Shown here one piece after another: positions 1 through 64,000 of a DNA stretch of 64,000 bases (its first letter is position 1; every line of letters begins with the position of its first letter). The stretch covers positions 45,786 through 109,785 of the forward strand of contig CAZOPF010000001.1 in NCBI GenBank assembly GCA_964581605.1, written 5' to 3'. The notes under the pieces are model-generated. The model searched no databases. It was given only the letters and a program-made list of their open reading frames with translations, and had not been told where the DNA came from. Position numbers and translations under genes: made by a program. The stretch is from an uncultured Ardenticatenaceae bacterium. GTDB lineage: Bacteria; Chloroflexota; Anaerolineae; Promineifilales; Promineifilaceae.

Positions 1-22
1 CATATGGCTTACCTTCGTCGGC

Positions 23-2227
23 ATGATGATCATCTGGCCGGCCTCAGTTTTGGTCCTCTCAGGATTTGGCATTATATTAGGCATGAGCCTGCCCATCCTT
101 GTTATTCTGATCACCGATAGCCTGTTACCCCCAAAAGGAATCACATTGGCGGCCGTCATAGCTACCATTGTGGGGGCGGTGACCGTGTTGATTGATCTAT
201 TCGGGCCGGCAAATCGCACACAGGTCCCTCCGGCCGTGGAAGCATTTTTGCCCGCCATGGTTATAGCCATCATCCTCATTTATGGCCTCTTTATTGCCTA
301 TAATTTTAAGAATTACAGTATGCGTGCCAAGCTGATTACGGCCACGGCCATGGTGTCCATTGTGTCTGTGGTTGCGGTCACTATCATTGTCGGTATTACT
401 ACTCGCAACGCTTTGATTGACCAGGTGGGCAATAACATGCAAAGTCTGGCTGAATCACAGGCGTTGGCGTTGGGCGAGGTATTGTCCCGCCAGATCAATA
501 TCATGGAAACCCTGGCCTTGAATCGGGCTGTGACCGATGCCGTGCAAGCCCGCAATGCGTTTTATGAGGGGCAAACGCCGCAAGAAATTGAAGCGGCGAA
601 TCTGGCATTGAGCCAACAATGGCATAATGCCGACAGCACCGACCGGCTGGTGTTAAGTATTATGAACAACTCTACTTCACAACAGTTGGTGAGCTTCCAG
701 CAAACGTTCCCTGATCATACCCTTCTTTTGCTTACCGACATAAACGGCGTTCTGGTAGCTGCTTCCCAACGGCCGGATCGTTTTGATTATAGTGAAGAAG
801 AATGGTGGCAAAATACCTATTCATCTGGTTTTGCTGCTGTGCATGTTGGCCAGCCTTATGTATCTGAGACTCGTGATGATGTGCTTGTGGATATTGCTGT
901 ACCTGTGCGTACTGTAAACAATACCGGACGTTCAAAGGTTGCGGGCGTACTGCTCACCTCATATAGTCTGGCTTCGGTAGCCGAAATTTTGCGGCAGTCT
1001 GTCTTTGGCGATTCGGGTCATTTTCATCTGCACTTTCCGAATTTCCGGCAGATGAAGTTACATGAAGGCGAAGAAGGAAAGTTGTTGGAATTTATACTTC
1101 CCGACGAAGCAAACATTGTAGATCGCTTGTGGTTCAATAACCTGCCTTTCTTAAACGACTTTTTTGAGGGCGTTCCCAGCCTGGTAAGCCAGGCGCGGGT
1201 GAATACGTTGGCTTATGAACCAAAGGTGGACAGCCTGGGGTGGCGGGTGGTTGCTGTGCAAGATGAAGCTGAGGCTTTGCAACCTGTGGAGCAACAACAG
1301 CGCACCAATATCTTGTTAGGCGTGTTTATTGTGCTGCTGGCTTCAGGGATGGCCGCACTTATTGCCCAGCTTCTTTCCCAACCCATTATCAGGCTGACGA
1401 ATACGGCCGTGCAAGTGGCTGAAGGCGACCTGTCTGCCCGTGCTGTTGTGCAAAGCAATGATGAAATTGGCACATTGGCGACCACCTTTAACCGGATGAC
1501 GGACCAACTGCAAGAATCTATTACAGGGCTGGAACAACGAGTTGGCGAACGTACCCGCGCTTTGACAGCCAGCGTAGAGGTGAGCCGCAGCCTTTCTACC
1601 GTATTAGACCCCGATCAATTGGTAGTGGAAGTGGTTGAACAGGTACGCGCAGCTTTTGGTTATTACTATGTCCAAATCTATCTGTTTGATGATCAACAAA
1701 ACCGGCTGTACATGGTGGGCGGTACTGGCGAAGCGGGGCAGGTTTTGCTGGCACGGGGTCATTCTTTAGCTGCCGGGCAAGGGCTGGTTGGCCGAGCGGC
1801 CGCCACCAATACCCCCGTCTTTATTCCTGATGTCTCTTTAGCACCTGAGTGGAAGCCAAACCCACTGCTGCCGGATACACGGGCGGAAATCACCCTGCCC
1901 ATTGCTATTGGTGAACGGGTTCTGGGTGTGCTAGACGTGCAGCATGATGTGTCTGATGGATTGGTTGAAGAAGATGTTCAGGTGTTGCAATCGGTGGCTT
2001 ATCAGGTGGCTATTGCCATCCAAAATGCCCAGTCATTTGACCAGGCGCGTAAGCAGGCAGAACGCGAAGCGATGATTAACGCAATTAACCAGAAAATCCA
2101 AAGCGCCACCTCAGTAATGGCCGTGTTACAAATTGCAGCCGAAGAATTGGGACATGTGTTCGATGAACAAAAGACCAGCGTCCAGCTTTTTAATCCGGCA
2201 CAAAAAGCAAACGGGAACGGCCGTTAA
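23..2227 (+). CDS. Membrane sensor protein: Cache-like extracytoplasmic domain, HAMP, GAF and a conserved C-terminal tail; no catalytic output domain
   Basis: 734-aa ORF from ATG 23. N-terminal TM helices are followed by a ~330-aa loop homologous to the N-terminus of the 2957-aa neighbour (EEWWQNTY vs QEAWWQAAY), then a second TM. HAMP-like PIIRLTNTAVQVAEGDLSARAVVQSNDEIGTLATTFNRMTDQL. GAF signature WKPNPLLPDTRAEITLPI..GERVLGVLDVQH. The promoter lies off-window. Confidence 0.85.
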   Translation: MMIIWPASVLVLSGFGIILGMSLPILVILITDSLLPPKGITLAAVIATIVGAVTVLIDLFGPANRTQVPPAVEAFLPAMVIAIILIYGLFIAYNFKNYSMRAKLITATAMVSIVSVVAVTIIVGITTRNALIDQVGNNMQSLAESQALALGEVLSRQINIMETLALNRAVTDAVQARNAFYEGQTPQEIEAANLALSQQWHNADSTDRLVLSIMNNSTSQQLVSFQQTFPDHTLLLLTDINGVLVAASQRPDRFDYSEEEWWQNTYSSGFAAVHVGQPYVSETRDDVLVDIAVPVRTVNNTGRSKVAGVLLTSYSLASVAEILRQSVFGDSGHFHLHFPNFRQMKLHEGEEGKLLEFILPDEANIVDRLWFNNLPFLNDFFEGVPSLVSQARVNTLAYEPKVDSLGWRVVAVQDEAEALQPVEQQQRTNILLGVFIVLLASGMAALIAQLLSQPIIRLTNTAVQVAEGDLSARAVVQSNDEIGTLATTFNRMTDQLQESITGLEQRVGERTRALTASVEVSRSLSTVLDPDQLVVEVVEQVRAAFGYYYVQIYLFDDQQNRLYMVGGTGEAGQVLLARGHSLAAGQGLVGRAAATNTPVFIPDVSLAPEWKPNPLLPDTRAEITLPIAIGERVLGVLDVQHDVSDGLVEEDVQVLQSVAYQVAIAIQNAQSFDQARKQAEREAMINAINQKIQSATSVMAVLQIAAEELGHVFDEQKTSVQLFNPAQKANGNGR

Positions 2228-2246
2228 CCGGATTTGAGGAATACTC

Positions 2247-4739
2247 ATGCGCACACGAATGAAGGCATTCTTAGCACCCCCCGTTTTTCCAGATGATGAA
2301 GACAAAAGCCGTATTGCCAGTCTGCTCAATATCATCTTGTTGGGCCTCCTTTGTTTCATGGGAGTCATCGTACTCACGACCCTCTTTACCAACCCCGCCC
2401 CTGGCTCGTTGTTGGTGAATAGTACAACACTGACAATCGCCATTTTCTTGTATTATCTGTTCCGGCGCGGCCATGTTTTTTTGGTCAGCACACTGACCAT
2501 CACTATCTTCTGGTCTGTTTTAGCTTTCCTCACCTTTTTTGGTGGCGGGCTAACATTGTCCATTGTCACCAGTTACTTTGTGATATTGGTTATGGCGGCC
2601 GCCCTGTTGGGCCAAACCGCTACAATCCTTGTTGCCGCTGCCTCTCTGGTGGTCTGGACAATAGTGGGCATTTTGCAGATAAACGGACAATTGCCCGAAT
2701 CCATAACCCCCTACAATCTGGCAACAGATATAGGCGGTACATTTGGCAGCCTGATCATCTGTGCCCTCATCCTTTACCTGACTGTTAGAAACCTGAACCA
2801 ATCCCTGGCCAATGAACGTGAGAGCAATCAGCGGCTTTATGTTTATCAATCTCAGCTTGAAGAACGTGTGCGTTCCCGCACACATATTCTGGCACTGGCG
2901 GCGGAAATTGGCCGTGATCTATCCCAGGTGCGTGATGTAGAAGATTTATTGCGTGGTGCTGCTAACAGTATTTATAAAGGATTTGGTTTATATCATGTCC
3001 AGATTTATCTGGTAGATGCTTCCGGGCAAAATCTGGTCTTGCGGGCCGGTACGGGTTCGGTAGGTCAGGAATTACGCTCGCGTGGGCACAGCCTTCCCCT
3101 GAATGCAGCCTCAACAAATGGGGCCGCGGCAATCAATCGTCAGGCTGTAATTGTGGCGGATACGGCCTTGAGCCTTACTTTCCGCCCTAATCCTTTGCTG
3201 CCAGAAACCCGTTCAGAGATGGCCGTACCGCTCATTGCCAGCGATATGGTTGTAGGTGTACTGGATTTGCAAAGCGCACAACCACATGCCTTTTCCACTG
3301 ACAACCTGGGCGCGTTTGAAATTTTGGCCGGGCAGTTAGCCATTGCTATTGAAAACGCCCGCCTGATTCGTGATACCAGCCAGGCACGGACTGAATTAGA
3401 AGCCCGGGTTCGGCAATCGGCCCGTACGGACTGGAATCAATATCTGGATGCCATTCGTCATGGGGAACGAATAGGTTTTGTATACAACGCTGGTGCATTG
3501 TCACCAATTTCAGAGTCAATAATGGAATACGGCCGTGCCCAAACTGTGCCTATTAAACTGGCGGGCGAAGAGATTGGCACGATAGCGTTGGAGGAAACAG
3601 TTGCAGAATTATCGGCGGCTGATAGAGAGATGATGAATGCTATTGCCCGTCAGGTGAGCCAACAAATTGAGAATTTGCGGCTGTTAGAAGAAGCCGAGCG
3701 CTATCGCCGTGAAGCTGAAGAAGCCGCTCATCGCCTGATTCGTGAGGGGTGGGCGGATGTGTGGCAGGCGGGAAAGGATATGGGATTTGTGTATGACCAG
3801 ACGGCCGTGCAGCCATTACCCGATATGCCCGATATGGCCGCCGATGTTGTGGTGCCGCTTGCCGTTCAAGGTGAGGTAATTGGTCAACTGGAATTGGCCG
3901 GTATTGCCGCCGATGATGCCGAGACGAAGGAATTGGTAACGGCCGTAGCTGCGCGCCTCAGTGCCCATCTGGAAAACCTGCGCCTCACGGTTCAAACAGA
4001 AGAAGCTCTTTCGGAAGCCAGGCAGCGCACGGCGGAGTTAAACATTCTCAATGAAATGGAGGTGGCGTTTGCCGCTGCCCGCGAGACCGACGAGATGCTG
4101 GCACTCATCCACACCTACGCCTCCCGCCTGATCCGTCCTACCGAAAACCTATATATTGCTCTTTATGATGAAGCTCAGGACGAGATAGTCATCTACCTGT
4201 ATTATAAACCCGGCGAGATAGTCATGTCAGACAAAGTAGAAAATATCATTCGTCGCCGCAGCGGTAATGGAGTGACGGAATATGTGATGCGTACACGCAA
4301 GCCCTTGCTGATAAATGGCGATATGACGGCCGTAGCGGCTGAAATGGGCTTTGATGCTATTGGCGCCCGTTCCCAATCCTGGATGGGCGCTCCTTTAGTT
4401 GTTGGTGATCATGTGTTGGGAGTGGTAGCTTTACAGAGTTTTAGCACCCCTCATTTATATGGTGAATACCAGTTGGAATTGCTGACAGCCATTGCCAGCG
4501 GTGCGGCTATCGCCCTGGAAAATATACATCTGCTGCAACAGGTGCAGTCGCGTGCCCGCCAGGAACAGATTTTGCGGGAAGTGACGGCACGGGTCTACAC
4601 GGCCGTTGATGCCGAATCCATTCTGCGCACGGCCGCGCAGGAATTGAACCTCCACCTGGGGCTGGAAACCTTTATCTACCTGGAAGAACAAACCGAACCT
4701 GATATCGTCGCTGCCAATGGTGGTAATGGACACCACTAG
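2247..4739 (+). CDS. Multi-TM, multi-GAF sensor protein without an output domain
   Basis: 830-aa ORF with GAGGAA about 6 nt upstream of ATG 2247. Hydrophobic N-terminal ~190 aa with several TM helices. GAF (RPNPLLPETRSEMAVPLIASDMVVGVLDLQS). A REGW-type module (LIREGWADVW..GFVYDQ..VVVPLAVQGEVIGQLEL). A second GAF type (SWMGAPLVVGDHVLGVVALQSF). Tail ILREVTARVYTAVDAESILRTAAQEL. Confidence 0.85.
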   Translation: MRTRMKAFLAPPVFPDDEDKSRIASLLNIILLGLLCFMGVIVLTTLFTNPAPGSLLVNSTTLTIAIFLYYLFRRGHVFLVSTLTITIFWSVLAFLTFFGGGLTLSIVTSYFVILVMAAALLGQTATILVAAASLVVWTIVGILQINGQLPESITPYNLATDIGGTFGSLIICALILYLTVRNLNQSLANERESNQRLYVYQSQLEERVRSRTHILALAAEIGRDLSQVRDVEDLLRGAANSIYKGFGLYHVQIYLVDASGQNLVLRAGTGSVGQELRSRGHSLPLNAASTNGAAAINRQAVIVADTALSLTFRPNPLLPETRSEMAVPLIASDMVVGVLDLQSAQPHAFSTDNLGAFEILAGQLAIAIENARLIRDTSQARTELEARVRQSARTDWNQYLDAIRHGERIGFVYNAGALSPISESIMEYGRAQTVPIKLAGEEIGTIALEETVAELSAADREMMNAIARQVSQQIENLRLLEEAERYRREAEEAAHRLIREGWADVWQAGKDMGFVYDQTAVQPLPDMPDMAADVVVPLAVQGEVIGQLELAGIAADDAETKELVTAVAARLSAHLENLRLTVQTEEALSEARQRTAELNILNEMEVAFAAARETDEMLALIHTYASRLIRPTENLYIALYDEAQDEIVIYLYYKPGEIVMSDKVENIIRRRSGNGVTEYVMRTRKPLLINGDMTAVAAEMGFDAIGARSQSWMGAPLVVGDHVLGVVALQSFSTPHLYGEYQLELLTAIASGAAIALENIHLLQQVQSRARQEQILREVTARVYTAVDAESILRTAAQELNLHLGLETFIYLEEQTEPDIVAANGGNGHH

Positions 4740-4766
4740 CCTACCCTTTTTCTCGATTGGAGAATT

Positions 4767-7700
4767 ATGATGACTGAACCAATTCAACCAGATATGTCGC
4801 AAACAATCCGTGTACGTATAGCCCGGCTTCTCGACAATCTGGCAAAACCATCCAGCACCATTACAGACCCCGCCGAGCGGCTACAGGTTCGCTTTCTGGC
4901 CACCATCACGCTGGTTATTGCTGGTTTAACGGCCGTCAACATTCCGCTGCGTCTGGTTTCAGGTAGTGCCTATGAACAACCGGTGGAATTTGTTGTTTAT
5001 CTGCTCGTAAGCCTCACATTGCTGTTGGCTTATGGGCTGAGCCGCACCGCATACTACCGCTGGTCGCCACTGGTCTCTGTGACTGCACTTACCTCCACCA
5101 TTTATGCCTCATTCTTTCTGGTAGACCCTCCTAGCCAAAGCGCCTTTCTTTTCCTAGTGGTCATTGTGTTATTTGCCAGCGCCATTCTTTCTAGCCGAGA
5201 CACCTTTTTATATGCGGCAGTCAACATTCTCTTTTTGCTCATAGGGCCTTTACTCATTCCCAGCCTGGAATACTCTTTTTTAGGTCAGGCCATTGGTTTG
5301 CTCATCATTTGCACCACGCTCATTACTGTGGCAAACCAGCATCGCGATCGTGTGGCAGAAGTGCAGCGGCAAGAATTGCGAGAAGCCAACCAACAATTAC
5401 AAAACTTCAGCCAGATTCTGGAAGCACGTGTGCAAGAGCGTACCAACGACCTGGCGCTGGCTTCAGAAGTGGGGCGGGCGATCTCGCAAATTCGAGACCT
5501 GGATGAATTGTTGCAGCAGGCTGTTAACTTGATTCGGGAACGGTTTGACCTGTATTACACCCAGGTTTACCTGATGGATGAAGCCGACCAGCGGTTGATG
5601 CTGCGTGCCGGTACGGGCATGGCCGGGCAAACGCTCCTGGCGCAGGGGCACAGTTTGCCGGTGGACGAACATTCCATCAACGGCCGTGCTGCCGCCTATC
5701 GCCAGCCAGTTATCGTGCCCGATACCGGAACCAGCGACTTCTTCCGCCCCAACCCAATTTTGCCGGCCACCCGCTCGGAAATGGCCGTGCCGTTGCTGGT
5801 GCAAGATCGGGTGGTGGGGGTGATTGACTTGCAAAGCAGCCAGCCCCACGCCCTGACCAATGAGAATCTGCCCGCTTTTGCCGCTCTGGCCGGGCAGTTA
5901 GCCATAGCTATTGCCAATGCTGACTTGCTCAACGAGATGCAAGTGGCTACAGGTTTCTTAGATTCGGTCATTGAAAATATCCCTTTGATGCTCTTTGTCA
6001 AAGAGGCGACTGATTTGCGTATGGTACGTTGGAATCGTGCCAGCGAAACCCTCAGTGGCTTTCCCCGAGAATTTGTTCTGGGCAAAACAGACAGAGACAT
6101 TGTGCCGGCTGATGAAGCAGAATTTTACATGAGTAAAGACCGGGAAGTGTTGAATAGTGGCCAGTCGTTGGTCATACCAGAAGAGGAGTTTCAGTCAGCC
6201 AGCCGTGGCTTGCGCATTCTGCGCACCACCAAAACGCCTATTTTTGATGTTTACGGCCGTCCTAAATACCTGCTAGGCATCTCTGAAGATGTGACGGAAC
6301 GCAAACAGATTGAAGAGCAGTTAGCAGAACGGTTAAAACAGCTCAACTTACTCAACGAAATTGGCCGCAGAGCTGAAGAATCAAACAACGTGCCGGAATT
6401 TATGACCTGGATTACCTGGCGTGTACCTCAGGCTATGGGCCACCCAGAGGCGTGTATTGCGGCGGTTACAATGGGGACAGAGTTGTTTGGAGATAGGCGA
6501 GCGGTGGAGATGCCCCGGCATATGGTAGAAGACCTGACGGTGCGTGGCGAAATGGTGGGGCGTATTCATATCGCTTACATTGAAAGCACCTTGAATTTCC
6601 GTGATGAAGATAGCGCCATTATTGGTGGGGTGGGGCGGCGCGTGAGTAGCTTTGTGGAAAACCAACAATTGCTGGCAAAGCTGCAAAGGCAGGCTGAAAA
6701 TTTGCAAAAAGTGGCCGAAATCGGTACGGCCGTTGCCGCCAGCCGCAACCCATATCAATTGATGCAAGATGTGGCCGAAAAGACACGCGCCGCTTTTGAT
6801 CTTTACCAGACGGCCGTATTTCTGTTAGAGGAAAACCAACTGATATTAACCGGCGCGGCCGGTAATCTGGGTGTGGAAGCCAGCAGCCAAAGCCCACGCA
6901 TTTCAGCCAAATCACCCAAGTCATTGGTGGCGCGGGTGGCCCGCACGGGCCTGGGTATTCTGGTGAATGATGTAACCACCGAACCGGACTTTTTGGCCCA
7001 TCCATTGTTGCCGGATACCAAATCTGAAATCGTAGTGCCGTTGCTGGTGGGCCGCCAGGTGTTAGGTGTGCTGGATATGCAGTCCAGCCAGCAAGATGCC
7101 TTTAACATAGACGACCTTAACATTTTCACCACCCTGGCTTCCCAGGTGGCTATTTCGTTGCAAAATGCCCGGCAGTATGAGCAAACTCAAATGGCGTTGG
7201 ATGAACTCAGTTCATTGCAGCGTGTCATCACGGGCGAAAGTTGGGAATTGTTCTTAAAAGGCCGTCAGCGTGGAGTAAAAGGGTTTATGGTCAACCGCCA
7301 AAGCGCGCGCCCCATTGTGCGCCAGACGGAGGATGAGGAGACGGCCGTGCCAGAATCTGCTGATGTAGCGCCACAACCCGTCTCACTTGCCGCGTTGGCG
7401 GATGCTCAGGCATATGCGACCCCCATACAGGTGCGCGGGATGACCATTGGCAAACTGGGGGTGCGTGTGGCGGACAACACACCCATTATGCCTGAAACGC
7501 AGGCATTACTGGCTGCCATCTCCCAGCAAGTAGCCGGGGCCCTGGAACGTGCCCGCCTGTTTGAAGAAACTGAACTGGCCCGTGCCCAAACAGAGCAACT
7601 CTTTGCTGGCAGCGAGCGTGTGGTGCGGGCCACCACCTTAGACGAAGTTTTGCAGGCACTCATTTCCTCTACACCATTGCAACAAATGGATCGTGTCAAT

Positions 7701-8321
7701 TTGATGTTTTTTGACCAACCCTGGAATGAGCAGATGCCGAATACGATGACGGTGACGGCCGTGTGGGAGAGGGAAGGCCAGAAATCATTGGCCCCGGTGG
7801 GCACCGTATACAAACTGGCCGATACCCCGTTTATGGCCCAAATCCATGCTGGCTACCCCACCATTATCCGCGATATAACAACTGATGAACGGGTAGATGC
7901 AGCCACCAGAAATGTCTTAACCCGGCTGAAAACAGTGGGGATGGGCATTTTCCCGCTCGTGGTTGGCCGTGATTGGCTGGGGGTGGCCAGTTGCCAGTCT
8001 CATGAGCCATTGGAACTGACCGATGCCGCTATTCGCCAGGTTAGCAGCCTGGTGGATCAGGCGGCTACGGTGGCCCAAACACAACGGTTGTTTGAGGCGG
8101 CCCAGGCTCGTGCCCAACAGGAACAGGTGCTGCGGCGCGTGTCGGAACGGGTATACACGGCCGTAGATGCCGAATCGGTGCTGCGCACGGCCGTGCAAGA
8201 AGTGGGCCGTGTGTTGGGGCTGGAAGCGTTTGTCTATCTCAATGACCGGGCAACGGCCGTGCCTGAAGCCGGCCCACTGCCCGAAAAAGCAGCCAACGGT
8301 GCGGCGGTCGGTGGCCTCTGA
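4767..8321 (+). CDS. Multi-TM GAF-PAS-GAF sensor protein without an output domain
   Basis: 1184-aa ORF with GGAGA upstream of ATG 4767. N-terminal TM block. GAF (RPNPILPATRSEMAVPL). PAS (FLDSVIENIPLMLFVKEATDLRMVRWNRA...GISEDVTERKQ). Further GAF-like modules (AHPLLPDTKSEIVVPL). REGW-type module. Tail VLRRVSERVYTAVDAESVLRTAVQEV. Confidence 0.85.
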   Translation: MMTEPIQPDMSQTIRVRIARLLDNLAKPSSTITDPAERLQVRFLATITLVIAGLTAVNIPLRLVSGSAYEQPVEFVVYLLVSLTLLLAYGLSRTAYYRWSPLVSVTALTSTIYASFFLVDPPSQSAFLFLVVIVLFASAILSSRDTFLYAAVNILFLLIGPLLIPSLEYSFLGQAIGLLIICTTLITVANQHRDRVAEVQRQELREANQQLQNFSQILEARVQERTNDLALASEVGRAISQIRDLDELLQQAVNLIRERFDLYYTQVYLMDEADQRLMLRAGTGMAGQTLLAQGHSLPVDEHSINGRAAAYRQPVIVPDTGTSDFFRPNPILPATRSEMAVPLLVQDRVVGVIDLQSSQPHALTNENLPAFAALAGQLAIAIANADLLNEMQVATGFLDSVIENIPLMLFVKEATDLRMVRWNRASETLSGFPREFVLGKTDRDIVPADEAEFYMSKDREVLNSGQSLVIPEEEFQSASRGLRILRTTKTPIFDVYGRPKYLLGISEDVTERKQIEEQLAERLKQLNLLNEIGRRAEESNNVPEFMTWITWRVPQAMGHPEACIAAVTMGTELFGDRRAVEMPRHMVEDLTVRGEMVGRIHIAYIESTLNFRDEDSAIIGGVGRRVSSFVENQQLLAKLQRQAENLQKVAEIGTAVAASRNPYQLMQDVAEKTRAAFDLYQTAVFLLEENQLILTGAAGNLGVEASSQSPRISAKSPKSLVARVARTGLGILVNDVTTEPDFLAHPLLPDTKSEIVVPLLVGRQVLGVLDMQSSQQDAFNIDDLNIFTTLASQVAISLQNARQYEQTQMALDELSSLQRVITGESWELFLKGRQRGVKGFMVNRQSARPIVRQTEDEETAVPESADVAPQPVSLAALADAQAYATPIQVRGMTIGKLGVRVADNTPIMPETQALLAAISQQVAGALERARLFEETELARAQTEQLFAGSERVVRATTLDEVLQALISSTPLQQMDRVNLMFFDQPWNEQMPNTMTVTAVWEREGQKSLAPVGTVYKLADTPFMAQIHAGYPTIIRDITTDERVDAATRNVLTRLKTVGMGIFPLVVGRDWLGVASCQSHEPLELTDAAIRQVSSLVDQAATVAQTQRLFEAAQARAQQEQVLRRVSERVYTAVDAESVLRTAVQEVGRVLGLEAFVYLNDRATAVPEAGPLPEKAANGAAVGGL

Positions 8322-8388
8322 CGCCCTACCACTTGTTTCAACACACGCGGTGGCCCATCTCAAACCAGGGCGCCGCCGGTAATGGACT

Positions 8389-11300
8389 ATGACTCAACTA
8401 AATCAAGAACTGGAAAACGCATCTGCGGAAGAAGCCAAACGAGCCAATCGCGCTTTTCGTTTGTTGTTAGCTATCGCCATCATCGTGGGGTTGGCGGCTT
8501 CCATCATTTTTTTGCGTCAGCTAGGAGATGGCGATGATGATTTTAGCGATCTGCTAGAACCAGGCCTGGGTATCATAGCTGCCGTGCTGATTGGCCTGGG
8601 AGCTTTTCTGGCCCGAAAAGGCCAGGTAACGCTGGCCCTGAGTGTGGTAGCCATTGTATTGTTTGGCTTAGACCTCATCCTTATCACCCGGCTGTCTGAA
8701 GTTGGCTTGCCTCTGACTATTTCTCTTACTTTGATACTTGTGTTGTTGTCTAGCCAGACATTACCGGCCAAAACCGTGACCTGGGGCGTTGTGATCACCT
8801 TCCTCGTCGGCGGTGCGTTGATCATTTTGGATTTGTTTTGGCCAACAGAACGGGGCGGTATAGCGGTTGTAGACCTGAGGATTGTTTACATGGCGGCCGT
8901 GAGCCTCTTTATTATCACCTTTGTTGTGGCGGTTCGGCAGTTTCCGACTTACTCGCTTCGTACCAAACTCGTGTCGGCGGCCGTCAGCCTGGTTATCATT
9001 ACCGTGATATTAACGACTGTTGTGGTTAATAACATCACCCGCCGTAATCTGATCAACCAGCTAAACAAACAATTTGATACCCTCAGTGCTTCCCAGGCTT
9101 CGGCCGTGAGCGAACTACTCAGCCGGGAAGTGAATGTGTTGCAGGCCTTTAGCCTGGACAGCGGCCTGGCCGGCCTTATCCGCAGCAACAATCGGGAGTA
9201 TGCGGGCACAGAAGCAGAAATTCGTACCATCATTGACCAGCAAAATGCCGAATGGTTAACTACTCCCGCCGGGCAAGGCATTGTGAACCAATATACTAAC
9301 AATGCCACGTCCAGCATCCTGCGAAACTACCAGTATAACTTCCCGGAAAATGTGGATACATTGGTTACAAACCGTTACGGCGCGTTGGTGGGCGTCACCA
9401 GCCAGACGGGATTATTTGACCACAGCCAGGAAGCATGGTGGCAAGCGGCATATAACAACGGGCAGGGCGCTGTTTATATTGGCATACCAGAACTTAACGA
9501 GGATACAGCCATTTTGGGTATTCCCATTGCCATGCCGATTTATTCCGGTGTAGAAGTCATTGGCATCTTGCGTACAACCCTGACTTTGGGGCAACTGCGT
9601 GAATTGTTAACCGAGACGGGCGAGTTGGGAGAATCGGTACAAAGCGATATGTTGTTTGGCAACCTGAGGCTGCATGATGAGGACGACCATGCAGTCGGTG
9701 AAGAACATCTGGTACCTATAGACATTGATCCGGCTGTGTTGGCGGCCCTGCGTGATAACCAGACGCCTAATGTGATTGGCGAAGTGGAAGGCGTAGACAG
9801 CCTGATACATGAGTCGCCTATCAGTACGTCTGGGCTTATTCCGGCTGTGGATGCTTTGGGTTGGTCTATTGTTATCCACCAGCCGGAACAGGATGCTCTG
9901 GCGGCGGTGGAAGCGCAGGAGCAGGTGAGCGTGGTGTTGGCGTTAACGGCCGTGGCTGTGGGCAGCTTGCTGGCGGCTTATTTTGCACGGCTATTTACCG
10001 GCCCCATCAACCGACTGACGGACACGGCCGTGATCATTGCCGCCGGCGATCTGAACCGGCAGGCCCCGGTGGAAACTCAGGACGAAATTGGTGTTCTGGC
10101 GCAGGCTTTTAACAACATGACCGGGCAGTTGCGGGCCTTTATTGGTTCACTGGAAAGCCGTGTGGCTGACCGTACCCAGGCGCTAGCCACCAGCACAGAG
10201 GTCAGCCGCCGCCTCTCCACCATATTGAACCTGGATGAATTAGTCAACGAGGTTGTAAACCAGACCCGTGATGCGTTCCACTATTACCACGCCCAGATTT
10301 ATTTATTTGACGCCACCAAACTGTATTTGTTGATGGCCGGGGGCACAGGGCAGGCTGGGCAAGATATGTTGGCGGCCGGGCATAAACTGCGCATCAGCCA
10401 GGGGGTGGTGGGCCGGGCCGCGGCCACCAACCAGGTAGTGCTCATCCCCGACGTAAGCCAGGATTCAAACTGGCTGCCCAACCCGCTGCTGCCGGACACA
10501 AAAGCAGAAGCTGCTATTCCCATTACGTTGGGGAATGAGGTGCTGGGCGTGCTGGATGTGCAGCATCATGTGGTTAATGGGTTGACGGAAGAAAGCGTGG
10601 CTTTGCTGCAATCTATTGCCAATCAGGTGGCCGTTGCTATTCAAAACGCGCAGCAAGTAGAACAGACCAACATTCAGTATGATGTGGCGTCTGAACTAAC
10701 CCAGGCCAGCCAACCCGAACAAATTTTGGAAGCAGCCAGCAGCTACGGCCGTCGGCTGGGTGCTACATCTGCTCAACTGCTTTTCATTGAAAATGATGCC
10801 TCGGGGCGGCCTGAATGGGCCGAAGTGCGGGCGGCCTGGTATACCGAAGAAGGTGGCATTCCCACCGGCACCCGCTATTACCTGCCGGACTTTGGCTTTA
10901 CCCCTTTGTGGCTGTCCTCTCCAGAACGGCCGTTGCTGATCACCGATACGACCACGCACGAAGCCATTGTTACAGAACTGCGCCGGTTGTATGCCCAGAT
11001 CAAAACATTGTCTACGGCCATACTACCTTTGTATGCCCAGGGCCGTTGGACCGGTTTGATCATTTTTAGCTGGAATTTCCCGCAGGCATTTACCAGCCGG
11101 GATGAACGGATTTTTACCAACCTGGCCCAGCAGACATTCTCCGTGGTGGAAGCGGTACAGGCCACGCAACGGATTCAAGACGCCCTACAAGAAGCTGAAC
11201 AACTCTACCAGGTTAGCCAGCGCCTCAGCCATGCTATTTCATTGGAAGACGCATTGGTAGCGGCCGTACAGACGGCCATAGACAGCAACGCTGCCAATGC

Positions 11301-14300
11301 CACTCTGCTCACCTTTGAACTGGACCAGACCGGGAAGCCCACATGGGCCGAAGTGGCGGCCGCCTGGGTGCAGGGCCAGCAAATGTCTTCATCCGCCCAA
11401 ACACGCTTTTACCTGCCAGATTTTCCTATGTCCCAATTATGGCTGGCCGACGCAGAAAACCCACTGTTTATCAGCGATTTGGAAGTGGACGAGCGGGTAG
11501 ACGACACGACTAAAATGATGTTCAAGCAGGCCGGGGCCATTGCTGCCATCATCTTGCCGCTCACCGTAGGCGGCCGTTGGGTTGGTCTGGCGGTTATTAG
11601 CTGGGGTCAGCAGCAGGAATTTTCAGCCCAGGAGCGACGTATTTACCGGGCTATTATGGGGCAGTTAGCTTCTGTTGTGGATCGCACCCGCCAGTTTGAA
11701 CGCAGTGAACTGCTCTCTTCCATTGTGGACAACCATCCAGATTTCATTGGGGTCAGCACATTGGAGGGCAAAGCCGTTTATGTAAACCCTTCCGGGCTGA
11801 AGCTTTTGGGTTACGCGCCGGATCAAGATGTATCTCAAATGGATATTACTAATTTCTTTACACCAACAGATGCCCAATTGCTGTTGCAAGAGGGCATTCC
11901 TAGGGCCAGACAGAGCGGTGGTTGGGCGGCGGAAGTGACTTTTGTCACAGCCAGCGGCATAGCCGTGCCCGCTGAGGAAACAATCGGCATTAACTATAAC
12001 GCTGAAAAACAAGCTACCAGTTTTAGTATGACCGTGCGGGACATTTCTGAACGCAAAGCGGCCGAAGCAGCCATACGCACCAGCGAACAACTGGCACGTG
12101 GTTTCCAGGAAAAATTAACCGTCTTGCAAGAAATCACAACGATCCTGGCTGGTATGGATACGCTGGAAGATACGTTCCGGCAGGCAATTCAACTCGGCCG
12201 TACCCGGTTGGGTTTTGATCGTCTCGGTCTGTGGTTGTTTGATAACGAGTTGAAGCTAATGAAAGGCACTTTTGGCACGAACCGCGCGGGTGAACTGATA
12301 GATGAAACGCACCTGAGTCACCTGATGTCGAATTATGAGGAGTGGTTTACCGATATTCTTAGCTCACGTGAGCATCGGTTGGTGCGCCAGGATATTGATT
12401 TGTATGAGGATTATGAGGTGGCCGGCCAGGGCTGGCATGTATCGGCCTTGTTGATGGACGAGGATCGGCCCATTGGGTATGTGGCGGTGGATAATTTGCT
12501 CAACCAACGGCCGTTACAACCCTATGAACCTGATCTGATCACCCTTTTTGCTAATGCCCTGGCCAGCCTGATTATCAATAAGCAGGCGCAGCAAGTGATG
12601 TCCAAGCAAGCGCGGGAACTGCAAACGGTGGCGGAACTCAGCCGTGTCGCATCCACCATTTTGGATACCAATGAGCTTTTACAGCAGGTCGCTGACCTGA
12701 CCAAGGCGCGGTTTAATCTGTATCACGCCCATATTTATCTCCTCAGTGATGATGAACAGCAGTTGGTGTTGGCGGCCGGGGCTGGCGACGTTGGCCGCCA
12801 GATGGCAGCCGAAGGGTGGCAAATTCTGTTGCGGCAAAAGCAATCCCTGGTAGCACAGGCGGCCCGTACGCGCCAGGGTGTTATGGCCCATGATGTGCAG
12901 GCAGAAGCTGGTTTCTTGCCCAATCCGCTGCTGCCGGATACCCGTTCTGAACTGGCTATGCCGCTGATTGCCGGGGAGCAGGTGTTAGGGGTGTTGGATA
13001 TTCAGGCCAACAAACCCAATTACTTTACGGAAATTGACATTAACATTCAGGCCACGTTGGCCGCGCAAATTGCCACGGCTATCCAAAATGCCCGGCAATA
13101 TCAACAAACGCAAGAAGCGTTGAATGAGCTGACTCGGATGCAGCAAATGTTAATTCGAGAAGGGTGGGATTCGTTCCTGACGACCCGTGAAATGGAATGG
13201 CAGGGGTATGTTTATGATCAACGTGAACTGCAACCAATCAAACGGAATGGCGGGCCGGAAACGGCCGTTTCCACTCATGAAAAACAAGTTGCGGTGGCAG
13301 ATGATACGGCCGTGCGTGCTCCGCTGACCGTGCGCGGGGAGACCATTGGCGTGTTAGGGGTACGTGACCCCTCCGGCAAGCCAGTATCGGCCGATAAACA
13401 GCAGCTACTTGCGTCCATCTCCCAGCAAGTAGCCGAAGCATTGGAACGCGCTCGCCTTTTTGAAGAATCAGAAATGAGCCGCCAGCAGTTGGATGCACGC
13501 GCCAAGCAGCTTGCTGCTATTAACCGGGTGGCAACGGTCGTAGCCCAACAATTACAGCCAGAACATTTGCTGGAGTCAGTCTATGAAGAAATCCAGCAAA
13601 TTGTCCCAACCGACAGTTTCTACGTATCCTTCTACCATGAAGAGAGCAATACCCTGGAAATTCCTGTCAACTTTGAAGACGGCCGGCGCATGGCGGCCGT
13701 AACAATGCAGGTTGCCCCTACTAGCAATTCCTACAAAGTGATTCAGACCGGCGAACGACTGCTGGTAAACCTTACCCCCGAACAGGTTCAAACATTACAA
13801 CGTCAGGTACAGGAAAACACGGCCACAGCCGTCGTCGGCGACCGAGACAAACCACCCACCGCCACCCAACTCTTTGTTCCCCTCAAAACAGGGCAGCGGG
13901 TCACGGGCATCATGTCCGTGCAAGCCTATGCTTACAATGCCTACTCACAAGCAGACGTAGAAATGCTCACCGGTATTGCTTCGTATGTGGCCGTTGGTCT
14001 GGAAAACAGCCGCCTCTTTACCCAAACCCAGAAAAGAGCCGAAGAGTTGGCCCTCATCAACGAAGTAGCTCAGGTTGTGTCGCAGCAGCTAGACATCGAA
14101 CAAGTACTGACCACTGTTTATGAGCGTGTTAGCCAGGTGATGAGCGCCGATGCCTTCTCCGTCAGCCGTTATGATGCCGCGACTAACATTTTGGAATACC
14201 TGTTTATCTATGATGCCGGTCAACGACATCAGCAGCCGCCCGCCACCATCCGCAAAGAGAGCATGTCTTATCAGGTCATCACTACCGGGCTGCCGCAATT

Positions 14301-17262
14301 ACGAAACTACACCCCGGAAGAAAATGCTGCCCTGCAACTCTCGTCACCCACGGTCGGATCCGCCAAATTGCCGCCATCTATCATTTTTGCCCCATTGGTC
14401 ATTGGTGGACATACCAGCGGCGTCATTTCGGTGCAAAGTTATGAGTTTAACGCTTATACCGAAAATGATTTGAACTTGCTGATGGGTATTGCAAACCATA
14501 TGGCCGTCGCTCTGGAAAATGCCCGGTTGTTTGCCGAAACGCAGCAGGCATTGGCCGAGACCCAAAAACGCACTGAAGAACTGGCAAGTATTAACGAGAT
14601 CGTAAGCCAGCTTGGTTCTTTGCTGGATATTCAACAGGCGATGAATGTGGTGGCGCAGGGCCTCGTGGAAAGTGTCGGCGTGGATCAGGCGCGGATTGCC
14701 TTGTTCGATGCAACCAAAGAGAACCTGGTTATTGTGGCCGAAGCCTATGATAAGGAGCGTAATGAAAGCGGCTTAGGACTGCAAATCCCGGTGGCCGGTA
14801 ACGAACTAACGGCAGAGGTATTGCGTACGCGCCGGGGCGTTGTGGTGGCCGACGTGGACACAAATCCGTTGGCGGCCCCGGTGCGCGAGATGCTCCAGGC
14901 GCAGGGCGTGCGAGTCTTAGCCGTATTGCCTATGCTGGTTGGTAATGAGGTCATTGGCACGGTGGGCATGGATATTTTGAGCGAGCACAAGACGATCACA
15001 GATGACATGCGCCGTCTGGCCGAAACGATTATTTTCCAGGCGGCCGCCGCCATTCAAAATGCCCGCCTGTTTAGCCAGACGGAAGCCGCACTGCAAGAAG
15101 TACAAACCTTGTTTGACATCAGCGCCCGTCTGAATGCGGCTACCACGCTTACCGAAGCAGTGATGGCAGCCTCTGCACCGGCGTTGGCAGTGGGCGCTCT
15201 TTCCGGGACGCTGTTTAAGTTTGAACTGGATGCGGCCGGAGAACCGGCAATGGTTGAACTGGTAGCTACTACCGCACCGGCCCCCATAATCCCGATTGGT
15301 ACACGTTTCGATCTGGCGCAAATGCCGTCGGCCCAATTGCGATTGGCTACAGGCGAAGGTGTGCTGCTGGTTGAAGATGTAACAACAGAGGAGCGATTAG
15401 ACCTGGCCTTCAGGCAGAATCTATTGCAAACGGGAACCAGGGCCTGTGTCTTTATGACGCTGGCTGTGGGTAATCGGCAATTGGGCAGCCTTCTCATCCG
15501 CTGGAGCGAGCCGCATCCCTTTACAGAATCAGATCGGCGGCTTTATCTCTCCATTGCCACGCAAACGGCATCGGTGGTAGATAGCCTCCTGTTGCTGGAT
15601 GAGGTGCAGAGCCGGGCGATGGAATTGCAGGAAACAACGGGTTTCCTGGATTCGGTTATCGAGAATCTGCCCGTTATGCTGTTTGTGAAGGACGCGGAAG
15701 ATCTGCGCTTTGTACGCTGGAATAGGGCGGGATCAGAGATTACGGGCTATCCGCAAGAGGCGTTTATTGGGAAGAATGATTATGACTTTTTTGGCCCCGA
15801 AGAGGCAGACTATTATACGGCCAAGGATCGAGAGGTATTGGCAAGTGGCACGGTCGTAGATATTCCCGATGAGCCAATTCAAACTGTACATCAAGGCGTG
15901 CGCACACTGCACACCCGTAAAGTACCTATTCTGGATTCTGAAGGTAAGCCGAGGTATCTGCTGGGTATTTCCGAGGATATTACGGAGCGGCGGCAGTTTG
16001 AAGAAGCATTGGCCAAACGTGCCCTGGAACTGCAAATGGTGGCGGAAATCAGTACCACGGTAGCCTCCACTCTGGAAGCCTCCCGTTTGTTGCAAGATGT
16101 GGTAGACCTGACGCGAGATAACTTTGATCTGTACCATGCCCACATTTACTTGCTGAATTCAGAGCAAAATGCTCTGGTGTTGGCGGCCGGGGCTGGCAAA
16201 GCTGGCGCAGAAATGGTGGCGGCGGGCTACAGCATCCCCCTCAACAGCGAGCGTTCGCTGGTAGCTCGTGCTGCCCGCAGCCGCCAGGGTGTGATCGCCA
16301 ATGACGTGCAGGCGGACGAGGGCTTTTTGCCCAACCCGCTGCTGCCAAAAACCCGGTCAGAGATGGCCCTACCGCTGTTGTCTGGTAATCAGGTCATTGG
16401 GGTGTTGGATGTGCAATCGGATAAGGTTGATCATTTTACCACCCAGGATATTAACATTCAGTCTACCTTGGCTACTCAGGTAGCCACGGCACTGCAAAAT
16501 GCCCGGCTGTTTAACCAGACGGAACAACGTGCGGCCGAGTTAGCCACCATTAACGCCATTAACCAGGTCGCCAGTTCGCAGCTTGACCTGGCGACGCTGG
16601 TACAGGCGGTGGGTATGCATTTGCTGGATACGTTTGAGGCTCATGCGGTGTATCTATCTTTGTATGATGAAGCCAGCAATATGTTGAGTTTCCCGTTTTT
16701 CTATGCCCGCGATGAAGGGCATGTTACGGTGCCGGGTCGGCCAGTAGATGATAAAGGTGGTTTTTCAGCGCAGATTGTGCGTAACCGCCAGCCGCTTTTG
16801 GTGCAATTGACTTCCGCTGAAGATGCAGAGAGCCGGGGCGCGAACCTGTCCGGCGGCGGCCGTATGACGGATAGTTTCCTGGGTGTGCCCATGATTTTGG
16901 GTAATCGCGTGGTAGGTGTCATTGGCCTTAGCTCTTATAAGGAAGTACGGGTTTACAATGAGGGCGATTTGAATTTGTTGATGACGCTGGCGGGTACGAT
17001 TGGTGTGGCTATCCAAAATGCACAGCAGTTTGAGACGACTCGCCGCCGCGCTGAACGGGAGCGGATTGTGAATGAGATTACGCAGAAGATTCAAAGCTCG
17101 TTGAGCATGGAGAGTGCGCTGCAAACGGCCGTGAAAGAACTAGGCCATGCTCTCGGCGCTAAATTCACCCAGGTGGAACTCAATTTAAGTGGCGAACCAT
17201 CCCACCAGCCAGCTCATGGTGGCGCTCATAGTGGCAATGGCTCGCGGCGGAAAGCTCGTTAG
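8389..17262 (+). CDS. Giant (2957 aa) membrane sensor: Cache-like domain, HAMP and more than 12 GAF-like modules with 2 PAS domains; no output domain
   Basis: Uninterrupted 8.9-kb ORF. TM helices flank a Cache-like loop. HAMP at about 9990-10140 (FTGPINRLTDTAVIIAAGDLNRQAPVETQDEIGVLAQAFNNMTGQL). Three canonical GAFs (LPNPLLPDTKAEAAIPI, LPNPLLPDTRSELAMPL, LPNPLLPKTRSEMALPL). Four GAFs of the LA.IN....LD type. Three RPEWAEV..AW modules. PAS at about 11710-12050 and about 15640-16000. Tail IVNEITQKIQSSLSMESALQTAVKELG. Confidence 0.9.
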   Translation: MTQLNQELENASAEEAKRANRAFRLLLAIAIIVGLAASIIFLRQLGDGDDDFSDLLEPGLGIIAAVLIGLGAFLARKGQVTLALSVVAIVLFGLDLILITRLSEVGLPLTISLTLILVLLSSQTLPAKTVTWGVVITFLVGGALIILDLFWPTERGGIAVVDLRIVYMAAVSLFIITFVVAVRQFPTYSLRTKLVSAAVSLVIITVILTTVVVNNITRRNLINQLNKQFDTLSASQASAVSELLSREVNVLQAFSLDSGLAGLIRSNNREYAGTEAEIRTIIDQQNAEWLTTPAGQGIVNQYTNNATSSILRNYQYNFPENVDTLVTNRYGALVGVTSQTGLFDHSQEAWWQAAYNNGQGAVYIGIPELNEDTAILGIPIAMPIYSGVEVIGILRTTLTLGQLRELLTETGELGESVQSDMLFGNLRLHDEDDHAVGEEHLVPIDIDPAVLAALRDNQTPNVIGEVEGVDSLIHESPISTSGLIPAVDALGWSIVIHQPEQDALAAVEAQEQVSVVLALTAVAVGSLLAAYFARLFTGPINRLTDTAVIIAAGDLNRQAPVETQDEIGVLAQAFNNMTGQLRAFIGSLESRVADRTQALATSTEVSRRLSTILNLDELVNEVVNQTRDAFHYYHAQIYLFDATKLYLLMAGGTGQAGQDMLAAGHKLRISQGVVGRAAATNQVVLIPDVSQDSNWLPNPLLPDTKAEAAIPITLGNEVLGVLDVQHHVVNGLTEESVALLQSIANQVAVAIQNAQQVEQTNIQYDVASELTQASQPEQILEAASSYGRRLGATSAQLLFIENDASGRPEWAEVRAAWYTEEGGIPTGTRYYLPDFGFTPLWLSSPERPLLITDTTTHEAIVTELRRLYAQIKTLSTAILPLYAQGRWTGLIIFSWNFPQAFTSRDERIFTNLAQQTFSVVEAVQATQRIQDALQEAEQLYQVSQRLSHAISLEDALVAAVQTAIDSNAANATLLTFELDQTGKPTWAEVAAAWVQGQQMSSSAQTRFYLPDFPMSQLWLADAENPLFISDLEVDERVDDTTKMMFKQAGAIAAIILPLTVGGRWVGLAVISWGQQQEFSAQERRIYRAIMGQLASVVDRTRQFERSELLSSIVDNHPDFIGVSTLEGKAVYVNPSGLKLLGYAPDQDVSQMDITNFFTPTDAQLLLQEGIPRARQSGGWAAEVTFVTASGIAVPAEETIGINYNAEKQATSFSMTVRDISERKAAEAAIRTSEQLARGFQEKLTVLQEITTILAGMDTLEDTFRQAIQLGRTRLGFDRLGLWLFDNELKLMKGTFGTNRAGELIDETHLSHLMSNYEEWFTDILSSREHRLVRQDIDLYEDYEVAGQGWHVSALLMDEDRPIGYVAVDNLLNQRPLQPYEPDLITLFANALASLIINKQAQQVMSKQARELQTVAELSRVASTILDTNELLQQVADLTKARFNLYHAHIYLLSDDEQQLVLAAGAGDVGRQMAAEGWQILLRQKQSLVAQAARTRQGVMAHDVQAEAGFLPNPLLPDTRSELAMPLIAGEQVLGVLDIQANKPNYFTEIDINIQATLAAQIATAIQNARQYQQTQEALNELTRMQQMLIREGWDSFLTTREMEWQGYVYDQRELQPIKRNGGPETAVSTHEKQVAVADDTAVRAPLTVRGETIGVLGVRDPSGKPVSADKQQLLASISQQVAEALERARLFEESEMSRQQLDARAKQLAAINRVATVVAQQLQPEHLLESVYEEIQQIVPTDSFYVSFYHEESNTLEIPVNFEDGRRMAAVTMQVAPTSNSYKVIQTGERLLVNLTPEQVQTLQRQVQENTATAVVGDRDKPPTATQLFVPLKTGQRVTGIMSVQAYAYNAYSQADVEMLTGIASYVAVGLENSRLFTQTQKRAEELALINEVAQVVSQQLDIEQVLTTVYERVSQVMSADAFSVSRYDAATNILEYLFIYDAGQRHQQPPATIRKESMSYQVITTGLPQLRNYTPEENAALQLSSPTVGSAKLPPSIIFAPLVIGGHTSGVISVQSYEFNAYTENDLNLLMGIANHMAVALENARLFAETQQALAETQKRTEELASINEIVSQLGSLLDIQQAMNVVAQGLVESVGVDQARIALFDATKENLVIVAEAYDKERNESGLGLQIPVAGNELTAEVLRTRRGVVVADVDTNPLAAPVREMLQAQGVRVLAVLPMLVGNEVIGTVGMDILSEHKTITDDMRRLAETIIFQAAAAIQNARLFSQTEAALQEVQTLFDISARLNAATTLTEAVMAASAPALAVGALSGTLFKFELDAAGEPAMVELVATTAPAPIIPIGTRFDLAQMPSAQLRLATGEGVLLVEDVTTEERLDLAFRQNLLQTGTRACVFMTLAVGNRQLGSLLIRWSEPHPFTESDRRLYLSIATQTASVVDSLLLLDEVQSRAMELQETTGFLDSVIENLPVMLFVKDAEDLRFVRWNRAGSEITGYPQEAFIGKNDYDFFGPEEADYYTAKDREVLASGTVVDIPDEPIQTVHQGVRTLHTRKVPILDSEGKPRYLLGISEDITERRQFEEALAKRALELQMVAEISTTVASTLEASRLLQDVVDLTRDNFDLYHAHIYLLNSEQNALVLAAGAGKAGAEMVAAGYSIPLNSERSLVARAARSRQGVIANDVQADEGFLPNPLLPKTRSEMALPLLSGNQVIGVLDVQSDKVDHFTTQDINIQSTLATQVATALQNARLFNQTEQRAAELATINAINQVASSQLDLATLVQAVGMHLLDTFEAHAVYLSLYDEASNMLSFPFFYARDEGHVTVPGRPVDDKGGFSAQIVRNRQPLLVQLTSAEDAESRGANLSGGGRMTDSFLGVPMILGNRVVGVIGLSSYKEVRVYNEGDLNLLMTLAGTIGVAIQNAQQFETTRRRAERERIVNEITQKIQSSLSMESALQTAVKELGHALGAKFTQVELNLSGEPSHQPAHGGAHSGNGSRRKAR

Positions 17263-17272
17263 GAGTGGTTGT

Positions 17273-20200
17273 ATGGCGATACGAAACAAGCCAAACGAAA
17301 TGGTGATGCCGGAACCGGACGTGTTGTTAGAGCAGCGGGTGGCTGTCTTTCAGCCCATGCTGGAGATTTCCCCTGATCCTTCGATCATTTATGATGCCAT
17401 CGGGCAGGTGGTGTATGTCAATCCGGCGTTTAGCCAAGTTTTTGGTTGGGAATTGTCGGAGCTGATTGGACATCGGCTGGATTTTGTGCCGGAAGAACGC
17501 AAAGAGGAGACAGCCATAGCCATCAATGCCTTATTGCAGAACGGCGTTGCCACCAACTTTATCACCAAACGATTGACCAAAGACGGCCGTGTGCTGGATG
17601 TGCAAACCAGCGCCATTGTTTTGCGGGAGCATGATTCCCCGATGTTTGGCTCTCTGGTCATGATCCGGGACATTACCGCCCAAAAAGAGGCCGAGCGTTC
17701 TCTACGTGCCAGCGAAATACGCTACCGGGAAATGCTAGAGAGTACGCCCGACGCTTATTATGAAGTGGATTTAAGCGGTGCTATTACGTATTACTCCCCT
17801 GGATTAGCTGAGGTGTTGGGCTACCCGGAAGAAGAACTGTTGGGCCTGAGCAACCGTGACTATGCCAATACCGCGAATGCTCGCCAGATTTATGAGGCTT
17901 TTAACCAGGTGTACCACACCGGCCAACCGGCTAAGGCCATTCTCATGCACACCATCCGCAAAGATGGTACGCCGCAAATACTGGAAACCTCTATCGCTTT
18001 GAGGAAAGATGAATCTGGTAATACCATCGGCTTTCGGGGGATTGCGCGTGATGTAACCGGGCTGGTTCGCAAGCGGCAGGAAGCAGAAGAAGCACTGTCT
18101 CACTCAGAAGAGCGGTATGGCACCATTCTGCAAACTATTGAAGATGGCTATTACGAAACGAATTTGAAAGGGGATTTCACTTTTGTAAATGAGCAGTGGG
18201 CGGCTATTCACGGCTGTTCTGTGGCGGAGATGCTGGGCACCAACTATAAAGACTATACCATTCCGGATCGGGTTGATGCCATCTATGCCCAGTTTAACCG
18301 GGTGTACGACTCTGGCGAACCAGTTAAGAGCCTGGTTAATGAAATTGCCACGAAGGACGGCCGTTACTGTCACCTGGAAATATCGGCCTCTCTGGTCCGC
18401 GATAATGATGGTCAGCCAATTGGCTTCTGCGGCATAGGGCGGGATGTGACCGACCGTATTCAAAATGAAGCGCAGTTGCGGGAGTCTGAAGCCCGTTACC
18501 GCACCATCATGGAAAGCATTGAAGATGGGTATTATGAAGCGGACCTGGATGGCAGCTTCACCTTCATGAATGATCAATTATGCGAGGTGATTGGCTACCC
18601 ACGCCATGAATTGATGGGGAAGAATTACCGCGACTATACGACTCCCGAAACGGCCGAACGGGTCTTTGCCACATTTAACCAGGTATATAAAACGGGTGAG
18701 CCGGTGAATGGGTTTGTATGGGAGGCGTTTGGCAAAGACGGCCGTATCCGCCACCTGGAAACCTTTATCCTACCCCGGTTTAATGAAGCGGGCGAGACCA
18801 TCGGCTTCCGCGGTGTGGGGCGGGATATTACACAGCGGGTGCAGGCCGAAGAAGCATTGGCAGAAGCGCTCATAGACCAGGAGCGTATTGCTTCGCAACT
18901 GGCAACAGTGGCTAAGGTGAGCACGGCCGTGTCCACCATCCTCGACCCGCAAGAAATGTTGCTCGCTGTCGTAGACCAGGTAAAAGAGAGCTTCAACCTG
19001 TATCACACCCATGTTTATCTGCTCAACGAAGCGGGAGATACGCTAGAACTTGTGGCTGGGGCCGGGGAAGTTGGCCGCCAGATGGTGCAAGAAGGGCGTT
19101 CCATTCCGCTGACGCAAGAACAATCCCTGGTGGCCCGTGCCGCTCGCAGCCGGTCTGGCATTATCGCCAATGATGTACGCAAAGACCCCCACTTTTTGCC
19201 TCACCCCCTGCTGCCCAACACACGCGCCGAGCTGGCTGTGCCCATGATCGTGGGGAATCAGGTGTTGGGCGTCTTAGACATGCAGGCTGATACCACCAAC
19301 CGATTTACCCAACGTTATGTTAATATACAGACCACATTAGCTACCCAGATTGCTGTGGCCTTGCAAAATGCCCGTCTGTATGCCCAGGCACAACGACAAA
19401 CGGTCGAACTACAAGAAACCTCCGCTCTGCTTGACCAGGTTGTGGAAATCCTGCCCGTAGGTCTCTTTATGAAAGAGGCTGAAAATTTGCGTTTTGTGCG
19501 CTGGAACAAAGCGAATGAAGAGATCACCGGCCTGAAACATGCCGAAGTCATTGGCAAAAACGATTATGACTTTTTTGCCAAAGAACAGGCTGATTTCTTT
19601 ACCTCCAAAGATCGAGAAGTATTGGGTGGTCGGGCAATGGTGGATATTGCCCAGGAAGCCATTGGCACGGCTCATCGCGGGCAGCGGCTGTTGCACACCC
19701 GCAAATTGCCTATCCTGGGAGCCGATGGCACGCCTCGTTACCTGTTGGGTGTTTCCGAAGATATTACCGAACGCCATCAGGCCGAAGAGACCCTGCAAGC
19801 ATCGCTGGCGTTGCAGCAGACGTTACATGATATAAGCCTGGAACTGACCCGTGCCGAAACGTTGAAGGAGTTGTTGCAGCAGGCAATTTTGTTGGGCCAT
19901 CAGCGCCTGAATTTTGATCGGCTCGGACTTTACTTGTTTGAGAGGGAGACACGGCGGTTTACCGGCACGTTTGGTACAGATAAGCAGGGCAATTTGATTG
20001 ATGAACGGGATAGCGTTTTTGATATTAGCGAAGAAGATTATCTGGCTCAGTTCAGTGATATACGGCAGCGGGTTTTTGTGCGGCATGATGCAGAGTTGTA
20101 TGACGCCAAACAGGTAGCCGGCCGGGGCTGGCATCTGACTGTGCCACTGTGGCAAAGCGACCAATTTGTAGGTGCTTTATTTGCGGATAATCTGGTGAGT

Positions 20201-23200
20201 CAACGGCCGTTACAGCCGTATGAGCCGGATTTGCTGGTGGCCTATGGTAGCACCATTGCCAGTTTGATAGAACGCAAACAGGTGGAACTCACCCTGCAAG
20301 AAACAAACACACGGGCGCAAGCCATCTTGGAATCGGTGACGATGCCCATGCTTATCTCCAGGGTGGCCAACGGCCGTATTCTCTATGCCAATGAACTGCT
20401 GGCCGATCTGGTGAATATGCCCCTGGCGATTCTGTTGGAACAGGGAACACCAGATTTTTATGTGCGGGCGGATGACCGGGCGGCCGTTGTGAGTGAGATT
20501 CAGGCCAAAGGCAGTGTAACCAGCTATGAGCTGGAACTCAAACGTACTAACGGAGAACATTTCTGGGCACTACTTTCGGCCCGTTTGTTTAGTTATCAAA
20601 ATGAACCGGCTATCCTGACCACGCTTATTGATATTACCGAACGGAAGCAGGCTCAAGAAGCCATACGCCAGAGTGAGCAGGACATTCAGGAATCATTGCG
20701 ATTGCAGCAAACCCTGCATGAAGTGGGGCTGGAACTGGCTAAAGTTGAATCTTTGGACGAACTATTCCGGCAGGCCATTGTGCTGGGAACGAGCCAACTT
20801 AATTTTGAACGCATTGGGCTGTTTACCTATAACAAAGCCACTAATCAGTTCAGCGGGACATACGGCCGTGATATGCAAAGTAATTTGCGAGATGAAAAGG
20901 AGTTCTCGTTCACCTTTCCAGAAGAAGATTTCAACCTGCGCTTTGGTGATATCCGGCGGCGTGTCGTTGTGGAGCGTGGTGTACCTTTGTATGATTTTGG
21001 CCTCCTCCTGGGGCATGGTTGGCATCTCACAGCGCCTATTTGGCAAAATGATGAACTGATAGGCGCATTGTTTGCTCAGGAACCAACAAATCCAGGACGG
21101 CCGTTGAAACCATATGAAGCAGATTTGTTGGCTTCTTACGGCGCTCTGCTGGCAAACCTCATTGAACGTTTACAAAATCAACTCGCTGTGCAGGAATCTC
21201 TGCGAATGCAACAAACCCTGCATGAAATAAACCTGGAACTTTCCCAGGCCGATAGTATGGACGACCTGTTTCGGCAGGTTATACATCTGGGTGAAAAACG
21301 GCTAAACCTGGAACGTTTTGCCCTGTTTCTATATAACGAGGCGCAAAACAATTTCTCTGGCACTTATGGAATTGATAAAAACGGCAATCTACGTGATGAA
21401 CATGGGGCAGAATATGTCATTAGTGTGCCAGAGATAGTAGACTATTTCCGTGACACGAAACAACGTATTTTAATTCAGGAAGCTTGTGACTTGTGGGATG
21501 ACGGTGTGGTGGTTGGGCAAGGCTGGCTGGTTACGGTACCTGTGCGGCAGGGTAATAGATTAGTGGGCATTTTGTTTACCGATAATTTGATCAGCCAACG
21601 GCCGTTATCCCCCTATTTGCGTGATATCGTTATTGCTTATAGCAATCTCATTGCTAACCTGATGGAGCGCAAACAGGCGGAAGGGTCGGTAACGGCCGCG
21701 CTGGCAGAAACTGAGCGGCTCTATGAGATGAGTGCCCGCTTGAATACCGCCACGTCCATAAGCGAAATCATGGAAGCGGTTGTAGGGCCGGTCGCCGGGC
21801 AAGGTCTGGCGGCGGCGAATTTGTTTTTGCTGGAGGTGGATGATAACGGCCGTCCTGAATGGATGGAAATGGCAGCCAATTGGGTTAACCCTGGCAGTTT
21901 GTTCGCTAATGTAAATTTCCCTATTGGCTCTCGTTTTTATCTGCCAGACCTGCCCGCAGCCAGGCATTGGATTGATAACCCCCACGGCCTCCTTTTGTAT
22001 AGCGACGTAGATCATGACGACCGGCTGGATGATGCCACCCGTGGGTTATATCAGTTGGTTGGCATAAAGGCCGGAGCGAACCTGCCTTTACGCACCGGTA
22101 ACAGATGGGTGGGTTTAGTTACACTTGCCTGGACCCATACGAAGATCTTCACCGAGGATGATCTGCGTACCTATCGGGCGCTGGCCGACCAGACCGCCAT
22201 TATTTTGAATAATCAACTCCTCTTTGAACAAACCCAAAAGCGAGCGGCCGAACTGGCAACAGTAGCCGAAGTGGGCGCTGCCATTACCACCATCCGTGAC
22301 GTAGATTCTCTGTTGCAGCGAGTGGTAGACCTGGCAAAAGAGCGGTTTAGTTTGTACCATGCCCACATTTACTTGTTAGATGAATCTGAAAATCTGATAC
22401 TTACCAGTGGCGCCGGCGAGGTGGGGCGGCGAATGGTAGCCGAGGGGCGTTCCATCCCGCTGACTCAGGGACAATCACTGGTAGCTCGTGCGGTGCGTAC
22501 GCGCCAGGGTGTGATTGTCAATGATGTTACGGCCGATGCGGGATTCTTGCCCCACCCCCTGCTGCCTGATACCAAATCGGAACTCGCCGTGCCCATGATT
22601 GTGGGTGTGGAGGTGCTGGGCGTGCTGGATATTCAGGCCAGCCGGATCAATCACTTTTCTGAAGAGGACATCCAGACTCAAACCACATTGGCCGCCCAAA
22701 TTGGCGTGGCGCTGCAAAATGCGCGTTCTTTTGCTCGTTCAGAAGCGGCCTTGAAGGAGCTGGAAGAGATCACCCGGCGTCTGCGCCGCGAAGGTTGGGA
22801 ATCCTATGTGCAGACCAGGGGACGAAATGGTTTGAGCTATGGGTATGATCAGAAGGAAGTGAAAGCGTTGGCTCTGGCAGCATCGGTGAAATCGCGCTCC
22901 CGAAAGAAAGATACGGCCGTAACCCCTACGCTAATCCACCCCTTGCAAGTGCAGGGCGAATCCATTGGTAATCTGATGCTGGCCGAGCCAACAGCCCTCA
23001 ATGATGATGCCCAGGATATTATGACGGCCGTTGCCGAACGCCTCAGTGCCCACATTGAAAACCTGCGCCTCTCTGAACAAACCGAGCAAGCCCGCCAACA
23101 AGCCGAGCAGTTATTCCAGGGTAGCGCTGCCCTCAATACCGCCCAAACCTATGAAGATGTGCTCAATGCCTTGCGCCAGCACACCATTATCGGTAGTGCA

Positions 23201-23830
23201 GGTATGAATAGCAGTACCATCAATTATTTTGATCGTCCCTGGACAAAAACAGAAACGCCAGAAATGATAGAGGTATTGGCGCGTTGGAGCCGTCTGCCCA
23301 TTGAGGCACTGCCCATGCGCTTCTCCTTTGCCACGTTTGCCTCCATGGCCCACCTGCTGCAACCGGAAGCGCCCACGCTCATTGCAGATGTCGCCAACGA
23401 TAAACGGTTGAGCAAAGAGGCGGCCGCCTTTTTCCAGAATTTCTTTCAGGCGGAAAGTCTGGTTTTCATGCCGTTGCTCAGTGGGTCGCAATGGGTGGGT
23501 TTCATCAATGCTATTTATGACCAAAAGACCCCATTCCCGGAGATAGAAATTCGTCGCCTCACCGTGTTGAGCCAGCAGGCCACTGTCGCCATTCAAAGTA
23601 TCCGCCTCTTTGCCCAGGCCCAGGCGCGGGCCGAACGTGAACGCCAGGTGCGTACCATCACGGATAAAATTCGGCGTGGCAATGATCGGGAGGCTATCCT
23701 GCGTATTGCCCGCGAAGAATTGAGCGTGTTGTTGGGCGCTTCAAAATCTGTGGTGCATTTAGGCGTGCCAGAGCAGTTACTACCCACCGTGGCAAATCTG
23801 GAGCAATCGCCAACGGGCCATGGTGAGTGA
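17273..23830 (+). CDS. Cytoplasmic multi-PAS/multi-GAF sensor protein (~2185 aa) without an output domain
   Basis: The ORF track starts at 17189, overlapping the upstream gene. ATG 17273 has AGGAG 8 nt upstream and lies 10 nt after the upstream stop. Four tandem N-terminal PAS domains (e.g. YRTIMESIEDGYYEADLDGSFTFMN), two further PAS, canonical GAFs (LPHPLLPNTRAELAVPM, LPHPLLPDTKSELAVPM) and three FDRLGL/FERIGL-type GAF-like modules. Tail QVRTITDKIRRGNDREAILRIAREEL. No TM segments. Confidence 0.88.
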   Translation: MAIRNKPNEMVMPEPDVLLEQRVAVFQPMLEISPDPSIIYDAIGQVVYVNPAFSQVFGWELSELIGHRLDFVPEERKEETAIAINALLQNGVATNFITKRLTKDGRVLDVQTSAIVLREHDSPMFGSLVMIRDITAQKEAERSLRASEIRYREMLESTPDAYYEVDLSGAITYYSPGLAEVLGYPEEELLGLSNRDYANTANARQIYEAFNQVYHTGQPAKAILMHTIRKDGTPQILETSIALRKDESGNTIGFRGIARDVTGLVRKRQEAEEALSHSEERYGTILQTIEDGYYETNLKGDFTFVNEQWAAIHGCSVAEMLGTNYKDYTIPDRVDAIYAQFNRVYDSGEPVKSLVNEIATKDGRYCHLEISASLVRDNDGQPIGFCGIGRDVTDRIQNEAQLRESEARYRTIMESIEDGYYEADLDGSFTFMNDQLCEVIGYPRHELMGKNYRDYTTPETAERVFATFNQVYKTGEPVNGFVWEAFGKDGRIRHLETFILPRFNEAGETIGFRGVGRDITQRVQAEEALAEALIDQERIASQLATVAKVSTAVSTILDPQEMLLAVVDQVKESFNLYHTHVYLLNEAGDTLELVAGAGEVGRQMVQEGRSIPLTQEQSLVARAARSRSGIIANDVRKDPHFLPHPLLPNTRAELAVPMIVGNQVLGVLDMQADTTNRFTQRYVNIQTTLATQIAVALQNARLYAQAQRQTVELQETSALLDQVVEILPVGLFMKEAENLRFVRWNKANEEITGLKHAEVIGKNDYDFFAKEQADFFTSKDREVLGGRAMVDIAQEAIGTAHRGQRLLHTRKLPILGADGTPRYLLGVSEDITERHQAEETLQASLALQQTLHDISLELTRAETLKELLQQAILLGHQRLNFDRLGLYLFERETRRFTGTFGTDKQGNLIDERDSVFDISEEDYLAQFSDIRQRVFVRHDAELYDAKQVAGRGWHLTVPLWQSDQFVGALFADNLVSQRPLQPYEPDLLVAYGSTIASLIERKQVELTLQETNTRAQAILESVTMPMLISRVANGRILYANELLADLVNMPLAILLEQGTPDFYVRADDRAAVVSEIQAKGSVTSYELELKRTNGEHFWALLSARLFSYQNEPAILTTLIDITERKQAQEAIRQSEQDIQESLRLQQTLHEVGLELAKVESLDELFRQAIVLGTSQLNFERIGLFTYNKATNQFSGTYGRDMQSNLRDEKEFSFTFPEEDFNLRFGDIRRRVVVERGVPLYDFGLLLGHGWHLTAPIWQNDELIGALFAQEPTNPGRPLKPYEADLLASYGALLANLIERLQNQLAVQESLRMQQTLHEINLELSQADSMDDLFRQVIHLGEKRLNLERFALFLYNEAQNNFSGTYGIDKNGNLRDEHGAEYVISVPEIVDYFRDTKQRILIQEACDLWDDGVVVGQGWLVTVPVRQGNRLVGILFTDNLISQRPLSPYLRDIVIAYSNLIANLMERKQAEGSVTAALAETERLYEMSARLNTATSISEIMEAVVGPVAGQGLAAANLFLLEVDDNGRPEWMEMAANWVNPGSLFANVNFPIGSRFYLPDLPAARHWIDNPHGLLLYSDVDHDDRLDDATRGLYQLVGIKAGANLPLRTGNRWVGLVTLAWTHTKIFTEDDLRTYRALADQTAIILNNQLLFEQTQKRAAELATVAEVGAAITTIRDVDSLLQRVVDLAKERFSLYHAHIYLLDESENLILTSGAGEVGRRMVAEGRSIPLTQGQSLVARAVRTRQGVIVNDVTADAGFLPHPLLPDTKSELAVPMIVGVEVLGVLDIQASRINHFSEEDIQTQTTLAAQIGVALQNARSFARSEAALKELEEITRRLRREGWESYVQTRGRNGLSYGYDQKEVKALALAASVKSRSRKKDTAVTPTLIHPLQVQGESIGNLMLAEPTALNDDAQDIMTAVAERLSAHIENLRLSEQTEQARQQAEQLFQGSAALNTAQTYEDVLNALRQHTIIGSAGMNSSTINYFDRPWTKTETPEMIEVLARWSRLPIEALPMRFSFATFASMAHLLQPEAPTLIADVANDKRLSKEAAAFFQNFFQAESLVFMPLLSGSQWVGFINAIYDQKTPFPEIEIRRLTVLSQQATVAIQSIRLFAQAQARAERERQVRTITDKIRRGNDREAILRIAREELSVLLGASKSVVHLGVPEQLLPTVANLEQSPTGHGE

Positions 23831-23920
23831 GCAGGTAAAATAAGCGAGAAGTTAACCGGCTGATGGTTGGTATAGGCAGCTAGCCACCAGTCACTAACGA
23901 CCATTTACGAAGGATATAAG

Positions 23921-24295
23921 ATGCCACAACAAGTGACTTTGATTGCCGCTAATATCGTCAAAATTGAGTTTATCGGTGATGTGACCGATGACGATGCCCT
24001 GCAAAACGCGGATCAAATTGATCAATTTATAGCGAATCTACCAGCCGATGAACGGCTTCATTTTTTGGTAGACGCCACGCGGATAGGTAAGATTTCCACC
24101 AGAGCACGCCATGTGTTTACCGAACGAAACAAGAATCCAAGGGTGGGCCACACAGCGATCTTTGGTGTTAACCGGGCACTCAAAGTATTGGGCGTATTTA
24201 TTGCCAAGGCGAGCAAACGAGACAATCTCCATTTTGTCAATGATGAAGCAGAAGGGTTGGCGTGGCTGCAAGAGAAGGCAAACCATAAGTGGTGA
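23921..24295 (+). CDS. Small STAS/SpoIIAA-like fold protein (tentative)
   Basis: 124-aa ORF with GAAGGA upstream of the ATG. The pattern IVKIEFIGDVTDDD....ERLHFLVDATRIGKIS..AR......NPRVGHTAIFGVN resembles STAS/SEC14-like (DUF3478-type) proteins. Assigned from recall of the family pattern only. Confidence 0.5.
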   Translation: MPQQVTLIAANIVKIEFIGDVTDDDALQNADQIDQFIANLPADERLHFLVDATRIGKISTRARHVFTERNKNPRVGHTAIFGVNRALKVLGVFIAKASKRDNLHFVNDEAEGLAWLQEKANHKW

Positions 24296-24332
24296 AGGTA
24301 ATATCACCCATTTTCAGTGAGAGGAATTGGCA

Positions 24333-25610
24333 ATGGCAGATAAGCTGACCTATGCACAGTATAAACGGATGGTGGAAGAGCAAGGACAGGCTATTCTGGA
24401 TGTGTTGGCTCTGGCTGCTACCGGCACGCTGGATGTGGAGCTTGAGATTCCCGAAGGGATCGAGGTGATGTCTGACCTGGCCATCGGGTTTTCTTATCTC
24501 ATGGATGATATTAAGGCCCTGCTCCGGCAGCAGCGTGAATATCAACGAGAACTGGAGCAACGAGTAGCCGAACGCACGGCCGAACTGGAACGGACACTGG
24601 CCGAGCTACGTAGTATGCAAAGCCGGTATGTCCGTGAGCAGTGGGAAGGATATAAGGTGGTAGACACGGCCGTACCCGATGACTCTCTCGACGCGCTCTG
24701 GCTGCCAGCTCTGGCTGAAGCGGTGCAATCACACAAAGCAGTGCATATGGCCCCCGCCGGCCATGGTGTGGCGCTGGCTTTGCCCATCATCTATGCAGAC
24801 GAACCAATTGGTGCGCTGGCTTTAGGCCGGGATGACGATATCCCCTGGGATGAAGAAGAAATAATGGCTGCCCAAGATATCGTAGAGCAGTTGGGTCTGG
24901 CATTGGAAAACCAACGGTTGTTTGATCAGTCACAACAACGGGCAGCGGAACTGGCTATCCTCAATGAAATGGTGGGTGAATTAGCCCAACTCCTGGACGA
25001 AAGCCCCATTCTGGAAGCCATTTATCGCTACAGTTCCCGGCTGATGGATACCACCAATTTTTATGTTGCCATCCACAATAAATACACAAATGAAGTTGCT
25101 TTTCCCATTGCTGTGGAAGATGGCAAACGAGTAACCTGGCGTTCACGGCCGTTTGGTAATGGCATGAGCGAATATCTGCTGCGCACCGGCCAATCCCTTT
25201 TTGTGGAAGATGGGTTGGAAAAGTGGCTGCGCAGCCAGGGTGTGGAATCCATTGGCAGCCCATCCCGGTCCTGGATGGGTGTGCCGCTGCGTGTGGGCAG
25301 CGATGTGGTGGGGCTGATTGCTCTGCAAAGTTTGCAGCCTCGTTTTTATACACGAGAACAATTCGACCTGCTCAACGCCGTGGCCAACCAGGCTGCCATT
25401 GCCATTCAAAATGCCCGCCAATTCCAACAGGAACAGGCACGTGCCCAACGCCAGCAAATGCTGCGTGAAATAGCCGCAAAGGTTCGTGGTTCGGCCGATG
25501 TAGATACGATTATGCGCACGGCCGTGCAAGAAATCGGCCAGGCATTGGGGCGGCAAGCCTACATTTACCTGGGCGCTCAAACTACCCAAACGGCCGATGA
25601 GGATGCCTGA
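24333..25610 (+). CDS. Soluble GAF protein with a REGW-type module and the conserved tail; no output domain
   Basis: The ORF track begins at TTG 24327. ATG 24333 lies 9 nt after GAGAGG. N-terminal coiled coil (QRELEQRVAERTAELERTLAELR). Module YVREQWEGY..LPIIYADEPIGALAL. GAF of the LAILNEMV...SWMGVPLRVGSDVVGLIALQS type. Tail MLREIAAKVRGSADVDTIMRTAVQEIG. Confidence 0.85.
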   Translation: MADKLTYAQYKRMVEEQGQAILDVLALAATGTLDVELEIPEGIEVMSDLAIGFSYLMDDIKALLRQQREYQRELEQRVAERTAELERTLAELRSMQSRYVREQWEGYKVVDTAVPDDSLDALWLPALAEAVQSHKAVHMAPAGHGVALALPIIYADEPIGALALGRDDDIPWDEEEIMAAQDIVEQLGLALENQRLFDQSQQRAAELAILNEMVGELAQLLDESPILEAIYRYSSRLMDTTNFYVAIHNKYTNEVAFPIAVEDGKRVTWRSRPFGNGMSEYLLRTGQSLFVEDGLEKWLRSQGVESIGSPSRSWMGVPLRVGSDVVGLIALQSLQPRFYTREQFDLLNAVANQAAIAIQNARQFQQEQARAQRQQMLREIAAKVRGSADVDTIMRTAVQEIGQALGRQAYIYLGAQTTQTADEDA

Positions 25611-28600
25611 TATGAGTAAGACAAATAATCACAACCTCTACCAGATTCTCTTTCAACAATCAAAAGATGGCGTTTTTATCATCAATAGCGAAGGCACCGT
25701 GGCCGACGCCAATGACGCTTTTTTGGAAATGGTGGGTTATACGGCCGCCCAAATCAAAAAGCTCAACGTATCCCAACTGATTGCTGAAGAAGAACTGCAA
25801 ATACTGACCAACGCCTTGCTGCGCGAAAATGCCGTTCGTGATTATTTGTTGCCCATTCGTCGCCACAATGGTCATGTACTGGAAGTGTTGACCTCCATAA
25901 CCGTGCAGCATGATGCCAATGGGCAAATACAAAACTATCTGGGCATTGTCCGCGAACTCCATTGGCGACAACAAGCCAACCGTGATTTTCAACAAAAACT
26001 ACGCACACTCCAACGTGTCACCACCGAGCTGGACCGCGCGACATCACTAGATGAGCTATATCGCCGGGCTATTGAATTTGGACACAATGATTTGGGCTTT
26101 GAACGCATGGGCCTGCTGCTGCTGGATGAGCATACCGGCTACATGCGGGGCACTTATGGCATCAATGAATTCGGGCAAATTGTGGACGAACATGATCTTT
26201 TTGTGCCACCTGACGAACGTCATCTGGAGCTGGTACGGGCCAAAGGGCGTTCCATCTTGTATGAAGATGTGCCCCTGTTTACCGGCGGCAAAGAGACTGG
26301 CCGAGGCTGGAACGCCATTGCTGTTTTGTGGGATGGCGAACAGGGGGTTGGCTGGCTGGCGGCCGATAATGGCCTCACCGGCGAGCCACCGTCCGAATAT
26401 GTATTAGACATCCTGACGTTATATGGAGATACCATTGGGCATCTGATCAGCCGCAAATTACATGAAGAATCCGAACGATTGTTTCAACAAAAACTGCAAA
26501 TTTTGCAGGAGGTTAATCTAGAACTTTCACGGGTTCAAGATATGGGTGAGTTATATCGCCGGGCGATTGAACGTGGACGAGATGCTCTTGGGTTTGATCG
26601 TATCGGCCTGCTTATGTATGACCAGTCTACCAATACCATGCAGGGCACATTTGGTACAGATGACAAAGGCCAACTGCGTGATGAACAGTATTTCCAGCAA
26701 GCAGTAACAGACCCGGATGTATTAGCTATTATTGTAGAGAAGAAGCGGCTGGGCTTTTGGCAAACCAAACCCTTGATGGATGAAGGGAAACCGGTGGGCA
26801 AGGGGTGGAATGCAATGGCCCCCTTGTGGTATGAAGATAGAATTTTAGGCTGGCTGGCGGCCGATAATTTGCTTAAACGTGAACCTCTGCTTTCTTTCCA
26901 ACCCGATCTACTGGCCTTGTATGCAGCCACGTTAGCCCATCTGATTGTGCGGTTGCAGGCGGCCGAAAACCTGCGTAAACAAGAGACCTTGTTGCGCCTG
27001 GTGCTGGATACTATTCCCCAATCTGTTTTTTGGAAGGATCGCAACTCAATTTATTTGGGTAGTAACCTGAACTTTGCCGCCGCCGCCGGGCTTCCTGCCC
27101 CGGAATATCTGGTGGGCAAATCCGATTATGATTTCTGGCCGCGGGAGCAGGCAGATATCTTTGTGGAAACTGATCGGCGGGTAATGCAGGGACATGAACC
27201 CTTGCTAGGAATCATAGAGTCCATTCCGCAGGCTGATGGTACCGTCGTCTGGGCAGAAACGAATAAAGCGCCACTGTATGATGTGCAGGGCAATGTTATT
27301 GGTGTCCTGGGTACATCCGAAAACATTACTAAACGCAAACAGGCTGAAGAGACGCTGTATCAGTCGCAGCAACAACTGGCTGAATCACTGGCCAGGCGTG
27401 AACGTGAAGTGGCCCTGGCTACCCAAATTGCCCAGGAAATTGCCAGTGCGGCTGATCTGAATGAGCTTTATGAAGGCGCGGTGGCCCAAATTCACGAGCA
27501 ATTTGGCTATTACCATACCCAACTGCTCCGTTATGATGCGGCTATGCAAACACTGGCGCTGGCGGTAGGTTATGGTGAAGTGGGCCAGAAGATGCTGGGA
27601 ATGCACCATTCGGTACCGGTGGGTGTGGGGCTTATTGGTAAAGCGGCCGCTACGGGGAAATCTATCTTGCGTGCGGATCTCACCGCCGATCCAGACTATC
27701 GCCCCAATCCTTTGCTGCCTGATACAAAAGGAGAATTGGCCATACCTATCAAGTTGCGAGATGAAGTGCTGGGTGTGCTGGACATACAAAGCAATCGAGT
27801 TAATGCCCTCAATGCCAATGACCAGTTAGTTTTGGAAGGGTTGTGTGGGCAAGTGGCGGTGGCTATTGAAGGTACAATTTTGCGCCAGGAGATGGAGTCT
27901 CGCTTACGTGAATTGAACGTGTTGCAGCGGCAAATGACGCGCGAGGGCTGGCGTGAATACCAGTCTGCCCGACCAGATTTGCCTGGTTATCAATATGATC
28001 ATGCCGGCGTGCAATTGTTGGCAGAGGGGATGATGCCCCAGACGAACGGCCATACTAATGGCACCGCAAAACGCAAACAGGGGGGTACGGCCGTGACCGC
28101 TGCCACCCTCCCCTTACAAATCCGCAACGAAACAATAGGCTTCCTGGGCATCCAGTCCCCCCCGGATAAACCCCTCACCCCAGACGAGCAGGAATTTCTG
28201 GACGCCGTCTCCAAAGAAGTGGCCGAAGCACTGGAGGCCGCCCGCCTCTTTGAGCAAACCCAGGACGCCCTATCCGAACAAGAACGCCTCACGGCCGAAC
28301 TGGAAACCGTAGCCCAGGTTAGCACTGTTGCCTCCACCATCCTGGAAGCGGATGCCCTGTTGCAAGCCGTAGTAGACCTGTCCAAGACCAGCTTCAACCT
28401 TTACCACGTCCACATCTACCTGCTCAACGAAACCGGCCGTAAGCTCACCCTTAAAGCAGGGGCCGGCAATGTTGGCCGACTGATGGCCCTGGAGGGGCGC
28501 GAAATTGCCATTGATGCTGATTCTTTGGTGGCACGCGCCGCCCGTACCCGCCAGGGTGTGCTGGAAAACAACGTCCGCAAGACAGTAGACTTTCTGCCAC

Positions 28601-29544
28601 ATCCCTTGCTGCCACACACCCAGGCCGAGATGGCCGTGCCCATGGTTTTGGGTGACAAACTCGTTGGCGTCCTTGACTTGCAATCAGACAAAGTTGACAG
28701 CTTCACCCCCGAAGACCTGAAAATCCAACGTACCCTGGCCTCCCAGATCGCTATCGCCATTGAAAACGCCCGCCAGTACGCCGAACAGGTGGAAACATCC
28801 AAGAAACTGCGCGAGGTAGACCAGCTCAAATCCGAATTCCTGGCCAGCATGAGCCATGAACTCCGCACCCCGCTCAATTCCATCATCGGTTTTGCCGATG
28901 TGCTGCTGGAAGGGTTAGACGGCGACCTGAACGAACGCATGGAAGAAGATGTGCGCCTCATTCGGGAGAGCGGCCGTCACCTGCGCGAACTCATCGGCGA
29001 TATTCTGGACATGTCCAAAATCGAAGCCGGCCGCATGGAACTGCGTTACGAAGATGTGGATATGCGGCAAATGGCCAACGACATCATGGCTACTGCGCAA
29101 CCGCTGGCCCAACAAAAGAACCTGGATATGTACCTCGACCTGGATAGCCGCGTAACCACCGTTCGTGCCGATCGCACGCGTATCCGCCAGGTATTGTGGA
29201 ACATCATGGGCAATGCCATCAAATTCACTGAAAAAGGGAGCGTCTCCCTCTCCATGCACGATCAAGGTAGCCATTTACTCATTGCCATCCGCGACACCGG
29301 CATTGGCATTAAGGAAGAAAATATACCGATTGTTTTTGAGCAGTTCCGGCAAATTGACGGCGGGCTAAACCGCGCGGCTGGCGGCACCGGCTTGGGCATG
29401 CCCATCACCAAAAAACTGGTAGAAATACATGGTGGCGACATCTGGATTGAAAGTGTGTACGGCCAGGGCAGCACCTTCTTCTTCACACTGCCCTATGTAC
29501 CTCCCGTAAACAGACCCGGCACTGGCCCACTGTCCGCTTCCTAA
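25597..29544 (+). CDS. Cytoplasmic PAS/GAF sensor histidine kinase (HisKA + HATPase_c)
   Basis: 1315-aa ORF. Candidate starts are ATG 25597, 25603 and 25612; 25597 overlaps the upstream stop by 14 nt. PAS, two FERMGL/FDRIGL-type GAF-like modules, PAS, GAF, REGW-type module, GAF. H-box SEFLASMSHELRTPLNSIIGF (His codon 28855-28857). N box NIMGNAIKFT. G boxes DTGIGI and GTGLGMPITKKLVEIHGG. Confidence 0.95.
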   Translation: MRMPDMSKTNNHNLYQILFQQSKDGVFIINSEGTVADANDAFLEMVGYTAAQIKKLNVSQLIAEEELQILTNALLRENAVRDYLLPIRRHNGHVLEVLTSITVQHDANGQIQNYLGIVRELHWRQQANRDFQQKLRTLQRVTTELDRATSLDELYRRAIEFGHNDLGFERMGLLLLDEHTGYMRGTYGINEFGQIVDEHDLFVPPDERHLELVRAKGRSILYEDVPLFTGGKETGRGWNAIAVLWDGEQGVGWLAADNGLTGEPPSEYVLDILTLYGDTIGHLISRKLHEESERLFQQKLQILQEVNLELSRVQDMGELYRRAIERGRDALGFDRIGLLMYDQSTNTMQGTFGTDDKGQLRDEQYFQQAVTDPDVLAIIVEKKRLGFWQTKPLMDEGKPVGKGWNAMAPLWYEDRILGWLAADNLLKREPLLSFQPDLLALYAATLAHLIVRLQAAENLRKQETLLRLVLDTIPQSVFWKDRNSIYLGSNLNFAAAAGLPAPEYLVGKSDYDFWPREQADIFVETDRRVMQGHEPLLGIIESIPQADGTVVWAETNKAPLYDVQGNVIGVLGTSENITKRKQAEETLYQSQQQLAESLARREREVALATQIAQEIASAADLNELYEGAVAQIHEQFGYYHTQLLRYDAAMQTLALAVGYGEVGQKMLGMHHSVPVGVGLIGKAAATGKSILRADLTADPDYRPNPLLPDTKGELAIPIKLRDEVLGVLDIQSNRVNALNANDQLVLEGLCGQVAVAIEGTILRQEMESRLRELNVLQRQMTREGWREYQSARPDLPGYQYDHAGVQLLAEGMMPQTNGHTNGTAKRKQGGTAVTAATLPLQIRNETIGFLGIQSPPDKPLTPDEQEFLDAVSKEVAEALEAARLFEQTQDALSEQERLTAELETVAQVSTVASTILEADALLQAVVDLSKTSFNLYHVHIYLLNETGRKLTLKAGAGNVGRLMALEGREIAIDADSLVARAARTRQGVLENNVRKTVDFLPHPLLPHTQAEMAVPMVLGDKLVGVLDLQSDKVDSFTPEDLKIQRTLASQIAIAIENARQYAEQVETSKKLREVDQLKSEFLASMSHELRTPLNSIIGFADVLLEGLDGDLNERMEEDVRLIRESGRHLRELIGDILDMSKIEAGRMELRYEDVDMRQMANDIMATAQPLAQQKNLDMYLDLDSRVTTVRADRTRIRQVLWNIMGNAIKFTEKGSVSLSMHDQGSHLLIAIRDTGIGIKEENIPIVFEQFRQIDGGLNRAAGGTGLGMPITKKLVEIHGGDIWIESVYGQGSTFFFTLPYVPPVNRPGTGPLSAS

Positions 29545-29595
29545 AATCGGCTCTATGCACAAGAAGTTGAACTTCTCTTCTTCTAAATCGGCAGT

Positions 29596-29624
29596 TTGCA
29601 CCTGAAATTTGGCAGCATTATTGT
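29596..29624 (+). promoter_or_regulatory. Weak candidate internal promoter for the receiver gene (TTGCAC-17 nt-TATTGT)
   Basis: -35 at 29596-29601 and -10 at 29619-29624 with a 17-nt spacer. It overlaps the second copy of a CTAAA(A)TCGGC..T.TGCAC direct repeat. Confidence 0.25.
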
Positions 29625-29689
29625 TACAATTGGTTGTTCATGGATCAGGCAAGTAGATGAAGTTGTAGAAATATAGTTAAAGAGGAATT

Positions 29690-30073
29690 ATGGAAGGTAC
29701 ACGTAAAAAAGTGATGTGCGTTGAAGACAATTCAGTCAATATGCTGTTGGTCTCGCGCATTGTGGAAGCTGAGGGGCATGAATTGGTGCAGGCTGTTGAT
29801 GGCTATGCCGCTCGTGATATTTTGAAAGAGATGGTGCCGGATATCATCTTGCTGGATATTAACTTGCCCGGCGTTTCTGGTTTGGAATTGGCGCGTGAGT
29901 TTAAGTCGGATGTCCGGTTGACAAAAGTGCCACTGATTGCCACAACAGCCCAGGTATTGGTGGGAGATAGGGAGCGCTGTTTGGAGGCTGGCTGTGATGA
30001 TTATCTGCCCAAACCATTAGACATACGGAAGCTGCGCGAAGTGCTGCGATTTTATTTGAATAACGGCCAATAA
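29690..30073 (+). CDS. Single-domain response regulator (CheY-like receiver)
   Basis: 127 aa with AAAGAGGAA 5 nt upstream of the ATG. Motifs KVMCVEDN and DIILLDINLPGVSG (acceptor Asp codon 29855-29857), PLIATTA, and DDYLPKPLD with the conserved Lys. No output domain. Confidence 0.95.
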   Translation: MEGTRKKVMCVEDNSVNMLLVSRIVEAEGHELVQAVDGYAARDILKEMVPDIILLDINLPGVSGLELAREFKSDVRLTKVPLIATTAQVLVGDRERCLEAGCDDYLPKPLDIRKLREVLRFYLNNGQ

Positions 30074-30081
30074 ATGGATAA

Positions 30082-30112
30082 AGAACCCGGTTTTAATCAG
30101 AAACCGGGTTCT
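30082..30112. terminator. Bidirectional hairpin between the convergent receiver and methyltransferase genes
   Basis: Perfect 12-bp stem AGAACCCGGTTT / AAACCGGGTTCT with a 7-nt loop. The methyltransferase stop codon lies in the loop and its last codons form the right arm. T-richness follows on the + strand. Confidence 0.6.
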
Positions 30113-31284
30113 TCATTTGTGGCAATAATAACTGACGGTTCCCCCTGAATGTGAGTCAAAAACAAAATACGATGATTCTCTTTTGAGCCAGTGAGCCGTA
30201 GCTGCCGTTGTAATTGTTCCGGTTCAATGGGTGAACCGCGCTTTTTAATAGTCACTTGCCCAATCTGGTTTTCGTGCAAATAGCGGCGGAGTTGTTTGAG
30301 TTGAAACGGCCGTACCCCCTCTACCACATACTTCCTGGCAAATGGCGTCTCCTGGGGAATATGGCTAGTCAGATAGGCGATCTCTGCATCAATCTTACTC
30401 GCCTCCAACTGTATGGCTAATGCTTCCACCAGATGCGCCCGAATGATGGCCCGGTCTGGTTCGTATAAATAAGTTCTGACGGCCGTGACTGGAACAGGTG
30501 TTGTCGGTAAATCAGCATCCGTTAGAAAATAACCTTCAGGCAGCAATGTGGCCCGCCTATTGGCGCCGCTGCGCAAATCCCCCATCCACAATATACACTC
30601 CTTCATTTCACCTTCCAGGGAAATAAATTCCGCTTCGGCCGTTGGTGGTATTTCGGCGTAGTTTATGGCCGGGCTGACTTTCACGGCCGTGTGCTGTACC
30701 CATCGTTCCACCAGATTGAGCGGCGGTTGATATTGCTGCACGGAATGAAAGCGACGGCCGTGTTCGTCTCGCCGCGCCGGATCAAAAAAGAGAGCCTCCA
30801 CCGGCAGCGGGGTCAGCTCGAGCAGGTCAGCCTGCAAGGGATGGAACTGCCCCCCATGCCCATACGCCCGCACATTTTCCTGGGCCATGGCCAGCCGCAC
30901 CACATCCCACTCCACCCCCGTCACGTGCGCATGGGCGGCCAACGCCAGCGCATCCCCGCCAATGCCGCACCCCAAATCAGCCACCTCGCGGAAACCGGCG
31001 GCCGCAAACCGTTCTGCCCGGTAATGGGAAATTGTCTCGGCCGATGCCTGTTCTAAAGCGGGGCGGGTGAAAAACATCCGGTCGGCGCGGCTGAATTTGG
31101 CGGCCGCCTGCTGGCGCAAAATGACCGTTTCCAGTACAGCCTGGGCTTTTTCGGGCGGCAATTGTTGGCGCAACTGAGCGGCAATTTGCAGGTGATTATG
31201 GGGCGTGATGGGGGTGGCGGCCGATTCTTTTAGCCAGCGTTCCCCCTCTGGTGAAAGTAAAAATTGTAAGTCATCTAAGGTCAT
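30097..31284 (-). CDS. Class I SAM-dependent methyltransferase, probably an RNA-type MTase with a THUMP-like C-terminal region
   Basis: 395-aa ORF from ATG 31284. SAM-binding motif I VADLGCGIGGDALALA. Motif IV-like LFFDPARRD. No DPPY/NPPY DNA-MTase motif seen. The family assignment beyond class I MTase is from recall. Confidence 0.75.
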   Translation of the reverse strand: MTLDDLQFLLSPEGERWLKESAATPITPHNHLQIAAQLRQQLPPEKAQAVLETVILRQQAAAKFSRADRMFFTRPALEQASAETISHYRAERFAAAGFREVADLGCGIGGDALALAAHAHVTGVEWDVVRLAMAQENVRAYGHGGQFHPLQADLLELTPLPVEALFFDPARRDEHGRRFHSVQQYQPPLNLVERWVQHTAVKVSPAINYAEIPPTAEAEFISLEGEMKECILWMGDLRSGANRRATLLPEGYFLTDADLPTTPVPVTAVRTYLYEPDRAIIRAHLVEALAIQLEASKIDAEIAYLTSHIPQETPFARKYVVEGVRPFQLKQLRRYLHENQIGQVTIKKRGSPIEPEQLQRQLRLTGSKENHRILFLTHIQGEPSVIIATNEEPGF

Positions 31285-31297
31285 GGGTGGGGGGCAA

Positions 31298-31362
31298 CGG
31301 ATGGGAAGCGGATGAGCGGACTGGCGTGCAGTTATCCGTTTATCTGCTCTTTCATCCTCTGC
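31298..31362. repeat. Word-repeat element (GCGGATG / TTATCCG words) in the nuclease-methyltransferase spacer
   Basis: CGGATGGGAAGCGGATGAGCGGA ... TTATCCGTTTATCTGCTCTTTCATCC. The two sides are imperfectly complementary and use the same word family as 33507-33580. Confidence 0.5.
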
Positions 31363-31367
31363 ACTAC

Positions 31368-32213
31368 TTATGGCAGCGCTGGTTCCAGCGGTATGGAGAA
31401 CAGGTCATCCGGTTCGTCGTCAGGAATGGGCACGGCCGTCACGAGCCCCATGTTCGTGCCCATCTCTTGCCGCCCACACAACGCCTGATAGGCACAAACC
31501 CGGCACTGCGCCCGCTCTTCCGTCAGCGGCCAGACGCCACCGGCACTTTGCTGCGCCTCAATCTGGGCCACAATTGCCCTGATCTCTGTCCAGTTTCGCT
31601 CGTGCCATGCCGGGCTGTAAACAAACGTGTGCGGTTTGTCGGGCGCTGCCACGTACCAGTAGGTGAGGCTGATCTGCTCTGGCAGCAGGGGCGCCTGCCC
31701 CTCGCCCCACAACGCCTGCCCACCTTCGGCCAGCATGGCCAGATAGAGCCGGGTTTGCCAGTCATGGCGCAGCATCGTTTCGTCCGGCGGCCGCCCCGTT
31801 TTCCAGTCATACAGATGGGCAAAGGCACGGCCGTCTGATTCCCCAATGATGAGCAGGTCAAAACGGCCATGTAACAAATGCTGACCAATCGGAATGGTAA
31901 GGGTGAGTTCGGGCAAGGTACGGACATGGGGCCTGTGACGGCCGTGCGGCAAGGTCGGCAAAAATCGGGCAAACGTCAGCCACCACCCCCGCAGTGTCCG
32001 GTCGGCAATCGTCGCCGGTTCAATCGTTAGCCCCAGAAAATGGCGCTGCACCAGTTGATGAAACTGCTGCCCCAGCCCCAGCCGCTCCTCATCGGCCACA
32101 GCCAGCGGTGCGGCCGGCCAGGCCGCCTCTTCCAGATACCGCAATTGAAAACGGCGGCGACATTCCAAAAAGGTAGTCAGTTTGCCCCGGCTGAGGAGGA
32201 GAGCGTCGTTCAT
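31368..32213 (-). CDS. Cas4-like PD-(D/E)XK nuclease with a four-Cys (Fe-S type) signature
   Basis: The track ORF (to 32300) reads through a heptamer repeat, so I take ATG 32213 (MNDALLLSRG). Nuclease motifs GRFDLLII and HLYDWKTG (D..D-x-K). QxxxY-like WQTRLYLAML. N-terminal Cys in FLECRRRF plus C-terminal CRVCAYQALC gives C...C-x2-C-x5-C, as in Cas4/AddB. Confidence 0.8.
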   Translation of the reverse strand: MNDALLLSRGKLTTFLECRRRFQLRYLEEAAWPAAPLAVADEERLGLGQQFHQLVQRHFLGLTIEPATIADRTLRGWWLTFARFLPTLPHGRHRPHVRTLPELTLTIPIGQHLLHGRFDLLIIGESDGRAFAHLYDWKTGRPPDETMLRHDWQTRLYLAMLAEGGQALWGEGQAPLLPEQISLTYWYVAAPDKPHTFVYSPAWHERNWTEIRAIVAQIEAQQSAGGVWPLTEERAQCRVCAYQALCGRQEMGTNMGLVTAVPIPDDEPDDLFSIPLEPALP

Positions 32214-32217
32214 GGTG

Positions 32218-32266
32218 GTAAGCAGTGAACAGTAAGCAGTGAACAGTAAGCAGTAAGCAGTGAACG
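32218..32266. repeat. Tandem heptamer array, (GTRARCA)x7
   Basis: GTAAGCA GTGAACA GTAAGCA GTGAACA GTAAGCA GTAAGCA GTGAAC, starting 5 nt upstream of the nuclease start codon on the - strand. The same word family as 57246-57325. One orientation only, so no hairpin. Confidence 0.85.
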
Positions 32267-32333
32267 TTCCCAAGGCACTGAAGCGCGTTTCCCATAACAA
32301 CCTGGGATGCCATCTCCAGGGACCTGGCGGATT

Positions 32334-33203
32334 CTATTCCAGCAACTTTCTCTCTACAGAGGTATACAACTCCTCAAATTCTGATGCCCGGTGCATATCG
32401 GCCGTCAGCGTATTCATGTTCTGCAAAATATCCATCAACCCAGCAATCGTATTTCGCACCCGCGTATACAGGTCAATATCGTCCCGAATCCCCTGCAAAT
32501 TCGCTTGCGAATCAATACTTTTCATCGCTTCGTTCAACTGCTTGATTTTCTCGTCCCAATACTTGATATATTCAATGCGATCCAGCGAGTCATAAATTTT
32601 GGCATCTGGCAGCACCACCGGGAAGATACGGCCGTAAAAATCATTGTGGCTGGCAATCTCCACCAGTTCAAACATGCAGTTCTTGGAGCGCAAATACTTG
32701 TCACTAATCACCGCCACAATCGCCTGCCCGGCTCCGATCTCCTGCATAAACTCCCGGATCAACCCCTTGAACCCCAAATCCCGCTTATCCCGTATCAGCG
32801 TAATGCCTCGCTCCTGAAATGCCTGGTCAATCTGATTCACGATATTCTCGCTGTCGCCGCCCCAGGCATAAGAGACAAACACCTTCTTCTCCCGCATGGG
32901 GGGAGGCGTGGGGGGTAGACCGGGCAGCGGTGGTTTGCCGGGGCCAGGCGGCAGATTGGGTTTGAAGCCATAGGGGGTCAAATCCAGGTGGGGGCGGAGG
33001 GTGGCAACGGCCGTCAGCAATTGCTGCTCCTGCCCCCGTCGTTTGGCGTATCCCTGTAAATCCTGCGCCATCCGGCTCACATTACCCGCCTGCGTAAACA
33101 CCTCACCCCCATCATACCCCAATTCCAGGCATAATTCTTCCAATTCTGTGGCGCTGAAACTGCCCCGGAGTTCCTTAAAAAACAAATTGTAATTGTCTGC
33201 CAT
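32334..33203 (-). CDS. TIR-domain protein with an N-terminal helical adaptor-like domain, a proline-rich linker and a C-terminal helical extension
   Basis: The start is taken at ATG 33203 (MADNYN), with AGGAGG 10 nt upstream. TIR core KKVFVSYAWGGDSE...AIVAVISDKYLRSKNCMFELVEI fits the Y..S.(W)C..EL pattern that contains the catalytic Glu of NADase TIRs. N-terminus FSATELEELCLELGYDGGEVF...AKRRGQEQQLLTAVATLRP. Linker KPNLPPGPGKPPLPGLPPTPPP. Confidence 0.8.
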   Translation of the reverse strand: MADNYNLFFKELRGSFSATELEELCLELGYDGGEVFTQAGNVSRMAQDLQGYAKRRGQEQQLLTAVATLRPHLDLTPYGFKPNLPPGPGKPPLPGLPPTPPPMREKKVFVSYAWGGDSENIVNQIDQAFQERGITLIRDKRDLGFKGLIREFMQEIGAGQAIVAVISDKYLRSKNCMFELVEIASHNDFYGRIFPVVLPDAKIYDSLDRIEYIKYWDEKIKQLNEAMKSIDSQANLQGIRDDIDLYTRVRNTIAGLMDILQNMNTLTADMHRASEFEELYTSVERKLLE

Positions 33204-33231
33204 GTGATGATTACCTCCTGAAAACTTATGG

Positions 33232-33250
33232 CGCGATTTGCCAAATCGCG
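33232..33250. promoter_or_regulatory. 19-bp perfect palindrome (operator-like) between the TIR promoter and its RBS
   Basis: CGCGATTTG-C-CAAATCGCG has 9-bp arms and a 1-nt centre, so an RNA hairpin is sterically unlikely. It lies just downstream of the predicted TSS of the TIR promoter. Confidence 0.4.
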
Positions 33251-33260
33251 TTACGCCGTC

Positions 33261-33288
33261 ACTATACAAACGAAACCCAGGTTGTCAA
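33261..33288 (-). promoter_or_regulatory. Near-consensus sigma70-type promoter for the TIR gene
   Basis: The minus strand reads TTGACA (33288-33283), a 16-nt spacer, then TATAGT (33266-33261). It lies about 60 nt upstream of ATG 33203. Confidence 0.5.
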
Positions 33289-33506
33289 GTAGGGGCAGGC
33301 AACCGGGCAACAAATCCGCCTGCGGTTGGGCCATAATCCCGGTCGCCTCGCCCCACGTTCGCAGAATTTACACCTTTTCCAACCGCCTCGCCCCTACGAT
33401 GGGTGATGGGTGGGGATATGACGGGGATGGAAAAATTTCAGTAGTTCGTCTTCACTCACCCGCCCTTGCAAGGAACGCAAAAGTTCTGTCGGATTCAGGT
33501 TTTTTA

Positions 33507-33580
33507 GGCAGCGGATAGGAACAAATAAGCGGATAGGTTTATGCGGTATTTATCCGCTTATCCGTTTATTATCCGCTGCC
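33507..33580. repeat. Long imperfect word-repeat hairpin (GCGGATA / TATCCGC words)
   Basis: GGCAGCGGATAGGAACAAATAAGCGGATAGG...TTTATCCGCTTATCCGTTTATTATCCGCTGCC. The outer 11 bp are perfectly complementary. It abuts the stop codon of the membrane-protein gene at 33581. Confidence 0.7.
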
Positions 33581-34063
33581 CTAATACGTCGGCGGGTTGG
33601 GGTTGTTGATGAACCAGAAGTAGTAAACCAGCAGCCCCAGGAATATGGTGAGCATATACAGGGCGTAGGACGTGCGCATGAACAGTTTATAGTTGTTGAA
33701 TTTGAGGGCGTTAATCATCAGCCCATTGGCCCGCAAGACCACAAAGACGCCCAACACAAAAGCAAAAAAGCCCACAATGCCGTGCAGGGTCGTCACCAGA
33801 TAAAACGGTTCACCCAGTAAATCTGGCACACCGGGAGCGACAAAATCCCGGTACGGTAAAATCATCAGCCAGAGAACGAGGATGACATTCAGGGCCACGG
33901 AAGCGGTCTGAATCCAGCGGTGGGTCTGGTATTTTTGTCGCCGGGCCATCACCACACCCACCGTCAGCGCCACGCCAATGAGGATCATCAATACCAACGT
34001 CATATCGGCCGCCCAGTTAGCAGCCGTGCCCAAAAAGCCGGGTTTGTGCATTAATTCAGTCAT
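33581..34063 (-). CDS. Small integral membrane protein (about 4 TM; possibly DUF420-like)
   Basis: The start is taken at ATG 34063 (MTELMHKPGF), because the track extension translates the word-repeat hairpin. Four hydrophobic helices and a basic loop ARRQKYQTHRW. The family name is uncertain. Confidence 0.6.
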   Translation of the reverse strand: MTELMHKPGFLGTAANWAADMTLVLMILIGVALTVGVVMARRQKYQTHRWIQTASVALNVILVLWLMILPYRDFVAPGVPDLLGEPFYLVTTLHGIVGFFAFVLGVFVVLRANGLMINALKFNNYKLFMRTSYALYMLTIFLGLLVYYFWFINNPNPPTY

Positions 34064-34076
34064 AATCTGTAATTGG

Positions 34077-34125
34077 GTAATTGAGTAATTGGGTAATTGC
34101 CTCAATTACCCAATTACTCAATTAC
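34077..34125. repeat. Perfect 23-bp word-repeat hairpin ((R)GTAATTG words)
   Basis: GTAATTGAGTAATTGGGTAATTG - CCT - CAATTACCCAATTACTCAATTAC. It lies between the ABC ATPase stop (34130) and the next start (34063). An extra word copy sits at 34069-34076. Confidence 0.9.
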
Positions 34126-34129
34126 TTCC

Positions 34130-34870
<741 letters not shown>

Positions 34871-34881
34871 GGTTGCCTCTA

Positions 34882-34915
34882 AAACCTGACAGGTCTTTGG
34901 AGACCTGTCAGGTTT
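34882..34915. repeat. Perfect 15-bp intercistronic hairpin (AGACCTGTCAGGTTT family)
   Basis: AAACCTGACAGGTCT - TTGG - AGACCTGTCAGGTTT. It lies between the permease stop (34917) and the ATPase start (34870). A near-identical arm recurs at 41169-41199. Confidence 0.9.
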
Positions 34916-34916
34916 G

Positions 34917-35711
34917 TTAACCTCTATCTTTGCCAATGCGTTGTTCGTACCAGCGCAGTAGCAGACTGAGGGCGATGGTCATAGATAAGTAGAGGAAGGT
35001 GAGTACCAGATAGGATTCGCGGAAGCGGAAAGTGCTGCCGGCGTGCAACCGGGCCAGTTGGGTGATGTCGCGCACGGCCAGGACGGAGACGAGAGAGGAG
35101 TCCTTGAGCATGGCGATGAAGTCATTGCCCAGAGCGGGGGAGATGTTGCGGATGGCCTGGGGCAGGATGATGTAACGCATGGATTGGGTGTAGGTCATGC
35201 CCAGGGAGCGGGCGGCTTCCATCTGCCCTTTGGAGATGGATTCAATGCCAGCGCGGAAGATTTCGGCCAGGAAGGCGCCGTAGATGACGGCGAGGGCGAT
35301 GATGGCGCGGGTGTTGGCACTGATGAAGCGGTTGTCTACGCCCAGAACGCCGGAAACAGGAGGGACGATGACGAAGGCGACGGTGAAGATGAGGACGAGG
35401 GTGGGCACGCCGCGAATGAATTCGACGTAGGTGATGGCGATGTTGCGCACGGCCGTGTTCCGGCTGATACGTCCTAACCCCGCCAATAATCCCAGCACCA
35501 GGGCGATGGCAAAAGCCGTAATTGTCGTATACAGTGTCACTTCAATACCGGGCACGATAAACTGGAAGGCTTCTCTATAGGCCGGATTACGAATAATCAG
35601 AATACCCATTAAGACTAGAAAGGTAAAAATTGCCACCAGCCACCAGGGAAATTCCCGCCAGCTATTTTGCCAGGTATTATCGGGGGTTGCTTGAATTTCG
35701 GGGCCTGTCAT
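34917..35711 (-). CDS. Polar amino-acid ABC transporter permease
   Basis: 264 aa with GGAGGAGAA directly upstream of ATG 35711. Multiple TM helices. EAA-type loop [22 protein letters not shown]. Confidence 0.93.
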
Positions 35712-35984
35712 TTCTCCTCCTATGAACGGTTAAGGCAAGGCAGTTGGGTGAAAATAGTCTTGGTAATGTCTTTACTTTTTCGCCGTGACTACAGCTGATA
35801 AAGTATTGAACGGATTCCCCCCCTCTGGAAAATTATCCATCTATTTCTCCATCCGTTTTAGTCTTAAGGAAGTGGCGAAAACTTCGTGACACTAACCTGG
35901 TCTTTGCCAGACAACCAGGCTCCCAACTGCCTCGCCCCCTACAGATAACAGGTAATGCCTGGATGATAACGTAATTTTGCCGGG

Positions 35985-36018
35985 AAACAAAAAAGCGCCA
36001 GAGGATTTCCTCTGGCGC
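35985..36018 (-). terminator. Rho-independent terminator after the binding-protein gene
   Basis: The minus strand reads GCGCCAGAGG-AAAT-CCTCTGGCGC (10-bp stem, 35995-36018) followed by TTTTTTGTTTCCC. It lies about 70 nt downstream of the stop at 36086. Confidence 0.8.
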
Positions 36019-36085
36019 AAGGGAAATTCAGGCAGGAGAAGGCTAGACACCCGATTTTTTAGAGAAATCGGATGTCTCGTGTTTA

Positions 36086-37720
36086 CTAATCTTCCAAATC
36101 TTCGTAGGTGATGGTGAATTCGGGGCCAAAGAAGCGTTGGTTCATTTCGGCCAGGAAGCCGCTGTCAATCATGGCGCGTAGGGCCTGGTTCACCGGCCCT
36201 ACCAGTTCGCTGCCTTTGGGGAAGACAAAACCCAGCTGGTCGCTGGAGAGGGAGTCGCCAACCAGTTTCAGTACGTCGGCATTTTCACCCTGGTAGCCCA
36301 GCCCGGCCGTTTCGTCAATGATCACCGCGTCAATATCCCCGGCAATGAGCGCCTGCACTGCAAAGGGGAACTGCTCAAACGCCTGGATGCGCTCGGCGGG
36401 CAGATATTCCAGGGCCGTTTCATAATTGGTGGTACCGGTTTGGGTGCCCAGAACCAATTCGGGGTTGTCCACGATGTCCTGAATGCTGGTGATGCGCTCT
36501 TCGTCAATGCGCACCAGCAGCCGTTGTTCCACATTGATGTAACCATCGGAGAAGTCTACGATTTCAGCGCGTTCTTCGGTGATGGTGATGCCGTCGGCGG
36601 CGGCGTCATACTGTCCATCAGCGACGGCCTGAATCATGCCTTCCCAACTGGCTTCAGTGTAGAGGGGGATGCAGTTAAGCAAGCGGCAAATCTCGTTCCA
36701 CACTTCATAATCCCAGCCGGCCGCTTCACCGGTTGCGGGATCAATGTAGTTGAAGGGGAGATAGGCGTTTTCGACGGCGATGGTGACAGCACGGCCGTCC
36801 AAATCCGGCAATGCACCCTCTGTCTCTTCTTCCGGCGGGAACAGGTCGTCATAGGTAATGGTGAAGTCCGGGCCAAAGAAACGCTGGTTGACTTCTGTTA
36901 AAAAGCCATTATTTGCCATTTCGCCCAAGGCGGTATTCACAGGAGCTACCAGATCGCTACCTTTGGGGAAGATAAAGCCTAACTGATCGCTGGACATAGA
37001 GGGGCCAACCAGTTGCAGGGCGTCGGCGTTTTCGCCCTGGTAGCCGAGGCCGGAAATTTCGTCAATGATCACCGCGTCAATGTCCCCGGCAATGAGCGCC
37101 TGCACGGCAAAGGGGAACTGTTCAAACGCCTGGATGCGCTCTTCAGGCAGGTATTCGAGGGCGGTTTCGTAATTAGTGGTGCCGGTTTGCGTGCCCAAAA
37201 CGAGTTCGGCATTGTTCACGATGTCTTCAATGCTGCTGATGCGATCTTCGCCGACGCGAACCAGTAGACGCTGTTCAATGTTGATGTACCCGGCGGAGTA
37301 GTCCACGATTTCGGCACGCTCTTCGGTGATGGTGATGCCGTCGGCGGCGGCGTCATACTGCCCATCGGCAACGGCCTGGATCATGCCTTCCCAACCAGCT
37401 TCCACATAAATGGGGGTGCAGTTGATCAGGCGGCAGATTTCGTCCCACACTTCATAATCCCAACCGGCCGGTTCGCCCGTTTCGGGATCAATGTAGTTGA
37501 AAGGCAGGTAGGCGTTTTCCACGGCGATGGTCACTTCACGGCCGCCCAGGTCAGGCAGGGCGCTCGTTTCTTCGGTTGTGGTTTCTTCAGCAACCGTCTC
37601 CTCTGTGGTTGTTGTTTCTTCGGTGGTGTCGGCCGTATCTCCACCACCACTGCTGCAAGCGGCCAACAACCACCCCAGCAGAAGGGCCATTAACAGCAAA
37701 ATAAGGCGTTTTTGTTTCAT
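36086..37720 (-). CDS. Amino-acid ABC substrate-binding lipoprotein with two tandem SBP (family 3-like) domains
   Basis: The start is taken at ATG 37720 (MKQKRLILLLMALLLGWLLAAC), with AAGGAG 7 nt upstream and a lipobox LLAAC. A T/E-rich linker is followed by two ~245-aa repeats, both starting ALPDL(G/D)GR.VTIAVENAYLPFNYIDP.TGE.AGWDYEVW. Confidence 0.9.
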   Translation of the reverse strand: MKQKRLILLLMALLLGWLLAACSSGGGDTADTTEETTTTEETVAEETTTEETSALPDLGGREVTIAVENAYLPFNYIDPETGEPAGWDYEVWDEICRLINCTPIYVEAGWEGMIQAVADGQYDAAADGITITEERAEIVDYSAGYINIEQRLLVRVGEDRISSIEDIVNNAELVLGTQTGTTNYETALEYLPEERIQAFEQFPFAVQALIAGDIDAVIIDEISGLGYQGENADALQLVGPSMSSDQLGFIFPKGSDLVAPVNTALGEMANNGFLTEVNQRFFGPDFTITYDDLFPPEEETEGALPDLDGRAVTIAVENAYLPFNYIDPATGEAAGWDYEVWNEICRLLNCIPLYTEASWEGMIQAVADGQYDAAADGITITEERAEIVDFSDGYINVEQRLLVRIDEERITSIQDIVDNPELVLGTQTGTTNYETALEYLPAERIQAFEQFPFAVQALIAGDIDAVIIDETAGLGYQGENADVLKLVGDSLSSDQLGFVFPKGSELVGPVNQALRAMIDSGFLAEMNQRFFGPEFTITYEDLED

Positions 37721-37766
37721 CTCTCGTCTCCTTTGTGACAAACCTAAAGTTGTAAAACGAAGGCAA

Positions 37767-37795
37767 ATTATGGGCAGACCCTAAGGGTTTGTCAA
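37767..37795 (-). promoter_or_regulatory. Sigma70-type promoter for the binding-protein gene
   Basis: The minus strand reads TTGACA (37795-37790), a 17-nt spacer, then CATAAT (37772-37767). It lies about 45 nt upstream of ATG 37720. Confidence 0.5.
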
Positions 37796-37816
37796 ACCAT
37801 AAACCTTCGGCCTTCG

Positions 37817-37877
37817 GTAATTATGTAATTGGGTAATTGAAGTAGCCAATTACTCAATTACCCAATTACTCAATTAC
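37817..37877. repeat. Word-repeat hairpin ((R)GTAATTG family), 22 of 24 bp paired
   Basis: GTAATTATGTAATTGGGTAATTGA (37817-37840) pairs with TCAATTACCCAATTACTCAATTAC (37854-37877). The right arm includes the ribF stop codon and its last two codons. It is preceded by CCTTCGG x2. Confidence 0.85.
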
Positions 37878-38796
37878 TAAACTTCCGTACCTGGGCCACA
37901 TCAACATGAATTTGGGCTTTTAGTTCGTCTAGGCCGCTGAATTTCTTTTCGGGGCGGATGTGGGCCAGGAATTCCAGGCAAAGTTCCTGATCATACAGGT
38001 CGTCGTCAAAGTCGAGCAGGTGGGCTTCCACAGTCAGGTGCAGGCCATCCACCGTGGGGCGAACGCCGACGTTGGTGGCAGCCCGGTAAGGCGTTTGCCC
38101 CACCCAGGCGGTAGTGGCATAGACGCCGTTGGCAGGGATGACCTGTTCGGGCCAGTAGGCGGTGTTGGCGGTGGGGAAGCCAATGGTACGGCCGCGCTGA
38201 TCACCCCGGACGACAATGCCACGCAGGCGATACGGCCGTCCCAAACACCCATTGGCCTGTTCAATTTCCCCCGCCTGCAAATGGCGGCGGATGCGGCTGC
38301 TGCTCACCCGTTCCCCCTGCCAGGCAACCATATCGTTCACCAGTTCCACCGTGTACCCTTTCTCCTGCCCTAATGCCCGCAAAAAGGGCACATCCCCTTC
38401 GCGCTGATAACCCAGGGCGAAGTTGCCACCCCATAGCTGGCGCATGTCCAGATAGCGGCAAAGCTGGTCCACAAAATCGGCGGCGCGGGTGTGGCGCACT
38501 TCGTCGTTAAAGGGGTGGGTGATAACCACATCCACGCCACAGTCGGCCAGCCACTGTACCCGGTCTTCCAGAGTGGCGATGTAGTATGGCCCGGTGAGAT
38601 TGCGTAAGACACGCTGGGGATGCGGGAAGAAGGTGAGTACGGCCGTGCGCATCCCCCTCTCTCTGGCCACAGCCACCATGCTTTGCAGGACGGCCTGATG
38701 CCCCAGATGCACACCATCAAACGAGCCGATGGCAACCAGAGTTGGGATGCCATTGGGAACCTCGGACAATTGGTTGACGGTTATAAAATCACTCAT
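37870..38796 (-). CDS. ribF: Bifunctional riboflavin kinase / FAD synthetase
   Basis: 308 aa. N-terminal GSFDGVHLGHQAV nucleotidyltransferase motif. C-terminal kinase motif GRTIGFPTAN. Confidence 0.9.
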   Translation of the reverse strand: MSDFITVNQLSEVPNGIPTLVAIGSFDGVHLGHQAVLQSMVAVARERGMRTAVLTFFPHPQRVLRNLTGPYYIATLEDRVQWLADCGVDVVITHPFNDEVRHTRAADFVDQLCRYLDMRQLWGGNFALGYQREGDVPFLRALGQEKGYTVELVNDMVAWQGERVSSSRIRRHLQAGEIEQANGCLGRPYRLRGIVVRGDQRGRTIGFPTANTAYWPEQVIPANGVYATTAWVGQTPYRAATNVGVRPTVDGLHLTVEAHLLDFDDDLYDQELCLEFLAHIRPEKKFSGLDELKAQIHVDVAQVRKFSN

Positions 38797-38828
38797 ACGG
38801 GGGGTATTTTACCAATTTCTGGTTGTTG

Positions 38829-39707
38829 TCATGCAGGATGAAACATTTTATGTGGCTGCCATGTGTGTGCCCCCTGTAACTGCACAACGCCCATGAATGA
38901 GTTATCAGGGGCATAAGCGCGGGCCAAGGGGGCTGGTGGATGTGCTGGCTGCCAGGGGGCAGTCTGCCCCTGCCACAAGTGGGTTGCGTCTGCCTGGCTG
39001 AAGGTGACGGGGGGCAGATGGTGAACGGCCGTGTCCGGCGGCAGCAGGCAGGTGTTCAAGTTTTCAGGTGTTAAGGTGCCCAGAGGGACGGCCGTGTCGA
39101 GCGTGAAATCGCCAACGGCCGTGCGCCGCAGCGCCGCCACATGGCCACCACAATCGAGCATCTCACCCAAATCATGCGCCAGCGAACGAATGTAGGTGCC
39201 GGAAGAGCAAACGACGCGCAGCGTCAGCAAGGGCTGGTTAAAGGCCAGTTGTGCCAGTTCGTAAATGGTGACGGGGCGGGCTTCTATTTCCACCTCTTGC
39301 CCCTGGCGCGCCAGTTTATAAAGCGGTTGCCCCCCTTTTTTGATGGCAGAATAGAGTGGGGGCATTTGTTGAATAGGGCCGCGAAATTGCGCCAGGGCGA
39401 GGGTCAGGTCGTTGGGAGTGAAGTGGCACGGCCGTTCCGCCACCACTTCCCCTTCAGCATCATACGTGTTTGTGCTTTGCCCCAGACGAATGACCACTTC
39501 ATACGTTTTGGGCTGCCCGATCACATACTCCACCAGCCGGGTGGCCCGCCCCAGGCAAACCAGCAGCACGCCGGTGGCCAATGGGTCGAGTGTGCCCGCG
39601 TGCCCCACCCGACGCAGCCCGGCCACTTGCCGCACCCGGTTCACCACATCATGCGAGGTGATGCCGGCGGGTTTATCAATGTTGAGGATACCTTCGGGGA
39701 GGGGCAT
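38829..39707 (-). CDS. truB: tRNA pseudouridine(55) synthase
   Basis: The start is taken at ATG 39707 (MPLPEGILNIDKPAGITSHDVV). Catalytic motif RVGHAGTLDPLATGVLLV. The track extension reads through the GGATATTG repeat. Confidence 0.9.
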   Translation of the reverse strand: MPLPEGILNIDKPAGITSHDVVNRVRQVAGLRRVGHAGTLDPLATGVLLVCLGRATRLVEYVIGQPKTYEVVIRLGQSTNTYDAEGEVVAERPCHFTPNDLTLALAQFRGPIQQMPPLYSAIKKGGQPLYKLARQGQEVEIEARPVTIYELAQLAFNQPLLTLRVVCSSGTYIRSLAHDLGEMLDCGGHVAALRRTAVGDFTLDTAVPLGTLTPENLNTCLLPPDTAVHHLPPVTFSQADATHLWQGQTAPWQPAHPPAPLARAYAPDNSFMGVVQLQGAHTWQPHKMFHPA

Positions 39708-39710
39708 GGT

Positions 39711-39737
39711 GGATATTGGGATATTGGGATATTGGAT
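39711..39737. repeat. Tandem octamer array, (GGATATTG)x3 plus a partial unit
   Basis: Three perfect 8-nt units at 39711-39734, starting 4 nt upstream of the truB start codon. They are followed by AATCTC..GAGATT words. Confidence 0.85.
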
Positions 39738-39770
39738 GCAGCCAGTAGCCCAATCTCTCAAAATTGGAGA

Positions 39771-40772
39771 TTATACCGATTTGTTTTGGCAGCGAATGGC
39801 TTCTTTGCAGGCGGCAACCACCCTTTGTTCGGCTTCAGCCAGGGTGCCAGGCAAAGTACAGCCGGCGGCCAGCGGATGCCCGCCGCCGCCCAGGTTTTGG
39901 GCCACCTCGGCCACATTGTAGGGTGGGCGGCAACGCAGCCCTACCCGGACGCTGCCATCCCCGGTTTCAATGATGACGACGCCCATGGCCGCTTCGTCTA
40001 CATCGGCCAGCATGTTGCTGAGGCCATTGGAGCTGGAACCGGTGTGCCCGGCCGCTTTGCGTTCCTGATGGGTGATAGTTGTCCAGATGAGGCCATCTTC
40101 AAAGCGCATGTTGTTCAGGCCATAACGCCAGAGTTGGATGGTGGATAGCTCTTTGAGGTTGAGCGCCTGGGTTGTCACCAGGGGCAGATCAGCCCCGGCG
40201 GCGACTAAGGTGGCGGCAATATGCAAGGTGTCCGCGCTGGTACCCATGGTGCGGAAGCCCATGGTGTCGGTGACGAGGCCGGTGAGCAGGCAGAGCGCCA
40301 GGTGGGGGTTCAGGTCTACTTCCCAGGCAGCAAACAGGTTATAGAGGATTTCGGTGGTGGACACGGCCGTGTCCATCACCAGGTTGATTTGCCCAAAACG
40401 GGTATTGGTGGTGTGGTGGTCAATGTTGATCAGCGGTGGGCGGGGGAGGGGCAGCGTGGCAAATGCCTGCCCCATGCGCTGCTCGTCGCCACAATCCACG
40501 GCCAGGAGCAAATCAACCGGGCCGCGATAGGGCGGCCGTTTGAGATGGGTGGCTTGCGGCAAAAAATGGAAACGCTCTGGTGCTTTATCATCACACAACA
40601 AGGTGACTTTTTTGTGCCATTGGGAGAGGGCCAGGGCAATGGCCGTTAGCGAGGCAATCGCGTCTCCGTCTGGGCCGGTATGGGTAATCACCACAATATG
40701 CGTGGCCTGCTGAATGGCGGCCTGTATCGTTTCGGCGATAGTGGCGTCTATGTCCGTGTTGGTGGGTGGCAA
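39771..40772 (-). CDS. nrnA: DHH-family phosphoesterase (NrnA-like oligoribonuclease / pAp phosphatase)
   Basis: 333 aa with an apparent TTG start at 40772 and no nearby in-frame ATG. Motifs HTGPDGDAIAS, NIDHHTTN and DHHA1 GGGGHPLAAG. Confidence 0.75.
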   Translation of the reverse strand: MPPTNTDIDATIAETIQAAIQQATHIVVITHTGPDGDAIASLTAIALALSQWHKKVTLLCDDKAPERFHFLPQATHLKRPPYRGPVDLLLAVDCGDEQRMGQAFATLPLPRPPLINIDHHTTNTRFGQINLVMDTAVSTTEILYNLFAAWEVDLNPHLALCLLTGLVTDTMGFRTMGTSADTLHIAATLVAAGADLPLVTTQALNLKELSTIQLWRYGLNNMRFEDGLIWTTITHQERKAAGHTGSSSNGLSNMLADVDEAAMGVVIIETGDGSVRVGLRCRPPYNVAEVAQNLGGGGHPLAAGCTLPGTLAEAEQRVVAACKEAIRCQNKSV

Positions 40773-40782
40773 GGCTCTTCCC

Positions 40783-41157
40783 CTACGGCCGTTCGGCCGT
40801 TTCGTCCACAGCCGGTGGAATGTCGAGCGTGTTCAAAATATCTTCCACTTCCTGAAAATGAACCAGGCGTGGGTCCCAATGAAAATGGAGTTGAGGCGCT
40901 TTGCGCAAACTCATACGGCCGGCCACTTCATGGCGCAAGTAGCCAGTCGCTTTAGCCAGCGTGGCCATCACCTCTTTCTGGCGCGATTCATCCCCCAGCG
41001 CGTTCACATACACATCGGCATGTTCCAATTCCCGGTCAATAGAAACTTCGGTAACGGTTACATCATGCAGGCGAGGATCATGGAGTTCACGCAGAAATAG
41101 TTCGCTTAAAAGCTGCTGCATCTGTTCGGCCGTTCGTTGTTGGCGGATTTTGCTCAT
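40783..41157 (-). CDS. rbfA: Ribosome-binding factor A
   Basis: 124 aa. RTAEQMQQLLSELFLRELHDPRL..VTVTEVSIDRELEHADVYV is typical of RbfA, and the gene sits in the conserved position after infB. Confidence 0.9.
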   Translation of the reverse strand: MSKIRQQRTAEQMQQLLSELFLRELHDPRLHDVTVTEVSIDRELEHADVYVNALGDESRQKEVMATLAKATGYLRHEVAGRMSLRKAPQLHFHWDPRLVHFQEVEDILNTLDIPPAVDETAERP

Positions 41158-41168
41158 GTTATGTGGGA

Positions 41169-41199
41169 GACCTGGCAGGTTTTACAAACCTGCCAGGTC
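41169..41199. repeat. Perfect 14-bp intercistronic hairpin (GACCTGGCAGGTTT family)
   Basis: GACCTGGCAGGTTT - TAC - AAACCTGCCAGGTC, between the infB stop (41205) and the rbfA start (41157). It differs by one base from the arm at 34901-34915. Confidence 0.9.
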
Positions 41200-41204
41200 C
41201 GTCA

Positions 41205-42998
41205 TTACACTTCAACTTTCTTCGTAATAAAGAACTCAATAATGTCGCCGGGCTGGTAATCCTGGCAATTTTCCAGGGCGACGCCAAATTCAAAACCAGC
41301 CTTTACTTCGCGCACGTTTTCTTGCAAATGTTTCAGGCTGGCAATGCGGGCTTCGTGCAGCATCTTGTTATTGCGAACGAGACGGCCGTAAGCATTCCGT
41401 CTCGTCTCACCACTGCGCATGTAGCTGCCTGCAATGTTGCCGATTCCCCGGATTTTGAACACCTGCCGCACTTCTGCTCGCCCAATCACCACCTCTTCGT
41501 AGGTAGGGGCCAACAGACCCTTCATCGCCTTTTCCACATCTTCAAACAGCTTGTAGATGATGTTATAGGTTTTGATCTGCACCCCTTCGTTAATGGCGGC
41601 ATTGCGGGCGATGGGGTCCGCCTCCACATTAAAACCGAGGACAACCGCCTGCGATGCTGAGGCCAGCATCACATCACTTTCGGAGATGTTGCCGGTGCCA
41701 GAGAGCAAAATTTCCAGAGAGACCTCTGCATTATCCTGGCTCATTTTGTTCAGCGTGGAAATGATAGGTTCCAGCGAACCCTGCACATCAGCCTTGACGA
41801 TGAGATTGAGTGTTTTATTCTCCCCTTCCTGCAAGCGGGCAAAAAAATCATCCAGGCTAACGCCCCGCGCCACTACGACGGCCCCGGCTCGTTTTTGTTC
41901 TTCCATTTCGGCGACGATGGCGCGGGCATCTTTTTCATTTTTGACGGTGGCAAACTGCTGCCCGGCACTGGGGACGCCGTTGAGGCCGGAGACGGAGACG
42001 GGGGTGGAGGGGCCAGCTTCATCAATGCGTTTGCCTTTGAAGTCATACATCGCTTTGACACGGCCGTAATACTCCCCAATGAGCAGCGTATCTCCCACGC
42101 GCAGTGTGCCGTTTTGCACTAACAAGGTGCTCACCGGGCCGCGCCCTTTTTCCACCCGTGCTTCCAAAACGGTGCCTGTTGGGCTGGCCTGGGGGTTGGC
42201 GCGGGGGTTTAAGTCGTCTGCCACCAACAGCACCGCACCCAACAAATCATCAATGCCATATTGCTCTCTGGCCGATACTTCCACCACCATCGTATCCCCA
42301 TCCCACTCCTGCGGGACGAGGCCAATCTCTGCCAGCCCTTGCAAAACACGCGGCGGGTTGGCGTTGGGCAAGTCAATTTTGTTCATGGCGACGATGATGG
42401 GCACATTGGCAGCGCGGGCGTGGTCGGCCGCTTCGCGGGTTTGGGGCATCACGCCGTCATCGGCCGCTACCACCAGAATGGCAATGTCGGTTGCCTGCGC
42501 CCCACGCGCCCGCATAGAAGTAAACGCTTCATGGCCGGGGGTGTCCAGGAATGTGATCAGCCGCCCTTCTTTGACCGCCTGATACGCGCCAATGTGTTGG
42601 GTGATGCCGCCTGCTTCACCAGCGGTGACGTTGGTTTCGCGGATAACATCTAGCAATGATGTCTTACCATGATCGACATGCCCTAACATGGTCACAACCG
42701 GCGGACGTGGGGCCAGGCTGCCCTCATCTTCATGCGCCAGCACTTGCCGCCAGATGGGTTTGTCTTCTACGGCCGTGCTTATTTCCTCTTCTTCCTCTGC
42801 TTCCGCCACCGCTTCATATCCCATTTCCTCAGCCACAATGGCGGCGGTGTCAAAGTCAATTTCCTGGTTGATGTTGGCCATGATGCCATTGCTCATCAAC
42901 TCTTTAATCACGTCAATGGGGCTAACCTTCATCAGGTCAGATAAAGCCCTGACGGTAATAAATTCTGGTATCTGGATGGCTGTTTTGGTTTTCGTCAT
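41205..42998 (-). CDS. infB: Translation initiation factor IF-2 (short form, 597 aa)
   Basis: G domain GHVDHGKTSLLD, DTPGHEAF and NKID. The C-terminal IF-2 domains are present. There is no long N-terminal extension. Confidence 0.95.
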   Translation of the reverse strand: MTKTKTAIQIPEFITVRALSDLMKVSPIDVIKELMSNGIMANINQEIDFDTAAIVAEEMGYEAVAEAEEEEEISTAVEDKPIWRQVLAHEDEGSLAPRPPVVTMLGHVDHGKTSLLDVIRETNVTAGEAGGITQHIGAYQAVKEGRLITFLDTPGHEAFTSMRARGAQATDIAILVVAADDGVMPQTREAADHARAANVPIIVAMNKIDLPNANPPRVLQGLAEIGLVPQEWDGDTMVVEVSAREQYGIDDLLGAVLLVADDLNPRANPQASPTGTVLEARVEKGRGPVSTLLVQNGTLRVGDTLLIGEYYGRVKAMYDFKGKRIDEAGPSTPVSVSGLNGVPSAGQQFATVKNEKDARAIVAEMEEQKRAGAVVVARGVSLDDFFARLQEGENKTLNLIVKADVQGSLEPIISTLNKMSQDNAEVSLEILLSGTGNISESDVMLASASQAVVLGFNVEADPIARNAAINEGVQIKTYNIIYKLFEDVEKAMKGLLAPTYEEVVIGRAEVRQVFKIRGIGNIAGSYMRSGETRRNAYGRLVRNNKMLHEARIASLKHLQENVREVKAGFEFGVALENCQDYQPGDIIEFFITKKVEV

Positions 42999-43041
42999 AC
43001 CTTGATTTCCAAATGATGTCGTTCTTAAAGATTAAAGAATT

Positions 43042-43087
43042 AGAGATTGGGGAGGGGAGATTGGTCAATCTCTAATTTCCAATCTCC
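43042..43087. repeat. Inverted word repeat (GAGATTGG / CCAATCTC)
   Basis: AGAGATTGG..GGAGATTGG-T-CAATCTC..CCAATCTCC lies between the ylxR stop (43072) and the infB start (42998). The right arm overlaps the last ylxR codons. Confidence 0.7.
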
Positions 43088-43380
43088 GCTCTCTGAGCCG
43101 GTTGATGTGCCAGAATTTCTGCCAATTCTTCGGCCGTAATCGTTGTTTTTAATGCCTGTGCCAGGATGTCTGGTTTGTGGCCGATTTTTTCCCAACAAGT
43201 TGGCTGGTCGCAAAGATAGGCGCCCCGGCCGTTCCGTTTCCCGGTGGGGTCAACGCTCACACCTGCCTCCGTGTTATGCACGATGCGGGTTAATCGTCTC
43301 TTGTCAAACTTCTGGCGGCAAACCACACAGCTTCGCTGTGGAATGTGCCTGGGGCGGGGCGATGGTTTTTGTTTCGCCAT
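43072..43380 (-). CDS. ylxR: YlxR-family (DUF448) RNA-binding protein
   Basis: 102 aa. Motif RSCVVCRQKFDKRRLTRIV...GRGAYLC. The ATG overlaps the nusA stop (TAATG). Confidence 0.85.
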   Translation of the reverse strand: MAKQKPSPRPRHIPQRSCVVCRQKFDKRRLTRIVHNTEAGVSVDPTGKRNGRGAYLCDQPTCWEKIGHKPDILAQALKTTITAEELAEILAHQPAQRAEIGN

Positions 43381-45314
43381 TATAAGTCTTCGTATTCGTC
43401 CCAGTCATCGCGGCGGCGGCTGCCTTTGCGTTGGCGTTTTACATATACCTCGCCCGCATCCTCGTCATAGACAATTTCTTTGCCTTTGCGTGTTTTCTTG
43501 CTCTTCTTTTTGTCATCGGCCACCTCTTCAAAGGCCGGGGCCGAACGGGCAATTTGCACGGCTGCTTTCTTTGGTTTGGGCTGTGGTTCTGGGGTTACCT
43601 GCACCAGCGGTTGCGAGAGGTCATCCAGAATGGGCACTATCTCTTCAGCGGGGGTCACGGCCGTTTCCGCTTCTGGTTCGGTGACCATTTCCCCGCTTAC
43701 CGCCGGCTCGGCAACGATGTCCATGCGTTCGGCAGCAGGTTCAGGCACGGCCGCACCTGTTTCCACGGCTGCCAGCGTTTCGGGGGCGGCCGTTTCCTCT
43801 GCCAGGGGGGCGGCCGTTTTGCCCTTCTCATACCGCGCCAGATGCTCTTTGGTCGTTTCTAACGCCACATCGCCCAGCCCCTTAAAGCCCAGGAAAACGT
43901 GGTCGCCCATTTCCAAGACCATCAACAAATCACCCACCGTTTCCACGTTGTTATCCAGCAGCAAATTGTGAATACGGCCGGGCAAATCCAGCGCATCCAA
44001 CGGCACCTGCCAGGCATTGTCGGGCACAGTGCGCCGGGCCAGTGCCCGCTTCTTGCGCCAATCTTCGTGTTCGGCCGCCCGCTCGGCAATAATGCGCCCT
44101 TCCACGCCACCCACAATCCGATCCAGGATGTGGTAATCTTCGGAGGTAATCGGCCGTCCTGCTTCCTTTTTTGCTAATACCACACGTGCCTTTTCAATCA
44201 GTTCTGGATTGGCGCGTAAGTGGTTGTCCACCGCCGGATGATCCAGATTTTGCAGCGATTCGGCGGCCGCTTCCGTCAGGCTCTTGATATCAATGCGCCA
44301 GCCAGTCAGTTTGGCGGCCAGCCGCGCATTTTGCCCTTCGCGGCCGATGGCTAAGGAAAGTTGATCATCGGGGACAATGACAACGGCCGTCTTCCCTTCT
44401 TGCGGGTCATCATCCAGAAACACATGCGAAACCCGTGCCGGGCTGAGTGCCTTGGCGATAAAAACACGCTGGTCGCCGTCCCACTCAATCACATCAATCT
44501 TCTCGTCATTCAGTTCGCGCACAATGCTCTGGATACGCACCCCACGCATACCCACACACGCCCCCACCGGATCAACACCAGGCTGGAGCGCCTGCACCGC
44601 CACTTTGGACCGCTGCCCCGCTTCGCGGGCGATGCTCTTAATTTCCACCTGCCCGTTATAAATTTCCGGTACTTCCAATTCCAGCAGGCGGCGCAGCAAA
44701 TTGCGGTGGTTGCGGCTGACAAAAATCTGTGGGCCACGATTGGTGCGGCGCACTTCCAGCACATAGACGCGAATTTTGTCATGCGGCCGGTAGCGTTCAC
44801 GCGGTACTTGCTGGCTCTTGGGCAAAATCGCTTCGGTGCGCCCCAGGCCAATGGTCAGGTTTTGGCCGCTGATGCTCTGCACTGTGCCGTTGACCAGTTC
44901 CCCTTCCCGGCCGGAAAAATCTTCATACAACTGCTCTCTTTCCGCTTCGCGTACCCGTTGCAGCAGCACCTGTTTGGCCGTTTGCGCGGCAATACGGCCG
45001 AAGCCAGCCGTGGTGCTATCAATCATCACCACATCGCCATATTCTGCCTCGGTGTGCCCATTGCGCCGGGCTTCTTCCATCGTCACTTCGGTGCGCCGAT
45101 CCAGGACGGAATCCACGATCTCTTTTTCGGCCAGAATCGTGGGGTCGCCGGTGCGGGGGTCAATTTCCACCACAATGTTTTGTAAATTGCTCACCTGGTT
45201 ATCCCGGCGGTAAGCGGAAACGAGCGCCGTTTTCAGGGCTTCGATTACCTCTTCTTTCGGTAAACCACGTGATTCACAAATTTCATTGAAGGCTAACAGG
45301 AATTCGCTTTTCAT
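43380..45314 (-). CDS. nusA: Transcription termination/antitermination factor NusA with a long C-terminal extension
   Basis: 644 aa. N-terminal domain, S1 ([10 protein letters not shown]) and two KH domains ([24 protein letters not shown]). One HhH-like repeat ([20 protein letters not shown]). Then a ~170-aa acidic/basic tail ending [10 protein letters not shown]...[12 protein letters not shown]. Confidence 0.95.
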
Positions 45315-45350
45315 TGAGTCAAAACCTTATTCAATTTTAGAAAATAGAAA

Positions 45351-45375
45351 CAAAAAAAGTGGGGGCTGCCCACTT
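45351..45375 (-). terminator. Terminator-like hairpin plus U-tract in the nusA leader (possible attenuator)
   Basis: The minus strand reads AAGTGGG-CAGCC-CCCACTT followed by TTTTTTGTTTC. It lies between the predicted promoter (45404-45432) and ATG 45314. Confidence 0.4.
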
Positions 45376-45403
45376 TGCGCATCAATCGCTCAACTAAGTA
45401 GGG

Positions 45404-45432
45404 ATTATAGCACGGCCGTTTGCATCCCGCAA
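45404..45432 (-). promoter_or_regulatory. Sigma70-type promoter for the nusA operon
   Basis: The minus strand reads TTGCGG (45432-45427), a 17-nt spacer, then TATAAT (45409-45404). Confidence 0.45.
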
Positions 45433-45492
45433 AAATATGTGGTTAACACATGGTTAAGATTGGAATTTCAGGTTACAAACGATAGGGTATGA

Positions 45493-45533
45493 GGCTGGTG
45501 GCTGGTGGCAGTGGCTTGTACCAGCCATCAGCC
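45493..45533. repeat. Word-repeat hairpin (GGCTGGT words)
   Basis: GGCTGGTGGCTGG (45493-45505) pairs with CCAGCCATCAGCC (45521-45533) at 12 of 13 positions, with a 15-nt loop. It lies just upstream of the RBS of the gene at 45551. Confidence 0.65.
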
Positions 45534-45550
45534 ACTATGGGAGATACTTT

Positions 45551-46285
45551 ATGAAAATTGCCTTGATTTCGGATATGCACGGCCATGCGATTGCGCTAGA
45601 GGCAGTGTTGGCCGATCTACGGCCGTGCCAGATTGACCAGATCGTTTGCCTGGGCGATGTTGCTACTATCGGTTTTCAGCCAAAACAAACGGTTGATCTG
45701 CTCAAGTCGCTCGATAGTGTGTGTCTCATGGGCAACCATGATGCCGCCTTGTTAGAGCCCCAGCGGGCGGCCGAGTTCCAGATTGCCCCGCCGCTTTTGC
45801 CCAATCTGGCCTGGTGTGGCGGGCAGCTTGCTGCCGAAGGGTTGGCCTTTATACAAACCTTCAAACCGCTGGCCGAGATAGCGTTAGGAGGGCAGGAGAC
45901 CATGCTCTGTTTTCATGGCTCACCACAGGCCAATACGGATCTGATTCTGGCAACAACGCCGGAGGAAGAGCTGGGGAGATTTTTTAACGGCCGTCAGGCC
46001 CTAATCTGGGCTGGCGGGCACACTCATTTACAAATGGTGCGCCAATATAATGGGATGCTCGTTCTCAATCCTGGCAGCGTGGGCAATTCATTTCGTTCCG
46101 CTTATACACCTGGCCATCCACCGATGTTAAACCCCTGGGCGGAATATGCCATCGTTACGTGGCACAAAGGGCAATTGAGTATAGACTGTCGCCGGGTAAC
46201 ATTTGACCTGCCAGCAACTATCGAAGCGATCATTGCCAGCCAGGTTCCCAACCAGGAATGGTGGCTGGCACAATATCGAAGTTGA
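45551..46285 (+). CDS. Metallophosphoesterase (calcineurin-like, YfcE/MJ0936-type)
   Basis: 244 aa with GGGAGA upstream of the ATG. Motifs ISDMHGH, CLGDV, GNHD and GGHTH. Confidence 0.8.
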   Translation: MKIALISDMHGHAIALEAVLADLRPCQIDQIVCLGDVATIGFQPKQTVDLLKSLDSVCLMGNHDAALLEPQRAAEFQIAPPLLPNLAWCGGQLAAEGLAFIQTFKPLAEIALGGQETMLCFHGSPQANTDLILATTPEEELGRFFNGRQALIWAGGHTHLQMVRQYNGMLVLNPGSVGNSFRSAYTPGHPPMLNPWAEYAIVTWHKGQLSIDCRRVTFDLPATIEAIIASQVPNQEWWLAQYRS

Positions 46286-46308
46286 AGGTGGTTTTATCGA
46301 GGTCACAG

Positions 46309-46968
46309 ATGAATATCGTGCATGAGCTATTGCAAAATAATCGCCAATGGGCAGCAGCTATTAAGCAGGAGCATCCAGACTTTTTTGCCAAACTGAGTAA
46401 ACAGCAAAAACCGTTATTTTTTTGGATTGGCTGCTGTGACAGCCGTGTTCCGGCCAATCAAATTATCGGATTGCTGCCCGGTGAGGTGTTTGTGCATCGC
46501 AATATCGCCAATATCGTGAATAGCGCGGATATGAACTGTATATCGGCCTTGCAATATGCAGTGGATTTGTTGCAGGTGCAGCATGTGATTTTGTGTGGGC
46601 ATTATGGCTGTGGTGGTGTACAGGCGGCCGTACACGGCGAAGGCCACGGCATAATTGATTACTGGATTTGGGATATCAAAGCGCTTTTGAACCGGCATGA
46701 GGCGTTGTTGGCCCAGGCACCGGCCGGGCGGCTGGTGGATTTGATGTGTGAGGTGAATGTGATCGAGCAGACCTATGAACTGTGCCGCACGAAGGTAATC
46801 CGGGAAGCGTGGCAGCGCGGGCAGACGGTGCAGGTGCATGGTTGGATTTACGGCATTCACGATGGGCTGCTGCAAGAGGTGATTCCAAAAGTGATCCGGT
46901 CAGGGGATGTGGAACAGGTGTATGAGGCGGCGTTGACGGCCGTAACTCAAAAATATACTGGTAGTTAG
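46309..46968 (+). CDS. can: Beta-class carbonic anhydrase
   Basis: The start is taken at ATG 46309 (MNIVHELLQNN). Zinc and active-site motifs CCDSRVP, HRNIANIV and CGHYGCGGV. Confidence 0.9.
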   Translation: MNIVHELLQNNRQWAAAIKQEHPDFFAKLSKQQKPLFFWIGCCDSRVPANQIIGLLPGEVFVHRNIANIVNSADMNCISALQYAVDLLQVQHVILCGHYGCGGVQAAVHGEGHGIIDYWIWDIKALLNRHEALLAQAPAGRLVDLMCEVNVIEQTYELCRTKVIREAWQRGQTVQVHGWIYGIHDGLLQEVIPKVIRSGDVEQVYEAALTAVTQKYTGS

Positions 46969-47043
46969 CACTGGTGGCTCAACAGGTAAGCTGGTTATTT
47001 TCCGTTATAATCGCGCCGCATTTTAGGATAATTGGAGATAGCT

Positions 47044-47610
47044 ATGTTGTTTCAATTTACTTCACTCGAAATTCCCGAAGTTATCCTTGTGGAAACCCGG
47101 CGTTTTGGGGATGACCGTGGCTTTTTCATGGAGACTTATCGGCAAGCAGAGTTTGCCGCCAATGGCATTCCCGGCCCATTTGTGCAGGATAACTGCTCCC
47201 ATTCCGCGCAGGGAGTGGTGCGGGGGTTGCATTACCAGGTTCCGCCCTATGCCCAGGGAAAATTTTTAGTCGCAGTACAGGGGGAGATTTTTGATGTCGC
47301 GGTAGACATTCGGCAGGGTTCACCCACATTTGGTCAATGGGTTGGAGCGGTGCTGTCAGCGCGTAACGGCCGTATGTTATATATCCCACCCGGTTTTGCG
47401 CACGGGTTCTGTGTCCTGAGCGAATCGGCGACGCTGACCTATAAAGTGACCGATGTCTACATGCCTGCCTACGAGCAAGGCATTTGTTGGAATGACCCGG
47501 CAATTGGCATCAACTGGCCTGTGAGCCACCCTATTCTTTCCGCCCGTGATAAACAATTGCCCTCTCTGGCAGAAAGTGGCAGCCCATTTGTTTGGGTGCG
47601 TGGGAATTGA
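47044..47610 (+). CDS. rfbC: dTDP-4-dehydrorhamnose 3,5-epimerase
   Basis: The track start at 47032 is TTG. ATG 47044 lies 5 nt after GGAGA. Motifs GDDRGFFMETY, RGLHYQ and GEIFDVAVDIRQGSPTFGQW. Confidence 0.9.
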   Translation: MLFQFTSLEIPEVILVETRRFGDDRGFFMETYRQAEFAANGIPGPFVQDNCSHSAQGVVRGLHYQVPPYAQGKFLVAVQGEIFDVAVDIRQGSPTFGQWVGAVLSARNGRMLYIPPGFAHGFCVLSESATLTYKVTDVYMPAYEQGICWNDPAIGINWPVSHPILSARDKQLPSLAESGSPFVWVRGN

Positions 47611-47611
47611 T

Positions 47612-48622
47612 ATGCCTATGTCTGGCAGGCAAATTCGGCGGCAGATTTTTATTGGAGGGTGCAGTCGTAGCGGCACCACGCTATTGGGTGCGATGTTGGG
47701 CAGCCACCCAGACCTCATTTGTACGCCGGAATCCCACTTCAAAATTGACGTTTTACGTTCACTGACGGTCACGCCAGCGGGGATTGATCTCCTGGCAGCG
47801 GCCGAATTGATCAACCGGCATTGGCGTTACCGTATTTGGGAGATGCCACTGGATGTTACGGCCGTGCCGTCAGCCACTATGGGCGGTTCATATGATGAGC
47901 TAATGGGCTATGTGGTGAACCGATACGCCATTCAGCATAAGAGGCCAGAAGCAACTGTCTGGGTAGACCACACCCCGGAAAATGCCAGTTATTTCAACAC
48001 CCTGTTTGCCCATTTCCCCCAGGCTAAAGGTATCCACATTGTGCGCGACGGCCGGGCCGTGGCGGCCTCCATTATGCCGCTCGATTGGGGGCCAAACTCC
48101 ATTATGAAAGCCTCTCGTTGGTGGATGCGCATGGTCTCATTTGGGCTGGCGGCCGAATCGGCCTTTGGGCCACGCCAGGTGATGCGGGTGAAATATGAGG
48201 AATTGGTGGCGGAACCAGAGCGGGTGCTGCGGCCGTTGTGTGAATTCTTAGAAATTCCATTTCAGCCAGAAATGACCCAGGCGAATGGTTTTACGCCTCC
48301 CCGTTACACCACCAATCAGCACACACTGGTCGGCCGTCAGCCAGACCAAAAAATAAGCAGCCGTTGGCAGCAAAAGTTAACCCGACGCCAGATTGAAATT
48401 TTTGAAAACCAGACCCGCGACTACCTTACTTATCTTGGCTACCCCCTTCAGTATGGGTTGAAAGCACAAGGGCCAACATTTAGCGAAGTGCAAAAAGACA
48501 AGTTGATTGAGCTGTGGCGAGGGGAAATAGTGAACAAAATAAAATGGTTGCGGCGCAGCTACCCTATGTGGCTCTCGCGTGATTTTTACCGGCAGGCTGG
48601 TTTCCGCGATAAAAACAATTAG
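47612..48622 (+). CDS. Sulfotransferase-family protein
   Basis: ATG 47612 lies 1 nt after the rfbC stop. 5'-PSB-like IFIGGCSRSGTTLLGAML. A downstream RDGR motif fits the 3'-PB region. Confidence 0.7.
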   Translation: MPMSGRQIRRQIFIGGCSRSGTTLLGAMLGSHPDLICTPESHFKIDVLRSLTVTPAGIDLLAAAELINRHWRYRIWEMPLDVTAVPSATMGGSYDELMGYVVNRYAIQHKRPEATVWVDHTPENASYFNTLFAHFPQAKGIHIVRDGRAVAASIMPLDWGPNSIMKASRWWMRMVSFGLAAESAFGPRQVMRVKYEELVAEPERVLRPLCEFLEIPFQPEMTQANGFTPPRYTTNQHTLVGRQPDQKISSRWQQKLTRRQIEIFENQTRDYLTYLGYPLQYGLKAQGPTFSEVQKDKLIELWRGEIVNKIKWLRRSYPMWLSRDFYRQAGFRDKNN

Positions 48623-48665
48623 CGGCTGTCACGCAACGGCCGCCAAACACTTTGCTGCGCCAGGC

Positions 48666-49376
48666 CTACACCTCAACACGGGCCAGGATGCCATTGGCAA
48701 CATTTGGCCCTATCACCTGGGTATGACCATCAATTTCTATGGTAATTGGCCCCTGAAAAGGAGCCACTGCCAAAACACGGATATGAGTGCCCGGCACCAG
48801 CCCCAGGTCAGCCAGGTAACGCAACAGCTCGGCGTTACTGTCATCCAAAATGCGGGTGATTGTTGCTTGCGAACCGGGGGCAACGGCCGTTAACGGCCGT
48901 GCTTCCACCCATGTCATTGCCCCTTCTTTGCTGGGGATCGGGTCGCCATGCGGGTCAAACTGCGGGTAGTTCAAGGCAGCGGCAATACGCTCCTCCAATT
49001 TCTCACTGATCACATGCTCCAAAATATCCGCCTGCTCATGCACCTCATCCCAGGTAAAACCTAAAGCCTCAATTAGATAAAGCTCAATCAGTCGGTGATG
49101 GCGAATCACCTCCAACGCCACCTTTTCCCCTGCGTCGGTGAGTGTAACGCCATAATGCTTTTCATAATTCACCAGCTTAAACTTTGCCAACCGTTGAATC
49201 ATACTGGTGGCTGACGCCGGTTTCACGCCGCGTGCCTCCGCAATGCGCGAGGTAGAAACAGGTGACTCCTCCTGAGCCAGCATGTAGATGGTTTTTAGAT
49301 AATCTTCAACCGCCTGATGGTTCAGGTTATGGCGTTGAAGAGATGTGCCTTCCGGCAGTGATTCGATTTCGGGCAT
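48666..49376 (-). CDS. DtxR/MntR-family metal-dependent transcriptional regulator with a C-terminal FeoA/SH3-like domain
   Basis: The start is taken at ATG 49376 (MPEIESLP). wHTH VSTSRIAEARGVKPASATSMIQRLA. Metal-site region RHHRLIELYL..VHEQADILEH. C-terminal domain ATITRILDD..LLRYLADLGLVPGT. Confidence 0.85.
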   Translation of the reverse strand: MPEIESLPEGTSLQRHNLNHQAVEDYLKTIYMLAQEESPVSTSRIAEARGVKPASATSMIQRLAKFKLVNYEKHYGVTLTDAGEKVALEVIRHHRLIELYLIEALGFTWDEVHEQADILEHVISEKLEERIAAALNYPQFDPHGDPIPSKEGAMTWVEARPLTAVAPGSQATITRILDDSNAELLRYLADLGLVPGTHIRVLAVAPFQGPITIEIDGHTQVIGPNVANGILARVEV

Positions 49377-49382
49377 GATGCG

Positions 49383-49388
49383 ATTATA
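49383..49388 (-). promoter_or_regulatory. -10 box (TATAAT) 6 nt upstream of the regulator ATG; candidate leaderless promoter
   Basis: The minus strand reads TATAAT-CGCATC-ATG. TTTACC sits about 16 nt upstream as a weak -35. Confidence 0.4.
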
Positions 49389-49445
49389 ACAGAAAGGGGA
49401 AGGTGGTAAACACGGCCGCACCTGGGCACGGCCGCCTCCCCTCAC

Positions 49446-49451
49446 TATAAT
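49446..49451 (+). promoter_or_regulatory. -10 box (TATAAT) 6 nt upstream of the hydrolase ATG; candidate leaderless promoter
   Basis: TATAAT-CCCCCC-ATG(49458). The -35 (TGGGCA, 17 nt upstream) is weak. There is no SD. Confidence 0.4.
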
Positions 49452-49457
49452 CCCCCC

Positions 49458-50822
49458 ATGCACAGTTCAAGACAGACCATCTGGCGGCTGGCGGTAGCGT
49501 TGGCATCTCTGGGCCTGCTAATTTCTTTGTTCCCGGCTGCCACCTCGCTCTATGACCTCACCGGCGAGGTTGAACTGGTGGGGCAGGCCCGCGGCGTGTT
49601 GCATTGGCTCAATACGGCCGTGCGCCCCCAACCCTGGCTTGCCCCCAACGCGCTGGTAGAAAACACAGCCGTTTCCCCCTTCGGCGTGAACACCTTTTTG
49701 CAGAGCGAAGTAGAAGAGGCCAAACGTGCCCGCAGCCTGGAACTGGCCCGGCAGGCCGGTTTCACCTTCATTCGCCAGGAATTCCCCTGGGAAGATATAG
49801 AAATTCATGGCAAAGGAGAGTTCGTAGACCGGCGTAATGACCCCAACGGCGTGGATGCCTGGCTGAAATATGACCATATGGTGCAACTGACCGCGGAATA
49901 TGATATGGAGATCATCGCCCGGTTGAGCAATCCGCCAGCCTGGTCACGGGCATTGCCCGAAGAACAAACTGGCTCATTGGCCCCCCCGGATGATTACCAG
50001 GATTTTGTAGATTTTGTTACGGCCGTAGCCACCCGCTACAAAGGGCGCATCCATTATTACCAGATTTGGAACGAACCCAACGGCAACAGCGAATGGGGCA
50101 ATCACCAGCCCGTCAACCCGGAGCAGTATACCGACCTGCTATGCCGTGCCTATGAAGCGATAAAAGCGGTAGACCCCACAGCCGTCGTGCTGGCTGGCGC
50201 GCTCACCCCCACGGTGGAACTCAGCCCCGCCAATGTCAACGACCTGGTATTTTTGCAACGCATGTACAATGCTGGTGCGGCTGCCTGTTTTGATGTCATG
50301 TCCGCCCAGGGGTACGGTTTATGGTCAGGCGCGGCCGATCGGCGGCTGCGGCCAACCGTCATCAACTTTCCCCATCACCTGCTCATCCGCGATCTAATGG
50401 TACGAAACGGCGACGCCGCCAAACCAATCTGGATTAGCGAAATGGGTTGGAACGTGGTACCGGAAGAGATAGAAGCCCGCTTTGGCCGGGTAACAGAAAC
50501 ACAGCAGGCACAGTTTACTGTGGAAGCCTATGAACGTACACAGGCCGAATGGCCCTGGGTTGGCGTCAATGCGTATTGGTTTTTGAAACGGCCGTCCGAC
50601 GCCGAACAAGATCAATCCTGGTATTACTTCCGCCTGCTGGAACCAGACTTCACCCCCCTGCCCGTTTTCCACGCCCTGGTTGAATCTGCCGCCCTGGCCC
50701 AACCAATCAAACCAGTGCCCTCATGGCTTTATACCTGGGAACAGATGCGCCCCGCTCTATTTGCCATCAGCGCGGCCGTGCTCTTTTTTGCCTTGTTACA
50801 CTGGTTGATGCCACAGGAGTAA
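49458..50822 (+). CDS. Membrane-anchored glycoside hydrolase, clan GH-A-like (family 5/39-like TIM barrel)
   Basis: 454 aa with N- and C-terminal hydrophobic helices. FIRQEFPWEDIE. YYQIWNEPN carries the acid/base Glu in an NEP motif. WISEMGW is a candidate nucleophile Glu. The family number cannot be determined by eye. Confidence 0.6.
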   Translation: MHSSRQTIWRLAVALASLGLLISLFPAATSLYDLTGEVELVGQARGVLHWLNTAVRPQPWLAPNALVENTAVSPFGVNTFLQSEVEEAKRARSLELARQAGFTFIRQEFPWEDIEIHGKGEFVDRRNDPNGVDAWLKYDHMVQLTAEYDMEIIARLSNPPAWSRALPEEQTGSLAPPDDYQDFVDFVTAVATRYKGRIHYYQIWNEPNGNSEWGNHQPVNPEQYTDLLCRAYEAIKAVDPTAVVLAGALTPTVELSPANVNDLVFLQRMYNAGAAACFDVMSAQGYGLWSGAADRRLRPTVINFPHHLLIRDLMVRNGDAAKPIWISEMGWNVVPEEIEARFGRVTETQQAQFTVEAYERTQAEWPWVGVNAYWFLKRPSDAEQDQSWYYFRLLEPDFTPLPVFHALVESAALAQPIKPVPSWLYTWEQMRPALFAISAAVLFFALLHWLMPQE

Positions 50823-50846
50823 TTACCCAATTACCCCATTACCTTC
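50821..50846. repeat. Single-arm copy of the CAATTAC word repeat
   Basis: TAATTACCCAATTACCCCATTACC lies between the hydrolase stop and the holB start, in one orientation only. Confidence 0.6.
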
Positions 50847-50852
50847 TAAAAT
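50847..50852 (+). promoter_or_regulatory. -10-like box (TAAAAT) 6 nt upstream of the holB ATG; candidate leaderless promoter
   Basis: TAAAAT-ACCCCC-ATG(50859) has the same geometry and C-rich spacer as at 49446. There is no SD. Confidence 0.3.
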
Positions 50853-50858
50853 ACCCCC

Positions 50859-51878
50859 ATGAGCAATTGGCAAAACGTCATTGGGCACCATTGGGCAGTG
50901 ACCATGCTGCGGCAGAGCCTGGCGCACGGCCGTAACGGACACGCCTACCTCATCACCGGCCCCGACCAAATTGGCAAAACCACCCTGGCCCGCGCCTTTG
51001 CCCAGGCGCTTAACTGCACCGGCGAAGCAGACGGAAGCTGCCAGCCCGGCCATTTATGCCGCGCCTGCACTCTCATCGCCAACGGCCGTCACCCCGATGT
51101 GCGCCAGATCGAGCCAGAAGTGAGCGGCCGGGGCAAACTGACCCTAAAGATCGAAACGATCCGGCAGCTTCAACAAGAGTTGAGCCTCTCAGCTTATGAA
51201 GCCCGCACCAAAATCGCCATCCTGAAACGGTTCGACGCCGCCACCATTGGCGCATCAAACGCTTTCCTGAAAACATTGGAAGAGCCACCCCCGCGTGTAT
51301 TGCTCATCCTGACAGCTACCGATGCCGATACCCTGCTGCCCACTATCGCCTCACGCTGCCGCACACTCAATCTCCGGCCGCTGCTCCCCGAATTGATTGA
51401 ACAAAGCCTGACCACCCGATGGCAGGTGGATGAGGATAAAGCCGCACTACTGGCACACCTGGCAGACGGCCGTCTTGGTTGGGCCGTGGCGGCCTCCCAA
51501 AACGTAGCTATTTTGGAGGAACGCGCCGCACATCTGGCACAGCTTCAGGAGGCATTAACAGGCAATCGAGTACGTCGTTTTCAACTGGCCGACAAACTGG
51601 CGGACAAGCCTGAAACAGCCCCCCTTGTGCTGCAAACCTGGGTCAGTTGGTGGCGCGATGCCAGTTTACTGGCACAAAATGGTAATGCTTACACAGGTAT
51701 CACCAACATTGATCAACTTGACCCCCTCCGCCAGACGGCCGCCGCTGTGCCTGAATCAGCCCTCCTTGTCAGCCTCAGACAAACGACCCTCTCCCTCTGG
51801 CAATTAGAGCATAATGCCAACGCCCGCCTCGTACTGGAAAACCTCCTGCTCACCTACCCCTATCTCCATCCCACCTGA
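50859..51878 (+). CDS. holB: DNA polymerase III subunit delta'
   Basis: 339 aa. GHAYLITGPDQIGKTTLARAFAQALNC. Zinc-module-like C..C..CRAC..I..G.HPDV. SRCRTL motif. Confidence 0.85.
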   Translation: MSNWQNVIGHHWAVTMLRQSLAHGRNGHAYLITGPDQIGKTTLARAFAQALNCTGEADGSCQPGHLCRACTLIANGRHPDVRQIEPEVSGRGKLTLKIETIRQLQQELSLSAYEARTKIAILKRFDAATIGASNAFLKTLEEPPPRVLLILTATDADTLLPTIASRCRTLNLRPLLPELIEQSLTTRWQVDEDKAALLAHLADGRLGWAVAASQNVAILEERAAHLAQLQEALTGNRVRRFQLADKLADKPETAPLVLQTWVSWWRDASLLAQNGNAYTGITNIDQLDPLRQTAAAVPESALLVSLRQTTLSLWQLEHNANARLVLENLLLTYPYLHPT

Positions 51879-51903
51879 CACCCAACACCTGATACATGGC
51901 ACC

Positions 51904-53322
51904 TCACTGCGTCACATCTACAAACACCGTCATCCCCCACCGCAGCGGCAAATTGGCCGTATCACCCAATTCAATCGTTACCACATACGTCACATCCCCC
52001 CGCGCCGGAGTAGCCACACTGTCAATATCGGTAATCACGCCGCGCAGCGTTTCGTTGGCAATAGCGTCAATCTGTAATTCCACCTCATCTCCCGGTTCAA
52101 TGTTGACCACGTCCAGTTCCGTCAGGTCGGTGGTTTTCACCAGCCACACACTCAAATCCGCCAAAGTGAGAACCGGCGCACCAAGGGCCACCAATTCGCC
52201 CACTTCCGGCTGAATGGTGGCAATGGTTCCGGCAAACGGCGCCCGCAGGGTCATTCGGGCCAGGGCCACTTCTGCGGCCTGCACATTGGCCTGCGCTTGC
52301 AGCAGGGCCGCCTCTGCCTGAGCCACGCCCGCTTCTGCCTGGGCCACGGCCGTTTCCGCCTGAGACACGGCCGTTTGCGCCAGATCCACCCCCACCTCCG
52401 CCTGGGCAATCTGTTCGGCCGTCACCCCCTCCTGCGCCAGCGCCAACCGCGCTACCGCCAGATCGCGGTTCGCCTGGGCAATGGTCACACCACCACTGGC
52501 CGCCGCCCGCTGCCCGGCCGTAGGCCCTGCTTGCAACGCCTCTAGCGCCGCCTGGGCCGCGTCCGCCTGCAACTGCGCCTGCTCCAATTGGGCGCGGGTG
52601 GCCTCTTCAACCGTCCCATACAACGGGCACACCTCCTGCGTCGAACCGTCCGGCTGTGGCACCTGGTAACAGCCATTGATGATGGCGTCATATTGCTCTT
52701 GAATGGCATTGAGCGTGGCCTGGCTGGAGGCCACATTGGCCTGCGCCGCCAGAATTTGTGACTGCGGAATTTGCAAGGCCGCCTCCCGGTTGGCCACCGC
52801 TTGAGCAAAACCCGCCTCGGCCGCCGTCACATCAAACTGCGCGGCGGCGATGTCTTCTGGGCGGGGGCCAGCTTGCAACAGCGCCAACTGCGCTTCCGCC
52901 TCCGTCACGCCCGTTTGCGCCGTTTGCACGGCCGCCTGGGCCGCCGCCAATCGCGCCTGGGCTGCCGCCAACCCCGCTTCGGCAATGGCCACATCGGCCA
53001 ATGCCTGGTCGCGGGCAATTTCTAATTGTGTGCTTTCCAGCCGCATGAGTGGGTCGCCGACCTGCACCGTCTCCCCTTCCTGCACCAGAATTTCGGCCAC
53101 ACGGCCGCCGTTTTGGAAGGAGAGGTCTACCTGACGCTGTGGCACAAGCTGCCCTTCGGCCGCCACAAACTCATTGGCCGGTATCTCCGTTTCCGCCGTA
53201 GTGGTCATGGGCGTGGCGGCGGCTTCGGTAGCAACGGCCGTTTGCTGTTGATACACATAATAGCCCCCAGCCGCCAATACCCCCCCCACCACCAGCACGG
53301 CAATCAATCGTCCCCATCTCAT
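51904..53322 (-). CDS. HlyD-family periplasmic adaptor (MacA-like) with an Ala/Gln-rich coiled coil
   Basis: The track start at 53328 is TTG. ATG 53322 (MRWGRLIAVLVV) has AGGAG 8 nt upstream. N-terminal TM anchor, lipoyl-like QEGETVQVGDPLMRLES, a long A/Q-rich hairpin, and a beta-barrel LRAPFAGTIA. Confidence 0.85.
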   Translation of the reverse strand: MRWGRLIAVLVVGGVLAAGGYYVYQQQTAVATEAAATPMTTTAETEIPANEFVAAEGQLVPQRQVDLSFQNGGRVAEILVQEGETVQVGDPLMRLESTQLEIARDQALADVAIAEAGLAAAQARLAAAQAAVQTAQTGVTEAEAQLALLQAGPRPEDIAAAQFDVTAAEAGFAQAVANREAALQIPQSQILAAQANVASSQATLNAIQEQYDAIINGCYQVPQPDGSTQEVCPLYGTVEEATRAQLEQAQLQADAAQAALEALQAGPTAGQRAAASGGVTIAQANRDLAVARLALAQEGVTAEQIAQAEVGVDLAQTAVSQAETAVAQAEAGVAQAEAALLQAQANVQAAEVALARMTLRAPFAGTIATIQPEVGELVALGAPVLTLADLSVWLVKTTDLTELDVVNIEPGDEVELQIDAIANETLRGVITDIDSVATPARGDVTYVVTIELGDTANLPLRWGMTVFVDVTQ

Positions 53323-53349
53323 TGGCAATTCTCCTGAAAATTAAATTAA

Positions 53350-53405
53350 CGCAGAGACGCTGAGGCGCAGAGATAAAAATTCGCGCTTCTTCGCGTACTT
53401 CGCGG
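53350..53405. repeat. Intercistronic word repeats (CGCAGAGA x3-like, then TTCGCG x3-like)
   Basis: CGCAGAGA CGCTGAGG CGCAGAGA TAAAAAT TCGCGCTT CTTCGCG TACTTCGCGG. The two halves are only weakly complementary. Confidence 0.5.
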
Positions 53406-53409
53406 ATTA

Positions 53410-54789
53410 TTATTCATTCGCCTCAATATCTACAAAGGCGGTCATGCCCCAGCGCAGGGGCAGGTCGCTTACGTCGCCCAGGGCGATGTGCACGCGGTAG
53501 GTCACATCCCCTTGTGACAAATTGGCGACACGGGCGATGTCGTTCACCGTGCCGGTCAAGGATTCGTCGGGCAGGGCATCAACACGCACGGCCGTCTTAA
53601 ACCCATTGGCAATCGCCACCACATCCAGTTCCGTCAGGTCGGTGGTCTCCACCAGCCATTGGCTAAAATCGGCCAGCGTGACGATGGGCGCACCAGCCGA
53701 GACCACTTCGCCCAACTCCGCATCCAGCCGGGCTACCGTTCCGGCAAAGGGGGCGGTGAGCGTGCGCTGGTCTAACGCTTCCTGAGCGGCAGCGACCAAC
53801 GCTTCGGCCTGGGTGACGGCCGCCTGCGCTTGCGTCACGGCCGTGTCCGTTTGCTGTAACCCGATTTCGGCTTCAGCTTTGGCGGCGGTGGCGCGGGCCA
53901 CGGCCGTTTCCGCAAGGGCGATCTGCTCCGGCCTGGCCCCCGCCAGCAGCAAAGCCAACTGCGCCTGGGCCGCATCCCGCTGCGCCTGGGCCGCGCCCAC
54001 CGCATTGGCGGCGGCTGCCCGCTCCGCGCTGGTTGCGCCTGCATCCAGCTCGGCCAATGCTGCCTCGGCCGCCAGCAGATTGGCGGCCGCTGCATTGTAT
54101 TGGGTGGTGATGTCGTCAATCGTGTCCTGGGGCGCTTCAAAGGCGGTGGCTGCGCCCAGCGCATCTTGCACCGGCTTTTGCGCCGCCTCGGCCGCCAAAA
54201 TCTGTGCTTCGGCCAGCAACCGTTCCCCTTCACTGGGGCCTTCCAGAGCCAACGCCTGGTTGCCCGCCGCCGCGCTGATTTGCGCCTGCGCCAACGCCAC
54301 AGTCGCTTCACTTACGGCAATTTGCGCGGCGGTGGGCGGGGCCTGGGCTAAGGCCAGGGCCGCTTCGGCGGCGCGGATATTCACGTTGGCGGCGGCGATG
54401 CCTGCTTCGGCCGCCTGTTTGCCAGCCTGGGCTGCTTCTAAGCCAGCCTGCGCCTGGGCCAAGGCGGCCTGCGCCTGCTGCAACGCAATCTCCTGGTCGG
54501 TACTGTCCAGCCGCAAGATCGGGTCGCCGGGTTGTACCAGGCTATCTTCCGGGGCCAGGATTTCTACCACTTCACCCGTCGTGGCGAAGGAGAGGAAGGC
54601 GTACCGGGCAGGCACAAGCTGCCCTTCGGCGGAAACTTCGCTGACGCCGGTTTGAATGGAAAGGGTGTTGACGTCGGGCACGGCCGTAGCCTCTCCTTCA
54701 GTGGTGGCAGGCTGCATGCGTTGGTAAATAAAATACCCACCCGCCACCACCACACCGATGATGACCAGGGCGATGATAAGTCGCTTCAT
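53410..54789 (-). CDS. Second HlyD-family periplasmic adaptor
   Basis: 459 aa with GGAG 8 nt upstream of ATG 54789. Same architecture as the downstream paralogue (LTAPFAGTVA, PLRWGMTAFVDIE vs PLRWGMTVFVDVT). Confidence 0.85.
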   Translation of the reverse strand: MKRLIIALVIIGVVVAGGYFIYQRMQPATTEGEATAVPDVNTLSIQTGVSEVSAEGQLVPARYAFLSFATTGEVVEILAPEDSLVQPGDPILRLDSTDQEIALQQAQAALAQAQAGLEAAQAGKQAAEAGIAAANVNIRAAEAALALAQAPPTAAQIAVSEATVALAQAQISAAAGNQALALEGPSEGERLLAEAQILAAEAAQKPVQDALGAATAFEAPQDTIDDITTQYNAAAANLLAAEAALAELDAGATSAERAAAANAVGAAQAQRDAAQAQLALLLAGARPEQIALAETAVARATAAKAEAEIGLQQTDTAVTQAQAAVTQAEALVAAAQEALDQRTLTAPFAGTVARLDAELGEVVSAGAPIVTLADFSQWLVETTDLTELDVVAIANGFKTAVRVDALPDESLTGTVNDIARVANLSQGDVTYRVHIALGDVSDLPLRWGMTAFVDIEANE

Positions 54790-54805
54790 AAATGTACTCC
54801 GTCAG

Positions 54806-54839
54806 GTTCGTAGTAGGCGATTTATCGCCTACTACGAAC
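54806..54839. repeat. Perfect 15-bp intercistronic hairpin
   Basis: GTTCGTAGTAGGCGA - TTTA - TCGCCTACTACGAAC, between the permease stop (54847) and the adaptor start (54789). Confidence 0.9.
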
Positions 54840-54846
54840 GAAGAAT

Positions 54847-57243
54847 TTATTCATACGCCAGGGTTTGCCGCACACTGAGCCGAGAGGCGTTCCAGGCGGG
54901 CAGGAAGCTGGCGAACAGGGCGATAAAAATGATGAGAAAGAGCCAGATGATGGCCCAATCGCTGGCAAAGCGGTAATTGAGCGGCGCTTCCAGCAGTTCC
55001 CGGCCCACCGTGTCGCTGAGGAATTTGCCGATGGGGTAGGCCAACAGGCTGCCAAAGAGCCAGCTAATCAACCCCACAGTGATACCTTCAACCAGGACAA
55101 TTTTCAAGATGGCGTTGTCGGATGCGCCCACAGCCCGCATGACGCCAATTTCGCGGGTGCGCTCCAGGACGTTGATGCTCATGGCCCCGGTCAGCCCCAG
55201 CCCACCCACGAGTGCCAGCAAAACGGCCATGACGGTGAGCAAAACGACGATGATGTTGAACTGGTATTCGATGGTTTCACGCAAATCGGCCGTGACGCTG
55301 CTGTTGGCGATTTCCATGCCCGCGCTTTCAAACTGTTCCCGTAGTTCGCGCTCTAGCTGGCGCTGGAAGGCGGGGCTGTTGTCTGTGCCGATGATCTGCA
55401 CGCCAGCCGATTTGCCTACCTGGCGCAGTTCGCGGGCCAGATAGTCCTGGTTGGCGTAGGCGATGGGGCCGGTGAGAACGCCCTGCACGATGCCGACGAC
55501 ATGCCAGGTGGTTTCACGGCCGTTGTTGACTTTCAGCGTGATCTCATCCCCCAATTGAATGTCCGGTTCTTCCTTGATGACCAATGAGTTCAAGACCAGG
55601 GCGTTTTGGTCGCCGGGCTGCACCCAGCGCCCTTCCAGCAGCGTGGGCTGGATGGTTTGGGCGTTGTCCGGGATGCCGAGCAGGAAGTAGTTCTCGCTTT
55701 CCTCTCCGTCCTCAATCCGTTGGAAACCGGCCCCAATCCAGCTTTCGGCGGCGGCGACGCCGGGCAGTTCATAGGCCAGCCGTTGGATCTCACTGATACG
55801 GTGTTCCTGAGCGAAATCTATGTTCACGTCGTAGGAAAAATAGCGCAGGGCGTCATCGAGTGTACCCAGCAACGAAGCGTGAACGCTGAGGACGCCGACA
55901 AAAATTGCGCCGCCGAGGGTGAGGGTGAAGAGGGTGAGGGCCAGGCGGGCTTTGCGGCGGATGGTGTTGCGCAGGGAGATGCGCATGGGGCGGGAGAGGC
56001 GCAGGATGGTGGCGGAGAGCCAGTTGACAAACCGATCCAGCCAGCCCGCGCCGAAGTGCCCTTTGCCCAGGCCGGTTTCGCTGAGGGCTTCGCGCACGGT
56101 GATGGCCGAGCCACGCACGACGGGTACCATGGCGGCGATGGTAGGTACGAGGAGGGCGACGGCCGTTTGCGTGATGATGACGTTGGTCGGAATACGAAAC
56201 CCGGCCAGATCAAAATTGATGAGGCTGGCGATGTAGCTGCTGAGGGCGTAGGCGGCCAATCCGCCCAGCGGCACAGCCACCAGCAAGGAGAGCAGACCAA
56301 AGATCAACACGCAGATGAGGTACATGACCATAATCTGGCCGCGGCGCGCACCTACGGCTTTCATAATGCCGATTTGTTGGGTATGCTGCGCCAACAGGCC
56401 GTTGATGATGTTGACCACCAGGAATCCGCTGGCGAAGAGGGAGAGGAAGCCGAGGATGCCCAAAATTGCCAGGAGGGGTTGTACCACGTCGTTGGCGGGG
56501 TGTTCACCGGGTTCGGGTATCCAGGTGAAGAAATGGTTCATGCCGGCGCGTTCGATTTTGTCTTCGACGCGGCCGGCGACTTTTTCGATTTGGGCGGTGG
56601 TGACGTTTTCTTCGGCCAGGCGGATGTGCAGTTGGTCGAAGTCACGGCCGTGACCCAACCAGTCCATCGTTTCCACATTTACATAGCCGTAGGGTTCGTT
56701 GGTGAACTGCACGGGTTCGGTGAAGATGTCGTGGACTGTTCCTACAATAGGGAGTGTGCGGGTACGGCCGTCGGCCGTTTCCACCTGTATGATGTCGCCC
56801 ATTTCGGCGTGGGTGTAAGGCAGGGAGGTGCGCTCAATGACAACGGCCCGGTCGGGCGGCGGCCATGTGCCACTCACCGGGGCGAGTGTGTGCAGCACCA
56901 TCTGCTCAAAGTCAGGCCGGGCGGTGAGGTGCAACCGCACCTCTTCGCCGTCGGCAGTGTGCAGGATGACGGTGAATTCACGGCGGGCATCTACCTGGGA
57001 GACGCCGTCTACTTTTTCAATCACACCCAGGAAGTCTGGCGCGAAACTTTCCATGTTGAGGATGGCGTGGGCGGGATGGGTCACGGTGTAAGCGTCGGAC
57101 AGGTCTTCGGACAATAGGGTTTGGGTGCCCGAAATCATGCCCACGGCCAGGACACCGATGGCTATGGAGAGGACAACCAGCACGGTACGCACTTTGTTGC
57201 CGCCCAGGTCTTTGAGGATTTTTTGCCAGCGTGGTCTTAACAT
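54847..57243 (-). CDS. ABC transporter permease with two FtsX-type domains (MacB/DevC-like)
   Basis: 798 aa. N-terminal MLRPRWQKILKDLGGNKVRT is typical of FtsX-family permeases. There are two 4-TM blocks, each preceded by a large extracytoplasmic domain, and two GVMRAVGA / GIMKAVGA motifs. Confidence 0.9.
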   Translation of the reverse strand: MLRPRWQKILKDLGGNKVRTVLVVLSIAIGVLAVGMISGTQTLLSEDLSDAYTVTHPAHAILNMESFAPDFLGVIEKVDGVSQVDARREFTVILHTADGEEVRLHLTARPDFEQMVLHTLAPVSGTWPPPDRAVVIERTSLPYTHAEMGDIIQVETADGRTRTLPIVGTVHDIFTEPVQFTNEPYGYVNVETMDWLGHGRDFDQLHIRLAEENVTTAQIEKVAGRVEDKIERAGMNHFFTWIPEPGEHPANDVVQPLLAILGILGFLSLFASGFLVVNIINGLLAQHTQQIGIMKAVGARRGQIMVMYLICVLIFGLLSLLVAVPLGGLAAYALSSYIASLINFDLAGFRIPTNVIITQTAVALLVPTIAAMVPVVRGSAITVREALSETGLGKGHFGAGWLDRFVNWLSATILRLSRPMRISLRNTIRRKARLALTLFTLTLGGAIFVGVLSVHASLLGTLDDALRYFSYDVNIDFAQEHRISEIQRLAYELPGVAAAESWIGAGFQRIEDGEESENYFLLGIPDNAQTIQPTLLEGRWVQPGDQNALVLNSLVIKEEPDIQLGDEITLKVNNGRETTWHVVGIVQGVLTGPIAYANQDYLARELRQVGKSAGVQIIGTDNSPAFQRQLERELREQFESAGMEIANSSVTADLRETIEYQFNIIVVLLTVMAVLLALVGGLGLTGAMSINVLERTREIGVMRAVGASDNAILKIVLVEGITVGLISWLFGSLLAYPIGKFLSDTVGRELLEAPLNYRFASDWAIIWLFLIIFIALFASFLPAWNASRLSVRQTLAYE

Positions 57244-57245
57244 TT

Positions 57246-57325
57246 CAGTGAACAGTGAACAGTGAACAGTGAGCGGTCAGCAAGAAACACAACTGCTTAC
57301 TGCTCACGGCTCACTGCTCACTAAC
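57246..57325. repeat. Heptamer-word imperfect hairpin (CAGTGAA / CTGCTCA words)
   Basis: CAGTGAA x3, CAGTGAG, CGGTCAG, a loop, then CTGCTTA CTGCTCA CGGCTCA CTGCTCA. About 19 of 22 positions pair between 57261-57282 and 57301-57322. It fills the ATPase-permease spacer. Same word family as 32218-32266. Confidence 0.8.
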
Positions 57326-58080
57326 TAATGATGAACTTCGTCTACGATACGGCCGTCGGCAATCACAATGGTGCGGGTAACGCGGCTGGCCAGTTCGTTG
57401 TCATGTGTAACCATGAGGATGGTTTTGCCTTCGCCGATGAGCCGTTGGAATAGTTTGAAGATGGAATCGGCCGTTTTGGAGTCCAGGTTGCCGGTGGGTT
57501 CGTCGGCAGCCAGAATGGGCGGGTCGTTGGCCAGGGCGCGAGCGATGGCCACGCGCTGTTGCTGGCCGCCGGAGACTTCGGAGGGCAGTTTGTAGGCCTG
57601 GTCGGCCATGTCTACCAGTTCCAGCAGGTGCAGGGCGCGTTCGCTGCGCTCTTTCTGGCTGTACATGTTGCAGAAGTCCATGGGCAGCATGATGTTTTCG
57701 ATGCAGGTGAGCATGGGTAGTAGCTGGAAGAATTGGAAGATGACGCCCACAGTACGGCCGCGCCATTCGGCCATGGGGCCTTCTTTGAGGGTGTGTACGG
57801 CCGTGCCGTTGATGTTCACTTGCCCGGCGGTGGGGCGGTCTATGCCGGTGATCATGTTGATGAGCGTGGTCTTGCCGCTGCCCGATTTGCCCACGACGGC
57901 CACAAATTCGCCCCGGTCAATTTGCAGGTCTACACCATTCAGGGCAATGAATTCACCGACGGGGGTGATGAACGCTTTCATCACCTGCTGCAAATCTATG
58001 AGGTGGGTGGGGGTAGGGGAATCGCCGTTGGCGGCACGGCCGTTGGCTTTGTTATCGCTGCGAAAAAACTGCTTTATCAT
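57325..58080 (-). CDS. ABC transporter ATP-binding protein (MacB/LolD-type)
   Basis: The start is taken at ATG 58080 (MIKQFF). Walker [10 protein letters not shown], signature [15 protein letters not shown], Walker [14 protein letters not shown]-loop MVTHD. The longer track ORF would overlap a consensus + strand promoter. Confidence 0.93.
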
Positions 58081-58163
58081 ACAACAGAACCTTAAACAGG
58101 GTGGGTTGCCAAAACCAGCCCCTATACGGCATGTTTTTGGCAGAGTTGCCGGTTTGGGCAAAA

Positions 58164-58192
58164 TTGACAAGCCCTAAGTGTACCGTTATAAT
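58164..58192 (+). promoter_or_regulatory. Consensus sigma70-type promoter (TTGACA-17 nt-TATAAT), probably the distal rpsA promoter
   Basis: Both hexamers are perfect, at 58164-58169 and 58187-58192. This would give a ~240-nt AT-rich leader before rpsA ATG 58441. Confidence 0.5.
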
Positions 58193-58261
58193 CCCCCGCT
58201 TGGGTACTGTTGGCTGGATCATTCTCATTTTGGCGTCGCTTACCAATTTGTAAACCTGTGA

Positions 58262-58290
58262 AATACCTGAATTTTAGCCATTCAGGTATT
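58262..58290 (+). promoter_or_regulatory. Perfect 11-bp hairpin in the putative rpsA leader
   Basis: AATACCTGAAT - TTTAGCC - ATTCAGGTATT. Confidence 0.35.
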
Positions 58291-58388
58291 CTCGGAGGCA
58301 TTTGTACCACAAAGTATAAACCTGATTATCGGTTCGTAAACGACACATATTTTGAAAATGACTCGGCCAGTCCCACAAAAAAGCTTGG

Positions 58389-58417
58389 TTGACTGCCGAG
58401 TTTTTTTATCCTATACC
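58389..58417 (+). promoter_or_regulatory. Second, weaker promoter candidate proximal to rpsA (TTGACT-17 nt-TATACC)
   Basis: -35 at 58389-58394 and -10 at 58412-58417, about 24 nt upstream of the ATG. Confidence 0.3.
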
Positions 58418-58440
58418 ACTTGAGAAGAGATTGTTGAAGC

Positions 58441-59814
58441 ATGATGGAAGATACCAATTTTGAAGAATTTTTGGAAACGCACAATTATGAACTGCCTGAG
58501 GTTGGCGACATCCGCAAAGGGATTATTGTGGCAGTGACGCAGCAAGGGGTCATTGTGGATTTGGGCCTGAAGCGGGATGGCATTGTGCCCAGCACAGACT
58601 TGGCTAAACTGGAACCGGAAGAGCGAGCCGAACTGCGCGTCAATGATGAGATTTCTGTGTATGTGATGAACACGGAAGCGCCAGACAGCTTGCAGGTATC
58701 TATCCATCTGGCAAAGATGAACCAGGATTGGATTGAAGCCGAAGAGTTGATGAAAACGGGCGATATTTTTGAAGGGGAAGTGATTGGCTATAACAAAGGG
58801 GGGGCCATTGTGCCTTACGGCCGTCTGCGTGGCTTTATTCCCGCTTCCCATCTGGCTGTGCTCACGCGCGGCTTGAATGACCGGCAGCGCCAGCAAAAAT
58901 TAGCCAAACTGCGCGGCACAAAAATTCCGTTGAAGGTGATTGAAGTAGATCGCCAGCGCCGCCGCCTGGTCTTTTCGCAACGTGACGCGCAAAAAGAGTG
59001 GGACGAATTGCAAAAAGGGGAACTGCTGGATCGGCTGCAAGAAGGGGATACGCTGCACGGCCGTGTGAGCGGACTGCGTGACTTTGGCATCTTTGTAGAT
59101 TTGGGCGGCGTGGATGGGCTGGTGCATATTTCTGAACTGGCCTGGCACCGCATTGACCATCCCCGCGAAGTGGTAAAAGTGGGCGATGAAATTGATGTCT
59201 ACGTGATGAAAATTGACCGCGACGACCAGCGTATCAGCCTCAGCCGCAAGAAGATGTTGCCCAATCCCTGGGATACGGTGGAACAACGATACCACATCAA
59301 CCAGTTGGTGGAAGGTTGCATTACGCGCATTGTAGATTATGGCGCGTTTGCCGAAATTGAACCGGGCGTGGAAGGGCTTTTGCATCTGTCACAGCTTTCA
59401 CGCGGCCAGGTGGAAAATGCCGGGGAAGTGGTCAAGGAAGGCGAAGTTCACCTGTTGCGAGTGGTCAGCATTGAGAAAGACCGGCAGCGTATTGGCCTGA
59501 GCCTGCGCCAGGTGAGCGCGAACGAGCAGATTGAGTGGATGTCTCGCAAGCAGGCAGAAGCGGACGCAAAAGCGGATGCCAAAGCTGCCAGCAAGCAGGA
59601 ATCCGGCAAACCGGCCGCTAAAGTGAAAACGGCCGTACCCGCGGAAACCGCCGTAGAAGAAGCTGAAGAGGTTGAGGAAATAGCCGGGGCAATGACCGAC
59701 AGCGTGGAAATGGCAGATGCGGTAATAGAAGCGGAAGAAACTGTGATCGAGATCATGGATATGGAAGATTTTGCTCCTGCCATTGAAGAAGCAGAAGAAG
59801 TTGAAGAGAGCTAA
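58441..59814 (+). CDS. rpsA: 30S ribosomal protein S1 (four S1 domains plus an acidic C-terminal tail)
   Basis: 457 aa. Repeated S1-domain motifs (GDIRKGIIVAV, GDIFEGEVIGYNKGGAIV, GDTLHGRVSGLRDFGIFVDL, NQLVEGCITRIVDYGAFAEI). Tail rich in E and A. Confidence 0.9.
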   Translation: MMEDTNFEEFLETHNYELPEVGDIRKGIIVAVTQQGVIVDLGLKRDGIVPSTDLAKLEPEERAELRVNDEISVYVMNTEAPDSLQVSIHLAKMNQDWIEAEELMKTGDIFEGEVIGYNKGGAIVPYGRLRGFIPASHLAVLTRGLNDRQRQQKLAKLRGTKIPLKVIEVDRQRRRLVFSQRDAQKEWDELQKGELLDRLQEGDTLHGRVSGLRDFGIFVDLGGVDGLVHISELAWHRIDHPREVVKVGDEIDVYVMKIDRDDQRISLSRKKMLPNPWDTVEQRYHINQLVEGCITRIVDYGAFAEIEPGVEGLLHLSQLSRGQVENAGEVVKEGEVHLLRVVSIEKDRQRIGLSLRQVSANEQIEWMSRKQAEADAKADAKAASKQESGKPAAKVKTAVPAETAVEEAEEVEEIAGAMTDSVEMADAVIEAEETVIEIMDMEDFAPAIEEAEEVEES

Positions 59815-59827
59815 AAATTATCTGATG

Positions 59828-59863
59828 AAGACCCTAAGAGTTTTAGAAAACCCTTAGGGTCTT
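59828..59863. repeat. Hairpin after rpsA (AAGACCCTAAG / CTTAGGGTCTT)
   Basis: An 11-bp perfect stem with a 14-nt loop that can partly pair (GTTTT/AAAAC). There is no clear U-tract. The arm resembles the AGACC....GGTTT family. Confidence 0.7.
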
Positions 59864-59878
59864 TGTCAACTACTCAGT

Positions 59879-60130
59879 ATGGCAAAAAACGACAAGCTGG
59901 AAGTGGAAGGCACGATTGTGGAACTGCTGCCCAACACCCAATTCAAGGTGGAATTGGATAATGGGCATCATGTGTTGGCATACCTGTCTGGCCGTATGCG
60001 TAAGTATTACATTCGCATCTTGCTGGGCGACCGGGTGCGCGTAGAGATGACGCCGTATGATCTGGCACGCGGCCGTATCACTTACCGCTACCGCAATCGC
60101 GCCGAAGCAGGCGCTCCTATCGAAGAGTAG
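59879..60130 (+). CDS. infA: Translation initiation factor IF-1
   Basis: 83 aa. [67 protein letters not shown] is a canonical IF-1 S1 fold, with an 11-aa C-terminal extension. Confidence 0.95.
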
Positions 60131-60171
60131 CCAGACTGCCCCATCTCGTTTGTAAGCCTGAATGGAACAAT

Positions 60172-60209
60172 AAACACGCTGCGCCAAAACCGCAGCGTGT
60201 TTTGTTTTG
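60172..60209 (+). terminator. Rho-independent terminator after infA
   Basis: ACACGCTGCG-CCAAAAC-CGCAGCGTGT (10-bp stem) followed by TTTTGTTTTG. Confidence 0.85.
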
Positions 60210-60219
60210 AGGACACATC

Positions 60220-61689
60220 TTGGAATTACAACACGATTGGCTTCTCAGCCGGGTGCAGGCAGCACCTACCCAAATGGCCTTGTGGATGGGCGAGCGGCAG
60301 TGGAGCTATGCCGAACTAAACCACCTGGTGAACGGTTGTTGTGCCCGGCTGGCGGAGATGGGAGTACGGCCGTATGACTTTGTGGGCGTCCTCATGCCCA
60401 ATTCACTGCTCTATGTCTGCCTGGTTCACGCCCTGGCGCGGCTGGGTGCGGTGCTGGTGCCCCTGAATACGCGCCTGACGCCCGCTGAATGGCAGTGGCA
60501 GGCGGAGCATGTGGGCTGCAAACTGGTGTTGTGTGCGCCAGAGATAGTGGCGACGGAGCAATCCCCCATTCGCCTGGAATTGATGGATGAGACATGGTTG
60601 GTTGGGGAAACGGCCGTGCCTTCGGCCGTCAGTTTTTCGCTGGATCGGATACAGGCGGTGGTGTTTACATCGGGCACATCAGGACGGCCGAAAGGGGCCA
60701 TGCTCACCTTTGCTAACCATTTTTACAGCGCCCTGGCTTCGGCGTATGGCCTGGGGGTGCAGCCGGATGATCTCTGGTTAAGCTGCCTGCCGTTGTACCA
60801 TGTGGGTGGGCTGGCCGTTATCTGGCGCAGTTGTCTGGCGGGCACGGCCGTAGACCTGCACCCCAAATTTGACCTGACGGCCGTAAACGACAGCCTGAAC
60901 CACAAACCCATCACGCTCATCTCTCTGGTGCCTACCATGCTGGCGCGGTTGCTGGAAAGCCGGGCAAGCTGGCCGGAGACGCTGCGATTGGCGCTCATTG
61001 GCGGGGCCGCGCTGCCGCCAGATTTGCTGGCCGCGGCGTTGCGGGTGGGTGTGCCCATTGCCACCACGTATGGGCTAACGGAAGCGGCGTCGCAGGTGGC
61101 GACGATGCGCCCGGAAGATGTCGAACGCAAACCAGGCAGTGTGGGACGGCCGTTGCTTTTTACCACCGTGCGTATAATGGACGACGACGGCCGTGAGTGC
61201 CCCCCTGGCGAAATTGGCGAAATTGTGGTCAGCGGCCCCACCGTGATGGCCGGATATTGGGATGAAGCGACATTAGCTGACAATACATTTCACACCGGGG
61301 ACATGGGGTATGTGGATGGGGATGGTGATTTGTGGGTGGTGCAGCGGCGCAGCGACCTGATTGTGACGGGTGGTGAGAATGTATATCCGGCGGAAGTGGA
61401 GGCGGTGCTGAAAAGCCATCCAGCGGTGACAGCCGTTTGTGTAGTGGGGCTGCCAGATGCGGAATGGGGACAGGTGGTCGTGGCGGCAGTGGTGGTGGGG
61501 AAGGCGGGTACGGCCGTGACCGCCCAGGAACTCACCCACTTTTGCCGGGAACGTCTGGCCGGTTACAAAACCCCCCGCCAGATTTACTTTGTAGACGACC
61601 TGCCCTTAACTGCCTCCGGTAAAATTGCCCGGCCAGAAGTAGCGCAGATAGTGGGGATACGGAATGCCGGAGTATCGTCCTCGTTGTAA
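60220..61689 (+). CDS. menE: AMP-dependent acyl-CoA synthetase/ligase, possibly o-succinylbenzoate-CoA ligase
   Basis: 489 aa with an apparent TTG start at 60220. AMP-binding motif VVFTSGTSGRPKGAM, YGLTEA, GDMGYVDGDGDLWVVQRRSDLI, and a C-terminal SGKIAR Lys. The size and LIGGAALPP pattern fit MenE, but substrate assignment is uncertain. Confidence 0.6.
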   Translation: MELQHDWLLSRVQAAPTQMALWMGERQWSYAELNHLVNGCCARLAEMGVRPYDFVGVLMPNSLLYVCLVHALARLGAVLVPLNTRLTPAEWQWQAEHVGCKLVLCAPEIVATEQSPIRLELMDETWLVGETAVPSAVSFSLDRIQAVVFTSGTSGRPKGAMLTFANHFYSALASAYGLGVQPDDLWLSCLPLYHVGGLAVIWRSCLAGTAVDLHPKFDLTAVNDSLNHKPITLISLVPTMLARLLESRASWPETLRLALIGGAALPPDLLAAALRVGVPIATTYGLTEAASQVATMRPEDVERKPGSVGRPLLFTTVRIMDDDGRECPPGEIGEIVVSGPTVMAGYWDEATLADNTFHTGDMGYVDGDGDLWVVQRRSDLIVTGGENVYPAEVEAVLKSHPAVTAVCVVGLPDAEWGQVVVAAVVVGKAGTAVTAQELTHFCRERLAGYKTPRQIYFVDDLPLTASGKIARPEVAQIVGIRNAGVSSSL

Positions 61690-61712
61690 AGCCGCCACGC
61701 TTACTTTATAAT
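61684..61712 (+). promoter_or_regulatory. Promoter candidate for the lipoprotein gene (TTGTAA-17 nt-TATAAT)
   Basis: -35 at 61684-61689 overlaps the ligase stop codon. -10 at 61707-61712. GAGGAGAGG RBS before ATG 61736. Confidence 0.4.
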
Positions 61713-61735
61713 CCCTCCATGCTGAGGAGAGGATT

Positions 61736-63529
61736 ATGAGACAAACTGTGATTGTTCTATTGGCTTGCGGGTTGATTTTTCTGCTGGTCGCTTGTGGCGA
61801 TCTGGCCAGTGAAATTGTAGGCGCTACCGCTACACCAGAGAGACCAACAGATACCCCACCAACTGCCACGCTCCCCCCTACGACTGAACCAACAGCTACC
61901 CAATCTGTTTCTACCGAGGTACAACAAGGCATTGCGGCCGTAGACAGTGTGGATGTGCAAATGATGGAATCGTTCCCCGTGCAGGTAAACGCCCGGGCAC
62001 AGGGTAATTTGCCAGATGGCTGCACCCTTATTGAGCAGAGTCGTGTTGAACAACAAGAAAACACCTTTGTTGTCACCATTTCCACCATTCGGCCGGCCGA
62101 TATGCTTTGCACCCAGGCGGTTGTGCCCTTTGAGGAGATCGTGTCGCTGGATGTGGAAGGGCTGCCTGCGGGCACGTATACGGTAGATGTGAATGGAGTC
62201 ACCACCACCTTTACTTTGGATGTAGACAATGTGCAGCCAACCGAACCGGCCGCCACGCCTACCGTTGCAGACTCAGCCAGTGCCATCATCAACGGCCGTG
62301 TCTGGCATGATCTCTGCACTGTTCTCACCGATGAAACTGGTGGGCAAATTGCTCTTTCCACCGGTTGTGTGCCGCTCAATGAAGGTACAGCCTTTGAGGC
62401 AAACGGCCGTCTGGAAGATGGCGAACCAGGCATAAGCGACATCACCGTGAGCCTGGGCAGTGGCCCATGCCCGGCCGACGGTCTGGCCACCACACTAACC
62501 GATGCCGATGGGGATTATCTGTTTGAGGGATTGACGGCCGGTGATTACTGCGTCTCCATTGACACGGAAGCGGCCGAAAATGCGGCCATGCTGCCTGGCG
62601 TCTGGACGTATCCGGGGGTTAATGTGACGGCCGTTACCCTGGCCGATGGTGAAATCAAAACCGATGTCAACTTTGGTTGGGACTTTGCTCAACTGCCTGA
62701 ACCAGACGTAGACCTGGCCAATTGCACCAACAGTATGGCTTTCCTGGCCGATCTGAGCATTCCAGACGACACGGTCATTGCCCCCGGCGAAACTTTTGAA
62801 AAGGGCTGGCGGCTGCGCAACAGCGGTACCTGCCCCTGGACAACCGGCTATGCCCTCACCTTTGCTGGTGGCGAGCAAATGGGCGCACCGGAAACGGCCC
62901 CTCTGCCAAACCCGGTTGCCCCTGGCGAAGAAGTCAGCGTTTTTATAGATTTTGTAGCCCCGGAAACGGTAGGCACATACCGCAGTGATTGGTTAATGAC
63001 AACGGCCGCCGGGCAGATTTTTGGTGTGGATGGTTTTGCCGACCAGGTGATCTGGACGCAAATAGTGGTTGGTGTGCCGGAGCCAACGGCCGAACCCAAT
63101 TCGGCCGCCATTGGTGGTGTGGTGTGGGAAGATATCTGCTTTATCCGCGCCGATGGCTCCCCCTCGCCCGGTTGCGTGGAAATTGAAGGTACCGGCCAAT
63201 TTCGGGGAGATGGCTCACTCATCAACGAGCCACGCCTGGCGGGTGTAACGGTGATATTGGCTGAAGGCGCTTGCCCGGATACCGGAGCGCCATTGGCTGA
63301 TGCTATTTTACAAACGGCCGTAACCGACGCCGATGGCCTTTACCGGTTTACGAACCTGGACGAAGGTCTGTACTGCGTCGCCATTGATGCCCTCAGCCCG
63401 GCCAATGTAAATCTGTTTATTCCAGGTAATTGGACCTGGCCGGCACCCGGCACTGGCGGCCAGGGCGTTAACCTGGCTGCTGGCGAGCAGCGCCTGGAAG
63501 TAGATTTTGGTTGGGATTATCAGGAGTAA
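61736..63529 (+). CDS. Secreted lipoprotein with SdrD-B/Cna-B-like repeats and an NBR1-like Ig-fold domain
   Basis: 597 aa. Signal plus lipobox LLVAC. Three TDADG.Y.F..L..G.YCV repeats. A central segment, PGETFEKGWRLRNSGTCPW..GYALTF..G, resembles NBR1-FW-type domains. The function is unknown. Confidence 0.6.
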   Translation: MRQTVIVLLACGLIFLLVACGDLASEIVGATATPERPTDTPPTATLPPTTEPTATQSVSTEVQQGIAAVDSVDVQMMESFPVQVNARAQGNLPDGCTLIEQSRVEQQENTFVVTISTIRPADMLCTQAVVPFEEIVSLDVEGLPAGTYTVDVNGVTTTFTLDVDNVQPTEPAATPTVADSASAIINGRVWHDLCTVLTDETGGQIALSTGCVPLNEGTAFEANGRLEDGEPGISDITVSLGSGPCPADGLATTLTDADGDYLFEGLTAGDYCVSIDTEAAENAAMLPGVWTYPGVNVTAVTLADGEIKTDVNFGWDFAQLPEPDVDLANCTNSMAFLADLSIPDDTVIAPGETFEKGWRLRNSGTCPWTTGYALTFAGGEQMGAPETAPLPNPVAPGEEVSVFIDFVAPETVGTYRSDWLMTTAAGQIFGVDGFADQVIWTQIVVGVPEPTAEPNSAAIGGVVWEDICFIRADGSPSPGCVEIEGTGQFRGDGSLINEPRLAGVTVILAEGACPDTGAPLADAILQTAVTDADGLYRFTNLDEGLYCVAIDALSPANVNLFIPGNWTWPAPGTGGQGVNLAAGEQRLEVDFGWDYQE

Positions 63530-63532
63530 CAC

Positions 63533-64000
63533 ATGGCCTCTCCCCCCTTCATCGTTGCTGCCCAAACAGAAGCCAAATTACCTGGCCACTCTGAGAATCA
63601 GGATTCAATTCACACCAGCCTCTACACAGCCGGGCAAACAGCCTGTGGCCTCTTTATGGTGGCTGATGGGGTAGGCGGCCATAAGGATGGCAATCTGGCA
63701 AGCCAGACGGCCGTTGCCACCATCCACCATGCCATGCAGCCCCTGTGGGAACAAATTCCGGCCGTTCCTGCCCAGGCCGCCCAATTCTTGCAATCCCATC
63801 TCTATCAGGCCATTGTGGCGGCCAACGAAAAAATCTTTGCCCAGGCCAAAGAACAAAATGTGCGCATGGCCAGTACCCTCACCTGTGCGCTGGTGTGCGG
63901 CACATTGGCTGTCATTGCCAACATTGGCGACAGCCGAACTTACCTCTACCGCAATCAGCAGCTAGAGCAAATTACAGTTGATCACTCGGTGGTGGATTGG
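63533..64000 (+). CDS. PP2C-family Ser/Thr protein phosphatase (3' end truncated by the window)
   Basis: I translated this manually from ATG 63533, which has AGGAG 7 nt upstream. It is open to the window end and is absent from the ORF track. Motifs SENQDS, FMVADGVGGH, IANIGDSRTYLY and TVDHS. Confidence 0.85.
   Translation, partial: MASPPFIVAAQTEAKLPGHSENQDSIHTSLYTAGQTACGLFMVADGVGGHKDGNLASQTAVATIHHAMQPLWEQIPAVPAQAAQFLQSHLYQAIVAANEKIFAQAKEQNVRMASTLTCALVCGTLAVIANIGDSRTYLYRNQQLEQITVDHSVVDW

Follow-up and report, generated by a model that had tools for sequence, protein, structure and literature searches.

A probable solitary EAD7-TIR effector of NTPase-centred conflict systems, encoded beside a Cas4-like nuclease and a THUMP-like methyltransferase in an uncultured Ardenticatenaceae bacterium

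The window, that is, the whole stretch of 64,000 nucleotides which was analysed from an uncultured Ardenticatenaceae bacterium, begins with 29.5 kb whose genes encode GAF/PAS sensor proteins, and holds further on the three minus-strand genes that the original prediction had described: a TIR protein (32334..33203), a nuclease (31368..32213) and a methyltransferase (30097..31284). The TIR protein gene (289 aa and stop) has an AGGAGG (33214-33219) 10 nt ahead of its ATG and, further 5', a promoter-like site, TTGACA-16-TATAGT (33261..33288, minus strand), agreeing with the consensus at 11/12 positions. The surroundings of this promoter are kept over 30-35 nt, at 85-87%, in the distant relatives L004, L013 and L015, and the region can be aligned across 110 nt in L011, L012, L014, L016 and L017.

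The four-part architecture proposed for the 289-aa protein was borne out by Pfam and by an AlphaFold2 model (pLDDT 82.7), in which a helical bundle (residues 2-69) is followed by a Pro-rich, disordered linker (84-104), a TIR beta/alpha core (106-197) and long helices (206-288). The N-terminus is indeed an effector-associated adaptor, namely EAD7 (PF19960; aa 9-71, 32991..33179, minus strand; 32.7 bits, cut-off 32). The Pfam score barely clears its threshold; a custom EAD7 HMM, which has orthologues of EAD7-TIR among its seeds, recovered the protein with E 4.6e-34. The TIR domain (aa 108-218, 32550..32882, minus strand; Pfam TIR_2, E 8.9e-14, with a Pfam TIR match as well) has kept the position of the catalytic glutamate, as had been claimed: E179 (NCMFELVEI; codon GAA at 32667-32669) is unchanged in 25/25 orthologues, and in a profile alignment it falls on the Glu of the plant TIR 'WCL(E/M)EL' ('WCLEEL/WCLMEL'), the residue at which plant TIR NADases carry out catalysis. 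The Foldseek search that had been proposed returned the TIR NADases of plant NLRs, e.g. RUN1, RPV1, RPP1 and L6, as top matches. From sequence and model, the 289-aa protein is predicted to be an NAD-cleaving TIR "suicide" enzyme carrying EAD7. The conserved helical extension (aa 219-289, 32337..32549, minus strand; helices 206-288, pLDDT ~90), whose invariant residues include Y246, R250, M263, N264 and H271, constantly accompanies this TIR subtype, and the TIR and tail module (aa 105-289) recurs, with many differing N-termini ahead of it, in other Chloroflexota and in cyanobacteria (57-66% identity). The plant NLR TIRs (RUN1, RPP1, L6, Roq1; NADases), which match best in both structure and profile, have the 'S..C..EL' motif and the catalytic Glu position in common with the window TIR; nevertheless, identity is only ~20%, the long helical extension is specific to the family of the window protein, and the window TIR would be tied to its NTPase through a separate adaptor domain and not by fusion. 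Plant NLR TIRs are activated by induced proximity, and the same is expected of the window TIR.

Downstream on the same strand, Pfam and structure matches confirmed both the Fe-S PD-(D/E)XK nuclease and the RNA-type methyltransferase recognised earlier. The nuclease (minus strand; ATG at 32213, placed using orthologues) is a stand-alone RecB-family, Cas4/AdnB-like enzyme of 281 aa (Pfam PDDEXK_1, E 3.3e-27) with the invariants C18...C237-x2-C240-x5-C246, D119, D136-W-K138 and Q153..Y157 and a fold resembling AdnAB, Cas4, ACE1 and Exo5. Although the four-Cys cluster, D...D-x-K, Q..Y and the fold relate it to the Cas4/AdnB-AddB/Exo5 nucleases, it stands alone without a helicase nearby, scores under the family cut-off of Pfam Cas_Cas4 and, in the window's clade, is paired with a THUMP-like methyltransferase. 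A tandem 7/14-nt repeat array (32218..32266) lies directly 5' of its start codon, a spot occupied in relatives by heptamer arrays of other sequence. The methyltransferase (minus strand) is of class I, SAM-dependent, with a C-terminal THUMP-like domain (PG_1098/TGS1-like; Pfam Methyltransf_25/15 and Thump_like, E 5e-19), and its closest solved structures are 3LL7 and TGS1. Over its stop codon lies a terminator-like 16-bp hairpin (30078..30116, minus strand), at the point where the methyltransferase and REC genes converge; neither gap between the three genes holds a comparable site, the sole other minus-strand terminator match in their span being a weak 5-bp stem within the nuclease ORF (32053-32041). 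EAD7 was found in neither the nuclease nor the methyltransferase.

The absences stated in the original prediction held only in part. A CRISPR-like array and a NACHT-like NTPase were not found in the window, nor was a second EAD7, while for cas1/cas2 and ThsA the absence holds among the domain-scanned ORFs, those up to ~39 kb. Just beyond the coordinates of the original prediction, moreover, a STAND NTPase gene has left a relic of 55 nt (33443..33497, minus strand). It corresponds to codons 1-18 of an EAD7-NACHT-FGE/FGS gene and, by blastn (84-85% over 55 nt), matches the NACHT gene of L012, L017 and L011 at its start. Its ATG has become CTG, a stop follows 16 codons beyond the aligned stretch, and its translation reads LNPTELLRSLQGRVSEDEL vs MNQTEILRFLQERVSEDEL; L009 and L010 share the same relic. 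In three related Chloroflexota genomes (L001/L002/L012, L011 and L017) the NTPase gene and a gene for a 543-aa methyltransferase lie just 5' of EAD7-TIR, the NACHT gene of L011 being broken into three ORFs. The window has at this place a scar of 153 nt (33290..33442) which has no counterpart in relatives and in which a GGGGCGAGGCG-containing 18-mer occurs twice (33339-33356 and 33379-33396); the matching interval of L001/L012, of ~4.5 kb, contains the remainder of the NACHT-FGE gene and the 543-aa methyltransferase gene. Judged from these alignments, both genes have been deleted beside the window EAD7-TIR, so that the effector is now solitary. Nevertheless, the deleted NACHT-FGE may not be the cognate partner, since no pairwise similarity (E 0.59; 0 bits) could be detected between the EAD7 of the TIR protein and that of the NACHT protein encoded next to it in relatives, whereas neighbouring EAD copies are usually most alike according to Kaur et al. 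The NACHT-FGE gene, which is accompanied by a RAYT/IS200-like transposase, may be a separate insertion.

The position of the effector gene is an old one. When eight more distant genomes were sampled by way of their nuclease, six (L090-L093, L175, L176) proved to have in the same slot an EAD7-CHAT gene, whose EAD7 is matched by that of the TIR protein with 34-48 bits. Comparison of these genomes shows a long-lived slot directly 5' of a nuclease-methyltransferase-REC-kinase block, and the replacement of CHAT by the TIR module behind the same EAD7 type in the window's sub-clade. In some genomes an EAD7-bearing NTPase stands beside the slot, as NACHT-FGE/FGS, as NACHT, or as a MoxR-vWA-STAND-CHAT-EAD7x4 set. 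The dN/dS values of EAD7-TIR (0.05-0.06 for the window vs L011 and L012; 0.04 for L013 vs L004 and 0.075 for L014 vs L016, pairs without an adjacent NTPase) indicate strong purifying selection, and the dN values between close relatives, 0.06-0.10 for EAD7 vs 0.21-0.40 for TIR and tail, indicate an exchange of TIR and tail alleles by recombination. The AT-richness noticed in the TIR half was confirmed numerically (GC 0.484, at the 6th percentile of 450-nt windows; mean of the whole window, 0.545), but not the horizontal acquisition it had seemed to hint at: the GC3 of TIR and tail (0.651) equals that of the EAD part (0.654) and lies inside the range of host genes (0.52-0.71), the low GC being due to amino-acid composition rather than to foreign codon usage, and the gene has been inherited in place across relatives whose TIR proteins are merely 59-64% identical to that of the window.

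The earlier view that the locus matches no nameable defence system has to be given up, since it fits the EAD-coupled effectors of the STAND NTPase-FGS (Kaur, Burroughs, Iyer, Aravind 2020, eLife e52696, PMC7159879; Kaur, Iyer, Burroughs, Aravind 2021, eLife e70394, PMC8195603) and vWA-MoxR systems. EADs are homotypic couplers, with one copy on the core NTPase and others on effectors, adjacent or elsewhere in the genome, and EAD7 is among those recruiting effectors (PMC7159879); moreover, STAND-FGS proteins with an N-terminal EAD7 have been described, as has a bDLD3 version paired with a TIR protein bearing the same adaptor (PMC8195603). The window resembles the STAND NTPase-FGS systems in the fusion of an N-terminal EAD7 to a TIR effector, in the EAD7-NACHT-FGE/FGS encoded next door in relatives, in the occurrence in filamentous Chloroflexota and cyanobacteria and in the TIR/CHAT swaps and mosaic EAD-effector combinations. 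It departs from them in the solitary effector with its NTPase neighbour deleted, in the dissimilar neighbouring EAD7 copies and in a locus which is stably syntenic rather than mobile; the extra 543-aa methyltransferase gene between the NTPase and effector genes of relatives is a candidate difference. As for the vWA-MoxR-VMAP ternary systems (Kaur et al. 2020), the EAD7 of the TIR protein falls into the same Pfam family, and the slot of L091 has an AAA (MoxR-like) gene and a STAND-CHAT-4xEAD7 gene, with a third gene giving only a faint vWA (VWA_CoxE) match; the window, however, carries a TIR and not a CHAT effector, and MoxR, vWA and VMAP genes were not found among the domain-scanned ORFs. As in Thoeris (ThsB TIR and ThsA), the enzymatic role in a bacterial immune system falls to a TIR protein, but ThsA (SIR2/SLOG) is also absent beside the TIR gene, an architecture with an EAD7 adaptor is alien to Thoeris, and PADLOC, run as had been suggested, returned neither a ThsB nor a system-level match.

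The candidate three-gene defence locus of the original prediction could be taken as one functional conflict operon, in which the nuclease and methyltransferase could, for example, sense or process invader nucleic acid and the TIR or CHAT effector execute, a reading we consider rather unlikely. The co-occurrence check gave it some support, the linkage being kept in every close relative: an EAD7 effector lies 5' of the pair in the window, in 8/8 distinct TIR-bearing relatives and in the six distant genomes, immediately adjacent in all cases but one, over nuclease identities of 41-100% and through the CHAT-to-TIR swap. In 15 genomes, among them the window, the three genes share one strand and have junctions of -4 to 187 nt (the overlap is 4 nt in L091 and L175 and 1 nt in L004 and L093), with a single conserved promoter 5' of the effector and a clear terminator-like hairpin only past the methyltransferase, an arrangement which leaves room for a shared function. 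On the other hand, the block of nuclease, methyltransferase, REC and kinase persists in L174 and L177, the furthest removed of the genomes sampled, with no EAD7, CHAT or TIR gene in it, and there an opposite-strand glycerol-3-phosphate-dehydrogenase-like (DAO) gene separates nuclease from methyltransferase. Furthermore, neither gene occurs by the TIR and tail module or EAD7 proteins elsewhere (0/72 loci; fetched flanks, <=10 kb as the contig allowed), both lack EAD7, the sole known coupling device of such systems, and synteny extends equally to the ABC transporter, REC and kinase genes, which are clearly unrelated. In a sister nuclease subfamily the context is one of repair (80 loci; UvrD-like helicase upstream, RecJ downstream), with EAD7, TIR or methyltransferase at 0/80. 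PADLOC, too, speaks against such an operon. The pair is better explained, on this comparative evidence, by an old syntenic block with REC, histidine kinase and ABC transporter, its two genes being most likely co-transcribed housekeeping neighbours outside the system, as had been allowed for the methyltransferase.

It is also unlikely that EAD7-TIR, instead of being an anti-phage effector, regulates programmed cell death or NAD+ signalling as a vertically inherited core protein of this lineage of filamentous Chloroflexota, working either by itself, via self-association of EAD7, or together with resident partners in the cell. Its stable position in a housekeeping region over deep divergence, unlike that of typical mobile defence islands, the purifying selection, its own conserved promoter and the multicellular habit which Kaur et al. 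tied to these systems (PMC7159879) would suit such a role, but the allele swaps, the CHAT/TIR exchange and the repeated gain and loss of NTPase genes alongside are hallmarks of conflict-driven diversification. Very improbable is a decaying, non-functional orphan left after deletion of the system: the loss of the adjacent genes and of the relic start codon, together with the split NACHT gene of L011, would agree with decay, but the ORF is intact, with good RBS and promoter, every catalytic and structural invariant is retained, and dN/dS is ~0.05, low also between lineages both lacking the NTPase neighbour.

In our judgement the protein is thus probably a solitary, adaptor-tethered TIR effector of the NTPase-centred, EAD-coupled conflict systems, which has lost its NTPase neighbour and has the nuclease and methyltransferase as syntenic neighbours. 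As the 64 kb of the window show no partner with an EAD7, action in trans can only be inferred, and EAD7-TIR would be served by an EAD7 protein encoded beyond it. Such conflict systems have been described for filamentous, multicellular bacteria (Kaur et al.; PMC7159879). Here, the EAD7 bundle would dock by EAD-EAD contact onto an EAD7-bearing sensor or switch, e.g. a STAND NTPase or VMAP, whose oligomerisation would gather the TIR domains together; E179-dependent NAD+ cleavage would then deplete NAD+ or release a signalling nucleotide, so that the infected cell would stop growing or die.

From 33203 down to 30097, three ORFs follow one another on the minus strand of the window, as the original prediction described. 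The first (32334-33203, minus strand; ORF and Pfam evidence) encodes a 289-aa protein in which an effector-associated adaptor domain, EAD7, precedes a TIR domain. This EAD7-TIR gene starts with ATG, with AGGAGG 10 nt before it, and lies behind a promoter-like TTGACA-16-TATAGT (33288-33261, minus strand) matching 11 of 12 consensus positions. Pfam places EAD7 (PF19960) at aa 9-71 with 32.7 bits against a cut-off of 32, and precomputed Pfam assignments give the same domain in most close homologues; a custom EAD7 HMM, whose seeds included orthologues of the same protein, matched at E 4.6e-34. TIR_2 was found at aa 108-218 (E 8.9e-14, Pfam), and Pfam TIR matched too. In an AlphaFold2 model computed from 25 orthologues (pLDDT 82.7), four parts can be told apart: a helical bundle (2-69), a disordered Pro-rich linker (84-104), a TIR beta/alpha core (106-197) and long helices (206-288). 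The adaptor-like N-terminus that had been proposed is thus borne out by Pfam and by the modelled bundle, and the linker and the helical tail are both present in the model. As in other EAD proteins, a small non-enzymatic terminal alpha-helical domain is fused to an enzymatic effector/signalling domain, here TIR_2 and in syntenic relatives CHAT. In a PDB profile search NCMFEL was aligned on plant WCLEEL/WCLMEL, with E179 (codon 32667-32669) on the Glu of Roq1 and L6; this residue is invariant in 25 of 25 orthologues and is, by alignment, the predicted catalytic Glu position of NAD+-cleaving TIRs. The protein combines the TIR fold with a conserved catalytic Glu, as NAD+-cleaving TIRs do, in agreement with the NADase-type context recognised at the outset. 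The proposed structural comparison led, for the effector, to the TIR NADases of plant NLRs, RUN1 being the best Foldseek neighbour (E 3.8e-4), followed by RPV1, RPP1, L6 and Roq1.

A search of 5.8 billion proteins gave 1245 homologues of the TIR protein, almost only from MAGs of Anaerolineae and other Chloroflexota and from filamentous cyanobacteria (Nostoc, Leptolyngbya), taxa which fit the enrichment of EAD systems in multicellular and filamentous organisms. Full-length EAD7-TIR orthologues belong to Anaerolineae/Ardenticatenaceae MAGs, and the TIR domain with its helical extension (TIR+tail, aa ~105-289) recurs at 57-66% identity in numerous filamentous cyanobacteria and in other Chloroflexota. 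Elsewhere, TIR+tail is preceded by other EADs, GUN4, FGE, AAA-like, CHAT or REC domains, or by none, and the N-termini ahead of it in Nostoc were read by eye as LRR/Roc-COR. Homotypic N-terminal partners stand beside TIR-module proteins in at least 18 of 56 loci, as counted by single-sequence phmmer, a search which missed known EAD7 pairs. TIR+tail is also found, at 39-54% identity, on megaplasmids of Chondrinema litorale (Bacteroidota; NZ_CP111049.1, NZ_CP111044.1, NZ_CP111053.1), one copy being in a gene annotated as a SUMF1/FGE-family enzyme.

In close relatives the gene order is ABC transporter, DUF420, EAD7-TIR, nuclease and methyltransferase, with REC and PAS/GAF kinase genes on the opposite strand. 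The REC gene is preceded by ~30 kb of consecutive giant sensor genes (GAF, PAS, HAMP, Cache; up to 2957 aa; window 23-29544), syntenic in relatives. Between DUF420 and EAD7-TIR, the loci L001, L002 and L012 (TIR 88% identical), L011 (91%) and L017 (59%) carry two extra genes, one for a 909-aa EAD7-NACHT-FGE/FGS protein (Pfam EAD7 51.8 bits, Walker A GDPGSGKST, FGE-sulfatase E 9e-55) and the other for a 543-aa class I methyltransferase. The latter (L001:8296-9927; also in L011, L017 and L003) always stands between NACHT-FGE and EAD7-TIR, and its central class I methyltransferase domain is flanked by unassigned stretches of ~240 N-terminal and ~180 C-terminal aa; the protein has no PADLOC match. 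In the window, a relic of the NACHT gene is left at 33497-33443 (minus strand), 84-85% identical over 55 nt to the first 18 codons in all three genomes compared, with ATG changed to CTG and a stop 16 codons past the aligned stretch. Homology returns at 33289, which in L001 corresponds to a point 13 nt short of the end of the 543-aa methyltransferase gene. The relic and the resumed homology together indicate that ~4.5 kb has been deleted in the window's lineage, leaving an unmatched scar of 153 nt, and two JGI metagenome contigs from this organism (L009, L010) show the same arrangement. An EAD7-NACHT adjoins the effector in L001, L011, L017 and L092. In the window, phmmer, tblastn and the custom HMM run over six-frame translations revealed neither a further EAD7 nor a STAND NTPase, apart from the 55-nt relic.

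Within the scar there are two copies (33339-33356 and 33379-33396) of an 18-mer containing GGGGCGAGGCG, found nowhere else in the 64 kb, which could be REP-like leftovers or participants in the deletion. In L011, the closest GTDB relative (TIR 91% identical), EAD7-NACHT-FGE is split into three consecutive ORFs (L011:626-3367), through decay into a pseudogene or else through misassembly of the MAG. Another locus, L015, has a second EAD7 protein of 251 aa with a coiled-coil-like C-terminus (8996-9751, minus), divergent from an EAD7-TIR with a longer N-terminal region (9980-11149, plus). As to known systems, a STAND NTPase-FGS with an N-terminal EAD has already been described, its bDLD3 version being paired with a TIR protein bearing the same adaptor, and EAD7 is named among the adaptors replacing bDLD3 (PMC8195603); the opinion that no nameable system is matched here does not hold for the effector. 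EADs are regarded as homotypic couplers, the extra copies of which lie adjacent or elsewhere in the genome, EAD7 being effector-recruiting (PMC7159879).

The TIR gene is under purifying selection, with dN/dS of 0.05-0.06 against L011 and L012, and of 0.04 (L013 vs L004) and 0.075 (L014 vs L016) between lineages devoid of the NTPase neighbour. Such low values without an NTPase neighbour, together with the promoter-like site kept in all relatives, argue that the gene is maintained without an adjacent NTPase. According to Kaur et al., adjacent EADs are usually most similar to each other, which does not apply to the EAD7 domains of TIR and NACHT: that of the TIR protein scored 34-48 bits against the syntenic CHAT-EAD7 and 0 bits against the adjacent NACHT-EAD7 (L012, L017), and so the deleted NACHT is weakened as the cognate partner. 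The simplest reading is that TIR+tail would have replaced CHAT behind a resident EAD7, and the NACHT-FGE block seems to have arrived independently and to have disappeared since then from several lineages. A RAYT/IS200-like gene (Y1 transposase) is located directly upstream of NACHT-FGE in all three genomes having it (L017:4317-4916, apparently intact; L011:45-521, cut by the contig end; L012:4843-5290, degraded), and may mark NACHT-FGE with the 543-aa methyltransferase as a mobile insertion. Against L014 and L017, dN is 0.06-0.10 for EAD7 and 0.21-0.40 for TIR and tail, the nuclease being 85-86% identical; this contrast between a near-identical EAD7 and a divergent TIR/tail speaks for recombination at the Pro-rich linker, which conflict genes would be expected to undergo. 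Comparing L014:4278-5159 and L017:10001-10885 with window 32334-33203, at least three TIR+tail allele types occur behind similar EAD7s.

The slot immediately upstream of the nuclease gene is occupied in L091 (1-6004), from another Chloroflexota genome, by an AAA (MoxR-like) gene, a faint-vWA gene and a 1179-aa STAND(NPHP3_N)-CHAT ending in four tandem EAD7s, a set which looks like a VMAP ternary system and whose last gene overlaps the nuclease start by 4 nt. Tandem 7-8-nt arrays, with units such as GTAAGCA/GTGAACA, GTAATTGG, CAATTACT and CAGTGAA, are present in the window at 32218-32266, 34069-34099, 37846-37878, 39711-39735 and 57246-57272, the first three at or just upstream of gene starts. 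Heptamer arrays of other sequence occupy the same place before the nuclease start in L011, L012, L015, L016 and L092, with no obvious Shine-Dalgarno. Such arrays presumably resemble the STRR repeats of filamentous cyanobacteria.

The TIR half of the gene had been described as AT-rich and as a hint of horizontal acquisition. Numerically this is correct, since TIR+tail has a GC content of 0.484 where the window averages 0.545 (sd 0.046), at the 6th percentile of 450-nt windows. Nevertheless, its GC3 (0.651, with 0.654 for the EAD7 part) is host-like, within the host-gene range of 0.52-0.71, and the deficit sits in codon positions 1 and 2, reflecting amino-acid composition. The gene is syntenic even where the relatives' TIR protein is only 59-64% identical to that of the window. 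Recent horizontal acquisition finds no support, and the argument for it from base composition was rejected because of the host-like GC3. Among 50,697 phage records there was no match to the TIR module, and only a few matches came from megaplasmids.

The second gene starts at ATG 32213 (MNDALL...), as set from orthologues, and encodes a PD-(D/E)XK nuclease (Pfam PDDEXK_1, E 3.3e-27). C18, C237, C240, D119, D136-W-K138 and Q153..Y157 do not vary, and C246 hardly does; the Foldseek neighbours of its model are AdnAB (E 2.3e-7), then Cas4, ACE1 and Exo5, AddB also being matched. The PD-(D/E)XK motifs, the four-Cys cluster and the matching fold are those of a RecB-family Fe-S nuclease, and the designation Cas4-like agrees with fold and motifs, though the scores fall below the Cas4 profile cut-offs (Pfam Cas_Cas4 14.6 bits vs 22.7; TIGR00372 14.7 vs 65). 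Neither the profile, nor linkage to an array in the window or to cas1/cas2 among the ORFs scanned (up to ~39 kb), marks it as a CRISPR-associated Cas4. The family is large, with at least 1000 clusters at 50% identity (E up to 0.001), the listed members mostly measuring ~215-310 aa. A metagenome scan with a query alignment of six sequences gave 80 loci of a sister subfamily (L094-L173), never near EAD7, TIR or this methyltransferase, and located, where flanks were long enough, between a UvrD-like helicase (32/80) and RecJ (34/80), which is a DNA-repair setting. These ~280-aa Fe-S nucleases carry the motif RLQTRVYP, and the order of a ~710-aa protein, UvrD-like helicase, nuclease and RecJ suggests that Chloroflexota-like genomes have a split end-processing machine similar to AddAB/AdnAB. 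The third gene encodes a methyltransferase with a class I SAM core followed by a THUMP-like C-terminal domain, as in the PG_1098 type (Pfam Thump_like 68.3 bits vs a cut-off of 26, E 5e-19; Methyltransf_25 29 vs 27). It also matches Methyltransf_15 (cap guanine-N2) and PDB 3LL7 (E 6.9e-13, aa 42-369), with TGS1 likewise close. This resemblance, rather than one to DNA methyltransferase families, speaks against restriction-modification and justifies the earlier caveat that the enzyme looked RNA-type.

Database screens assigned the locus to no system. PADLOC, run as had been advised, gave only weak SAVED_TIR and bSEFIR matches for the three proteins, with no ThsB and no system, and weak domain-level matches, again with no system, for the relatives' NACHT, 543-aa methyltransferase and CHAT proteins; NCBIfam gave no match above cut-off, and Rfam nothing credible on 29.5-34.2 kb. 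No CRISPR-like array was found in the window, and no cas genes among the flanking genes in a domain scan reaching ~39 kb. The absences first noticed of an array and of a STAND NTPase therefore stand, and that of ThsA holds for the genes adjoining the TIR gene, namely the PD-(D/E)XK nuclease, methyltransferase and DUF420: no SIR2 or Macro/SLOG neighbour is present. With no ThsA there and no ThsB match in PADLOC, the locus does not fit Thoeris. In the gap separating TIR from nuclease, a hairpin was rejected as a terminator, as its folding is no better than that of shuffled sequence in most relatives.

It remains to consider whether the nuclease and the methyltransferase belong with the effector, as supposed when a defence locus was first suggested here. 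Linkage is certainly conserved, the three genes being adjacent on one strand in the window and in all eight distinct TIR-bearing relatives, with junctions of -4 to 187 nt and, in the window, no clear terminator-like site after the effector start before the hairpin at 30116-30078. Even in six of eight distant genomes reached via the nuclease (L090-L093, L175, L176; 41-57% identical) the slot holds an EAD7 protein, the effector being CHAT. In L174 and L177, however, the most distant sampled (nuclease 35-38% identical), nuclease, methyltransferase, REC and kinase genes stay together with no EAD7, CHAT or TIR, and a glycerol-3-phosphate-dehydrogenase-like (DAO) gene separates the nuclease from the methyltransferase; the co-occurrence check therefore upheld the adjacency of the trio but also showed the pair kept without an effector.

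Furthermore, none of 72 other TIR+tail loci has either gene in the flanking sequence fetched (10 kb at most, less where a contig ended sooner), neither protein carries EAD7, genes with plainly no relation to the effector (ABC transporter, REC, kinase) are equally syntenic, and the sister nucleases sit in the helicase-RecJ repair setting. In the balance of these points, a single functional module of EAD7 effector, nuclease and methyltransferase seems to us unlikely, and it appears more doubtful still that the cassette of an EAD7 effector (TIR or CHAT), nuclease and THUMP-like methyltransferase constitutes a genuine conflict module of three components in Chloroflexota of the Ardenticatenales type, of a system type not yet described. 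Were it so, the nuclease and methyltransferase would sense nucleic acid or mark self, and the EAD7 effector, which is exchangeable, would be the kill step. The suggested defence locus thus retains its conserved linkage and probably loses the two enzymes as components: judging from gene neighbourhoods, they are best read as old neighbours, probably co-transcribed with the effector, and the association is probably one of synteny.

The reading preferred here is that the window gene is a predicted EAD-coupled TIR effector, left alone next to the scar of a deletion, in a slot that has long persisted and is subject to effector exchange. Its EAD7 would dock by EAD7-EAD7 contact onto an NTPase encoded elsewhere, the TIR would be activated by induced proximity, and NAD+ cleavage would lead to growth arrest or death. 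These results do not overturn current views. The gene would represent a natural case of the predicted "EAD principle", in which the effector is kept and the NTPase neighbour lost, making in-trans recruitment by an EAD7 NTPase elsewhere directly testable. It also flags a widespread, uncharacterised, plant-NLR-TIR-like TIR subtype with a conserved helical extension. Finally, the history of the slot, which combines long vertical inheritance with an apparent replacement of CHAT by TIR and with shuffling of alleles at the linker, may be useful for understanding how bacterial death-fold-like adaptors rewire immune effectors.
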